Part shown: positions 1 to 64,000 of the stretch, one piece after another
Numbering within the stretch: the stretch's first letter is position 1
Layout of the letters: each line of letters starts with the position of its first letter
From: Podarcis muralis
Lineage: Eukaryota
DNA: 64,000 bases
Assembly (NCBI RefSeq): GCF_964188315.1
Contig: NC_135658.1
Span: forward strand, 51,150,001-51,214,000
Direction: 5' to 3'
Notes under the pieces: model-generated
Database searches by the model: none
What the model saw: the letters and a program-made list of their open reading frames with translations, nothing else
Told to the model about the DNA's origin: nothing
Made by a program: the position numbers and the translations under genes

Positions 1-2490
1 CCCCATGTCCAAGCCCTGGGACGTTATCTAATGCAGGGGTAGGCAACCTAAGGCCCATGGGCCGGATGCGGCCCAATCGCCTTCCCAATCTGGCCTGCGG
101 ACGGTCCAGAAATCAGTGTGTTTTTACATGAATGTGTCCTTTTATTTAAAATGCACCTCTGGGTGATTTGTGGGACCTGCCTGGTGTTTTTACATGAGTA
201 GAATGTGTGCTTTTATTTAAAAAGCATCTCTGGGTTATTTGTGGGACATAGGAATTCATTCATATTTTTTTTCAAAATATAGTCCGGCCCACCACATGGA
301 CTGAGGGACGGTGGACCAGCGCACGGCTGAAAAAGGTTGCTGACCCCTGATCTAAAGCATCATGGCTATGAAAGTACTTCTTAGAACTCCATACAGCGAA
401 ATGTGCATCCCTCTTAATGGGAGAGAACCAAGATCTTAAGTGCTATTTTCAAACTGTTTCCTTAAAACAGTTTCTAAACAAAACAAAACTAATGTCCCGA
501 CAAAGTCTTTTCAAAATCTACATAACCATTAACAGTTCCTGAGTTTCTTTTCACTCTCAATATAAACCTTTAGCCCTAAACACATTCTCTTTGAAGCAAA
601 TGCCAAGGGAGATCACTAGGGCTAACTTCCAAGTAAACTGTTCAATGACTGAGGAGGTCAATGAATTTCCCATTTGTCACCGTGCTACACCTTTCCCAAG
701 TCAGAGCCTGAAGTTTTTGTTACATTAGAATCAATGTGGGACTGTTTCTCAGTTTCCTCAGTATAAACCTTAGGAATGATGTGATGCCATGCTCAGGGGC
801 TTCCAGTTTATTAGGGAGAAGGTAAGCAGAGCCACTGCAGGAAGACGATGGAGATCCATCTGCACCACAGCATAAGCAACACGTGTGCTCGTTTCAACAG
901 ACAGCTCTGAAGGTAAACCTGAAAAGAAGCTGGAAATGCCGCACTGCATTGTGAGTTGTCACTCACAATATATTAAGTTACATAGTACTGACACAATCAG
1001 AAGATAAGAGGACAGGAGCCCTAAGCTACATGAAGATGTTGGAGGTGTAAACTCCATCGTTTCAAGATGACCAGGACACTGAGAAAGGCTGCTTCTCAGT
1101 GCATTTGCTCATTCTGGGGAGGTAACCTTTTCACTGAACCCACATGGAGCCCAGTTCCACGAACCTCCCCATAGAATTTCAGAAAACAAACTGTAACTCC
1201 TGTCTTTTCTCCGACCAAAGAAAAAAGCAAAAGAAAAAAAGCAAACCTAGCATAGAGATTCACCCTAGAAAGAGATACTATATTTCCATTCAACTGTCTT
1301 TGATGTGTTAGTCACACAGTTGTTCTTCCTGTGTCAAGGAGTGTTACGACTTCTCACGGCATACAAACCACAATATTGACTGGCTGGGGAAATAAAATCC
1401 TCCCACAAGCTCACATATCCATTCCTATAGATTGTGTTGGTGGAATGCATCCATTTGGGTGCTGCAGGACCATATTGACCAATGCCTGTGACATCACTGC
1501 CAGTAAGAAACAGTTCCCCACGATGATGTTTTGTTATTTGCCACACACATATCACACCATGACATTCCACTTTGGTTTAGTCAGTTGCACCAATCGTGTT
1601 ACAGTGCAAGGAAAGGTGATCAAATTCAGTCACCAGTTTTGGTGATAGGGAGATAGTGCAAGTTTTGTGCTTGTGATTTTTTTTAGAGACAAGAATAGTA
1701 TAGTTATCGCTTACAGTTTATTTATATGCACGATTTATTTTAAGCTGCTTTGAGGGAGAAATGGCAGAATGCTCTAAACAAATAAATCCTCAGCCTAATG
1801 CATTCTGTGGAGGTAGGATATAAAGTTAAAATGACCTGAAAGACCATTGAGAGTTAAATCTGAAATGTGACTGAGGAATGCCTTTACAAAAACAGGAATG
1901 CCACAAGGCAATTGGTCCATATGCAAAGGGATTTTTAGAAAAGGCAGACACCAGGAACACTTGAGAACTAACATGGTTAGAGTTTTCTTTTATAATCACA
2001 GCTAGGTTATAACCTCTGTAGACTAAAAACAAAAGGAAAGATGGAATTAAGGCAAATATACAAACCTCAAAATGCATATATGACATGCATGCAATCCAGC
2101 CAGAGTTTAACACCTTTAAGGCCCACTGATATCTATGTAAAAAGTTAAGCAAAAGTTTGAATTGTTCCTACCTGAAACTGAAACTAGAAATGCTTGATTC
2201 TGCCTCAATCCTTCTCCAGATTAACTGCACAGGGAGGTAGTGAGAACATTGTGTCTCGGGGATTTTCTTGCTGGTTTGTTTAGGAGTAAATACCACTAGT
2301 CTACACACTATGCAATTTAATTATTATTTTTCCAAAATGCAACACTTAAAAGGGACAAAAAAATCCCTGGTGTTATTACATAAACTATAGCTTGCTCAGT
2401 GGAAAAGCGGGACAGGGGAGTGTTTGTGGAGAAGGATATATGCAGTTAAAGCTCATAGAAAATATTCACAAAGTATTTGACAATACTCAC
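1..2490 (-). other. APP: APP intron 3 (5' part; continues beyond the window)
   Basis: Starts at the gtgagt donor. No exon 4 sequence (VGEFVSDALLVPDKC) was found in 1-2490. Confidence 0.9.
34..349 (+). mobile_element. hAT (Charlie-type) MITE, family A copy 1
   Basis: TIRs CAGGGGTAGGCAACCT / AGGTTGCTGACCCCTG; 8-bp TSD atctaatg/atctaaag; internal ~60-bp tandem duplication. Confidence 0.9.
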
Positions 2491-2620
2491 CTAAGCACCT
2501 ATATGGAACTACAATGTGAGGGTGACTTCTGCATTGCTTCCATCCCCGCTTGCACCAGTTCTGGATTGTTACAGGTTGATTGGCTTCAACAACATTGGTA
2601 ATTTGCAGTTCAGGGTAAAC
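2491..2620 (-). CDS. APP: APP exon 3 (E1 domain, heparin-binding loop), [43 protein letters not shown]
   Basis: Not in the ORF track; found by manual translation. Acceptor taatag|GTT and donor TTAG|gtgagt. Length is 130 nt as in mammals. Confidence 0.99.
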
Positions 2621-2664
2621 CTATTAATCAAAATGCAAAGAGCAGTTAATTAAAATAAGAGACA

Positions 2665-2665
<1 letters not shown>

Positions 2666-2704
<39 letters not shown>
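2666..2704. repeat. (ATT)13 microsatellite
   Basis: Direct read. Confidence 0.97.
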
Positions 2705-2904
2705 TACAGGTATGCATATTTATTTATAATAGAATGCTGAAAAACATTTCCTTAGTTCCTCCGTGCAAACACTGCCTAAAATTTTGGAACCTCTTTTTCT
2801 TGATTATTTTCAAGGGAAGATTAGATAAAAATTCATGCAGGAGGCACTGAATGCAGGAAATGAATGAATAAATGCGTATTTGGAGCTGGAGGTGGCATGG
2901 TTTT

Positions 2905-4300
2905 GTTTTGTTAACATATTTTTATTAAAAATTCCTTGGTTTACAAAAGCATATGTGCAACGTTTCTTTTTTCAAGTTACATTTTCTACAGATCAATTTC
3001 ATTTGTTGAGACATTAGTGTTACATTAAGAAGAAAAGGAGGAAAGAGGTGGGGGCATTTTTACTGAGGTTTGTGAAAACATATTAACATTCTAGTACACA
3101 CCAGCCTATCCATAGTGCATTTTGCAAGGAGGGAGTTGTGGAGCTATGTTTGCAGGGGCGATTTTCCTGTACTTGTTTCTGAACACAGGGGCAGTCATTT
3201 TATTGAATTTACATACAATTTACATGCAACAAAGAAAATAATCATATACCTCCTCAATGAAATGTTAATTTATGGCTAAATAAATTTTGTCCCCAGATTT
3301 AGATACTTAATTCCTTGTACCATCTTGTTGTAATGACCATGTCCATACATTAATGATGCTGATTTCTTGTAGTTTTCTGTAAGAATGATCCATTATGTTT
3401 ACAGCTTGTGTGTTCATAAAAGTCCAATAAATATATTTCCAAAACCACAAAGGCAGTCAGTCGTGTTTCACATATCCAAGGAAAGCAATGTTATTCACAG
3501 CATCAGCAATTCATCTTCCCCCCCACAATCAAAATTATTAACCAGCGTAATACATCTCTTCCTTTCTTCATCCCATGTTTTGGTTTAATAACTACAAAAA
3601 TAAGAAACTCTCCAGTGGGACTAGCAAACAAAAAGGCAGAAGCCATGTGGATGCAGTAGGGTCACATAGGAGGAACCAACATGAGCATCAGAAGTCAGGC
3701 TGGGAGCCCAACCTCCATATGCATATCCAAGATATTTATTCTGTGAACCGCCCTGAGAACTCTGGGTATAGGGCAGTATATAAATTCAATAAACAACAAC
3801 AACAGTGGACCACCATATCAAATCCCAAAGAACTGGGCTGTAGGAGTGGCTTATCAAGTGGTTGGTTACAAGCACATCACAATTAATTACCACTCAATAA
3901 AGAGTAGTGTGCCCATACCTACTGTGGTATAGGCACTGGATCAAAGGTGCACTTTGATGATAGAGATTACATACTGTCCATCTGTTTCAGTGGTCAAGAA
4001 ATGGTTTTAAAGGACTAGCAATCTATACAAAATACTTCAGGGAAAAAATGTTGCCCCTGATTTTGTGCACAAAATGAACAGGTTTTGTTAGAAGGAAGAC
4101 TACTGGGAACAATAATTTTTAAAAAAGATTTTCTTACCAAAAATTTGAAGAATGTTTGGAAGATACAGCATGCCAGCTGTTGACAGAAGTGAATTATGGA
4201 GCCTGAATTTGCTTCTTTGTAGTGTTCCAAGCACAATTCAAGTGGCTGCTATTAATCTGTGAAGCCCTAAATTGCTTGGACTCCACACACCTTCCGTGTA
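2905..4300 (-). mobile_element. Possible very old L1-type LINE remnant
   Basis: T-rich end at ~2905-2930. Minus-strand translation near 4150-4210 gives TLQRSK...GMLYLPNI, reminiscent of the L1 ORF2 GGL.LPN region. Heavily degraded. Confidence 0.3.
3742..3803 (+). mobile_element. L2-type LINE 3' tail
   Basis: tgtgaaccgccctgagaactctgggtatagggcagtatataaat...(caa)n. Confidence 0.65.
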
Positions 4301-4921
4301 CTTAATTTCTGAAATGGGAAATGCCCAATTCTAATTTTTCAGCATATGCTTTATTATAGTTCCTTCTCCTATTACTCATTTTCCATACACAACAATGTAT
4401 CATCAATCACACAGACGCACCTACTTTAAGATGCAGTAAATATACGCATTCTGCCATTTTTATTGCACGCCTTGAGGAGGAGGGGGTTACCCAAGATCTC
4501 ATAAAGAACCAGCGTTATGTGCTTAAATGTATTTTCCACTCTGTATACATATAGCTGACTTTGGCTATTAGAATTAAATTTCCCACCCCCGTGTCACCTT
4601 TTACCATTGACTGATGTAGAAAAACAAAACAAAGACAGGCTCCATGTTGCAGATTGAACAAAACAGATGAAGGGAATATATTCCATTTCCCTGTAAATCA
4701 CAGGTCTACCTGCTGTATGCTGTTGGAGTAGCCTTCTCTCACCATCCACTGAATTAACATTTATGGGATGGAGAGCAGATTCTAATTCTAATCCAAACTT
4801 CTTGTGTAGCATGGAAACAGAAAATCTATGGCACTGATTCACAGGGTAAATCATTCAATATATTAACTAAGGCAGGGTTAATCTCCCCACAGAAGAAATA
4901 GTTGTTGTTTTTAATGTGTGC

Positions 4922-4924
<3 letters not shown>

Positions 4925-4962
<38 letters not shown>

Positions 4963-4964
4963 CG
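4925..4964. repeat. (TG)15(CG)5 compound microsatellite
   Basis: Direct read. Confidence 0.97.
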
Positions 4965-5819
4965 CCATACACTCCACAACTCTAAAATCTAGCTTGGGTA
5001 GCTAGTCAAGCAAGTCAATTATTCCACAGCAGCAGGAGCATTTTGTATATTTCAGATACAACTCATCTCCCAGATGTTGAAGCAGCTGTTGTGATTTCGA
5101 AAAAAAATAAAATTCTCTCCGAGGTGCAATCTCTTAAGAGCAGCATAGGGGCTGCATTTTCCTACAACAGACAGTAAAGTGCTTGAAAAGATTACTACTC
5201 CGTTAAGAAATCCCTGTAGACTACTGATGCACTGCTTGGTTCTAGCATTCACCATTTAAACTAGCACGAATCAGAAGTCTGTATGATGTAATATTTCTGA
5301 AACACATGATGTCATGGCAGCACTTAAAAAAGAATCCTGTTTACAAATAGCAAGGCCCATCATGAGAAGGTTTAGCTGCCAGTTTTAAAAGCTGTGTAAT
5401 AACACTAAGGAAACAAGAGTGCATATTCCAGAAGATCTTAAACCTAGGAGAGAGAAGGCTGTGAGCACACAGATTCCCTCCATCTTGCATGAAAATTCCC
5501 CTGTTATCCTCAATTCCTAACCATGGTTATGCTGGCACCAGTATTAAAGACAACAGATGAGAGGCAGGTAGAAGCCACATGCATGAGGAGGAGGAAATGG
5601 GATATGACCCTGAGGCTCATTTCCTCCAACACAAATAATTCTAAATTAATGAATTAAAATAGAACCTGAGCCAAGATGACCATAACTGGCAAAATCAGAG
5701 GTCAACACGACTGGAAGTAAACCTTACCTATGTCACCCACAGTATATATTCTTTGCCTTGTGCTGGCAAGCAAGATTATTCCTGCATCTTACATGGATCA
5801 TTTGATGCAGCCGCTACAC

Positions 5820-6039
5820 CAGGGATGGGGAACAGGACCTCCCACCTGTCAATCCCCTAACATTGCAATGGCACCCATCCTGAGGAACAGCCAGAAGCAA
5901 TTTAATGCTCCCAGCTGGTCCTTGGCAGACGAGTTGCCACCTGCCCCACACTCGATGTCACACAGGTGGGCATGGTTTGGGGGAAATGGCCTCATGGGTG
6001 GAATTATGACCTAATTAGGAAGTAGGTTCTCCATCCCTG
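5820..6039. mobile_element. hAT MITE (old)
   Basis: TIRs CAGGGATGGGGAAC / GTTCTCCATCCCTG; degenerate TSD cgctacac/agctacat. Confidence 0.65.
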
Positions 6040-6717
6040 AGCTACATATGACTATATAGAAGGCTCTCTTCACATGTATTGAAAAGTAGCAGTTCAATGA
6101 ATAAAGGTCTCTTCCAGCCAGCCAGCCTTGAGGTTCTTAGGACAACAGCATCTCCTACAGAAAGCAACTGAACATTCTACTCCATCATGTCTATCTTATG
6201 AGTTTGGAAGAGGGTTAATTTTCTGCCTGTACTACCTTGTCTTATTACGTGACCTAAGTATTTTATCAAGGTCATTTTAAAAAACGGAATCTTTTCTTTA
6301 TGGAACTTAGCATTTTTGGCCCACACAGTCTCCCATCACCTGATGCATACTGAGGTCATACTGTCCTACCATCTCTGTAGGCACAACCATCTTATTTCAC
6401 TCTATTAAAGCAAGTGAAGATGGTGCATCTTGACTTGAGCACAGAATGTCAAGTGGCAGGCATTTAACATATATCCCTTATTTGGTGCTGAAAGTCCAGC
6501 CCTCATCTAGCTTAAAATGGCTGTATGATGGGTTCTTCACTATGTATTACAACAATGCCACCCACAAATATCCTTGGCAGACACAGAAGCTATCCAAGGA
6601 ACAAAAGAGATCAGTGTGGTAAGCAACACTGTTTAACAGAAGTGGAATGACAGCGTCACAACAGAGATATTGTTCTCATGAGTCACCACATCACAGCCAT
6701 AACATGTTGAATATGAA

Positions 6718-7757
6718 TAGGGCTGGGCGATATTAGGTTTTCAACATCGCGGTATATCACCAGCCAAACAGTTTGGCGATATCCTGCAATGTTGAAAAGA
6801 GCTACATTGGCCCCAGCCTGCGAGGCCCTGGGTGAGACTGCTTCAGCTCTCATTGCACAGGAGCTGAGGTGTTTTCACCCCAGTGCCTTGCAGGTGAGGG
6901 GTGCGAAGGCTCCCACCCTCTACCACCCAAGATGGAGGCAGCCCTGTGACGGAGCCTGACAGGCTCTGTTTGCAAGGCTCCCTTCGCCGGCAAGGTATGA
7001 GGGCGGATAAGTGGCCTCCTTTTCTTGGGAGAAAGAGGCCGCTTGCTCTCCCCCGCATGCCCAAAGATGGAGGTAGCACCGTTACGGAACCTGACAGGTT
7101 CCGGAGTCAGGGCTCCCTTCGCCTTCGCTGACACAGTCCTCTCAGCCAGGGAGCACAAAGACACACCCCCAGCAAGACTCTCCGCACTGAGCCTCCTGCT
7201 CCCCAGCTGAGGGAGCCCAAATCCTTCTCCTGCTTGCATGCTGTCAGGAGGAGGATCGGGGCTTCTCAGCTGGGGAGCACGAAGCCCTCCCCTCAGCTGA
7301 GGGAGCCCGGATCCAGATCCTGCTCGGATGCAAGTGGGAGAAGCATTGGAGCTTCCCCCAATTGAATGGAGCCCCCACCCTGCCGCTGGCTCATGCGAGC
7401 TGGTGGCGGGTTGGGGGCTCCATAAAACTGCTTGGCTGAGACGAGCCAAGCACTTTAAAGAAAAGGAGAGAGGAAAAAGCTGTATTTGCACCTGGCTGAT
7501 GCAGCTTGATTCTCCCTCTGCATGAGGGGCAGACTGCAATGGAGGTTTCACTCAGCAGTATATTGCTGATGATAATGAAGTGGCTCTGAGTCCCTCTGCC
7601 CTTAGCTGCAGCTTGTTTTTCCCTCACTGTGCTGGGCGCTGGAGGGACTCAGGAGCAGTGGTGGTTTCACTAGCAATATACTGCTGAATAAAATCACCAT
7701 TGCGGTCTGACCATCATACCAGTCCTGGGTGATATATCAATATATCACCCAGGCCTA
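6718..7757. mobile_element. Non-autonomous hAT element (~1.04 kb) with GC-rich, internally repeated body
   Basis: TIRs TAGGGCTGGGCGATAT / ATATCACCCAGGCCTA; TSD aatatgaa/aatatgag; internal ~135-bp and ~21-bp repeats; no transposase motifs. Confidence 0.82.
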
Positions 7758-9645
7758 AATATGAGTGGCGGTCATAGCTTCATGGGTAATTTTTGAGGGG
7801 CCACATGTCAGCGGTGAGCAGGCCCAAAGCCACTCAACCCCCCCCCCCCATTCACCCTCATACACCCATGCCACATTCACACATACAACCACACACACTG
7901 GAATGGCCTTTAAAAAACTCTGTGTTCTTTCAGGATGTTCTTAGTCCCTTATGCATTTTGTTCCTAGTTTCCCCCACCTTTTCTCCTGGGAAAGAGTGAT
8001 AAAAAAGGTAGTGGAGATTCATAAATATAGAATTGCTACAAGCCAGCAGTTTTTGCAATTACAGCAGTCACCACTGCTTGAATTCTGAAAATTCAACATC
8101 TTCCCTCTCATATTTCTAAGTCTCCGCCTATGAAGGCTTAGTTAAAAGAACAGTAAATGGAAATAAAACAACCAAACACAAATTCGTAACATCTCAAGGT
8201 TTTTGTGGAGCAGACTTATGATTCCTACATATCTGTAATTTGGATTACCAGTGCTTTTTATTGCCCCAATAAATTAGCTGGCAAACGCAGCTGCAAAGAG
8301 AAGGCTTTTTTCAGACACTTCCCAAACGTTAAGAAAATTGCTCATGAAAACATCATCCAGGGAACTTCTTCAAAGACACTCATATTGGAGAAACTTCAAC
8401 CAGAGCTTGAAGGGAAAGTTCTCTACAGACAGAAAGGCTTGTAGTTTAAAAGGAGAAAACCACAAGCTCTATTCTGGTATTCAAATCTCCTCACATGTAA
8501 ACACAAAGGAGAAGCAAGGCTGTGCTGCCAAACCCCACCCCCTCCAACAGTTTAGAGCCCTCCAGGAAGGTGACAGTGACTGAAGGAGAGAGCCTCCTCT
8601 TCTTCTGGAGGCTTCTCACACAATTAAGAAGACTGCACAGTGAGGGTCCTGTACTTTTTAAGTCCTTCATCAAAGAAATGAGATGCATTTCATGGACCTG
8701 AAGTTTCTTCATATGAGTTCTAGGGACAAGTTCATATATGCAAACTCCTGATCATATACACCAGAACATCAGCTTAAACTGGACCCTGAGACTACACCCA
8801 GAGACAGCCTTCAGCAATTTCCGGGGCTGCACTTCAGCTAGCCTGCTTTATCATCTCTACACTGGTTCACACCAATATTTCTCCTTTCAGAAGGGTGCCT
8901 ATTGCTATACTGTGAGGAAATGAGATTTTTGGTGGTCTGAGAACTCAAATGAGCAGGAGTAAGACAGCAAATACCTTGTTCTGATTGTCTTTACCTTGCA
9001 GGTTTTCCTCAGAGTGCAACACAAAGATCACAAATTCTGCCTTGTTTAAGAGATGGCCACACACAGGCATTTCCAAGCCTGAGCTCCCTCTCTATGAAAG
9101 GTTCCAGAGTCCCAGCTTTGTTTTGTCACTTCCTTCTTAATTTAGAGATTCCATGAGCCCCCTTCATATGCAAATCACTTGAAAGGGGCATCACACAATT
9201 ACTGGGAAAGCCTCTGTGATGCATCTGCATTGAGAATGCCAGCAGAACATTTCCCCTCCCAGTAATTGCATGAAGGGAGCTATAGTCACTTGGCATTCCC
9301 TAGTATTCCAGTGGGACAGCACAGAAGTGGGTCCAAATCTATTACGGCTTTATAGAAACCATTGGTGAATTGAAAGAAAGATAAGCATAGCAGAATTGCA
9401 AATTATAAAGATGTTTGCAGCTAACCATAAGTGCTTCTCACTGGAGGAATTTTAACAGGTACCCCAAATGCTCTCAGCAAATCCTCGCCCACATGGGGAT
9501 TGCACAAACCCAGTGTTGACCCTCATCACTCAAACTAGCTTACGTGGCTTTAACAGCAAGTACTGAAAGTGGAAAGGATTTTACTCTAGGTGGTGGTTGG
9601 AAGCCCATCTAAAAAGGGCTTATGTAATGAAGAAAGGCTCAAGAG

Positions 9646-9968
9646 CAGGGGTCAGCAACCTTTTTCAACCATGGGCTTGTCCACTGTCCCTCAGACCATG
9701 TAGTGGGCTGGACTATATTTTTATAGGGGGGAAATGAACAAATTCCTATGCCCCACAAATAACCCAGAGATGCATTTTAAATAAAAGCACACATTCTACT
9801 CATGTAAAAACACCAGGCAGGCCCCACAAATAACCTAGAGATGCATTTTAAATAAAAGGACACATTCTACTCATGTAAAAACATGCTGATTCCCGGACTG
9901 TCTGTGGGCCGGACTGAGAAGGCGATTGGGCCGCATCTGGCCCACGGGCCTTAGGTTGCCTACCCCTG
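9646..9968 (-). mobile_element. hAT MITE, family A copy 2 (inverted)
   Basis: Same TIRs in the opposite orientation; perfect TSD ctcaagag at 9638-9645 and 9969-9976. Confidence 0.93.
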
Positions 9969-10654
9969 CTCAAGAGTCAACCACTGCCTACGGCCCAACT
10001 TAAGTGGGAGTGATACTCTGGGTAGAGTCAGAGATCTTCAAAACCTCTCCTCTTCACTGTACCAATCAAGAGATCTGAGTACTGTAACTTTATTAGGCAC
10101 CTGAGCCCCTCACTCTGAGGCCTGATGTCTACATCCATCAGAATGGGAGTAACAGAATGGATTGTATAACATCAGCATAAAGTAAAAGGGGTGGAGTGTG
10201 AGTTCTCAGAAATGCTAGCAGAATAAGGGATGGTTGCTCACAGAGCCTGTACCCAACAAGTCAGTTGTTACTGTTTTGATTTAAACCAGCAAACTTTTAA
10301 AAAAGACGTGGAAGAGTGATAAAAACTGGCATCCTTCACCTGCAGTCTGAAGGGGTATGGAACATGCTGCCAACTCAGGATTCTAACATTTCATTTTGTT
10401 GCAAGAAAGTGGGGTGTTCTTTTTTTCCTTTCCCCCCAAAGCACCTCAGCTACTGTGAAATTTGCTTGTTTTGCCTCACAAATGGAATGAATTGCTAAAC
10501 TGCAAAATAAAAGGAGAGTCTTCGAGTTTTGAAACTAAGATGGAGGTCATAAAAATAAGTACCGTAAGTTAAGCTCTCAAGGTGCCAGTTTTCTATTTCT
10601 AATTTAAAGTGGTGGGAATTCTCAGTCCTCCTATGAATTTAAAAGCCACTTCAA

Positions 10655-10930
10655 TCAATTGTTTATTATACAGTCACAGACCAGTTTAAAAAGAACAAAG
10701 AATAATAACACAATAATTAAAACATATACATTGAAAATAAAACATAATGCAAATAATAAAAACAAAAAAATTCAAATTGCAATTAAAATGAGAGTTATAA
10801 GCGGCTTTTGCACACATCTATGAAAGGTCCGATTAACCTTGTCTGCAGCGGAGTGAGTGAGTGAGAACCTCTCTGGTTTTGAAAAGCATTTTCACTTTGC
10901 TAAGGTCTTTTTGGGCCACAAAAAAGGAAA
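10655..10930 (-). mobile_element. Possible LINE 3' end fragment
   Basis: Minus strand ends ctggtctgtgactgtataataaacaattgatt, typical of squamate LINE tails. Family not determined. Confidence 0.3.
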
Positions 10931-11020
10931 GAAACTAAAACCTGGATGACTACTAGAAACATCCGTATGTTACAATGTAGGACAGCTTCAGCTGTTTAAA
11001 TTCTTTGAATTTTGTTGCAC

Positions 11021-11083
11021 TAAAAATGATTAAAACATTAAATGATTAAAATGATTAAAAATGATTAAAAAATGATTAAAACA
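11021..11083. repeat. (An-TGATT) short tandem repeat
   Basis: Five TGATT units separated by A-runs. Confidence 0.9.
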
Positions 11084-12086
11084 CAATATTTTTGGAGGCA
11101 GGGAGAGGAATTATTAGAAACAAAGTTTCCATGAAAAAAAATCCTAACAAAAATGCATTTTAACCTACTATTTCCATTTTAAAAGGTTACATCAGATTGC
11201 CTCCTTCCCTCCTATGTAGACTGCTTCTCTCCCCTCCCCATGTCCTATTTCTCAGGCCTTCATGAGAAAACCACAACCGCTATCTGCTATGTAAAGATTC
11301 TCCAACAATATCAGAGGGCCTTATTACATATCACTTCACTTGTACTTGCCCATCGTAATTTAATAAAGTCAACCTTCTATTATAAACAGCAAAATATTCT
11401 TACAAAAAAATGCTGATTGACATTTTCCCCCGACGGTCTTCCTGACGAACACATTTTTTTAAAAAAACCATCCTTTTATGTCTTCTTCCATCAAAGCTTA
11501 GCAATTAGTTTATGTATCAATCCACACATTGTCTAAACGAAGAATTCCTGAACTAGTTTCAGTGCAGAAATGGCCTCTAGATACTGTTGGGTAATGTATT
11601 TTTTACTAGGTCCAATAGCAGAACTAGCCTACTTTGAACAAATGTTGCATAATGACAAGAGAAAGCACAGAGTATAAAGAACCCTTCTGTTCTATTTTGT
11701 TTCAATGACAAGCCTCCTAATTTCTTCTGACAGGGCATAGAAATAAGGCTTTGTGCAAGTCTACAACAGAAAAGCAGTTTTGAGTTTCTCAACTTAATCA
11801 AATACCAGTAGCACAGATCTTGGGAAACAAAGGTTCCCATAAGGCATTTCAACCTAAGTGACATTAGGTCATCACGATCACAGTTTGTAATAAAATCAAA
11901 TCCCTGTTTACAGTCAATGGGATTGGGCTGGCTAAAAGACTCGAACTTTTGGCTTGGCAAATCCCAAAAGCTTTATTGATAAAATCAGCACTGTCTCATC
12001 AGCTCTAACAACAGGATACATAGTTCAATGGTTCATGTAGACCGCTAGGAAACATGGCTAGCCATAAGCACAGATGTTGTCCTAAC

Positions 12087-12796
12087 CACAGTTCGAAATT
12101 AGAAGGGTGCCAGGCGCACTTTGCGCCTAAAGATTCTCCATTTGTGAGCACCTCCAAAAGTTTGGGCGCCATTTTTGGCGCCCTACTGACACTCAAGGAT
12201 TACAGAAATGTGTGTGCTTTGAAGTTTAGGTTAAGGATAGACAATATGTTAAGGAGTTTAACAATACAGAGTAGTGTTTTGAAAACTGGTATGGTACCAA
12301 TATTTTTATTAAACATGCAAATTAAACATGCATTAACAATTTCTGCTAAAAATGTGATATTAACAATGTGTCAATTAAGAAGAGGAGTTTGGATTTGATA
12401 TCCCATTTTATCACTACCCGAAGGAGTCTCCAAGCGGCTAACATTCTCCTTTCCCTTCCTCCCCGACAACAAACACTCTGTGAGGTGAGTGGGGCTGAGA
12501 GACTTCAAAGAAGTATGACTAGCCCAAGGTCACCCAGCAGCTGCATGTGGAGGAGCGGAGACGCGAACCCGGTTCCCCAGATTACGAGACTACTGCTCTT
12601 AACCACCACACCACACTGGCTCTCTTATGTGAATTGCTTATCAAAATGATAGTATTAGTTCATGCTTATCAAAATAATAAATAAAAAGTGTTGCCACACA
12701 CCCCCAGTGGCGACTAGATATTCTGTTTTGGCACCCACAACCCATGTCCCACAAGCCATTTGGCTCCTAGCTTTTCTATCCCAGTTTCTAACACTG
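12087..12796 (+). mobile_element. hAT-like non-autonomous element, family B (interrupted by a CORE-SINE)
   Basis: Left part matches 51277-51545. Right end TTTCTAACACTG is shared with the 51562, 55578 and 57391 copies. No TSD retained. Confidence 0.7.
12377..12624 (-). mobile_element. CORE-domain tRNA SINE (Ther1/MIR-derived, Squam3-like), full length
   Basis: Minus strand has A-box gtggtgtggtggttaagag, B-box gggttcgcgtc, CORE gtgaccttgggctagtca and a (ctt)n tail. Confidence 0.85.
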
Positions 12797-13259
12797 ACTC
12801 ACAACACTCAACATGTCCCCAACCCCGTCCCCCCACTCTGCTTTTAAAGACCGGGGTGAAACCAAGCAGGTGTGCAGTTCTTGTCCCAAGTGGGAAGTCA
12901 GTGCTTGCAAGTGAGCACTCCTATGGAAAGGAGGGCATGTCCTTGTGATGGGAACAAAACCCAACCCTCCGACTCCCGCTCCAACAAAGACTTAGCCAAC
13001 TCTCACCAACTGGACAGCTGCCTCTATGGCCAGGAACTTCATTCTCTGGAGGCGGAGAAGAGACTGACTGAACCAACTCTGAGTAACAACAGGCACTCAC
13101 CATGTTACAACAGCTGCAACGCAGTGCCGGGCTGGGTGCAAGGTGTTGTGGCACAGCAGCTTCCTGGCTCCTAACAGCACCTGCACCATGCCATGCTGGA
13201 TAAACATGCTGGGAGTGGAGATACATGGTGGCTAGAGCATGGCAGGGGCATTGTTTCAG

Positions 13260-13470
13260 TAAAAGGTAAAGCTAAAGGACCCCTGGACGGTTGGGTCCAG
13301 TCAAAGGCGACTGGGGTTGCAGCGCTCATCTCGCTTTCAGGTCAAGGGAGCTGACGTTTGTCCGCAGACAGCTTTCCAGGTCATGTGGCCAGCATGAATA
13401 AACAGCCACTAGCAAATGGAACACCATGCTGAGTAACAGAGCACACAGAAATACTGTTTACCTTCCTGCC
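13260..13470 (-). mobile_element. Sauria SINE (Squam1-type), 3' half
   Basis: Reverse complement of the ggggtcctttacctttt tail and the gtcatgtggccagcatga core. Confidence 0.88.
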
Positions 13471-14785
13471 CTTCCAGTTGGGAGCTGTAGTTCAGCAACA
13501 CCTGGTGGGTCAAAAATTCCCATTCCCCATTCCCAACCTAAACAAATCAAAGCAAAATGTTTTACACACATTCTCTCTCTCGCTCCATATATATATACCT
13601 TTTCCCTTCACTGATACATCATCAGCACAAAGAAGCAAGAATGTGAGCAAGTTTTAATGTTGCTTTTAAATTACATTTAGTAATTTAGTCTAACCACAAG
13701 GAATCATAAACTGCTTTTGATCCCTGAATTCAAACAATCATGAAGAACAATTATATATTTTGAACTTTTTTAAAAAATTATTCATCTGCTATTCCAAAAC
13801 CTAGACTGTTTTCTACTCTATCACTAAAAGAAGAAAGGAGCATCAAAGACTTTAAATGGAAATGAAATCAAGGTACCCAACAGATTGAAAACTTGCCATG
13901 TTTTTTGTGGGTTTTTTGCAAGCACAGTCTTGGAATCAGCTCTGCGAAATGTATAAAGTTTTATTGATACAGGCATTTCCTAACTTGAGATTGCCTCAGC
14001 CACTTGATAGCATGATAACTTCCTTTAGGCCTTTACTCTCTCTCTCTCTCAACTTCCCTCTCTTGCTAGTCTGGAACACAGCTGTTCAATTAATCAGTCT
14101 GTTTATTTGAGGATGCCAGCCCTCAGAAAGCAGGAAAATTGGGATCTTTTCCTTCTAACTCCATATGCAATTTTACTTTAAACTCCTCATAAGCACCATC
14201 ATATGTACGGCTTTCTATTAATATGTTAACCATATGAACATTTTCTCACTTTCTTGTTTTCATAAATTGCTCATCTATTAATGGGGGAAAAGAAAATTAT
14301 TTACAAGAAACAAATAGCCTTCCATTTTTTCCTTCACTTTTCCTTCCTAATACACTTTATGCATTTACTAAGTCTTAACACCCTGTCTCCCAATCAGAAT
14401 TTGATTACCCCACGGCTGACTCTGCACATAATGTTAAACCGTAGTTTAATACCATGTGCACAGTTCTTAAGCACACATGTTCCCCCTCTCCCCTGGCAGA
14501 ATATATCTGAGCTCAGACTAACGATAGCTAATGTGAACTATAGTTCTTCACGGTAGGAGTGGCTAACCTTTTTCTTATACAGGGACACACTGATCCATGG
14601 TCAACCCTCATGTCTAAGTGGGTGTAGCCATTAAAAATAAAATAAAATAAGGAGAACATTTTAAAGGCTTGGGTGGAAGGCTGTCACAAAACACCTTGTG
14701 GCATCACAACCTATTGGGCCAACAGGAAAGGCCAATAAATAAAAAAAATTTGAAAAATAGTAATATGGTGGTAGTTTTGAAGGCC

Positions 14786-14789
<4 letters not shown>

Positions 14790-14816
<27 letters not shown>
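14790..14816. repeat. (TG)13 microsatellite
   Basis: Direct read. Confidence 0.97.
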
Positions 14817-15128
14817 AGCATAACAGGATGCATACAAAAATAGTCTGTTGGGGAGGGGCGGCATTTTTTGAAAAGAAAAAAAATTGGGCCACACCTGGTT
14901 AAAAGAAATAAGTCAGCATCAGAAACCATGGTATGAAGTTAGCCTGTTCCCCACAGTTTGCAAACAAATAACACTTAACAGATTGGATTAATTACTTAAA
15001 CTACTTAATTGCATTGTAGATTGTAGATTTTATTTTAATTACCATTCATAAATAAAAACATTGTAATATCTAAAAAATATTATACTGGGATGTTGATGTA
15101 TCTCTAGCTGAGAAGAGGAAACCTATCT

Positions 15129-15259
15129 CAGGAATATGGAATCTGCAGCCTCCAGATATTATTGGATTACAATTCCCACCATCCCTGCCTATTGGCCATA
15201 CTGTCTGGGGCTCATGGAAATTCAGCAACACATGTATGACTGCAGGTTCCCCATCTATG
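15129..15259. mobile_element. Palindromic MITE family P (degenerate)
   Basis: ccagatattattggattacaattcccacc core and ggttccccatc end. Confidence 0.6.
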
Positions 15260-15705
15260 TCCTATTCCTGGAGAGGGAGAAGAGTTAAAATGCATGCCGA
15301 ACCTTCTATCAGTGAAAACAATTTCTTTAAAATAATAAAGATCACTAGGGTCTATGGGTGCAAGATGCTGACTACCACCTCAGCAGTGAAGACTCCCTTG
15401 AAATACCTAGAGGGGATGGATGAAATTAAATTGGGACCCATAACTGAGTCGTGTGCCAGTGGTTCCTCACTTCCGCTGTAATGCCTGATACGATAGCTTA
15501 AAATGGACATTTTTGCCAATATAATCCATGCATTCAAATATATGTGCTTGTATATATAATTTTCATGCAGTTTCACATACTTACTTTCTCTCCTACTTTT
15601 TCTCTACATTTCTGCTATATTTACATTTCCCCCAGATATTTATTGCAATCTATGCATTATATCCTTTGTGTGAATAGACATATTCTGTGTAGTATTCAAG
15701 ATGTG

Positions 15706-15916
15706 CAGTCGGGTTAAGTACTTAATTCGTTCCGGAGGTCTGTTCTTAACCTCAAACTGTTCTTAACCTGAAGCACCACTTTAGCTAATGGGGCCTCCTG
15801 CTGCCACTGCTGCACGATTTCTGTTCTCATCCTGAAGCAAAGTTCTTAAACTGAGGTAATATTTCTGGGTTAGCGGAGTCTGTAACCTGAAGCGTATGTA
15901 ACCCGAGGAACCACTG
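15706..15916 (+). mobile_element. Tigger/pogo-like (TcMar) MITE, left TIR damaged
   Basis: Body identical in pattern to the other four copies; right end CCGAGGAACCACTG followed by TA. Confidence 0.85.
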
Positions 15917-16169
15917 TATTTAGCCTAAAAACAAACAAACCTCAAAGCACATACTATTGATATATCAAGTTAGAAGTTAGTGAAATTAAAATATCCCTCT
16001 CCTAAATGACATGTTTGGTAGATCTTCATCTAAAGAGAGAACAGCCACTTGATAATTCAACAGCTGTTCCAAAATCACCATTTTATACAATGACCTACTT
16101 TATGTCAACGTTCCCCTCTGGGCCTTGTGTGAGCTGTCACAACTGCACAAGCCTGGGAGCTCTTTTTTA

Positions 16170-16172
<3 letters not shown>

Positions 16173-16214
<42 letters not shown>
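16173..16214. repeat. (ATC)14 microsatellite
   Basis: Direct read. Confidence 0.97.
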
Positions 16215-17345
16215 TAATTAATTTATGCATTCCTGGTTTTACTACAGAAGTTGCCAAAGGCAATTCACTAATCTAAGAAGTTGGATTCAGTTTAAAGTAT
16301 CACCTAGGCAACAGAAACAGCTGTGATTTCCCCTGCTTCTGAAACCTACTTTAGGGTCTAACATCAAAAAATATGAAGCTTCAAGATGTAGCGACACTCA
16401 GACTTTGAAACGGTGAACCAAATAATTAAAAAATGCATTGATAAATTCAAAACCAAGGCTGTATTCTGTATTTGTCTTCTATTTCAAATAACCTAATATG
16501 AATTGCACAGAGTTATGCAGCCTGGCAAGAGAAAATCATAGGCTAAGTGGGCCAAAACAGCAGGGGAGCTGTCCAGCCAAAGAATGCAACAAAAGAGGAT
16601 GGGCATAAAAAGATGTTGCACCAGCAGCCACTAAGCAGGAACTGAATGGTTTTACAGTCGGACCTACTAACCCACACCCTTCCAAGGGCATAGCTTGGTC
16701 ATGATCCAGAACATCTATTAGCTTTTATCTCTTCTGTGCTGCCAAATGGACTGTCTCTCTGTTAGTGGGGCAGGAGAGCTGAAAATTTATTTCACATCTG
16801 GCAACCAATGTGCCCCTTTGGTTTCAGATAGTACACAGGTAGATAAGTCTAAAAAGCCTGGTACACACATTTTTTAAGTCCTCTAGCAGCTATGCTGGCT
16901 CATTTACGAGAAGTAATGTATTGTTAACTCTGGAAGTGTATACTTGATTCTGACCAAACTAAGGACCAAACTCCTAGGACTGGATTTGATCCTGGATCCA
17001 TAATTGTCTCTGGTCCTGGTGAAGAGTCCAGAGTTGTGTAGAAGTTGGTGGATAATACATCCCCTAATTCTGCAACCTCCCACCAAAAGGGAGACTCTGC
17101 CTTCTAGAGTTGCAACCTCAGGCTATCCCTCAGGGTTTGACAACTCCCTCTGGTCCCAATCTCTGCTAAGGCCAGTGCTGGGGGTTAAACACATCTGGGT
17201 CACAATATTTGGGTTTAACAACACACATCTGTATTGGACCCAGCATGTGACCAGACCCTGATCCAGATAAGACATGTTCACATGTGTCCTGTCCTTCCTT
17301 GAAGAGCTCAGGATGGTGTGAATGATTGCTTGTTTTGTTTTAATT

Positions 17346-17568
17346 CACACAATCCTGTGAGAAAGATTGATAATAATTTTATTATTTATACCCTGCCCAT
17401 CTGGCTGGGTTTCCCCACCCACATTGGGCAGCTTAAAGTACATATAAAAACAAAGTAAACATAGATTGAGAAATAGTAACTGGCCCAAGGTCACCCCGAG
17501 AGTTTCACTGCTGAGTGGCAATTTGAATTCATATCTTTCTAGCACTCCAGCCACTGCATTATACTGGT
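17346..17568 (-). mobile_element. Old CORE-SINE remnant split by a LINE tail
   Basis: aatcctgtgag ... tggcccaaggtcaccc...ctgagtggcaatttgaa CORE motifs. Confidence 0.6.
17371..17462 (-). mobile_element. L2-type LINE 3' tail insertion
   Basis: tttataccctgcccatctggctgggtttcccc; flanked by a 7-bp direct repeat agattga. Confidence 0.65.
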
Positions 17569-19734
17569 TCCCAGGCCATGCCTGATCTTCTCCTAACTGT
17601 TCACCTCGTCTTGAGTTCTTGTTCTGTGCTGCCCAGTCAGCATTCCCTGCCACTCAGTTTACACTTCTTTCCACAAAGGTTTTGGTTTTGATCCCAGTTT
17701 TTACTGGACTCAGATAACTGACTTGGCTGCAAAGCTCAGTTACTTCTGATTTTGTCACCTTGACTGGGCTACTTACCCAGTTCCCAACTCATATTTGCAA
17801 CCAACTCTGACTTAGTATACAACTTTCTCTAGATCTCCTCCAACAATCCATCCAAACCCAGTCCCGTTCATGTAGAGACTCACTCTTACAGTTCCCTTGT
17901 ACTGATCTGTCTAAGGCAAAGCATTAACACAGGACATGCAAGACTGCTTCAACAACTCTTAGGATCCATTGCAAGAAACTGCAGGCTGTGCAGTCAGACA
18001 GAACGGCCTGAGGGCAAACAGTCACTGTGGACAGTCACTTAATCCATGAGCTGTCGTTTTACCACAACCTCTCAAAATCTCAAGCTGTGTTTTAATCCAA
18101 ACTGTGAAGAGTCTGGAATCCCTGAAGCAATTAAGTGTTGCTGTCATATTCATTAACAGTTTGCTCAGAGTCCCAGTCTTGATGGGAAATATGTTGACGT
18201 TCATGGTTAACATCAACTTGACATTCTGTCTTAATTTCAGCTCTTAAACACTGCTCAAAGATTTCTAAACACATGTACCACATTAAGAATGTGCATTTGG
18301 AATCACACATTCTGACAACTGACCCCTAAAGTATAAACCCATTTATAAGCTCATTTATCTTAGGCATGCCGGAGGTAGCTCTTTGGATTCTGACCCACAT
18401 TTTGGAGAAGTAATGGTTTAGAGAGTAACTGGTTTAATCTCAATGAGCCAGGAGGAAGAAATAAGTTTTAAGATTATACAGTATTAAGGTTTTTTAATTT
18501 ACAGGGCAGCAGCTGAAATGCTTTAAGCATCTATGCACCGATGCAACTTGAATATCAGAAAAGCGGTGATATAAGTCACTACCCTTCTACATGTTTTGCT
18601 TCCTTAACAGAACAGGATGCCTCAGGGTGCACAAGCTATAACGATTACATATTCCAATCAACTAAACATCACAACGGAGTATTCCAGGGTTCAGACAGTG
18701 CTTTATTAACCCACAATGTGTGTCGGAAAGTCCTAAACTATGGTTTCACTGTATACAAATGAGTCTCAAGCTAACAAGCTTCCAACTAGACAAAATTTTA
18801 TATATATATATTATTCACTTTACTGGAGTTTGTTACTGCCTAGCTGCTTCTATATTCACCAACTTCTATATTCCTCACAAGAAGTGACGTCCTGCTAGGG
18901 CTGAGAAAGACCTCTGTCTGAAATTCCAGTCAGTAGACAGTACAGAGCTAGCAATGGTCTGGCTCAGTATAAAGGCAAGGCTTCCTAGCAGCACAAATAA
19001 ATACAGAATGTGTTCATATGAGCACGATACAATCATCTTGGGGCATGACTTATTCTCAGCTGGGGTTGTTGATGAATAAGCACAGCAAGACCAATTGTGT
19101 AGAAGATCACACACCTAAGGAGGGGAAATTAATTTCTTTAGTAATGTAGGCATTCTAAGGATTTGTCAAGACCCTGATTCCACAGCCCTTAATTTGCTAT
19201 AATCAATTCCAATTCTGTGGCTTCACTTTGCTTAGAAGTATGGCAAGTTTCAGGTGTGAGGTTGAAATGCTCTTCCACTGGATTCTCCATGCATTTGTAC
19301 TCTGCCTAGTGCTGGGAAATACTCGCTGCTATGCCTTGCATTGCTTGATTTTTTGACCTCACCTAATGCATATGTATGTATTTGTAATACATTTTCTCCT
19401 TCTCACAATGCTCAGGGCATTTATATGCCTCCAATTGCTTTAAATGTGAAATGTGTTATGGCAAATGAAAGCTTATGCCATTAGTGCTTTGTTAGTCTTC
19501 AAGCGCTCCAAAACACTCTGCTGCAATTGCTGCAACAGACTTTGTGGCTACCCCCTGGTATATTTCACCCTACCCACCCCCCTGAACTTAATCAGAGGTA
19601 CTTCTGAGCAAGTCTGTCCATTTTTATTGGGCGATGTCTAACTATGCTATACTCAGAGCACACCGATTTCAGTGGCTTTACTCTAAGTACAATATCTGCC
19701 ACAAATTGTTTATAGCTGATGGACATCTACCATA

Positions 19735-19960
19735 CAGTGGTACCTCTGGTTACGTACTTAATTCGTTCCAGAGGTCCGCTCTTAACCTGAAACTGTTCTT
19801 AACCTGAAGTGCCACTTTAGCTAATGGGGCCTCCTGCTGCTGCCGTGCCGTCGCCGCGCGATTGCTGTTCTCATCCTGAAGCAAAGTTCTTAACCCAAGG
19901 TATTATTTCTGGGTTAGTGGAGTCTGTAACCTGAAGCGTATGTAACCCGAGGTACCACTG
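19735..19960 (+). mobile_element. Tigger/pogo-like MITE
   Basis: TIR CAGTGGTACCTC..GGTT / AACCCGAGGTACCACTG; TA TSDs. Confidence 0.92.
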
Positions 19961-21147
19961 TATATTGGTTCGTCTGTCCATCTGCTTGTTCTCTATACTG
20001 TTTGGGGATCAGAAAAGTAGCACATACCTTTCTTGCTGCTAGTGCACATGAACCGAACCTACCCTACAGGAAACAAACCTGTCTACACAGGCCAGCAATC
20101 ATCTAATTAAAAAATTGTCTGTTTGACCTAGAAAATTCAGAAATGAAAAAAAAAAATCTATTCCCAAGCGACTTACAAAAATACAGAATATAGAGCATAA
20201 TGTATTCAATCTGTTCTGATCTGCACACAGAGAGATGGTAAAAAAAAACCCATTACCAGCCAGGAATTTCATGTTTGGAGACAGAGGCCACAATCCTGTG
20301 CCCATTCAGCTGGGCGTACACTCCACTAAACTTAATGATGCTTACTTTTTAGTAAACACATCTGAGATTCCACTGTTACTTGGTCTATTAACAGCACAAT
20401 CCTAACCATACCTATTCAGAAGCAAATCCTATGGCTTTCAATGGCGTTAACTCCTAGCAGGGTTAGAATTGCAGTTTTGGGTATGCGGAGCTGTACATAC
20501 TGAGGCCCCCAGAGCCATATGAGTCGATCTTCTCCAACAACATTTGTGTGGGCAAGGTATAGATGCTCTGAAAACAATCACTACCTGCCTGTCTGGCCAA
20601 TCTTTCATTTATATTAGCAGCAGCCCTCCGTGTCATAGAAAGGAGATGAGACTTGGTGAGAAATTATTGTGACTGAGGTGAGGAGGGGTGATTTTGTTTG
20701 TTAATACAAAGTTGGGGGCGGGAGATACATTTTATGCCTACAGTTACTCATCTGCTTTGACGCTATCACGCTCCCTGCTAACAGGAAATTTGAAAACTTG
20801 CACAAATGTCCCCATCTCTGATCTGCAGCACAGTCCTGCTAGCTAGATAATAATTGGCAGAATGAAAAGGACAAAACTGGGACAGGATATAACATTCCTC
20901 CCTCCCTCCCGCTACTTTCCAGAATACAAAGCATGTATGATGTGCGTCAAGCTATGAACAAGAAGACATAGGTTGCCTTAATGTTCCTGTTTGTTGGTAT
21001 CAGTGTGGTTTTTTTGATGTCATTTAGGCTCCCGGCTTCCTATTCCTATCAGTAGAAGCACCCATCAGTTCCCATGTTCAACCAGCTGTCTCCAATTACA
21101 TACAAAATAAACAGCAAATAATACGCCATGTGCTGTGTTTCAGTAAA

Positions 21148-21831
21148 TGGAGCTGTGGTCTAAAAAACTGAGCCTCTTGGAAGGTCAGCGGTTCGAATCC
21201 CCGCAATGGAGTGAGCTCCTGTTGCTCTGTCCCAGCTCCTGCCAACCTAGCAGTTCGAAAGCACGCCAGTGCAAGTACCGTATATACTCGAGTATAAGCC
21301 GACTTTTCCAGCACATTTTGTATGCTGAAAAAGCCCCCCTCGGCTTATACTCAAGTGAGGGTCCTTTCGGGCTGCTCCTTCCTCCTCCACCACCTTTGCC
21401 ACTATCAGTGGCGGCAGAGGAGGAACGAGCAGCCCAAAAGCAGCCCTTTGGGGCTGCTTGTTCTTCCTCTGCCACTGCCGCCACAAGCCTCTGGTGTGGT
21501 GAACCGGCTTATACTCAAGTCAATACGTTTTCCCAGTTTTTTGTGGTAAAATGAGGTGCCTCGGCTTATATTCAGGTCAGCTTATACTCAAGTATATACG
21601 GCAGATAAATAGGCAGCAGGGAGATAAATGGCGTTTCCGTGTGCTCTGGCTTCCATCACGGTGTTCCTTTGTGCCAGAAGCGGTTTAGTCATGCTGGCCA
21701 CATGACCTGGAAAGCTGTCTGTGGACAAACACCGGCTCCCTCAGCCTGAAAGCGAGATGAGCGCCGCACCCCATAATCGCCTTTGGCTGGACTTAACCGT
21801 CCAGGGGTCCTTTACCTTTTACCTTTACTTT
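21148..21831 (+). mobile_element. Sauria SINE, interrupted by a Tc2-like MITE
   Basis: tRNA-like head (gctgtggtc...ggttcgaatcccc) and (accttt)n tail. Confidence 0.9.
21278..21601. mobile_element. Tc2/mariner-like MITE nested in a Sauria SINE
   Basis: TIRs CCGTATATACTCGAGTATAAGC / GCTTATACTCAAGTATATACGG; flanks TA/CA; splits the SINE motif gcaagta|gataaatagg. Confidence 0.85.
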
Positions 21832-21880
21832 AAATGTAGTTTTACTTTTTAGGGGACTATGCACAGAGGCAGAGCCCTCC

Positions 21881-22033
21881 CCACAATCACTGCAGCTGGT
21901 CCAGAAGCTGCCTATGGTGCAGGATGGAGCATGTTATCGCACACATCTGGCACATCTCTTAAATGAGCTGCACGAGCTACCAGTGAGCTTCCAGGCCAGG
22001 CTTAAAGTTCTTAAACAGATTTACAAAAGCCCA
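21881..22033 (+). mobile_element. L2 LINE ORF2 C-terminal remnant
   Basis: Translates as SLQLVQK...HLAHLLNELHELPVSFQARLKVLKQIYKS, resembling the L2 motif LQLVQN...HITPVLKELHWLPV.FR..FKVL..TYKAL. Confidence 0.6.
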
Positions 22034-23591
22034 GGGGCAGCAGCAGGGCTAGAGGAGGAGTGAATGCTTGGCTTAGTATTGTGTGCAAACCAGGTCACTG
22101 GCTTTGTGATTCTTAAATGAAAAGCTATATGCCCCCACACACACAATTTTTAAAGTATCTATAGTTCCATAATCTGGGACTTCATTTTAAACATATTTAT
22201 GATTTTCACACCTTTGGACTACAGAAACATATGAGCAAGACACAAATTAAGACATAGTTGCCTGTTCCATCTGCAGCAGGCATAGGGAATCTGTGGCTAT
22301 CCAAATGATGGTGGGCTACAGTGCCAACCATTTTTATGTATAAAAATACTTATAAACTAAAATTTAATTTTAAAAAAGTATGTATCATATATACAACAAA
22401 AACTATTTTTTTCTTCTTTAACTGTCTGAAAAGGTTGCTGAGAGTTGCTAGCTGACCCTATTCCCCTCCCAAAGGTACAATTCCCAGAGTATACTAACAA
22501 CCAATCCTTCTTCACAGGAAACTTTGGGAATTGCAGTTGTTAATGGAATAGGGGGCCTCTAACAACTCTCAGCACCTTTATCTAACTACAGCTCTGAGAA
22601 TTCGGCCGGGGGGTGGGGGAGCCATGACTATTTGAAGAGGTTTCTTAGTGCTTTAAAGGTCTAGTGTGAACATGGCTCTCTGGGATGTAAAAACTGGTAT
22701 AGCTACTATCCATTTCTTAGCATCAGAAATTCTCACAACATTGTTCATAATTCATTGTTTGGCTGCTGTAGACAAATTGCCCACCACATTGCCATTCACT
22801 CCTGCTGAGAATTGCTTGTAGCTGAATTTAGGAGATGTACCTTTTCTTACTTAAGCCTACGTTAAGAATGCATGATTCCAGTTCCCCATGGACAGAGGCA
22901 GCAAAGACCAGAAAAAGAAGTGGATTTCCTAGGGCTTTCTAATCATTACTGCCACAAACCTGTCTGACACATATACACACTATGCTTTTGCACTGTGCCA
23001 ACTAAATGTAATGCTACTGCCATGAATTTAAAACCTTAGTTTTTTTGTGTTGTACTCATACGGCTATAAGGCCACAATGTGGTTAAAACTGAGAAGTCTT
23101 GGGGGATGATGCTTGTGGATTTCATTAAAGTCCCCCTTACCTATCATCTCATAATTTGAGCATGGTTTTTGCCTTTTCCCCCCTTGTGCTCACTTCTCCC
23201 ATTCAAAGGAAAGCATCGGATGATTGGTTATGTTACCATAATTTGTACATAGGTTCTCAACCTCATTGGTTTCTTATCATTACTTTTAAGAAAGGTTCTG
23301 TTTAGAAGTCTGCAAACTTTTTACACAATTTCATAAACATAGAAAAGAAACAACAACAACACCACAGGGCATGAAGGAGGCTGGCTGTGCAGTACAAAAA
23401 AGATGAGGCACAAAACAATGAAAAAAATCACTCATTCCCAAAATTAAATTACAAACCAAAATGGCTATTAATACTTATACTGGGAAATCACAGTCCTTCG
23501 TATGAAAACTAACTGTCAAAGTGACTAAATCCATCCTTTGTTGCTTCACTGCCACAACCAAATTATCAACCACCTGGGCTCTAACAGGATA

Positions 23592-23662
23592 CAGAATCAC
23601 AGAATTGGAGAGTTGGAAGGGACCCTGAGGGAAATCTAGTCCAACCCCCTGCAATGCAGGAA
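23592..23662 (-). mobile_element. CR1 (or CR1-tailed SINE) 3' end
   Basis: Minus strand ttcctgcattgcagggggttggactaga...ggtcccttccaactctccaattctgtgattctg. Confidence 0.8.
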
Positions 23663-24086
23663 AATATGGATGATAAACCATTATTTTTCTTGGCCTGCTT
23701 TGCAAGGCGAACATGCTGTAGAAAAGCAACACAAAGCTCTTTGTAATGGAGAAAGCAACAAACTAGGACTTGACACTGTGTCCTGTTATGACATGAGGAG
23801 CAACTTATGAACTAGGGTCTTGATTAAACAAGCACCCTCCTTATCCTGAGGAGAGCTGTGCAAACTATTAGCCTGAACAGACTGAATGCCTTTTGTTAGC
23901 TTCAGGCAGAACTCACTGGCCACAACTTGAAAGCTAGAGAAACCTTCATTAAACTGAACAAAAGGACAAGACAATCCAGAGGATTGGGAGGGGGGAGAGT
24001 AGATGACAGAAGATTCCACTTTGAAGCTGAAAGATTTGCATTCTTGGTGGTTGTTAAAAACTATTTATGTTCAGGCAGAAACTTAC

Positions 24087-24254
24087 ATGCTGACAGTACT
24101 GCAAAATCCCTTCTTTTGTCGCAATGCAGCTCTTGGTTCCAGAAGGGTCAGATTCCCATTTTCCGTTCTGAACATTCATATGCATATTCAGCTTGCCACA
24201 GAACATGGCCACTTGGGGCTCCGCCAACAGGCCAGCATTTCCATCAGTAGGCAC
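24087..24254 (-). CDS. APP: APP exon 2 (E1 growth-factor-like domain, N-terminal part), [56 protein letters not shown]
   Basis: Acceptor ttttctgttctag|GTG and donor CAT|gtaagt. Length is 168 nt as in mammals, and the translation is near-identical to vertebrate APP residues 20-75. Confidence 0.99.
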
Positions 24255-25068
24255 CTAGAACAGAAAAGGCAGACAGTATTACTTCATTATTGAAACCACA
24301 ACAACCTAAAGTAACAAACCTCTCTGTGTGTGCGTGCATGTGCACAGACACGCACACTTAAGAGCACCTGCAAAAGTTCAAAAAGCGTGAAACAAATCAT
24401 CACTTCACACATTAAGGCTGGCAAAACATGCATTTCAGATTTACTACAGCTGTTGTCAATAGGCCTTTTGTGCCATGGCAACTAGAGAAAGCATGGATCT
24501 GGCTGTGCACCCACCCACTCATATGCATATGGCAGTCACCCAGAGATTTCAGAAGGCAAACAGCTGACTCTGGTGTCATAGGGAGAAACACAGAAAGAGT
24601 ACCTGGGAAGGTGCTATCAGTATCTTAGCAGTTACAATACTATAGGGAAGGGCTGCACCTACAGCCAGTTGTTTCCTAGCCAAAGACAGTATTACTCCTC
24701 TCCAAGAGCCATTTGTCATGCTGGCTGACACTGAGTAAAAAGCTTACCTGTGCCTTCACATATGGGAGATGCCCCCTCTTTTTTTACCGGGAACTCCCAA
24801 ATGCACAGATAGTTTTTTCCAGATACAGCAGCTAATGTTTTGGCCTGCACTTTGAAACCAAAGTGTAGGTAGAATACGCTGAATATGCAAAAGCATCTTG
24901 GAAGCCTAGGAGCTTAGTGACCTTGAAATGTACTGCTAGCAGAATCTGTGCTCATTATTCAGGGTTGGAAAGGAAAAACTCACAGGCTTTCAGCATCTGA
25001 ACACATCTGAATGTTTTCTCAAATGCAATGCAATACATGTTCTACAACCTTCATATATTTGGCATAAA

Positions 25069-25266
25069 GGGAAGAGCCATAGCTCAATGGTAGAGCATTT
25101 GCTTTGGGAATCAAAGGTTTTTCCATTCCCAGCATCTCCAGGTTGGGGCCGAGGATGTCCTGTATCAGAAGCCCAGAAAAGTCACTTCCAGTCAGTGAAG
25201 ATAATACTGAGCTAGATGGAGCAAACTCATCTGACTCAGCATAAAGTCACTGCTGCTGTTTCTATG
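25069..25266 (+). mobile_element. tRNA(Ala)-like-headed SINE with LF-SINE/CR1-like tail (Squam2-like)
   Basis: tagctcaatggtagagcatttgcttt head; ccagtcagtgaagataatactgagctagatgga tail. Confidence 0.65.
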
Positions 25267-27973
25267 AACTACACAATTCCAAGGCAAAGAATGCACCTTG
25301 AATGTAGAAAGTCTCAAGTTCAGTTCCTGAGATCTCCAATTAAAAATCTCAGGTAGCAGGAAAGAAGTTTTTTCTTACATTTTGGGTGCACCACTGACAG
25401 CAAAGAGTGAAAAACAGAATACAGGCCCAGGTATACCACTGCACAACTTCAAGTACAGCTGTTTGCACAGCTATTCTCACATGTGAGCAGTTACAATCAC
25501 AACAGCATTCCTCCTTCAGAAGTCAGGAAGGAATAAAAATGCTTCAAAGTCCATGCAAATCTGATGGGATCAGTTTGTGATGTGAACAGGAAACATGTGC
25601 TTCCAACTTTCCATAGTCGCAATTTTTTACACACTTGACCTATGCTGTGTCTGTGCATGAACAGAACTTACTTATGCTTGTGCAATAGGCCTTGACCTCC
25701 TTCTCCTTCTCCCCTCTTCTTCCAGCAGTCCCCTACACACCTTCGAAATCACCCACCCACTCCAGATCCTCTGCAGAGACTCTGAAGGTGTGCAAGGAGG
25801 AGAGCAGCAAGGTCAAGTTAGTTCACCCACTAGTTATAACTTTTAACACTCACTTTGCTAGGACAGGCTTACATATTATCTGTTGGTACAGATTGCTTTG
25901 TTTACATTTTCATCTCTAAAAACACATTCATTCCACCTAACCCCACGTTTCCATATATCTTACATTTTTTTGAATGAATCAGTTCAGGTGGCTCAGACAA
26001 CATTCACTCAGATTATTAAAACTGGTCACATCTTCAAAGGCTCTTAGAATGCAGCATCTGCTTTCAGGTGCCTTAAAAGGAGCTGCCATCTGACACAAAG
26101 GCTTTTGGTAACTTAATATTAATCCTCTTCAAAAATCAAATTAGCCTCAAGATGCTTAGTGGGCAACAATAAAGCCATGTAACAGTAGACTCATTTGCTT
26201 GAAGTGACAGCATCAGCAGATACGTGAAACCACAATGATTCTGACTGCAACTGGCATAAATACAATGGAAACATGTGTTATACATCAGTATGTCAAAGAG
26301 TATCCATTTCCAGGAGAAAGCGAGGATGTCTCATGGAAGATGCTCCATGTAACTTTAGAGAGAACATCTGAATATGGTAGGAGACTAAAAGGATAGTCAC
26401 GTGAATGAGTTTAGCATATAAAGGCAAAAACATGCAGCATCCTGGGCAACTTAAGACAGTTTTTCCAGACAAGGGCTGGATGGAACAACTATCATATCAT
26501 AGTCCAAAATCCACATACCCAAAACCGCATTAGGTTTTCAACAGCCTTGCCAATTTTTAATCAAGGGCTGTTGAAAAGATTGCACTCAGAAATATGCTGC
26601 CATAAGGAAAGAATAAAATTTGGAGGTCTCTTATAAACCAAGAGAATGCCTACCAAATAAGCACACATCACGGTAAACCACAAGCAACAGTGTACCCATA
26701 AACACACAGTGTACAATAAACACATACGCACCACAAACTCAGCTCAATTTATATCACATTTAGCACAACTTAGATGTGACATGCATGTGAGAAAACTGTT
26801 CTAGTTTATTTTGTCAGTTCATCAGAAGGGATGACATTTGGGAGTCCTTTGAAGGTAGTAACCAATGTATTTTCTTCAGCATCACACAGAAATGCTGAAT
26901 GAGAATGTGCTGCCTGATGCCCTAAATTCATTAGAACAGAAATGTTACACTGACATCTGCTACCAACAGCTGTAAATATAGGAAATTCATTAGCTGCTTG
27001 TCCAATACACAAGAGCCGCATAAGAAAACACATCAACTGTGGAAGTTATACATCTATATTAATCATGATTATGATCTAAACTTTTCTTACTGTTTAAAGT
27101 GTCCCTTAATTGCATCCACAACTCCATATGACAAGAAACATTAAACTGTCTTCAACAAATAAGTAATGTGGAATACTAAATATGCTGAAGGCTTAATTAG
27201 CAAACGCCTGTCAACTCCAGTGCTATGAAGAAGTCTCAATGTGCTCATGACTTGTCTTAATAATTCAATAAACCAGGGAGTGGAAAGAAAATATGATATT
27301 GCCATGATTATGGACGATGGACTATTTAATAACTAAGTCAATGACTAAATCTTTAGTGGCTAATAGCCCAATTTACTCAGAAGTAAATTGAGATTTGCTG
27401 CTGGAGGAACATGCATAAAAGTGCAGCATAACAGTACAATGCTTTATATGTCTACTCAGTAGTAACTGCCACTGAATTCAATAGTATTTATTCCAAGTGG
27501 TATACGACTGCCGTCTAAATAATCTAAGCACTGATTTTCTCATATGGATTCCACTTAGTTTCTCCCCCAGCATAAAGAGGAGCAACAAACCAAGATTCCT
27601 GACTCAGCCTGACATCTGAACTGGACATCATGGGTTATTGCCCTCCAAACAAACCACAATGCAAAGCCAAGGTTTATTGTTGGCTTCCCAAACTTGGGTT
27701 AGCTTGGAGTGAAACAATCCACAAGGCACAGTTAGACAGAATGTTAAGCCAGGGATTGTTGCTCTCACTAGAGCAGAAAAGCTGGAGATATCTCAACATT
27801 TGCAGGGAAGCATTAACAATGGTTTACCATGATGTGTGAAGTCAAAACTGTCTACCCAACCTCCTCCCTCTGCTCTTGTGCTGATTATCCCAAAAGAGTT
27901 ACTAGATGAACATGGGAGCTACAGAGATTGATGACTAAGAGTAAGATATGCATATGGATATGGATAGATATAA

Positions 27974-28149
27974 GGGACGCAGGTGGTGCTGTGGTCTAAA
28001 CCACTGAGCCTAGGGTTTGCTGATCAGAAGGTCGGCAGTTCGAATACCCGCGACGGGGTGAGCTCCCATTGCTCGGTCCCAGCTCCTGCCAACCTAGCAG
28101 TTCGAAAGCACGTCAAAGTTCAAGTAAATAAATAGGTACCACTCCAGCG
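27974..28149 (+). mobile_element. Sauria SINE, 5' half
   Basis: gggacgcaggtggtgctgtggtctaaaccac head with B-box gttcgaatacc; stops after ggtaccactccagcg. Confidence 0.9.
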
Positions 28150-28880
28150 ATATTTTAGGAGCTTGTTCACTCATAGGACAGAGGATGGCCCAGTGGAAAA
28201 ACTCACCTTCACATATTGTTAGTCTCACCCTTACTGTGCAAGGTTGCTAAAAGTTAATCATTCCAACACAGGCTGTAGACATTCACCTCTAATGAAAGTT
28301 TATACAGACTCAGATCTTATTTATTTAGCGGAGAATCAATTTGCACTCTGCCTGCTGCATACAATATGCAGCATTACCTTAAAAGGGATTAAACATGGGT
28401 CACTTAATACAGCCTTATTAAATTTAACAGGACTACCACAGTGTTGAGCGGTCACCTAACCCTTGAGAATTAAAGAAGCGGAAAAGCGAAGAACCTTTGG
28501 GAAAAGTTAGTCAAGGTGAAACATTTTACTCCTGAAAACCCTAAAACGCTTGATGCCCAAATGCTGACAGCAATGTAAAAGGGAAGGGATCCTTGAAAAG
28601 GTCAGCTGATTCTTGCAACAAGGATAGGAGGTGCTACTTCTGTGTTTTCCCCAAAGCACCAAATGAGGCGCTAAAGAAGCTCCATTGGTTCTCAGATAAC
28701 TAAACATTTCTGTGGGGTGTCCTCTCCTCTCTCCAACAGTTCAAATCTGTCACCCCAGAACACTCCAAGCTTGGAAACCTGTGTCTTACCTGAATATCAG
28801 ATAAAAGGGTCACCAGACAAATACTGCACATAGCAGTCACAGAAACATAGAAAGCCCCCTTATACAAAGGCAGACCACCA

Positions 28881-28980
28881 GTTTACACACTGACTAGCAG
28901 CTACTCTCCAGAGTTTCAGACCAGAGTTCTCTCCCAGCCCTAGCTGGAGATGTTAGGGATTGACCCTGTGACCTTCTGCA
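28881..28980 (-). mobile_element. Squam2-like SINE fragment
   Basis: Reverse complement of the same family body (cactgactagcagctactctccagagtttcag). Confidence 0.55.
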
Positions 28981-29063
28981 CCATCCTACTTACAACTTTG
29001 TTTGCACCTAGTCCATTCTGGATCCCAGTATCCCCAAGATAAGAGTTCTGAAGCAAAGTTCCT

Positions 29064-29199
29064 CAGAAGAATATTTGTGACCTTCCACATGTTGCTGGAT
29101 TACACCTTCCATAATCCCCCGCCACTCATCATGCTGCTTGGTGCTGATGGAAGCTGGAATCCAATAGCATCTGAAGGGTCACAGGTTCCCCCTTCCCTG
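29064..29199. mobile_element. Palindromic MITE family P (degenerate)
   Basis: gatggaagctggaatccaatagcatctgaagggtcacaggttcccc right arm. Confidence 0.6.
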
Positions 29200-30425
29200 C
29201 AGTAGGTACTTGAAGCTTTCTCATGCGGTCAACCTGTCTTCTGAGACTGAGCATGGCCACCCCCTCCACTTCCAAGCACCCACAAAGAGATGCAAATGGG
29301 TGATTACTTCCTCCCTGTGTGACCACCCATGCTATACAGTATGTCTATAAAAGAATCTATCAAGCATTGCCAAATGTTTTGGGGAAGTGGGTTTATTCAG
29401 GTATCTCCAAGTTTTGGAGCCTCTGGTTTAATTCAGGGCCAGGCGGTTGGGAGGAAGAAACAGCAGCAATAACAACCAGGGGTCTGGGTTTCTTGGTTGT
29501 TGTTTTTTTAAAAAGTAGGGCATGGGCTTATGGTGGCAGTGGTGAAACAGGAAGTTTGCAAATGGTAAACCGTTTGGTTGAAAGCCACAGCATTACGTCA
29601 TGCAACTGTAAATAAGCACAGATGCAATTTTATGCATATTCTGGGGCTTTCTGAAGCCTCGGAATTGTTTGGTTTCGTGCAAGTAATCCCTCAGCATGTG
29701 TCATCCATCACTTCTAAAGATAACTTTCTTTAACCAAGAAACTTTACACATCTCTGAATCATCAGAAGTACTACCACGTGGATTGCAAGACTAAGTGTCC
29801 CCACAAATTCCCACAAGTGTAGACTGGCTAGGGGAAAAAATATGGGATGCTACATTGTTAATCCAGCTAACTTGTTTTTCTAACAGCTGATCAAGAAAAA
29901 CAGACCAATCCATCGAAAATGTGTGTTTATTAATTTTTAGAACACATCTCAATATAAAAATCAAGCCTTAGTGTGTGTTTTTCTTTGCTGCAATATTAGT
30001 TTAGGGTTTTATTACGGTTATATCAAATACATCATACTTGCAGTTTTTATTAGATCTTATATTTTGTTTGTAAATACTTCTAGCTCGTTACATTTCTTAT
30101 GAGTGTAAATTTCTCTTTTTATAATAAAAAGCTGTTTTAAAAAGTGACTAGTGTGTATCTTGTTTATTGTTTAATTGCTAAGGGCTTATGCCCCGCTAAC
30201 TCCACTCTCACCAACCTGTCAATCCCTCCATATTAAACCCCTCTTCCAGGCTTCCCACCCCATGCATCCTTTATCTCTGTCACATATTATTTCTTACATG
30301 TGAGGAAGCTGAGGAGCAGAAAAGAGGGGGACTTAACTTGCCTCTTCCTTGCATTATCTACAGTATTTCACAGACCAGCTTACAATTTCTTGAACCACCA
30401 ATACTTTTTACCTAAACTAAAAATG

Positions 30426-30426
<1 letters not shown>

Positions 30427-30491
<65 letters not shown>
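30427..30491. repeat. (CT)20(CA)12 compound microsatellite
   Basis: Direct read. Confidence 0.97.
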
Positions 30492-31895
30492 GATTAATTT
30501 ATTCTGCTTATCAGAGACCCTTGAAGAGGTTTTCCTGCAAAGCCATTTGATAAAACCAAGCACACAACGGAATTAATTTGCATGTCTGTCCTATTATAAG
30601 AAACAGTCACACTCACACCTTGGAATGGCACTCGCTTAGGGCAAATCCAACGTGTATTAGTGTAGGATGTGGGACAAGGTTTAAAAACACATCTTAACAA
30701 ACTTGAAAATATTATGTGAAAAACAGTTGCTTTATGTTTCGACCCCCTAGCTCTAGTAAGATTTGAAGATGTGCAATTGCTACAAATAAAAGGTATGCCC
30801 CACGCCCAGAGAGATGCAGTTCAGTTGTGTCAATGGATGAGCCAAAGGATGCCAAGCAACCTGTCAGCTTTAAAGGAGGACACAGGCTGGATAAGGAGCA
30901 AAAGGTTGAATCAATTAAATAAGTGTCTGCTTACTTTCTTTGCTGCCTTGCCACGAAGCGCAACCCGAAAGCACTCAACCTGAAGCGTATTTATCCCGAG
31001 GTATGACTGTATCAGCACTAGCCCTAAAAAGATCCAACTGGCAAATCAAATTTCCTCCAACAAATTCATTGCAAGCTGTAAATCCCAGGGATTTCAAAAG
31101 AACTTGCCACAACACAGTGAGGTTCAAATTAGCACACAAAGCACTCCAGATGCCCTTATGTCAATCGTTTCAACCGAAATACGCCCATTTAAAAATGCAT
31201 TCCAAATCACACCATGCTGTTTCCATCCACAAAATAATTGTCATCTGATGTACCTCAAACCAGCTGAAGCAAGAAGGTGTAAAGCCCACAGGAACTGAAT
31301 ATGACCGTACCTCAGAAAGCTACAGAGTTAGCATATATAAAAGGAAACCACCAAAAAAAGCTTGCATGGCAACCCACCTACCTGAAAGAAATAAAAACCC
31401 AACCAAGAGGGACAATGACTCTTTGAAGAAAGGCGAAATCATGCACCGGTGGGGTAGGCGAGGCAGATCATTTCCATCTTCACTGCACCAGGTGTTTGTT
31501 CCCATTAAGAGAAAGTTATTGTCTGCTAAGAATTCTTTTCTTCAACAGAAAAGAGTCAAAATTATAGGGCTGCACCTGTATAGCTCAGCAATCAACCCTC
31601 CTCTACCTGAAAAAAGCTACTGTGGGGGTTACAAACTCCACAATTATACGTTGTCTCTCCCAGAGATCACAGCAACCTGCTTTTTTCTATCAAGCGCAAT
31701 CCTATATTTCTATTAACCAAGTGGCTGAGGCTCAAGGCAGGGGGCATTGTGAGTTTGGCAAGAATGCATGCAAGACTCAATTGTTCAATGTTTATTAGGA
31801 ATAAAGAAGGCAAGGAAGAGAACAAAGGGACAAAGCAGAATATTGAAAAATAAAAGGGGCTCTTTAGCTCAAGTCTTTGTATCCTGATCTTACTA

Positions 31896-32121
31896 CAGTG
31901 GTACCTAGGGTTAAGTACTTAATTCATTCCGGAGGTCCGTTCTTAACCTGAAACTGTTCTTAACCTGAAGCACCAATTTAGCTAATGAGGCCTCCTGCTG
32001 CCGCCGCACCACCGAAGCACAATATCTGTTCTCATCCTGAAGCAAAGTTCTTAATCCGAAGTAATATTTCTAGGTTAGCGGAGTCTGTAACCTGAAGTGT
32101 ATGTAACCCGAGGTACCACTG
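31896..32121 (+). mobile_element. Tigger/pogo-like MITE
   Basis: Same TIRs; TA TSDs. Confidence 0.92.
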
Positions 32122-33163
32122 TACTTTAAAGCCAGTTTCTGGTCTCCTCATGAGTAGCAGAGGTGATCAGTCCCCATGCATGTCACAGTTCATTTGACTG
32201 GTAGATGGCACCTTTCAGCCAATTATCTTCCAGGTCACATTTGCCAGAGAGTCTGCAAACACTTTCAGGGAAGTGGGGAGATGGGGAGATGGCTGTTATT
32301 TTTGCAGATCTGGGAAGTGGCCATCTGGTGATAAGCATCACCAGCATTTTTCCATCTTTCTGTCAGGCAGCATTTAATATTTTCCTGCTAAACAAGATTT
32401 AATGAATAACCTTTGGGTCTGAGAAGGGGCCCATGCCTTATTCAGCAGCCATGGTGGTGGGCAAGAAACCAGTTTTAGCCACACCCTAAAACAAACACTG
32501 GTTTCTCTCATGCTCAAAAATTCAATCCCACTAAAAAGAAAGGCAGTTGATTATGCAATTACAAGGTGCTTTCTCTTCCTGCTAAGTTGTGTGGCATTAG
32601 AACAAGTCTCACCAAGGGTTACACAAGTTTCTCATCAGGAGTACAGTGTCACATACAACAAGAGTGTTGAGAACAACAATAATCACAGTAGCAGTATGGT
32701 GGACGCCTCGTTTCACCTGAGATCATAAAGCAGTATTTAATGTTTAAACAGCTACTATAAACATGCAGGCATAACACAGAGGTTATCTGCTGTAAGCACA
32801 AAAGCCTCACACTTAAAAGAAAACACAAGAATATAATGGATTGAAGAAATCCTCTCACTAGTTAGAGATGTGACCATGTGCCTCAAGGCAGAAATCTCAA
32901 ACCGGGTAGCTAGAAAGCAAAGTTATCTGAAGGGGATACACAAACGAGCACTTCAAAGCACAGGCTAGTTTAAAGGAACAAAACAATTTAGAGCACAGTA
33001 GCTCAAAGGTCTTTTGATACATGGCAACTCAATTTAGCTGACAGATATACAAAGAAACCAATTCGCATGACAGGCCATTCAGTGGCAGATGGCTGGGGGC
33101 TATTTCCCTCATCTGACTGCTTGTAGCTGGAAGGGAAAAACAACACGGACACAAAATCCAAAT

Positions 33164-33416
33164 CATGGATAGGCAAGCTAAGGCCCGGGGGCCGGATCTG
33201 GCCCAATCGCCTTCTTAATCCGGCCTGTGGATGGTCCAGGAATTAGCGTGTTTTTTACATGAGTAGAATGTGTGCTTTTATTTAAAATGCATCTCTGGGT
33301 TATTTGTGGGGCACAGGAATTCGTTCACCCCCCCAAAAAAAAAATATAGTCCGGCCCCCCACAAGGTCTGAGGGACAGTGGACCAGCCCCCTGCTGAAAA
33401 AGTCTGCTGACCCCTG
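33164..33416 (+). mobile_element. hAT MITE, family A copy 3 (short form)
   Basis: Perfect TSD atccaaat at 33156-33163 and 33417-33424; one internal unit only. Confidence 0.92.
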
Positions 33417-33510
33417 ATCCAAATCTTGAAGCTCCTACAAGTCCTGGAATACCCAGCAGGGACCATCATGTTTCAGGCAGGATTTGATCGTGAACATTTG
33501 GGTATTAGAA

Positions 33511-33860
33511 GGACGTGGGTGGCGCTGTGGTCTAAACCACAGAGCCTAGGGCTTGCTGATCAGAAGGTCGGTGGTTCGAAACCCTGCGACGGGGTGAGCT
33601 CCCGTTGCTTGGTCCCAGCTCCTGCCAACCTAGCAGTTCAAAAACACGTCATAGTGCAAGTAGATAAATAGGTACCACTCCGGCGGGAAGGTAAACGGCG
33701 TTTCTGTGCACTGCTCTGGTTTGCCAGAAGCAGCTTAGTCATGCTGGCCACATGACCTGGAAGCTGCACGCCGGCTCCCTCAGACAATAAAGCGAGATAA
33801 GCGCCGCAACCCCAGAGTCGTCCGCGAGTGGACGTTACAGCCGGGGTCCCTTTACCTTTA
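33511..33860 (+). mobile_element. Sauria SINE, full length
   Basis: Head, core and ggggtccctttaccttta tail present. Confidence 0.93.
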
Positions 33861-34150
33861 TTCAGCAGCCATAATAGAGGGCAATTTTGTCACACATGTA
33901 TAGACAGACAGATTAAAAGTTTATATGTAGATGTCTTTTTAAAATTGGGGGGGGGGGAGATAGCAAAGGATAGAATTGTTTGCAGTCATATTTACAGGCT
34001 GCCAGTTCATTCTGTGGGTGCAGCCTGGTTCATGCTAACCTTTTCTCATGCAGACAATATGCAATCATGCGCAGGCATGCACATACAATCAATTGCATAT
34101 ATTATGCAGTGTCTGTCTATCTGGAGACAAGCAGTGTATCTACAAGAGCC

Positions 34151-34405
34151 CTGTCACTCACACTGGTCATTCAGAAGTTTATGGGAAGCCCACCTGACGG
34201 CAAGAGCTCTTGCTTGTTGCTGTTCCCAAACATCTGATATTCAGTGACATTACTGCCTATGAACATGGAGGCTCCATCATGGCTAATAGTTATTGAAGGA
34301 TGCCTTTTCCCTGAATTTGTCCAGCTCCCCTTAAAAGAAATCTAACCAATGTCCACCATGACACCTCGTGACATTCAATTCCATAAATTAAATTACAAAA
34401 GGTTT
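34151..34405 (-). mobile_element. Old CR1 3' fragment
   Basis: Aligns loosely with 63292-63600 (ccatcatggctaatag...tgaatttgtc). Confidence 0.55.
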
Positions 34406-35320
34406 GGACAATATTCGAGGCATCATGAAGCCATTAACAAGCTTTGGAACAGAATGCTCTGTTCTTGTCCTTCCCTTTCCTGTCACACACTGGCTTCAGT
34501 GAAAGATCCTGGCTCCTATCAAGTCAGAGTTCCCTGGTTCAGGCGTAACAGAGAACTCTGGTTTAATACAAGCTTTCTCTAAGCATGATAGGAAAGGTGA
34601 AAAGAGGAGCAACAGGAGGACCTGTCAACCCCAATGTTTATTCGTGGCTTTACGAAGCCTTGCATAATTGTACAAACAGGCCACATTGTGAATACGTATT
34701 TCCTTTGTTTTTCCTGAAATTTGTGCCGATCAGTTTTATCTGCTAACCCCAAGTTCCACTATTTTAAGAAGAGGGGGGAAATCCCTTTAATCACTTTCCC
34801 CTACAAAATGCTATCCCTCCCTCCCTCCCAATCTCCCAATGTTAGCACTACCTTCCCCAAATTCCAGAACTAGAAATACCCAAACATAGCTTGAAAAAAA
34901 GAAGCATTTGGTGTGTAGGAAAGAGAAAAAAGTATTTCCAAGAGTTGGAATTGTTGGCCTGAAAGAGAGCAAAGAATAGAAACGGAACCTTGGGAATTTG
35001 CACAAAAAAAGTAGCGAAGCTAAGATTTCTTCTCAAAAGACTTCTAGCTAACATGAAACACGCTAACTTGAATGAAAAATAGAGAAAGCTTGGCTTTTTC
35101 TACTGAAGAAGTGTAAGACAGGAATAAATTACTAGGTGTCTATCCCTCTTTGCATAAAATTACAGAGACGGTCCTTTGCCAGTAGTCAAGTGAATATTCC
35201 CAGGAACAAAATATTAAGCTTAAGAAGAGAACTTTAGGAGAATGGGCTTGTCAAAGTGAAGATCAATAATTTGTTAGCAGTCGTGAAAGCAAAAGTTTAA
35301 CTTTGTTTTATTACAGAGTA

Positions 35321-35537
35321 CAGTGGTACCTCGGGTTAAGTACTTAATTCGTTCCAGAGGTCCGTTCTTAACCTGAAACTGTTCTTAACCTGAAGACCAC
35401 TTTAGCTAATGGGGCCCCCTGCTGCCACCGGAGCTCGATTTCTGTTCTCATCCTGAAGCAAAGTTCTTAACCTGAAGCACTATTTCTGGCTTAGTGGAGT
35501 GTGTAACCTGAAGCATATGTAACCCAAGGTACCACTG
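35321..35537 (+). mobile_element. Tigger/pogo-like MITE
   Basis: Same TIRs; TA TSDs. Confidence 0.92.
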
Positions 35538-36172
35538 TACAGCTTTCTTCCATTGGGGTTTAATTAAAAGAAATATATCATAAAGAGGTTAGATTAATTT
35601 CCCTTTATTTTTTAAAACAACGGAGCATGAACCAAGCAAAGTTTAGTCCTTTTAGGAATCACTGGTTTTAGTGGGAATTTTAAACATATGGGCATACGTT
35701 TCCTACTGAAATTAAAACAATGTAAGAGTACTTAACTTTAGAGGATTTTGCTCAGTTACTTTTTCAACACCACCGAATTGTCAGCAATAATTAAAATTTA
35801 GCAATTCTGCATGTTAGCACTAAACTTTTATATTTCACTAGGCAATTAGGAATACATCTTTCCACCATGGTTAACTGACGTCTGTTTTCAGTTTTTAAAT
35901 ATGGTTTTTCTTGTATGTTTTTGTTCTCTCACTGCAAAACACTTTGGTTTTTTATGACCAGGGAGGAAGAAAAAGGGCACCTTTTTTCAATTCCCTTCAT
36001 TTCTGACCACTGGACATGGTAGTTACGACCAATGGAAGTTGGAGTCCAGTAATGTTTGGAGGGTCACAGTTTTCTCATTCCTGTCCTTCAACATTCCTGC
36101 CCTAGGGCACTTATTTGTTAGACTTCTATTTCAGCCACTATTTCTCAAGTCAGAGACATCATGCGAGGACAA

Positions 36173-36252
36173 GGCAATCTGATGCACATCTACTCAGAAG
36201 TTAGTCCTCTTAATGAGGCTTCTTCCCAGAAAAGTGAAAATGGGATTGCAGA
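36173..36252. mobile_element. Ancient ~85-bp imperfect palindromic MITE relic (Chompy/PIF-Harbinger-like)
   Basis: gcaatc...ctactcagaagttagtcc...gggattgc. Related relics at 20392-20475, 38801-38887, 40466-40556 and 58242-58432. Confidence 0.5.
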
Positions 36253-36845
36253 CTTAGGGAGAAAGTGGGCCTTGTCTGAGATAGTGCCATTAACCACACA
36301 TTGGTTTTTCCCCCAATTATATGCTGGAACAGCAAAGACAGACAGGTGGAAAGGATTCACAGCAGAGATTAATGACAAGCTGTTTTTGAAGGAGATTTAT
36401 ATGTTCATGAAAAGCTGCATAATACATACACCACAGCTCATTTGTGTGAAAGTGTTCAGCTGTGGCATTCTGGCAGCAAAATTATAAATAGAACCCTCCA
36501 CAGTTCCCTGATATATACCCTTTTTTTTTTGTTTTCTTATTAGGACCTAATGAGATGCAGTCACATTGCGAAAGGGGTCATGAATTCCACTATCAGCCAG
36601 GAAGGAAATGTCTAGTCCATTTTGTCTCCAGCAGTTCATGTTTCATTATGTAGAATTCCAAAAAACCCTAATGACACCACACAGCAAGAGTGCAGCAGCC
36701 GGAGCATCATTCACTAATGATGAGGTGGTGGAGAGAAACTGTAAGCAGAGGGGCTCATGCCACTTTTGAATCCATCCATTTCATTTCAGGTTATCAGACA
36801 TTCTTTTCCACATTCAAGAGCAATCTAAGTTTCCATCTCTATCAG

Positions 36846-37161
36846 GGTAAAAAAGGTAAAAGGTAAAGGACCCAAGGATGGTTAAGTCCAGCAAAAGGGA
36901 ACTATGGGGTGCAGCACTTCAGGCCAAGGGAGCCGGAGTTTGTCCACAGACAGATTTCCGGGTCACGTGGCCAGCATGACTAAACTACTTCTGGTGCAAC
37001 GGGACACCGTGATGAATGCATGGAGCACATGGAAATGCCATTTACCTTCCCACCACAGCAGTACCTATTTATCTACTTGCCCTGGTGTGCTTCCGAACTG
37101 CTAGGCTGGCAGAAGCTGAGGCAGAGCAATGGGAGCTCACCAACGCCGCACAGATTCAAAC
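36846..37161 (-). mobile_element. Sauria SINE, 5'-truncated
   Basis: Tail reads aggtaaaaggtaaagg on the + strand; core motifs intact. Confidence 0.9.
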
Positions 37162-38044
37162 AATGGGGGAGAGAACACTTTCCCAGGTAAAATTCCAATG
37201 CTGAATTTTTCCATAGCAACAAAATATCCATTGCATGAGCTCTTTAGCAACAATAAGTGTATGCCAACTGCTAACATGCTATCAGGCAAACTTGGCAGTT
37301 TCAACTTCATTGGTTTGCTTAGTAAACACAAATCAAACAAAATGCAAAATTAGATCACTCTCTGGGACATCAAAAAAATTGCCAATGCAAAACTGTCCAA
37401 AACATTACTGAATTCTAAATCACAGAGGCTGCATTTCAGGTGATTTTCTAAGCCAAGGATGTAGAACCTGTCAACAGATGGCCTCCACCCATCCCCTCTA
37501 TTCACATACAAAAGGCTCCAGTCCTGACATCCTGTTTGAAATATAGCAACACAGAGATTTGTGCCATCCAGCCCAGTCAGGAAGGCAAACCATGTTTTGT
37601 TCTTGTTTTACATTCCAGCTTTGGGGGATCACTCAAACACAGCATGTCAATTTGGACACCATGGTGAACTATGGCTTGGGCTCAACAAGAAGGGGAATTA
37701 GGTCCTGTGTGAGAAATAAGGAGGAAAGGGGAAAGAGGGAACACCCGAGCACAGCAATCACCACAATCCCCTAAAAGAGTGTTTGAAGGCTTGTCTGAAT
37801 ATGAACACTGCGTGTACGTGTTTGTACAGACACTGTACAAACTAGCTAGAGAATTCCAAACTCCGCATCACTACAGGTGAGTATTCCCTCTTTTTAATTA
37901 CTTTTTCGTGCTGTAGCTAAAAATGTTTTTCCCCTAATCTTTCACTGTCTCAACCATAGACACTGGTATTACAATACGCAACAGTAACAAAGAAGCATTG
38001 TTAGTTGGAAACAAAGTGTGTATGCATTCTACGAAAATGAGAAA

Positions 38045-38160
38045 ACAAAAACAACAACATTTGTATGCCACCCATCTGACTGGGTTTCCCCAGCCGCTCT
38101 GGGTGGCTCCCAACAGAATATTAAAAACATGATAAAAGATCAAACATTAAAAACTTCCCT
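38045..38160 (-). mobile_element. L2-type LINE 3' tail (same family as 17371)
   Basis: cccatctgactgggtttccccagccgctctgggtggct. Confidence 0.6.
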
Positions 38161-38800
38161 CTACCTACTTCCATTTGTGAAAGCACAAAGCAACTAAAAC
38201 TGATGGCCAGTAATTTCTTCATAAACTATATGAGAAGGTCGTTTATAGACCTGACAACTGTGTACAGTTTACCTTTATTTCTCTCGCTTGCCCAGGAGTG
38301 GTGATAGTAGCACCTCAAAGCTGAAATCCTAAAGCACGAGTTAGGGAATTAAACCCACTGAACTCAGTGGGGTTTATTGCAGAGTAGATGTGGCTGGAGG
38401 CTGTGTCTTTTCGTTCATTCCGCCTAACATTTGTTCTTAATTGGCAGTGACGTGTCATCTCATTAATAGAATTGGGGGGGGGGAGATGCAACTATATACA
38501 CATTGTTACTATACAGAGGTTTTGCATGTGTATTAATTTATCCCTTCTGAAGGGAACAGAAATAAGATGCAGGTCTCCAACCTCTGTATATCACTAGCTG
38601 TCATAGAAGGGTGGGAACCATATGTATGCAACCTTTGGTCCCACGGCAGCAGAAAGGCGGAGTGTAGTAAATATAGGAAAATGAATTTCTCAACATGCAT
38701 ACTGTGAGCCTGTCACATTCAGAATAATTAGAAATTTAATATGAGAAGGTATAATGTCCTTTATAAGATGGGTATTTAGTCAACCCAACTTGCAGAAAAT

Positions 38801-38887
38801 GGATGTGATCCTATACATACTTACTAGGAATAAGCCCCATTGATCACAGTGCAACTTACTTCTAAGTAAACATGCACAAGATTGTAG
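38801..38887. mobile_element. Chompy-like palindromic MITE relic
   Basis: gatcctatacatacttactaggaataagccccattga...acttacttctaagtaaacatgcacaagattg. Confidence 0.55.
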
Positions 38888-39016
38888 ATCAGCCACTGTT
38901 GTCTGGCAAGAACCTCCAAGTAGACAAAATAGGAAGGAAGAGTCTTAAAGTAAAGCACTAAATACTATTTTCATTTCAAATCCAAGCAATACTCATGACT
39001 GGAGGATATTTTATGG

Positions 39017-39258
39017 CAGTGGTACCTTGGGTTAAGTACTTAATTCGTTCCGGAGGTCCGTTCTTAACCTGAAACTGTTCTTAACCTGAAGCACCACTAT
39101 AGCTAATGGGGCCTCCTGCTGCTGCCGCGGTGCTGGAGCCCGATTTCTGTTCTTATCCTGAAGCAAAGTTCTTAACCTGAAACACTATTTCTGGGTTAGC
39201 GGAGTGTGTAACCTGAATCGTATGTAACCTGAAGCGTATGTAACCCGAGGTACCACTG
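39017..39258 (+). mobile_element. Tigger/pogo-like MITE
   Basis: Same TIRs; extra tgtaacctgaagcgta unit. Confidence 0.9.
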
Positions 39259-39899
39259 TACTAGATAGGGAACCCTTCTCCAACCCCTATCGATCTCAGC
39301 AACTGTGCCCCTTGGTCAGGAGAGATGGGAATTGTAGCCCAAAACATACAAGGTAAAACTGACAAGGTAAAACCAAAATGGGGAAGATCATGACCCAGTT
39401 GTGCTGCTTATAAAAACATTCTTTTCATATCATAAGGTTCATCGCTTGTTTAGACTTCATTTTGATTGCCAAGACATGCATTGGGCAAATTACTCACTTA
39501 AATCGACTTAATATGTTTCTTCTTTTCATTCAAAAAGAAAACTGTCAAAACAGTCTAGCCCTCTGGAGCACCATAACACCATTTACTATCAACATACCAA
39601 TATTTCAAGCACAGACAAGTTGATACGATATTCTGCACCAGTTCTTCCTCAGAATGACAGTTTGCAATAACGGTCATATAAAAGCACAAATTCTTCAAAC
39701 TGATGTGAAGGAGAGAGAGAGAGATTGAGGGTAGAGAAATAAATCTACAGTTCCTCTTCCCTCTGCCCCAACTGCTTAAGGCTGCTGTTACAAAAAAGAG
39801 AAAACGTCAGCTTTCATACATTCATTTTTTAAAAATTCAGAACAAGTGAATACAAAAACAAACACACTTTGTTTCCTCAGGTCAGAGTATTGCCTCCAG

Positions 39900-40036
39900 T
39901 ATGGCGGGGGGAGTGTATCCCTCCAGGTGGTGTTAGACTACAACTCCCATCAACCAAAGCCAGCATGGCCCATGGTCAGGGATGATGTGATTTGTAGTCC
40001 AGCATTGCCTAAAGGGCCACAGGCTCCCCACACCTA
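39900..40036. mobile_element. Palindromic MITE family P
   Basis: gactacaactcccatc ... tgtagtcc ... gggccacaggctccccacac. Confidence 0.65.
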
Positions 40037-40067
40037 TAATACTGAATTCTCTCTAATCCCTGATTGT

Positions 40068-40069
<2 letters not shown>

Positions 40070-40097
<28 letters not shown>
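40070..40097. repeat. (TACA)7 microsatellite
   Basis: Direct read. Confidence 0.95.
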
Positions 40098-40098
<1 letters not shown>

Positions 40099-40789
40099 CT
40101 TCAGATTGACTATCCCTGCAATAACATTCTTATTTTCAATTCAACTCCTTTTCTTGGTGACGTTTGAACAAAGATACATCTTCCTTTACATTAAAGCACA
40201 TGGCATGCAACAATTACATAAAAAAATAAACACTCAGATAAACATTTCTGAATTTATTAACAAAGTTGCAGCAAAGTGTATTTACCAAAATTATTACAAA
40301 TATGAAATGATGCGTAGTAACATGAGCTCATCTTCCTCTATCCACCATTAGCTTCTCCCTTTCAGCATCAAAAACTTCCTAAAATCCTCATCCTTTCCCT
40401 GGACTCTTCTGTCTAACTGCTGTTCTTTCATCATTGTTTGCTAAAAGGAAAATAAAATTACCCACACTGCCAGCCTATACATGTCTACTCAAAAGCAAGC
40501 CCCACTGAGTTCAACAGAACTTACTCTTGGGTCAAGGTGTACAGAATTCCTGTCTAAGTAATCTTCACCTGCTCTGTTCAAGATGTGAACAGCTACAGAT
40601 TAGCCACCTACAATTTGTATTATGAAAAATAGTGTGGCATATTAAGCTATTCCTCCCCAAGCACCGCTGCTTCAGTCAAATTAGGAATCCCGTTCAACTG
40701 CTTTAAAAAGAACATTAGGCGGCCTTGCGGTTTCAAAGCCTTTTGTTTTGTTCACTAAATGAAAGTTTAAAGAAAAGCTACATGACTAT

Positions 40790-41286
40790 CATGGGTGGGG
40801 ATCCAATCTGTTTCCCACAGATGTTGCTGAACTACTGCTCCCATCAGCCAAGACATAGTACATGCTTGCTGGGGCTGATGGGAGTTGTAGTTCAGTGATA
40901 GTCTGGGTACGTTTAGCCAAGAAAAGAGGAGAGTGAGAGGAGATATGATAGCCATCTTCAAATAGTTCAAGGACTGCCACATGGAAACTTGTTTCTTTTC
41001 CTGCTCCAGAGGCTAGGACCCGAACCAACAGATTCAAGACACAAGAATGGAGATTCCAACTAAACAGCATGAAGAACTTTTTAACAGTTAGAGCTGCTCA
41101 ACAGTGGAACGGACTCCCTCAGAAGGTGGTGGACTCTCCTTCATTGGAGGTTTTTAAGCAGATGGCCAAGTGTCACGGATGCTTTAGCTGAAATTCCTGC
41201 ATTGTAGGCGGTTGGACTAGATGACCCTTGGATACCTTCCAACTCTACAATTATGATTCTGGCAGGCCAAAGGATTTCCACTCCTG
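40790..41286. mobile_element. Palindromic MITE family P interrupted by a CR1 fragment
   Basis: Left arm and core at 40790-40906; the right end ctggcaggccaaaggatttccactcctg resumes at 41259. Confidence 0.65.
40907..41257 (+). mobile_element. CR1 LINE 3' fragment (ORF2 C-terminus plus tail)
   Basis: Degenerate EKRR.RGDMIAIFK...KNFLTVRA.QQWNGLP.KVVDSPSLEVFKQ; ttggactagatgaccct...aactctacaattatgattct tail. Confidence 0.9.
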
Positions 41287-42338
41287 TCCTAGTGCACTGA
41301 AATATTTTCTGACGCAACCTCAAAATTACCCATTAAATTTACCAGGAAACCCACGCCAACAGATGCAAACTTCCTGGCATTTTAGAAATCTCTGTACTGC
41401 ACTGATAGCAAAATCAATTGTCCCTTGTTAGCAGAGGGCCTAAGCAAATAAGGTTATTTTCAGTTTATTTCACCAGATTAAAAATCATAATATTGAAACA
41501 AAATGAAAAAATGACAACGTACGTTTGTTGGACATACTGCAGGTCTTTGACAACAGTATTGTTCTTAAATTTTAAAATAAAGATACATTGAGTTAGCTGA
41601 AAAACAGCATGTAATGTATATATAATAAGTAAACAGAAACAAGGCAGCTACCAAACAAAACCTAGGTACATTTGTTTTCATTTCCTCTCCTTTTTCCATT
41701 CATTTTTGGCAACACAGTTTGAAGTCTTCCTCTCCAATGTAAAGTCTTAACTAATTTTTCTTTTATTTACATTAAAGACAAAGCTTTGAAACTTCCAAAA
41801 TATTAGCTAGCCAATATTGGGGGGCGGGGTTTGCTGTTGAGTCCTTTTACTCTCATTTTTCTTTTTCAAAGTGGAGGTGGGAGACTTGTTTTGAAAAGTA
41901 ATACAAGTTTTCCCCACCTTCCACCAACAGACCAGATTACATGGATGCATTCTGGAGACATTTTACTACTGCAATTCAGTTCTGCTGCTTTCAAGAGTGA
42001 GACTGAGTGAAACAAAATATTTCCTCGGCCACAATACGCTTACTGTTTCCAGAGGGAAGTAAGAGGCCCTTTCAGCTTCTCTATTGTCCTATCTTTCTTA
42101 AAGATCACTGAAGAGACTTAAAAAAGTCACAACACAGTACAATATTAGTTAGTTCAGATGAGTGACTAGTACCCAAAATTCCACTTCAATTTAACTTATA
42201 AAGGAGAGAATACAGTAAAGGTTCTTCCTGGTCATTTTACAGCCCGGCATGCTTCTAGAGTTCATAGCTCAAATAGAAGGATAACATAGGCTCTGCCTGG
42301 GTTCAAACCCAGTATTTAAAGCAGGCTAACCAGATGTT

Positions 42339-42697
42339 AAAAGGGATGCGGGTGGCGCTGTGGATTAAACCACAGAGCCTAGGACTTGCCGATCAGAAGG
42401 TCGGCGGTTCGAATCCCCGCAACGGGGTGAGCTCCCGTTTCTCGGTCCCTGCTCCTGCCAACCTAGCAGTTCAAAAGCATGTCAAAGTGCAAGTAGATAA
42501 ATAGGTGCCACTCCAACGGGAAGGTAAACGGCGTTTCTGTGCGCTGCTCTGGTTCGCCAGAAGCGGCTTGGTCATGCTGGCCACATGACCCGGAAGCTGT
42601 ACGCCGGCTCCCTCGGCCAATAAAGCGAGACGAGTGCCGCAACCCCAGAGTCGGTCACGACTGGACCTAATGGTCAGGGGTCCCTTTACCTTTACCT
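42339..42697 (+). mobile_element. Sauria SINE, full length, young
   Basis: 12-bp TSD taaccagatgtt at 42327-42338 and 42698-42709; most CpGs retained. Confidence 0.95.
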
Positions 42698-42835
42698 TAA
42701 CCAGATGTTGAGCTCCTATCATCCTGTGCTGGCAGGGGCTAACAGAGTTGGAGTCCAACAACATCTGGAGGGCCACCGGTTTGTAACCCCTGCTCAACCC
42801 CCCCCCTCCAAAAAACACACACACAAAAACAACAA

Positions 42836-43093
42836 CCTCAGGCAGCAAGGCTGGCAAAGATCTCCACCTGAGACCCTGAAGAACCACTTCCAGGCAGTGT
42901 AAGCCAGGGTTTCCTAAACTTGGGTCACCAGCTGTTGTTGGACTACAACTCCCATCATCTCTAGCTAGCAGGAACAGGTGTCAGGGAAGATGGGAACTGT
43001 AGTCCAAAAACAGCTGGAGACCCAAGTTTGGGGAACCCTAGTGTAACAATTTTTAGATAGGTGGACCAATAGTTTGATTCAGTGTAAGACAGC
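42836..43093 (+). mobile_element. Squam2-like SINE fragment split by a palindromic MITE
   Basis: gagaccctgaagaaccacttccaggcagtgt | MITE | caatttttagataggtggaccaatagtttgattcagtgtaagacagc. Confidence 0.6.
42905..43040. mobile_element. Palindromic hAT-type MITE (family P variant, ~52-bp arms)
   Basis: Near-perfect inverted arms around the GGACTACAACTCCCATC / GATGGGAACTGTAGTCC core; TSD gtgtaagc/gtgtaaca. Confidence 0.85.
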
Positions 43094-44400
43094 AGGTTGA
43101 TAAGTTTGTATCCTTGCTGCAATCAAAGCCATTAGTGACCCACTGAGGATTTTCCATTCTAACTTGGATGACTTGGGAGCGGGGAGATGAACTATTTGGA
43201 CAGGTGAGCCCATTCTGCCTACCTCCTCCTGCCTCAGATTTGACTGCTTAAAACTATTTCAGACAATGGCCTTTCATTGGCCTTGGTTTTCAGTAGTCAG
43301 ACATGGTCAGAGCTGGGGGGGGGGGGGAATTCATGCTGGTTACGTTCTTAACAAAGTAATGGAAAGGCAAAAAGCAAACTTCACTCACAGAATGGCAAAA
43401 TATAATAAGCAAGTCTCCTTTTGTTGTGTATATGCAAAACGGCTTTGAAATGATGAAACTCCTCCAGTGACAGTGTGTGAATTGTGGACTCAGCTATTCA
43501 CTTAATTTAACACAGGAATATGCTATTCATAAGCTGAAAGCTCAAAGTAACACAGTACGCTCTTTTTTGTTTTTTAAAGTGCTGATCAAATCCAATATGT
43601 CTAAGCATGCTGCATGGGGGAAGGAGGAAGAGAGAGAAAAACCACCTCTGTGAAAACTGCACGCCACTTCAAGTTTTCAATGTAATCTATCACAAACAAA
43701 ACTAACGAGAGCAGCTGCTAAACCTACCGGTATCAAATGGGCATCAAAATATTTGGAACAAGCTACAGGATGTGAGTAGTAGAATATCACACAACTCAAC
43801 ATCTGATATGGACACAGCCATGCAGAGTTCACCAAGAGGTCTGCAAGCTTCCCAGCATGGAACACAGCAGCCATAGAAAAATACTATAAATGCAATGGCT
43901 CAGCACAGAGTTGCCTTGCTGAAAAGAGGCATTGTGAGTTATTCTGCATTACCGGACTAGATTAAACAGATGACATTAAACGCTGTCTTTATAACCGCAG
44001 CCTGCATCAATTCACACCGACAAATTCCTAAACAACTTGGACCTCAAATAACTGAAGGAGCACCTCACCCCCAAGGTGCTGATACAGAGGAGGCCCTGCT
44101 GGCAGTTGTTCCACCCTGCAAAGTTCTGTCAAATAAACATGCTAAATCAGATCCCAATCAAGTTAGGGCTACTGGAGCATTTTCAAAAATGTTTCCCAAT
44201 TCATAATTTGCCAGAAAGCCAAGATTGCTTCTGGCAATGGGAATGTAAGGTCGCAGCTCTAAGCAGTTTTATGGCATTTTTAGCTGGCAACTCTTCTGTT
44301 TTGCCTAAACTACAAAGTTTTCATCAGTTGTATGGCATTATGTCTGTTATAGCACCCTGCCCCCCCCCCAAATAAACAAGTAGATAATACTTGGTACCTC

Positions 44401-44556
44401 CAGTACTTTTTTTCTTTTTAAAAAAATGTTTAGGGCTACTCTTATTTTCCTACTCATATTGAAATACTGTCCCACAATGAGGCCAAACTTAGATTCACAA
44501 TATGTTTAGGGGTATGCGAACCCCTGAGTCCCCCCCCCCCCCGAAAATAAGCACTG
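44401..44556. mobile_element. hAT MITE (156 bp)
   Basis: TIRs CAGTACTTTTTT / AAAATAAGCACTG; TSD ggtacctc/gttacctc. Confidence 0.75.
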
Positions 44557-47500
44557 GTTACCTCTATCCTCTTCATCCCTACCTCTGAGAACAGGAAATG
44601 CCCATTTGTCTTTAGTACAAATATGCTCCTGAAGAAATTAGACATCAAAAGAACAAGTGTCCATTGAGATGCACTGAGCTGGATTCAAATTCCTAAATAT
44701 TAAATCCCTGGTGGGCAGTGTGTACTGCAAGATTTGAATATCACTGTGCAAACTGCCCCACAAATTGTGGTTGATATTAGCCAATAAAAGGAAACTGTGA
44801 GTGTAATGTATTTCCAAATTTTCTTTTACCGTCTGTTTTAAACATGTATAACTGCTGATCTTCTACATGCAAACAGTTTTGAGAGGTGACCTACCTTTGT
44901 TCTGCATAAAACATAGTACACAATAATATTCAAGTCAAAATAGGATCAAAACAAGGGAAATCAAAGAATTCCGACACTTTCCCTTGTCAGCTGTCTCAAG
45001 ACAGATGGAGAACCCATGCGGCTGTCCAAGCATAGACGCTGTTCTAAGAATTCACCTCCTACAATGCAATATTAAGTCACTCTTGTATGCCTGCCAAGTC
45101 ATTCCACAAGACTGTGGATTTTGGTAGGTATTCAGTCACTTCAGAAGTACAGCCTGCACATTATAACTTATGCATTGGTTGTCAAAGTGAGTTCAACATT
45201 GAAGTTTTAAAACCATTTCACACATCTTGTATTCTCACTGATGGAAGGGGTATTTTCGGAGGGAGTACAGAAATCATATCTATCTACGGATACGGCGCAG
45301 GGCGAAGAAACTAATACAGGACCTAAGTGACATGACAGGGAATGGCATGACCAGGCGCAGGGGAGCAGCATTCTTAGCACACTAGTTTTCCACACAGGAT
45401 AAATGGCTATGAAAATAACACCCTGCTATTACCTCAGCTCTGCCCTGACTCGCTGAGTTCAGAATTCAATGAAAGCACAAAGGGAGACCGAAGACTGCAC
45501 ACCCAAAGATATCACTGAGACACCCATCCAGAAACTGCTAAACCGAGAACCTGTTATCTTAGCCACAAAGCAACAAACATCTCTTTTCCAACGCACACTT
45601 AACTGTGAGAGCACAGCCCCTGCTTAAAAACAGCTGAATAAATGGCTCTATGTGAACTGAACGCTGGAATCTCTTCGTTTATGTGAATACACTTCCCCTA
45701 TTCAATAATAAACAACTGAAATGTGATATATGCACTGGGACCAAAGCCCCAAATAATTATCACTCAGGGCAGAAAATTACATACGCGTTGGATTCAGGCT
45801 AAGTGTGCAACAATGCCCCTCTCTGCCATGCTGATGACTGGGGAAGGGGGGGTGCATAGGGTGCCTTTCTGCTGGACTGCACCAGAAGTGCAATGGGGGG
45901 GGGGGCTCAGCTGCAGCAAAGGTCTGATCTGTGACCAGGTGGGTGGAAAGCTAATGCAGACAGTTTGCCTGCCAGTGCTAGAGAATGGGGCGTCTCTGGG
46001 TTGTGGATCCCAATCTCCAGGCCCTTTAGCTACACCAGCATGGAGCTGCCGTTGCACCTTCCACTCTGGCCAGAGGGAGCCAACAGAGCTTGGCACGCAG
46101 CAGTGGAACCGAACCAGTTCTCGCCAGCCCCACACTATTGCTCTGCTCAGGACTCAAACTTAGCTTAGCCATGGGCTAACCTGTCGCAATCATTTCAATG
46201 GGACTGTACATAACAAGCCAGACTGACAAGGCACCTCTCCCTAAGGAAAGACTTCATTTCATTTTAAAAAGCCGTTCTAGTGATCGCCTTGTACTATTTT
46301 TAAATGATGTTTTATTTCTGTAAACAACGTTGATGTTGCCTCACATAAATGGTGTCATGTAAATACTCTTATATAAATAAAGCAAACACATTTCACCACA
46401 GCACCTTCTGCTCCACCTACATCACTGCAGGAGCCAGGATAGGAGGCGGGGGTGGGGGGTGGATGGGCTGGAGAACAGCTAAATTGCTCTCAGATTAGAC
46501 AGTGCTTATTTCTGATTCTAAGAAGCAGAGAGCATTCTTGGATGCCAAAATTTAAAATGCCAGAACATAAAGAATCAGCGCATATATAGGATATATATGT
46601 GCATGTATTTCCTATAAGCATAATTAGCACTGACTTACAAATTGTATTTTTCTCCCTCTTCAGGATAACACCATCTAATTACCGGTCTGCACCATCTGTA
46701 ACAACACCGAAACCTTTTTCTTCTGGAGGAGGAATCTACTCAAGAGCAGTTATTAAGTTTGGGAAAGCAGCAATTGTACATACAGGGAGTGGAATGTAAT
46801 TTCACCGCCAGGAGAATTTATATGTGAGTTAAGAGCTTGGGGAGGGGGGAGATGGGGGGAGCAGAAGAGAAACACAGTCTTTGCTAGCTCTGCATCTGAC
46901 CTGAAAATGCCAAAAAAAAAAAAAAAAAGGGAAGATGCCTGACTGCTAAGAGCTGAGCAGGTGCATAAACTGCAGGGGACTTTTCTTTCAACGCTGCAGC
47001 TTTCAAATAAAATGGCACCTTGAGGCATCGGTAGGTAACAAAACAAAGCTGTGCAAACCAGCCATATGGTCACGTTATGTATTTGTTTCCCCCTGCAAAG
47101 CACAGTTCTGCTTCCAGTGGAGGGCATTTATTAAAAACATGCTTCCAAATAACATCAAATAACAAGTTTCCAGCAATGCACATCTGGGGCAAACGCTTTA
47201 TTACTCTGAGTCCTTTGCTCTCTTTGTCTGCCTCCCAGGTAAGAAGATGACAAATCTCCCTACATTCCCTGTCGAAGCAGCTCTGATAGCTTTGGACCTT
47301 TAGCCAGTTTCTGAGCCCTCCACCTGACGGACAGTAGCACCGGCAAAATTGAGGAATGCATTGCAGCAGCAAAGGAATCAATGGCTGCATTATGTTCACA
47401 GTATTCGTAATAAAGGAGTTCATTTAAAACGATCATAGCACTAAAAGGTTTTCGAAAATCTGTAAGCAGCTCTCTTCCATGTTCTTATGTCGATATGATT

Positions 47501-48465
47501 ATAAAGGAATATTAAGTTACACAACATTACCCTGAGATTGAAGCCCAAATTTCAAAGGAACCAGCATTCCAGGGCTGGCCAAACATTCCCCAGAGGCAAC
47601 TCAAATCGCTTTAACAGATAAAGGGAGAGATCCCTCAAAAACCCTTAAAAAAAACACCAAAAAACACTACACTGTTCTATTCTACAGTCTTGCGTCCTCA
47701 CACCCCCACTTCCCCCTCAGCATTCAGCTGCTCCATTCAGAAGCCACTTTGTCAACTGAGACGGTCTCCTAATGCCAAGTTATGCCGTGGGATAAGATGC
47801 CTGGAACTCAAAGCATCTGGAAATATTCCCTCACAGACACTTAACACTATTCAAGATGGTAACGTCCTCTAGACACTCCACTATAAACAGAAAGAAAGAT
47901 GAGAAAGGGGGCAAAACAGCAGTTTGCTCTTAGGTTTCTTGGTCATACGGGGGCTCCAGAGCATTGGGGAGGGGCAGAGGAACACACTGAAACAAATTTG
48001 GTTGCCATAGCAAACAACTCACTCATTTTTGGCCACTTGCATGAAAGCAATTGCCACTCAGCCTCGATGCTCCTCTTTCACAAGAACCTTTTAAACCCAG
48101 CCTGTCCCTAGCTATGCTCACTGGGGCTGACAGAAGTTGACTGCCAAAACATGTGGAAGGGACCTGATTGCGGAAAAGCTGTTTCAGCCTCTTGTCATGC
48201 TGCAGAAAGGAGAAGCAAACCGCTAGAAACAAAGCAAGAAGCAAAAATAAACAACAAACCATGAGGGCAAATAGTTCTGCTTTTCTGTCCCGCTGACTTA
48301 AATAACCTAAAATACAGGGTGGGGGAAATCCAGTTATTTCAGCTACACCTGCCCCCCCCCCACTTGCAGAGACTCACTGATGTTCCCCCAACTACTAGAC
48401 TGAAGGGTCTCTGCCCAGCTCCCCCTTGAAAGCTGTGCTTGGACAAAATGTTGGCTCCAGATGTG

Positions 48466-48818
48466 TAAAAAAAAAAGGGTAAAGGACCCCTGGATGGCTA
48501 AGTCTAGTCAAAGGCAACTATGGGGTTGCGCTCATCTCACTTTCAGGCCAAGGGAGCTGGTGTTTGTCCATAGACATCTTTCTGGGTCATGTGACCAGTA
48601 TGACTAAACCGCTTCTGGCACAAGGGAACACTGTGATAGAAGCCAGAACGCACAGAAACGGCATTTACCTTCCCGCCAGAGCGGTACCTATTTATCTACT
48701 TGCACTGGCGTGCTTTCGAACTGCTAGGTTGACAAGAGCTGTGACACAGCAATGGGAGCTCATCGCGGGGATTTGAACTGCCAACCTTCCGATTGGCAAA
48801 TCCAAGAGGCTCAGCAGT
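48466..48818 (-). mobile_element. Sauria SINE, near full length
   Basis: Reverse complement of tail, core and B-box region. Confidence 0.9.
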
Positions 48819-49802
48819 GGAGTTCAAAGTCCACCTGGCCCCCACATATCAAACATCTCTCAGCCCAGGCTTTCCACAGAAGGAGCCATATGGTGCTTGC
48901 ATCGTGGTTAGGCAGGAAGCTTCTTCATTGAATTGAGGCAGAAGAACTCCAAACAAGTCATTTGGGACACGATAGCTTCCCCCCCCCCCTTTTGATTCCC
49001 AAGAGCCTCACATCTGCGTGGTCTCTTTCTGTATCAACAGCTTAACATTTAATAATTTGAATTATTCTTGCCTGTGTGTGGCAATGCTTGCCCTCCTTGG
49101 CCAAGCCAGCTGCTTTACTCTAACAGACTACCATTTACAAAGCCCTCTCTGTGTATCCTCAGCTCAACTCCTCCTCTATTCAATAAGACTTAACACAGAG
49201 ATCATTTTACGGAGAACTTCAAAAGAAAAGCGCCTATACCTTACACCCTCCACAACCCTCATTCCTGTTCATGCTACCAGAGGTTGGCTACCGGAATAAT
49301 CAAGAACAGATATTCAATTAGAGATGGAATTCTTTTCTTTGAACAGGAGGTAGGAGCCACTAATACGGAAATAATGGATTTGACAGAAGGTGCGGTGGCT
49401 TTAGACTCTAACGAAACCTTGCTATCAAGACAATTTAGGCTGCAAAACTACATATAGCATCGGAGTACAGATCGGCTGAAAACAGAACTAGCCTAAGGAT
49501 AACTTCAGCATGTAAGGTGACAAGACAGTTTAGCGATTATAGAGTAAACAAGGTTAGATATGTTGGGAGCGCGTTCAGATCAGACAAACAAGAAGTGCTG
49601 TTTATGTCACACTCTCTTACAAAACAACTCTAACTGCGGTATGAGACATTTCCTCGTTGGCCCTTCTCTATTAGAATAAAGTCACAGCAGTTCAAGGCAA
49701 TGGTACATCTCTGCATTCTTCCCAAAGTACAACTTGTCTGGTCTCAACCTCAGTTGTAACATCAACAGCTGAGTTGAGGGCCAGCTTGATAAAGACTATG
49801 CT

Positions 49803-49945
49803 GTGGGGGGTGGGCACTGAACCTGCAGTCCCCAGATGCGTTGGGCTCCAATTCCCATCAGCCCCACCCTGCATGGCCAATGGTCAGGGATGATGGTAAG
49901 TTGTAGTCCCACAACCTCTGACAGGCCACAGGTTCCTCATCCCTT
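49803..49945. mobile_element. Palindromic MITE family P
   Basis: aacctgcagtccccagatg...gttgtagtcccacaacctctgacaggccacaggttcc. Confidence 0.7.
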
Positions 49946-51276
49946 CTACATAGTTCCAGAGGTGGGAAGACTTCTTGCTTGTGGGATCTACTTTTATTCA
50001 AACCCCTAGATCCATCAATCAGGGATCAGTGCAACCACCATTAAAGAATTCCAAGCTGGGGAATATTTATTTAGTACCAGAACTGAGCAGACCATACAGT
50101 CTTCCCACAGAAATTTCCACAAATGTGTGCTATTAAAAAAACAACACCCCACATGTTTTGTTACTCCAAGCTTTCTTCATTTCAGGAGTATAATAAACAG
50201 GCCAGTGCTGCTATACAATTGTACATCATAAATCTCCTACAGGCTGCCCATAGATCTACCAGTACACCCAGATCTGCTTTTGGTAAAGACTATATGAACA
50301 TTCTGGTTTCTTAATTTCAGAATAAACATTTCAGGAAGATGTTCAGTTCTAGAACACATGAATGTACATACATAACCTGCCAATAATTTTTAATTCAAAG
50401 TAGATGTTCACATGGCAAAGCAGTCAATACAATTCTTTGTTCCTTAGTGTGCACACGTGTGCAAAAAAACTACATGTTTTGTTACCATATGCGGTGATGT
50501 TCAGAACTGCTATCTATTATAAACCCCAACCAGTTGGAACTTAGGTTATGTTATGTGGAGTACACAATTCTTTATCACAAGCTATCCATACATCAAGGGA
50601 ATGACTGCAGCAATGCTGTTGATACTTTTGAGAATTGTATAACAACTATATACATTAGAAATATTCCATGTCAATATAAAAAACCAACAAACCTTTGCAA
50701 GGTAAAAACCACTAAGCCTCTGACAAAGCAACTTTTCTGATTCTGAATATTTAACTATTTTTCTGATCCTTGTCTGAGAAATCTTCAACTTTTGCCAGTT
50801 ATGTGGTTCATACAAATCTATTCAAAGTAATTGTGTTTCTTTAGAATGCTAGAAAGTGTAAATTGAAGAGTCAAAATGATTTGCATTCAAATCCTAAATT
50901 AAGATATGCACTCTTGGGTAATTTACTCTGCCCAATGCTTTATTCTATTTTCTTTTAAAAACCCAGTAACACACATTTAACTAAAATATAAATATAGCTC
51001 TGGGTGGAATCCACACAAGCTGTTCCTCCAATTATATTTATAGTTATAGCAATTGCAACAGAATGAAGTAAATAAGGAATTAATACAGAAAGAAGCAAAT
51101 CCTTAGCAATCCGTTATTGCTATCATGAGCCATTTGCATACAAAAATTCAATGTAAAAGTTCTACAAGAGTGTCCAGCTGCATTATTGCTAAAAGTGAAT
51201 AGTCAGTGGTTTCTAGGAAGCCTACAAACAGATTGTGAAGACAACAACCATGTCCTTGTGTTTGACTCTCAGCAAC

Positions 51277-51562
51277 AAGGGTTCGAAATTAGCAGGGTGC
51301 CAGGTGCATTTTGCACCTAAAGATTCTCCATTTGCGAGCACCTCAACAGGTCTGGGTGCCATTTTTTGCACCCGGCTGACACTCAAGAATTACTGATATG
51401 TATGTACTTTGAAGCCTCAAAGTATATGTTAAGGACAGACTATATGTTAAGGAGTTTAACAATAAAGAGTATAGTGTTTTGAAAACTGAAGTATGGTATC
51501 AATATTTTTATTGTAAACATCAAATTAAACATGTATTAACAATTTCCCAGTTTCTAACACTG
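51277..51562 (+). mobile_element. hAT MITE, family B deletion derivative
   Basis: Ends AAGGGTTCGAAA / TTTCTAACACTG; perfect TSD tcagcaac at 51269-51276 and 51563-51570. Confidence 0.85.
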
Positions 51563-52121
51563 TCAGCAACCAGTATTTGGAGACTGAAACACTGAACGTT
51601 CCATTTTGCATCATCAATGAATCTGTCCAACCTTGTAGAATTCGAAGGTGATAATATGGACTGTTCCAATTCCAACTGAAAGGGGGCATTAATGCCCCCT
51701 TGCATAAAACCTCCTACAAGTATAAACTAGCACATTAGAGGCAAAGCAGCCACTCCTTGTTGTTCTAAGTTTCTACTTACAGAGCAGTATATAGTTTTTA
51801 TGCCGGGAGCCCTTTATGAATTGACCTAGCATGTCCACCCAACCACCTGATTCTGTTCCATGTGTGAACCAAGCCTAGGAGAAGAACATAAGCAAAAGAA
51901 AATCAAGCAAAGCTAACAGCTAACCTGAAAAGGACCATCAAAACCTTCAGATAAATAATATATTTAACAAATGTAAAACATTTGGTTATCCAAACACTTA
52001 AGAATCCATAACACACATGCTATGACTATGGAGGTTTGAAACAAACAACCCATAAGCCCTTTCAAAATACGCATACACAAATTGCTCCACATTCGAGAGA
52101 ACCAACGAACTAACTACCAGC

Positions 52122-52263
52122 AAATCATAAAATCATAGACACACAGAACTGTAGAGCTGGAAGGGACCATGTAGGTCATTTAGTCGTGCAATGCAGGAAC
52201 ATTTTGCCCAACATGGGGCTCAAACCCACAACCATGAGATTAAGAGTCTCATGCTTTACCAAG
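52122..52263 (-). mobile_element. Short SINE: tRNA-Lys(CTT)-derived head plus CR1-type 3' tail
   Basis: Minus strand GGTAAAGCATGAGACTCTTAATCTCATGGTTGTGGGTTTGAGCCCCATGTTGGGC, then ttcctgcattgc...ggtcccttccagctctac...(atgattt)n. Confidence 0.85.
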
Positions 52264-52899
52264 TTATCTTCATATCACATATTCATGTATAACTGGTAAG
52301 TGGGCACTGCTACTAAGCAGGAGAGGGCCAATAAAAGGAAGTACCCATTCAAGATATTTTAACAATTTAAAAGTATTGCATCACACTGAAGCCAATATAA
52401 AAACTCACTATCTCCACTACACAAACACTTTCCTCAGGAGTTTCTTTATGACCAGCATGGCAGAATGCCTTGTTTTTAAAAGGATTGCATGCTTATCCCA
52501 GAGTATTAACAGCTCCATCAAACCCAGTGAGTGATCAGATGGCTCCAACTTTGAAGACTGTGCATGGTGTTTCAGCTTTCCCAGATCTGGTGTTTCACGA
52601 GCGGCCCCCATCATCCCAAATGCATTTACTTGGACAAGCCCAGGCCTGGCATCGGCTGCGCCATGCGTCACCCGGCTCACTGCCAGCAGGAAGCATGAGA
52701 CTCTCCCAACAGGAAAGGGACTTGCCTTTCTCCAGAACACTTTTCGCTCCCCAAAATCAACATTACAGTGCACAACTGGCAGGGCTGAACCAAAACACTT
52801 TGCCATTCCCAACAGCGCTTCAACACAACCTTACAGCATTGCCAAGGATGGCAGGGCAGATTTCTCATATTATTCCCTTCTTCCCTGGGACCTCTAAAG

Positions 52900-53086
52900 T
52901 TATTTATTTTTATTTGCATTTCTATCCCAGCAATTTCCCCCCTCCCCAGGAGCTCCAGAGGGTATTTATGGTTATCCCCTTCTTATTCAATCCCTACCAC
53001 AACCCTGAGCAGTAGGTTAGGCTGAGGGGCAGTGACTGGCCCAAGGTCACCTAGATGCCCAAGTGGGGATTTGAACCCTGAGTCCC
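52900..53086 (-). mobile_element. CORE-SINE (Squam3/MIR-like)
   Basis: acaaccctgagcagtaggttaggctgag...tggcccaaggtcacc...ggggatttgaaccc. Confidence 0.75.
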
Positions 53087-53371
53087 AGCAGTGTTCAAGT
53101 TTGCGACTGGTGCGGGTCCAATTACAACTACATGGAGATCTCTGGATGCCAGGTTGGCAACTGACATCTCCATCTGGATGGCCCCTCCAGCTTTCTTAAG
53201 AAGGTAAGCAGAAGAGCTTATTCATTGTATTAATCTCCCACCTTTCTTTCCAAGGAATACATGGTTCCCATCAGCCTCACAGCCAATGGTCAAGGATAAC
53301 AAGGCTTCTAACCATGTGGGGAGGGCAACATCTGAGAAGGTTTCATTTAGACAAGGCTCATTCTCAACTCC

Positions 53372-53425
53372 CCAGGGGGATTGAACCTAACGCCTTCTGC
53401 ATGCAAAGCACATGCTCTATCACTC
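53372..53425 (-). mobile_element. tRNA(Ala)-like SINE head fragment
   Basis: Minus strand gatagagcatgtgctttgcatgcagaaggcgttaggttcaatcccc. Confidence 0.55.
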
Positions 53426-55577
53426 TTCGTCTGCAATCAGACCACCAACAGGGAGCATGTAAAACTGTCCTCCGACACATTAACCCAGCTCCCAAGAGTC
53501 CCTCTTTTGAAGCTTTGGAAATTAATGGCAATCCTACATTCTCAGTATTTAATTAGAAGGGGCGTTGGAAGACACCAAACAGCAGGTGGAATACAGCCTT
53601 ATGGGTCACTTAAGACAGGTCATGCCTGCAGGTTTGAACCAAGCAGGGTCTGAATTTGTTTTAATCAATCACTTTGGCAGTTCAAATATTTCAGACCATG
53701 AAAGGAGATTGCCATTTATTTTTTTTAGTAACTATGCAAAAACAGACTCGGAATTAGTGGGACAATGCCTTTATTAGGCCAATTTATCTTAAAAATCAGG
53801 GATGTTGATTTCAATGTTATACAGAACTCTTTTTTTCTAGGTATTGTTCTGAAGAAAAGAAATAACCTGAGCACCGCCTGTCCAGCCTTTGAACATAACC
53901 AATGAATCACACTGCCATCTCTGAATGCTAACAAGTCACCACACAGACTTGACTGGCACAGACAGCTAGTTCCCAAACACACAGCAGATTCTCAGCCTAC
54001 GCCTGACCTCTGGGGTCTGGGATATCAACATGTGGAATCAGGGTATGGGCACCAGGCTTCAGTCAGGGCAAATAGGAATCAAGAAAACCACAACTGATGA
54101 CCACATAACATAGACCTGTATCAACATGTCGTCAGATGTAACTATATAGTCCTGCAACCCGAGGCAGTAGTAAATGTACGTAAAGTATTTCATGAGGAAT
54201 ACTATGAGGAACATGACCACATACACAGGCACTCAGAGTCAATTTAAGAGCAAGACCCATAAATAGCAAGATCATTCAGAGTGCAAATTATACACTTAGG
54301 AACAGATAGTGAAAGATAGGGAAGAGTGACTTTTGCATATCCTGAACAAGAAGTAAAAACAAACCAGCAATGTCTTTGGTCCATCTTGAAATCAGTCAGT
54401 TCTGTTGAATACAACCAAGCTATCCTGAGGATTATGGATATGTTATGGGTTCTATTTATGCAATCGTCCAAACCATGGTTTGCAAAATTGGAAACAAGCA
54501 AAGGTTTGTCTGTTCCCTCTTCCCCTCACATGCAACTTCCTCCTGTTTCCTCCTTAGCACTAACCATAGTTTGCTGGAACGTTCAGGTCAGTAACTATAG
54601 CCTTTGTGACCTGGGATATATAAAAATGAACTGGAGTAGGAAGTGACATATAAAAGGGTAAGAGAAAGGAGTACAGATTCCTGATTGTTGGCCATGGGAT
54701 TTTAGTTTTAGACCACAAAAAAACTGTATTTAGCATTGTGCCAGCAAATATACCCAGTGCTAGAAATAGCACACTTTGGACTTCTGCAACCCTATACTAC
54801 CAAAGAACATGTATTTTAGTTTCTGACATCCGAGAAGCAGGAAAAATTAAAAGTTGAAAATAGAAACCACCAATTTTGTAGTAAACAAAAGAAAGTGTAT
54901 CATTTGGACACAAACAGTTGCATACAGTCACAATACTGATGACTAGCTGCATATTTGGATATTGAGTCTGGTTTTATATTACAATATTAAAACCATCAGG
55001 CTCATCAAAAAAACATTAAAAACCCAACAGGCAAAATATTGCTATACTACAGCTATTGTTGCCGATCAAATAAAACTGATGCACTTCACGTCTGTAGCCA
55101 AGTTTATTTGTTGTGTCAACCTGTAACTTTCCTATTCAATAAGCAAAGTACAAGACACCATTTCATAAAACTGTAAGAAATATGGTCATGTATTCAGTTT
55201 GTTAAAATATGTAACAAAGAACACTCCGCTAGCTAGTACAAAAGTTCTACTTAGTCAACATGTTTGAATACTTATACCATATAACCGATAAACATTTTAT
55301 TTGGGAAATAAAGTGCAGGCACACGAGTAGCAGAAAGAATGGCCAAGGCCTTTATCTCTTGGTGACTTAAATAATTCTATCCTGCATCTTAAAAATAATC
55401 ACCTAATGCACACCACTGCATAACATATCTTGTATGAACACCAAAGGCATTTTAAGAGGCATTCTTGCAGCAAGCTACTCTCAGTCACTGGAGGGAACCT
55501 GCAGCTCCCCATACATTGTTGGACTACAGCTCATATCATCCCTGACCACTGACCATGCTGGCTGGGAGCTAGGGAAG

Positions 55578-55672
55578 CAGTGTTAGAAACTCAGATTTAT
55601 AAGCTAGGCGCCAAATGGCTCCTTAAACCAGGGTCACAGTCACCAAAATGCAATGCCTAGTTGCCATTTGGG
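55578..55672 (-). mobile_element. hAT family B terminal fragment
   Basis: Starts CAGTGTTAGAAACT and aligns to the reverse complement of 12700-12796. Confidence 0.6.
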
Positions 55673-56483
55673 AGCCAGACAGCTCGAAAGTCTTATCTTT
55701 TCAATACAACTTTTTGGTTCCTGAAATTCATTCTGATTGTGCAGATAAAATATAATGCATAGAATTCTACAGGATGTGAAAACAGGCAAGATCCAGGCAC
55801 GCACCACCGGATGGTGGAGATGTCAAGTGGCAAATTTCAAACAAGGTAGGGAATTTGTAATCCATTAAAATCTGGAGGCCCACAAGGTCTTTATCCCTAA
55901 TCCTGAGTCTCACCAAAGCTCAAACCTGAGCAGCTTCCACAGACAATACATTTTATTTTGGCTGAAAGAAAGCACTCAGCAATACCTATACAAAAGTCCC
56001 ATACTCAAGCCTCAGGTTTGGAAATTAAATAAGCATCTTTATTTTCTACATGCTTACATTCTAAGAGTTACAACTTCCTTTGTAAACATTGGCCTTGGAA
56101 TGATTTCAACATTCAATGGAAATAATAAATCTTCAGTTAAGGCTGTAATTAACATCTTCAGCACATAATTTTGTTTTATAAAATGAGTTTCACAAAGACA
56201 ATTTAATTATGTCCAAATGGGTTAACACTGAAATCTGACAATTTGCAGCAAATGATGCCAGAGGGAGTGAAAAGAAAATCTATCCAAGGCCATAACTGAA
56301 AGCGGAGGCGGCTTTGCAACTGTAGACAATATTGTTCATCGCAACACCCATCCTTTCCTAATGAATGTGACATTCTTCAGAACAAGGCCATGTAAATTAG
56401 TTCAGTACAGTAGGATGGTTTCATTTTGTAAAACGAAAAGCAAGTGGGATGCGCAACAATACGTTGCAATGTAAATTCTCCCC

Positions 56484-56700
56484 CTGGGGAAGGTGTGGCT
56501 CTCCAGATGTTGTAGTACAATGTTGTGTTTTAATTGTTGTAACTCTTGGAACACGGGGTGAAGGGCGGGTAATAAATTGTAATACTAATAATAGTAATAA
56601 TAATACAACTCCCATCATCCCTGACCAGTAGCTGTGCTACCTGCTGTCCTGATGGGAGTTGTCCAATAATATCCAGAGGGACAAAGACTCCCCAACCCTC
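56484..56700. mobile_element. Palindromic MITE family P interrupted by a LINE 3' tail
   Basis: ccagatgttgtagtacaa | insert | tacaactcccatcatccctgacc...gatgggagttgtcc. Confidence 0.7.
56521..56603 (+). mobile_element. L2-type LINE 3' tail insertion
   Basis: gggtgaagggcgggtaataaat...(taa)n tail; 5-bp TSD tacaa. Confidence 0.7.
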
Positions 56701-57211
56701 CTCCAACAGGACTACTTCTGTCCCGGATGACATCCAGGTAGCCATGCCTTCCTCCAGGATCCTATAAGCTGTCAAAGGGTCAAACCAGGCAATTCACTTT
56801 TTTCTCTGGTACTTCTGCAAACCTCTGAGCTTCCTTGAGCCTGCTGATTTTTTTCAAAATGGCATTATTTTGGCTCCATTTCTCTCGGTACAAGGGCACC
56901 AAGTTCACCATGAGAGGGACTGATGTGTCCTTTGTCTTAATTCTTACCCACCCATGGAAAAGGGGTAATAATATTGCTGAGGGTTCAGTTTGAACTAAGG
57001 TACATGCCAGAGATGGGCTCCGTCACATATGAAGGAAGCTTGTAAACAGCTGCTCATCCCGGGGCAGGTAAAAATAGGGTTCTCCAAGACAGCCCTGGCA
57101 GGAAAAAACAGTTCTCTCCATTTCTGAGGCCAGCAGGGACTAACACTGTCACCTAACCCACCAGCACACCTTTGTGCTGGGCAGGGTGTGTTTCTCACAA
57201 CCAGCCACCAA

Positions 57212-57390
57212 CTTGGATTAAAGGAGCAGATTCATGAAGGATAAGGCTTTCAAAGGCTACTAGCCCTGATGTTCAAAGGCTACTAGCCCCACGGTTTGGA
57301 GGCAGTGTGACTTCCAGTTGCTGAAACCACAGGTGGAGGAAAATGCTGTTGTGTTCTGGGGTCCTGGGAGAACAGGACCTGGACTAGAAT
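57212..57390 (+). mobile_element. CR1 3' fragment with an 18-bp tandem duplication
   Basis: gcagattcatgaaggataaggctttcaaaggctactagcc; ttcaaaggctactagccc repeated at 57249 and 57272. Confidence 0.6.
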
Positions 57391-57482
57391 CAGTGTTAGA
57401 AACTAGGATAGAAAAGCTATTCATCACATGGCTCCTGGAACTTAAGCTATGGGTGCAAAAACAGAAAGTGTAGTCGCCATTT
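57391..57482 (-). mobile_element. hAT family B terminal fragment
   Basis: CAGTGTTAGAAACTAGGATAGAAAAGCT...TAGTCGCCA aligns to the reverse complement of 12705-12796. Confidence 0.7.
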
Positions 57483-57613
57483 TGTCTTTTTTACAAAGGT
57501 GGCTTGCACTGCGGCAGGGGAAGTGGCACTTTGCTGCGTGGCATTGATCCTACTTTGGAGTCAGTAAATTAAATAAATAAAACACACTGTGCAAATGATA
57601 CGATTTATTTGAG

Positions 57614-57664
57614 AGGGTTGGAGTAGATGACCCTCAGGGTGCTTTACAACCCTACAACTCTATG
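57614..57664 (+). mobile_element. CR1 3' tail
   Basis: gggttggagtagatgaccctcagggtgctttacaaccctacaactctatg. Confidence 0.65.
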
Positions 57665-58241
57665 TGTAAGACAAACATCTGAATTGTGAGCTATTCTGGT
57701 GGCTTAGTGACTTGACGTAAGCCTGGTTCACTATAGGTTTGTGAAAGCAGGTTTGGGCAAATGACTTGCAGTGACTGCTCAAGTTGCCCTGGGGGTGGAT
57801 TGCACTCCTCCTGGAAAAGGCAGGCAACTCATCCCGCCTTAAAAAAATAGCAATCAGAAGATGCTCGAAGGCATTCCTATCTTAAAGGTGACACATGAGG
57901 CTATGACTCCAATGCTAAAAAAAAAGGATCAGTGGATTTCTGCCTAGCTGCTCTTTTGCAGATTGCATTTCGTCTAGATGTTCCACCCACTCCACACAAG
58001 TGAAGTATCATCCATCAGTTTGCACAGGCTTTCCCTAACCCATAAGAGTGGGCCCTGCTAGTACTGAATTCCTGCTTTAAGATAAGGTTTTTTATGCTGC
58101 ACAGTATCTGTTTTAGGGTATATTTTATTGTTTTTAATGTTCCATTTCTGTGTGGCACTGAGAAATTCTAAGAATTAAGCAGTTTAGAAATGCTTCTAAT
58201 TAAGCAAACAGACAATACTCTTACAATGACTCAGAACTGAG

Positions 58242-58432
58242 GATGCAATCCTTGCCTCACTGAACTCAGTGGGACTTACTTAGGAGTAGGCACGTTTAGG
58301 ATTCCACCGCAAGTCTCAATAATTTCACTTGGACTTGGCTTGCGTAGCATAGGATTACAGACTACACCCTGAGAGTAAATCCAATCGAACCCTAGGAGAC
58401 TCACTTCTGAGCAAAAGCAGACAGAACTGCAC
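58242..58432. mobile_element. Cluster of Chompy-like palindromic MITE relics
   Basis: gcaatcc...cactgaactcagtgggacttactt...taggatt, repeated with variation. Confidence 0.45.
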
Positions 58433-60263
58433 TGTGAATTGCAAGGAAGGAGAGGCAGCTAGCCTGGAAGAAGAAAGGTTTGCAAAAACAAGCAAAGAAG
58501 ATCAAGAGATAATGGCTAACATCCCTCCCTGCCAAAAAAAAAAAAAAAGGCAACAGTATTCCTCCTTACTCTATGTGAATGTATTTTTCTTTTCCCTATC
58601 TCTTCAGGACTGTCAAATACAGAGATTTGCACATTATTTTTAATGAGCAAAAAAATTAAATCCTAGATTCTTTCCCCAACAGTCTCCAAAAGAGGTGTGG
58701 CATATTTAGAGCGTCTTCTGCCACTCCCCTAATCTCCCCCACCTTTAAAATAAGAGGGGAGCAGGCTGGTCAAAACCGCAGCCTCGACCACTGAATGATG
58801 TCTGGACCTAACAGATTCTTTCTGAAAGCGCAAGTAGAAGAAAAGCAGACAGCCAAGCCAAGCACAAGGCAGACCCCAGTTTAAGGAAGAAGGGGAAGAG
58901 CTCCCCCCCCCCTTTTTACACTGCCCAGTCGTGTGCCCAGGCTCCAGTACGTCGCACCCAGCCGTGGCTGCCTGACGGGCAGTGAGATGAATGGGAAGGG
59001 AGAGTTGTTTCCAACACCTAGCGGTGAGAGGGTTGCTCCAGGCTGCAGCTCGCATTATTACAGCGCTGCCTTGCTGCACTGCAGAGGCGCCATCTTCTTG
59101 CTCTTAATCTTCCCCGCCAACCCATTTCCTTTCCATCGGCTCCCTAAACGCCCATCCTAAGAGGAGTCCACCCCCCCTCCTTGTAACGCGTGGAGGTGCC
59201 TCTGAAAAACACGCGCGGCCAAGGCGATTTCCTCCCGCAAGACGGCGGGAGGGGGGAGAGAGAAGTCACCCCCCAGGACACCCACACCCACCCCTCTCTC
59301 TCTCGCATCCAAACAAAGTCTGCAAGGCGCTCTGGGATCAATGAGACGGGGGAGAGTGGAAGGTGCTCGCTCCCAGAAGCAGGTCGCGCCAGTTGTGGGA
59401 ACAGACGGGGCGGGGAGGCTGTCTTCTGCTTTCTTTTTTAGGAAGTGGGGGGCTCCCTTGTGCAAACGGGGCGGCTGTTCCGCAGGAGCCGCCGTCCGCT
59501 CTCAAGTTACTCAGAGGCACCTGATCCAAAAACTTGACCCCCCCCTTCTCCCCTATGGACGGCTGGGTAGACGGATGGCCCTTAACCGCCTGCCTGCCGT
59601 TTGTTTTCCGCACTGGAGCGCAGAGAGGAGGAGGAGGAAGAAAAACGAGGCTAGGCTACCAGGAGAGGCGGGAAAGCAGCGGGATGCCTGCCGTCTCCTC
59701 TCCCGATCTTCCCCGCGATGGGTCTCTCTCTCTCCTCCTCCCCCCGGCCTTCCCGGTTCGGTTCCCCACCCCCAGGTCCGCCACACCGGACAATCCGGAT
59801 CTCTCTCTCTCTCTCTCCAGGAAGGCAACAAAAGCCACGCAGCGGCCAGGCGACGCGATCGCGGCTCTGGCGAAGCCAAACACTCGGCAGGCGGATCGCC
59901 AAGACGGCGCACCTCGGGGGGGGGGGGAGGGAGGGAGGGGGCGGCGGCGCCCTCCTCCTCCTACTCCCAGCTTCCCGGAGACTGTCGCTCGCGAAATCCA
60001 GCACCGAGGAGGCGCACGACCCGGGCACCCCCTCCCTCCAAGAAGGCTCCAAGTCGGCGCGTCCCACCTCCCCGCCCCACCTCTCGGCGGAGCCCATTGT
60101 TCAGGCGGGGAGAAAGACCCCCGTCCAGGCGGGGGGCCGGGGACTCCCCCTCCCATGGAGCCCATATCCCGGAGGGCAGCAGCAGCAGCAACTGGGAGGG
60201 CAGCCCCACCCCGCGCCCCTTCATTATGCCGTGTCTCCCACCCACCCCCGGCGCCCGCCTTAC

Positions 60264-60323
60264 CTCCAAAGCGTCGGCGAGCCACGAGGCCGCGAGCAGC
60301 AGCCCGGCTAAATGCGGCAGCAT
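60264..60323 (-). CDS. APP: APP exon 1 coding part (signal peptide), MLPHLAGLLLAASWLADALE
   Basis: Minus strand reads gccaaccgcgATGCTGCCGCAT...TTGGAG|gtaagg. It gives 20 codons and a phase-0 GT donor inside a CpG island, and resembles human MLPGLALLLLAAWTARALE and chicken MLPHLALLLLAAGAARALE. Confidence 0.97.
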
Positions 60324-60475
60324 CGCGGTTGGCGGGGAAGGAGCGGAAGCTCCCGCTAGAGAAGGGAGAGCGGCGAAATCCAGCCGGCGGCTCGGCTTCC
60401 TCGTCCCCGCCTCTGCGCTGCTGAGGAATGGAAGGGAGCTGCAGCAGCGGCACCAGCCGAGCTCCGCCGAGGAAA
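60324..60475 (-). other. APP: APP 5' UTR (approximate)
   Basis: GC-rich, about 150 nt. Runs from a TTTCCTCGGC motif (as at the start of the human mRNA) to the ATG. The TSS is inferred, not observed. Confidence 0.6.
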
Positions 60476-60476
60476 A

Positions 60477-60491
60477 GGCGAGTCAGCTGAT
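60477..60491 (-). promoter_or_regulatory. APBalpha-like USF/AP-4/AP-1 element (ATCAGCTGACTCGCC)
   Basis: 15/15 match to the recalled human APP promoter element. A GGGTGGGC GC/GT-box precedes it at 60501-60508. Confidence 0.8.
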
Positions 60492-60510
60492 GATATCCCA
60501 GCCCACCCAA

Positions 60511-60537
60511 AGCAGCGGCGGCGGCGGCGGCAGCAGC
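60511..60537. repeat. (AGC)2(GGC)5(AGC)2 triplet tract in the core promoter
   Basis: Direct read; lies between the APBalpha-like and APBbeta-like motifs. Confidence 0.9.
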
Positions 60538-60553
60538 AAGGCCGGCCCTCCGC

Positions 60554-60568
60554 AGAGACCCCTAGCGG
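60554..60568 (-). promoter_or_regulatory. APBbeta-like CTCF-binding element (CCGCTAGGGGTCTCT)
   Basis: Matches the human APP promoter APBbeta sequence GCCGCTAGGGGTCTCT (recalled) and sits upstream of the ATG. Confidence 0.8.
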
Positions 60569-62201
60569 AAGCGGCGCGCAACTACAACCGCCCTCCGCGC
60601 ACGCACACAAACACACGCGCGCGCACCCCTGAGGCGCCTGCGATAATAATGGGAGCGAATGTGGGGCGGGGGGAGGAAGGAAGGAAGCCGAAGGAGGGGG
60701 CGCAGGAGCCCCGGTGGTTGTCTGATGCCTGTCTGGGTGGGGCGGGAACGCCGATAGGGCCGTTTCATCCCTCGCTCTTCCTTGGTTGTTTTTTTTTATA
60801 ACTATTTTTAGAAGCCACGCCGCTTGTCTGTCGATTCGCGTCCAGACCTGGCGTCTCTCCTGCCTTTTGCAGGTTACCAGGTGGTCTGTTTTCTTGTTGG
60901 ACTTGGGGGGAGTAAGATGCGGTTGAGGTTTGGTTACAAACAAGCAGGGTATAAATCTTGGGAAATAAAAAAAGGAAATAATGTAAGAATAATATTGCTG
61001 TGAGTTTTTTGGGGGTGGGGTCATGGGAGTAACCCCAGGAGAACTGCCCCCCCAAATCAATACAAATCTGAGGTTCTGCCCCCCCCAACAAAAGCCTGCC
61101 CCCTAACATAAATCCTGGCTACGCCCATCAGTGGGGTGGGGTTAGACTGTATGATGCCCGCTGCCCTTCGAAACCTCTGGATCCAGCAAGTCAGATGAAT
61201 GATCTCATTGTTCATGTAGCCAGGCAAGGGACACAGTGCCCCCTAAGTATGAGTCGTTAATAGAAGAAAGGGATTTCCTCTCTGCCATAGGACATGGAGG
61301 TGGGCCCCCTCCCTCACCTGGCTGGTAGGAGATGGATAAAAGCCAAAAATGTGAGAGAGCTTGCGTAGAAGCCAGAGAGTGAGAGCCATGCTTGATTTCT
61401 GTTTGAATCCTAGGCTGCGGCTGTGGGAGAAGCAAGACCTTATTGGCTGTTAATGCTGTGAGCCCCTCCATCATAGGCTCAGATGGTACATATGTGTAGA
61501 TAAACCATATACTATAAAGACACTACAGTCTCCTCTGCCCCTCATTCCAGGGCAATGGATCCCTGGGTAGTGTCTGGAACGCCTGGAATCACTGCTCAGA
61601 GATTGGGGTGGCATGCCACAATATAAACCCTGCAGCATGTGCGTGGTTGCAGTGGATGCAATTTCCTTCAAGATAGTTTGCTTTGAAAGGCTTTCATCCT
61701 ACCCCATATTTCCATACCCCCCCTTTTTTTAACAGCTAGCTTTCTTAAGGAAAATCTGTGCCACTATCCGTATGCTTGTATGTGTGGGAGTGACAGGATT
61801 TGATGTGGAAGAGGAAATGGTGCTTTGAACTTGTGGAACAGCATTTTGAGAGTTAGATGTTTCTAATTAACCCTATTGTTTGCCGTCTCTGAAGTGAAAA
61901 CCCTCTAGATGCAGCCAAAAAGTGTTAGAACCATGTCAATGTCATGTTTTATTCACTTGAAAGAGTATTTAAAGGACAAGATGTAATTACTAGGTATGAT
62001 TTTTTTTTATTTTAGTTCTTGATGCAGGTTATCCTTTTAATTCCCCAGGAGAATTTCTCACGTATCCAGAAGACTTTGACTGCTGTGTCTGATCTTGCAG
62101 AATGACAGCTACAGCCGTCTTGGAAAGCAGGCCACAGAAGTCAAGACCCAGAAGTATTAGTGCAGTTTTAGTGTGTGCTACAGTAAGTATAGGTAAAGGT
62201 A

Positions 62202-62537
62202 GGAAGGCGGGTGGCGCTGTGGTCTAAACCACTGAACCTCTTGGGCTTGCCAATTGGAAGGACAGCAGTTCGAGTCCGCACGACGGGGTGAGCTCCCATT
62301 GCTCTCTGTCCCAGCTTCTGCCGAGCTGGCAGTTCAAAAGCATACCAGTGCAAGTAGATAAATAGGTACCGTTGCCGCAGGAAGGTAAACGGTGTTTCTT
62401 TGTGCTCTGGCACTTGTCACAGGCCTGGAAAGCTGTCTGTGGAGAAATGCAGGCTCCCTCGGCCTGAAGCGAGATGAGCGCCGCACCCCATAGTTTCCTT
62501 TGGCCGGTCTTAACCGTCCAGGGGTCCTTTACCTATT
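62202..62537 (+). mobile_element. Sauria SINE, full length
   Basis: ggcgggtggcgctgtggtctaaaccac head and ggggtcctttacc tail. Confidence 0.92.
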
Positions 62538-63291
62538 ATTTACAGTACATATGCAACCACGCACTTGTGCCTTGTGTAATTTTGCCTCTAGTACAGCCAG
62601 CCAGGGAGTAGACAACAGCAGCAAAGTGCAATAGATATTTGCAGGAGCACAATCTGTTTCTTTCACGAGTGACATTTGTTTATTTAATATAATTTATATA
62701 CCACTTGATCGTTTTTAAAAAAAACCAACCAAAGAAACTCAAATCTGTTTATTTATTTACATGTATCTATTTCTGGCTTTTGTTATTTTGTTCTTTGTTT
62801 AAAATATTTATAGTCCGGTCAGCAGCAGTGTTCTCAGAAGGAACTTGTAAGAAATGCAAAATCTCCATTGCCTCAATCGGGGTGGGAAATCTTTGGTAGC
62901 CTAAGGGATGTGTTCCAATAGCCTTGAGTAACATGGGACGTGGCAGTGATGGGTGTGGCCAGAGGCAAAAATGGATGGTGCAACAGATACATTCTTGCTA
63001 TTCAGAAGGAAGGAACTTATACACCTGTATCTGCTTCCTCCATCTAGGCAAGCAAGAGACATGGTCACAGGTCAAGGGCACATTGCAGGCAGGCAGGCAA
63101 GAGCATGGAGCAGGGACTATGAGAGCTATGGCTTGGGGAGGGAGTGTGGTCTGAGCATCCATCAAGGGATCTGGACAAAGGGGCCCAGGTGGCTCCATAA
63201 GTGAGGTTACCCATGGATAGTATAGATTGTGAAATATTTTAAGAATGGCTCTGGTGTGCTTTCTTTTCCACGTGAACAACATGTGGAAGTC

Positions 63292-63662
63292 AGAACATAG
63301 GATGAGTCTGCTGGATCAGCCCAATGGCTCATCTAGCTCAACATCCTGTTCTCCCAAAGGCCAGCCAGATGTCTGTGGAAAAACCCACAAGGAAGATTTG
63401 AGTATAGCTGCACTCCCAGCACTTGTAATTTCCAGCAAATAGTATTCAGGGGCACTCTGCTTCTGACAGTGGTGACAGAGCATGGCTTCTGTTGCTAGTA
63501 GCTCTTGATGGTCTTATTCTCCATGAATTGGTCTAATCCTTCTAAAAAGCCACCCAAGTTGGTGGCCATCACTCCATCCTGTAGGATTAAATTTTACAGT
63601 TTAATTATGCACTGTGTAAAGAAGTGATTTCTTTCATCTGGCATGAATCTTCTGACATTCAG
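63292..63662 (-). mobile_element. CR1 LINE 3' fragment (long 3' UTR type)
   Basis: Minus strand encodes a degenerate HFFTQCIIKL..L.QDGVMATNLGGF..GLDQFMENK motif; agaacatagg tail on +. Confidence 0.85.
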
Positions 63663-64000
63663 CATCATGCTACAGGCTGTAATGGTTTTCCCATAATGCA
63701 AAGTATAGGTTAGGACGCCAACCAGTGGGAGCCCTTGTTAAGGTTTGAAAGGTTACAAGGATTTCAAGAAGTCTTACCATGGCTCTCTCACTGGGCTCCT
63801 TTTAAAATTCCTCCCAGTTTGTAACATTTCATAGACTGGTCTGATCCGTGGCCACCTATCAGCAAATCTCTGAACTGAATTGGTAAATTGATTCGGCTAG
63901 CCAGAAACAGAGCCATCATTTTCTAAACTAATGCGTGAATGTTCTGAGAACATGATGGTTGCTTACACTCTATATGCAAAGTTATGCAAGTATTGGTAGA

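What the first reader, a model, noticed from the sequence alone, without database searches (positions are those of the whole stretch)
60466..60568. APP core promoter: same motifs as human, conserved CTCF-to-initiator distance, but APBalpha has slid about 36 bp
Seen (sense strand): CCGCTAGGGGT, 66 nt, ATCAGCTGACTCGCC, 1 nt, TTTCCTCGGC, giving 82 nt between the CTCF core and the initiator-like motif. GGGTGGGC lies just before APBalpha. Established (recalled human sequence): GCCGCTAGGGGT (APBbeta, CTCF, -93 to -82), 30 nt, ATCAGCTGACTCGCC (APBalpha, USF), 38 nt, TTTCCTCGGC, giving 83 nt. All elements and their order persist across the mammal-reptile split. The two spacers changed in opposite directions and the sum stayed within 1 nt. 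Inference: selection on CTCF-to-TSS spacing (a ruler function), with the E-box position free to move, here abutting the start site.
Basis: partly seen in the sequence, partly recalled or inferred. Interest (0 to 1): 0.7.

Follow-up and report, generated by a model that had tools for sequence, protein, structure and literature searches.

The report
Lizard APP gene core promoter

Summary
On the minus strand lie CCGCTAGGGGT (60568-60558), 66 nt, ATCAGCTGACTCGCC (60491-60477), 1 nt, TTTCCTCGGC (60475-60466), with GGGTGGGC at 60508-60501. The two longer motifs occur once in the window and TTTCCTCGGC twice, against 0.00-0.06 expected by chance. The gene is APP: a signal-peptide exon 1 (ATG 60323), and exons 2 and 3 that match Pfam APP_N. 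RNA reads are spliced from exon 1 to exon 2. Their 5' limit is 60489/60490, where one RNA contig ends in a sequencing adapter. That limit lies inside the E-box, 14-15 nt upstream of TTTCCTCGGC. Published coordinates confirm the human 30-nt spacer; the 38-nt spacer rests on memory. Of the 36 extra nt upstream of the E-box block, 27 are a (GCY)9 triplet microsatellite. Measured to the mapped start, the CTCF core sits at -79, against -92 in human. The 1-nt agreement therefore holds between motifs, not between CTCF site and start site. Published work already describes CTCF as a position- and orientation-dependent promoter activator (median about 79 bp upstream) without helical phasing, and reports a 9-10 nt insertion in this spacer in marsupials. 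Verdict: a real orthologous promoter with lineage-specific indels. An exact ruler is unlikely, and a loose positional window is plausible. I could not obtain other reptile or bird promoters.

The parts
60558..60568 (-). CTCF core motif (APBbeta equivalent), CCGCTAGGGGT, on the sense strand of the gene (forward orientation). It lies at -79..-69 relative to the mapped RNA 5' end.
   Evidence: By recollection it is identical to the human APBbeta core, whose published position is -93/-82. No polymorphism was seen in two other individuals. Binding was not tested.
60511..60537 (-). (GCT)2(GCC)5(GCT)2 triplet microsatellite, 27 nt. It accounts for most of the extra length between the CTCF site and the GGGTGGGC/E-box block.
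   Evidence: Tandem Repeats Finder reports period 3 at 60515-60531. Contigs X13 and X15 span it with no length difference.
60501..60508 (-). GGGTGGGC, the equivalent of the PuF/SP1-type site of the human proximal regulatory element. It lies at -19..-12.
   Evidence: The human element contains GGGGTGGGCCGGATCAG (PMC3582491). The gap to the 15-mer is 9 nt here against 3 nt in human.
60477..60491 (-). APBalpha-type block ATCAGCTGACTCGCC, holding the E-box CAGCTG and an AP-1-like TGACTCG. It lies at -2..+13 and so overlaps the transcript start.
60488..60490 (-). 5' limit of APP mRNA, the most upstream transcript start detected.
   Evidence: RNA contig X17 (1702 nt) ends at 60490 and is followed by an Illumina adapter, with the A shared between genome and adapter, so the insert ends at 60489. 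Stranded raw reads of X24 fall from depth 47 to 0.6 in bin 60476-60500 and to 0 above 60500.
60466..60475 (-). TTTCCTCGGC (it continues as ..GG), a conserved 5'-UTR-proximal motif. It lies at +15..+24 here and at about +3..+12 in mammals.
   Evidence: The same 12-mer TTTCCTCGGCGG is in the bank vole APP mRNA.
60264..60489 (-). APP exon 1: a 166-nt 5'UTR, ATG at 60323, 20 codons (MLPHLAGLLLAASWLADALE), and a donor GT at 60263-60262.
   Evidence: Reads are spliced from here to the start of exon 2 (loose ends at 60262 in X24, X15 and X17).
24087..24254 (-). APP exon 2 (168 nt)
   Evidence: Pfam APP_N, E = 1.8e-16. 76 exon-2 relatives were found in other vertebrates.
2491..2620 (-). APP exon 3 (130 nt)
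   Evidence: Pfam APP_N, E = 3.5e-15.
58900..60800 (.). CpG island around the promoter, exon 1 and the start of intron 1. There is no TATA or CCAAT box near the start.
   Evidence: GC 0.65 and CpG observed/expected 0.76.

Best explanation
The stretch is the proximal, TATA-less, CpG-island promoter of the lizard's APP gene and is orthologous to the mammalian APP promoter. It keeps a forward-oriented CTCF site (APBbeta), a GGGTGGGC plus E-box/AP-1-like block (APBalpha) and a conserved motif at the start of the 5'UTR, in the same order. Transcription starts at or just upstream of 60489, inside the E-box block, and exon 1 is spliced to exon 2 about 36 kb downstream. The different spacers come from ordinary lineage-specific indels. 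One is a 27-nt GCY triplet expansion plus 9 further nt between the CTCF site and the E-box block. The other is a gain or loss of about 37 nt between that block and the 5'UTR motif. The near-equal sum is most likely coincidence within a loose positional window for an activating promoter-proximal CTCF site, not a nucleotide-exact ruler. Shown: the motifs, the gene identity, transcription, the splice and the 5' limit of the RNA. Inferred: factor binding, homology of each block and the history of the indels.
For: APP identity rests on exon 1 and exons 2-3 with Pfam APP_N. Stranded RNA reads cover 60262-60490 only, are spliced to exon 2, and an RNA contig ends in an adapter at 60490. CTCF works as a position- and orientation-dependent activator with a median of about 79 bp upstream, and the mouse App promoter loses Pol II when CTCF is depleted. 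CTCF sites show no helical phasing to start sites. Marsupials carry a 9-10 nt insertion in the CTCF-to-E-box spacer. The CTCF zinc fingers are 99.5% identical across vertebrates, a lizard included.
Against: A match of 82 against 83 nt after two changes of about 36 nt in opposite directions is a priori uncommon. I estimate about 4-5% for one pre-chosen distance and more once the choice among several distances is allowed for. RNA-seq can lose a few nucleotides at the 5' end and cannot resolve a spread of start sites, so a share of transcripts may still start at the human-equivalent position (60477). One contig of run X15 continues upstream of 60900, so low-level upstream starts exist. No other sauropsid promoter could be examined.
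Confidence: 0.7

Rival explanations
1. Exact ruler. Selection holds the distance from the CTCF site to the start-site motif to about 1 nt, so an insertion on one side of the E-box block was compensated by a deletion on the other.
For: The motif-to-motif distance is 82 nt here against 83 nt in human. Of the human value, the 30-nt spacer is confirmed from published coordinates and the 38-nt spacer is recalled. CTCF activation depends on position.
Against: The mapped RNA 5' limit is 14-15 nt upstream of the motif, so the CTCF-to-start distance is about 79 against about 92 nt. CTCF shows no helical phasing. Marsupials have a 9-10 nt insertion in the spacer. The inserted sequence is a slippage-prone triplet tract. 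Only two lineages were compared.
Confidence: 0.12
2. Block swap. A single local rearrangement exchanged the order of the E-box block and a GC-rich (GCC-type) tract. The total length was then kept automatically, without selection.
For: In the lizard a GCC-rich tract lies upstream of the E-box block. In human, as recalled, a GCC-rich tract lies downstream of it. The sums of the parts are nearly equal (about 63 against 64 nt).
Against: No mechanism or breakpoint signature is visible. GCC tracts arise independently and often in CpG-island promoters. The human downstream spacer is known here only from memory.
Confidence: 0.08
3. The conserved 15-mer is itself a start-site element in both lineages, with transcription initiating at the TCAG within ATCAGCTG. 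Under this reading the lizard has merged two start regions that lie 50 nt apart in mammals.
For: The lizard RNA 5' end lies in the 15-mer. The 15-mer is preserved 15/15 despite a shift of about 36-50 nt relative to the start, which is hard to reconcile with a purely position-dependent upstream activator. I recall that a human reference mRNA starts within this block; this was not verified.
Against: There is no canonical initiator match at 60488-60490. Published work places the major human start at a strong initiator 50 nt downstream of the block.
Confidence: 0.1

Closest known systems
Human/rodent APP proximal promoter (APBbeta/CTCF at -93/-82, APBalpha/USF-SP1 at -65/-41, initiator at +1; Quitschke and co-workers, as reviewed in PMC3854070 and PMC9261399)
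   Same: The gene is the same, and both promoters are TATA-less CpG islands. The CTCF core 11-mer, GGGTGGGC, the 15-mer with the E-box and the TTTCCTCGGC motif are the same and in the same order. The 5'UTR is of similar length (166 against 147 nt).
   Different: The CTCF-to-E-box spacer is 66 against 30 nt, with a (GCY)9 tract. The spacer from the E-box block to the 5'UTR motif is 1 against 38 nt. The mammalian TCAG initiator just before TTTCC is absent. The RNA 5' end lies inside the E-box block, so that block is at -2..+13 instead of -51..-37.
Promoter-proximal CTCF sites that act as direct activators (PMC12695661, Nat Genet 2025)
   Same: The motif is forward-oriented and immediately upstream of the start. 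The core begins at -79 with its centre near -74, close to the reported median of about 79 bp. App is named there as a CTCF-dependent promoter.
   Different: CTCF occupancy and dependence have not been tested in the lizard. That work describes a positional window, not a fixed distance.
Position-dependent transcription factor function at start sites (PMC11269187, Nature 2024)
   Same: It is the general rule that spacing between factor sites and the start site matters, and that a site at or downstream of the start can hinder initiation.
   Different: CTCF is explicitly listed there as lacking the 10.5-bp phasing seen for Sp1, NFY and NRF1. An E-box moved onto the start site, as here, would be predicted to change function, yet its sequence is fully kept.

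Membership tests
APP gene 5' end (orthologue of mammalian APP) | Exon 1 encodes a short signal peptide ending in ..ALE, followed by a GT donor | tested here: met
   MLPHLAGLLLAASWLADALE occupies 60323-60264 with the donor GT at 60263. RNA reads are spliced at this point to exon 2.
APP gene 5' end (orthologue of mammalian APP) | The following exons encode the APP N-terminal (heparin-binding) domain | tested here: met
   Pfam PF02177 APP_N matches exon 2 at E = 1.8e-16 and exon 3 at E = 3.5e-15, each searched separately. The exon sizes of 168 and 130 nt are those I recall for human.
APP proximal promoter architecture (APBbeta - APBalpha - initiator) | CTCF core, GGGTGGGC plus E-box block and 5'UTR motif present in this order upstream of the ATG | tested here: met
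APP proximal promoter architecture (APBbeta - APBalpha - initiator) | Transcription starts at the initiator immediately upstream of TTTCCTCGGC | tested here: not met
   The RNA 5' limit is 60489/60490, 14-15 nt upstream of the motif. There is no TCAG directly before TTTCC and no BBCABW match at the start. Minor starts nearer 60477 are not excluded.
APP proximal promoter architecture (APBbeta - APBalpha - initiator) | CTCF and USF/SP1 actually bind the elements | not testable with these tools
   This is inferred only from motif identity and from the 99.5% conserved CTCF zinc fingers.
Activating promoter-proximal CTCF site | Forward motif orientation, located a few tens of bp upstream of the start (median about 79 bp) | tested here: met
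   The core is on the sense strand at -79..-69 relative to the RNA 5' limit.
Compensated-spacing 'ruler' element | The same CTCF-to-start distance in both lineages | tested here: not met
   The motif-to-motif distance agrees (82 against 83 nt). Measured to the mapped start, the core begins at -79 here against -92 in human.
Compensated-spacing 'ruler' element | The distance is conserved across many independent lineages while the sub-spacers vary | not testable with these tools
   No other sauropsid promoter could be fetched. The literature hints at variation in marsupials.

The most novel reading that the evidence does not exclude
The perfectly conserved 15-mer ATCAGCTGACTCGCC is not only an upstream activator site but a start-site-determining element. 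In the lizard the APP mRNA begins inside it. The CTCF site about 75-80 bp upstream, rather than the downstream TTTCCTCGGC motif, would then be the partner that sets where initiation occurs. On this reading, amniote APP promoters would show initiation wherever this block sits, within a CTCF-defined window.
Probability: 0.12. Interest if true: 0.55.

Novelty: new member of a known kind. Interest (0 to 1): 0.3.

Why it matters
APP dosage matters for Alzheimer disease, and the APP promoter was the first promoter shown to depend on CTCF. The CTCF core, the E-box block and the 5'UTR motif have survived roughly 300 million years of separate evolution, which I state from general knowledge. That survival marks them as the essential parts of the promoter. 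The changed spacers form a natural experiment on how much positional freedom each element has. On present evidence the finding adds an orthologue with shifted spacing to a well-studied promoter. It does not establish a new principle, because position-dependent activation by promoter-bound CTCF is already published.

Tried and rejected
(1) I tried to fetch orthologous promoters through spurious ORFs across the CpG island. A 199-aa piece of the + strand ORF found nothing; its length window also excluded the full 486-aa ORF. Six exact ORF look-ups were all absent from the collection.

(2) A protein search with exon 2 returned 76 relatives. The 47 sequences I fetched are all genomic exon-2 ORFs with intron read-through, about 36 kb from any promoter. 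None is from this species or a close relative.

(3) Two DNA pattern scans of JGI metagenome contigs were run. GGGTGGGC + gap + E-box block gave 0 hits. E-box block + 0-30 nt + TTTCCTCGG gave one hit, L001, in AT-rich, evidently microbial sequence with no CTCF site. I took it as chance.

(4) The original papers (PMC307099, PMC110710, PMC457072) are not held, and a literature search for the motifs gave only one useful hit.

(5) Earlier notes of this scan held nothing.

(6) I did not run the large representative protein search, because the protein identity is not in doubt. I gave no human sequence to any tool and met no contig that I took for human.

(7) I considered a deletion between two TCAG direct repeats as the origin of the short spacer. 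I rejected it because it would have removed CTGACTCGCC, which the lizard retains.

Full report
**Observation.** Read on the minus strand, the window holds CCGCTAGGGGT at 60568-60558. Then follow 66 nt, ATCAGCTGACTCGCC at 60491-60477, a single T, and TTTCCTCGGC at 60475-60466. GGGTGGGC lies at 60508-60501. The 11-mer and the 15-mer are unique in the 64 kb window (0.00 and 0.03 expected). The 10-mer occurs twice (0.06 expected). Its second copy, at 42020 on the other strand inside intron 1, is taken as chance.

**What the locus is.**
- An ATG at 60323 opens 20 codons (MLPHLAGLLLAASWLADALE) that end at 60264 before a GTAAGG donor.
- Further down the minus strand are a 168-nt exon (24254-24087) and a 130-nt exon (2620-2491), both with AG/GT borders.
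- Searched separately by reference, both exons match Pfam APP_N, at E = 1.8e-16 and 3.5e-15.
- The motifs sit in a CpG island (about 58900-60800; GC 0.65, CpG observed/expected 0.76) with no TATA or CCAAT box near the start.
- This is therefore the 5' end of APP, transcribed from the minus strand.

**Transcription and start site.** Twenty public runs of the same organism hold at least part of the stretch. I laid four of them on 60151-60900.
- X24 (stranded bulk RNA, raw reads) covers only 60262-60490. Its first mates lie on the + strand, as expected for an RNA from the minus strand.
- X24 depth falls steadily: 47, 42, 38, 35, 27, 16, 12, 6.4, then 0.6 in bin 60476-60500. It is zero above 60500.
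- Forty X24 reads carry loose ends at 60262 that are the start of exon 2, so the splice is shown directly.
- A 1702-nt contig of X17 (apparently RNA) carries the same splice and covers 60262-60490. It then runs straight into the Illumina adapter (GATCGGAAGAGC...). The adapter's first A coincides with the genomic base at 60490, so the insert ends at 60489.
- A junction assembled this way needs several fragments that share one end. That is what the 5' terminus of an mRNA gives.
- Two independent runs therefore put the 5' limit of APP mRNA at 60489/60490. Standard RNA-seq can lose a few terminal bases, so the true start is there or slightly upstream, not downstream.
- With +1 = 60489, the CTCF core is at -79..-69 and the triplet tract at -48..-22. 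GGGTGGGC is at -19..-12, the 15-mer at -2..+13, TTTCCTCGGC at +15..+24 and the ATG at +167.
- There is no canonical initiator (BBCABW) at the start.
- One X15 contig with the same splice continues upstream beyond 60900. Some low-level upstream or divergent transcription therefore exists. X24 has no reads there against about 47-fold depth on the exon, so it is minor in that sample.

**The human side.** No human sequence was given to any tool.
- Published coordinates are APBbeta (CTCF) at -93/-82, APBalpha (SP1, USF) at -65/-41 and a strong initiator at the major start (PMC3854070).
- The 5'UTR is 147 nt (PMC2828463).
- The -76/-47 element contains GGGGTGGGCCGGATCAG followed by ctgactc (PMC3582491).
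- It also shows that GGGTGGGC lies 3 nt from the 15-mer in human, against 9 nt here.
- The 38-nt spacer requires TTTCCTCGGC to begin at +3. A bank vole APP mRNA printed in PMC13320089 begins gctctgTCAGTTTCCTCGGCGG. It shares a 12-mer with the lizard, and unlike the lizard it has TCAG directly in front of the motif.

**Where the spacer differences come from.** The lizard has 36 extra nt between the CTCF core and the 15-mer.
- 30 of them lie between the core and GGGTGGGC, where the lizard has 49 nt and human 19 nt.
- 27 of those 30 are a pure (GCT)2(GCC)5(GCT)2 tract at 60537-60511, the kind of sequence that grows by replication slippage.
- The other 6 lie between GGGTGGGC and the 15-mer.
- The opposite change of about 37 nt lies between the 15-mer and the 5'UTR motif.
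- Contigs of two other individuals (X13, DNA; X15) span the promoter with no length change in the tract and no substitution in 60466-60568. The nearest variant is at 60574.

**Assessment of the ruler idea.** The arithmetic is right, but the inference is weak for five reasons.
1. The quantity said to be conserved is CTCF to start site. The core therefore begins at -79 in the lizard and at -92 in human.
2. Two lineages give a single comparison, and several distances were available to choose from. If the second spacer could take any length from 0 to about 80 nt, a sum within 1 nt has a chance of roughly 4%. The figure is higher once the choice of distance is allowed for. This is my estimate, not a tool result.
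3. Thirty-five mammalian promoters aligned in PMC3582491 show a 9-10 nt insertion inside the -76/-47 element in marsupials.
4. In a genome-wide study, CTCF sites, unlike Sp1, NFY and NRF1 sites, show no 10.5-bp phasing relative to start sites (PMC11269187).
5. The general principle is already published. CTCF acts as a direct activator when bound in forward orientation just upstream of the start (median about 79 bp), and the mouse App promoter loses Pol II on CTCF depletion (PMC12695661).

The lizard site is forward-oriented with its core at -79..-69, so it fits that window well. I conclude that a loose positional window is plausible and that a nucleotide-exact ruler is unlikely.

**Mechanism proposed.** The steps below are inferred.
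- CTCF has zinc fingers 99.5% identical across vertebrates, a lizard included (PMC2515639). It would bind the conserved core about 75-80 bp upstream and promote Pol II recruitment.
- The GGGTGGGC plus E-box/AP-1-like block now overlaps the start. It may serve as the initiation region itself, or as a site for USF-type factors at the start.
- The TTTCCTCGGCGG motif is transcribed and may be the unconventional downstream core element suggested for human APP by the +10/+30 deletions (PMC2828463).
- The 15-mer is kept 15/15 although it has moved 36-50 nt relative to the start. This is the most interesting residue of the finding, and it underlies the 'novel case'.

**Limits.** I could not obtain any other reptile, bird or amphibian APP promoter.
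- ORF-based searches failed.
- The exon-2 search gave only exon-2 fragments.
- Two metagenome scans gave nothing, apart from one chance microbial hit.
- Only one reads call was allowed, so start-site dispersion and tissue differences are unresolved.
- Factor binding is untested.

**Verdict.** The feature is real, and its sequence was described correctly. It is the orthologue of a well-known promoter with lineage-specific spacer changes. The specific evolutionary inference is not supported by the start-site mapping and remains untested across species.

Noticed in passing
window 24087-24092 (minus strand): Exon 2 ends CAG CAT before the GTAAGT donor, giving ..QYCQH. All 47 vertebrate exon-2 relatives whose sequences I fetched end ..QYCQE, apart from two with Q or K in place of the last Q (..QYCQQ, ..QYCQK), and none has H. 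This is a multi-base codon change at a very conserved position, or an assembly error.
   Followed up: no
window 60490 to beyond 60900 (run X15): A 1549-nt contig that is spliced from exon 2 to exon 1 continues about 1.2 kb upstream of the main start. This could be low-level upstream initiation, read-through, or a divergent promoter transcript merged by the assembler. The raw RNA reads of X24 show nothing there.
   Followed up: partly
window 60333, 60358, 60399 (5'UTR): The 5'UTR is polymorphic between individuals. A G is inserted behind 60333, 10 nt upstream of the ATG, in 33 of 40 X24 reads and in part of X13. 60358 is A>G in X24, X15 and X13. 60399 is C>T in X24.
   Followed up: no
window 60574: The only variant near the motifs is G>C (+ strand) in X15, 6 nt upstream of the CTCF core. 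No variant was seen inside 60466-60568 in X13 or X15.
   Followed up: no
window 60301-60425, + strand: About 8% of X24 read pairs have the opposite orientation over exon 1. This is either imperfect library strandedness or weak antisense transcription.
   Followed up: no
window 60176-60190 and 59916-59941: There are further short simple repeats in the CpG island at the start of intron 1: (GCA)5 and a G-rich run. X13 carries a CAA insertion behind 60188.
   Followed up: no
L001 2529-2554: A JGI metagenome contig (Ga0075115_10013543) matches the pattern E-box block + 4 nt + TTTCCTCGG. It lies in AT-rich, evidently microbial sequence, so the match is chance.
   Followed up: yes
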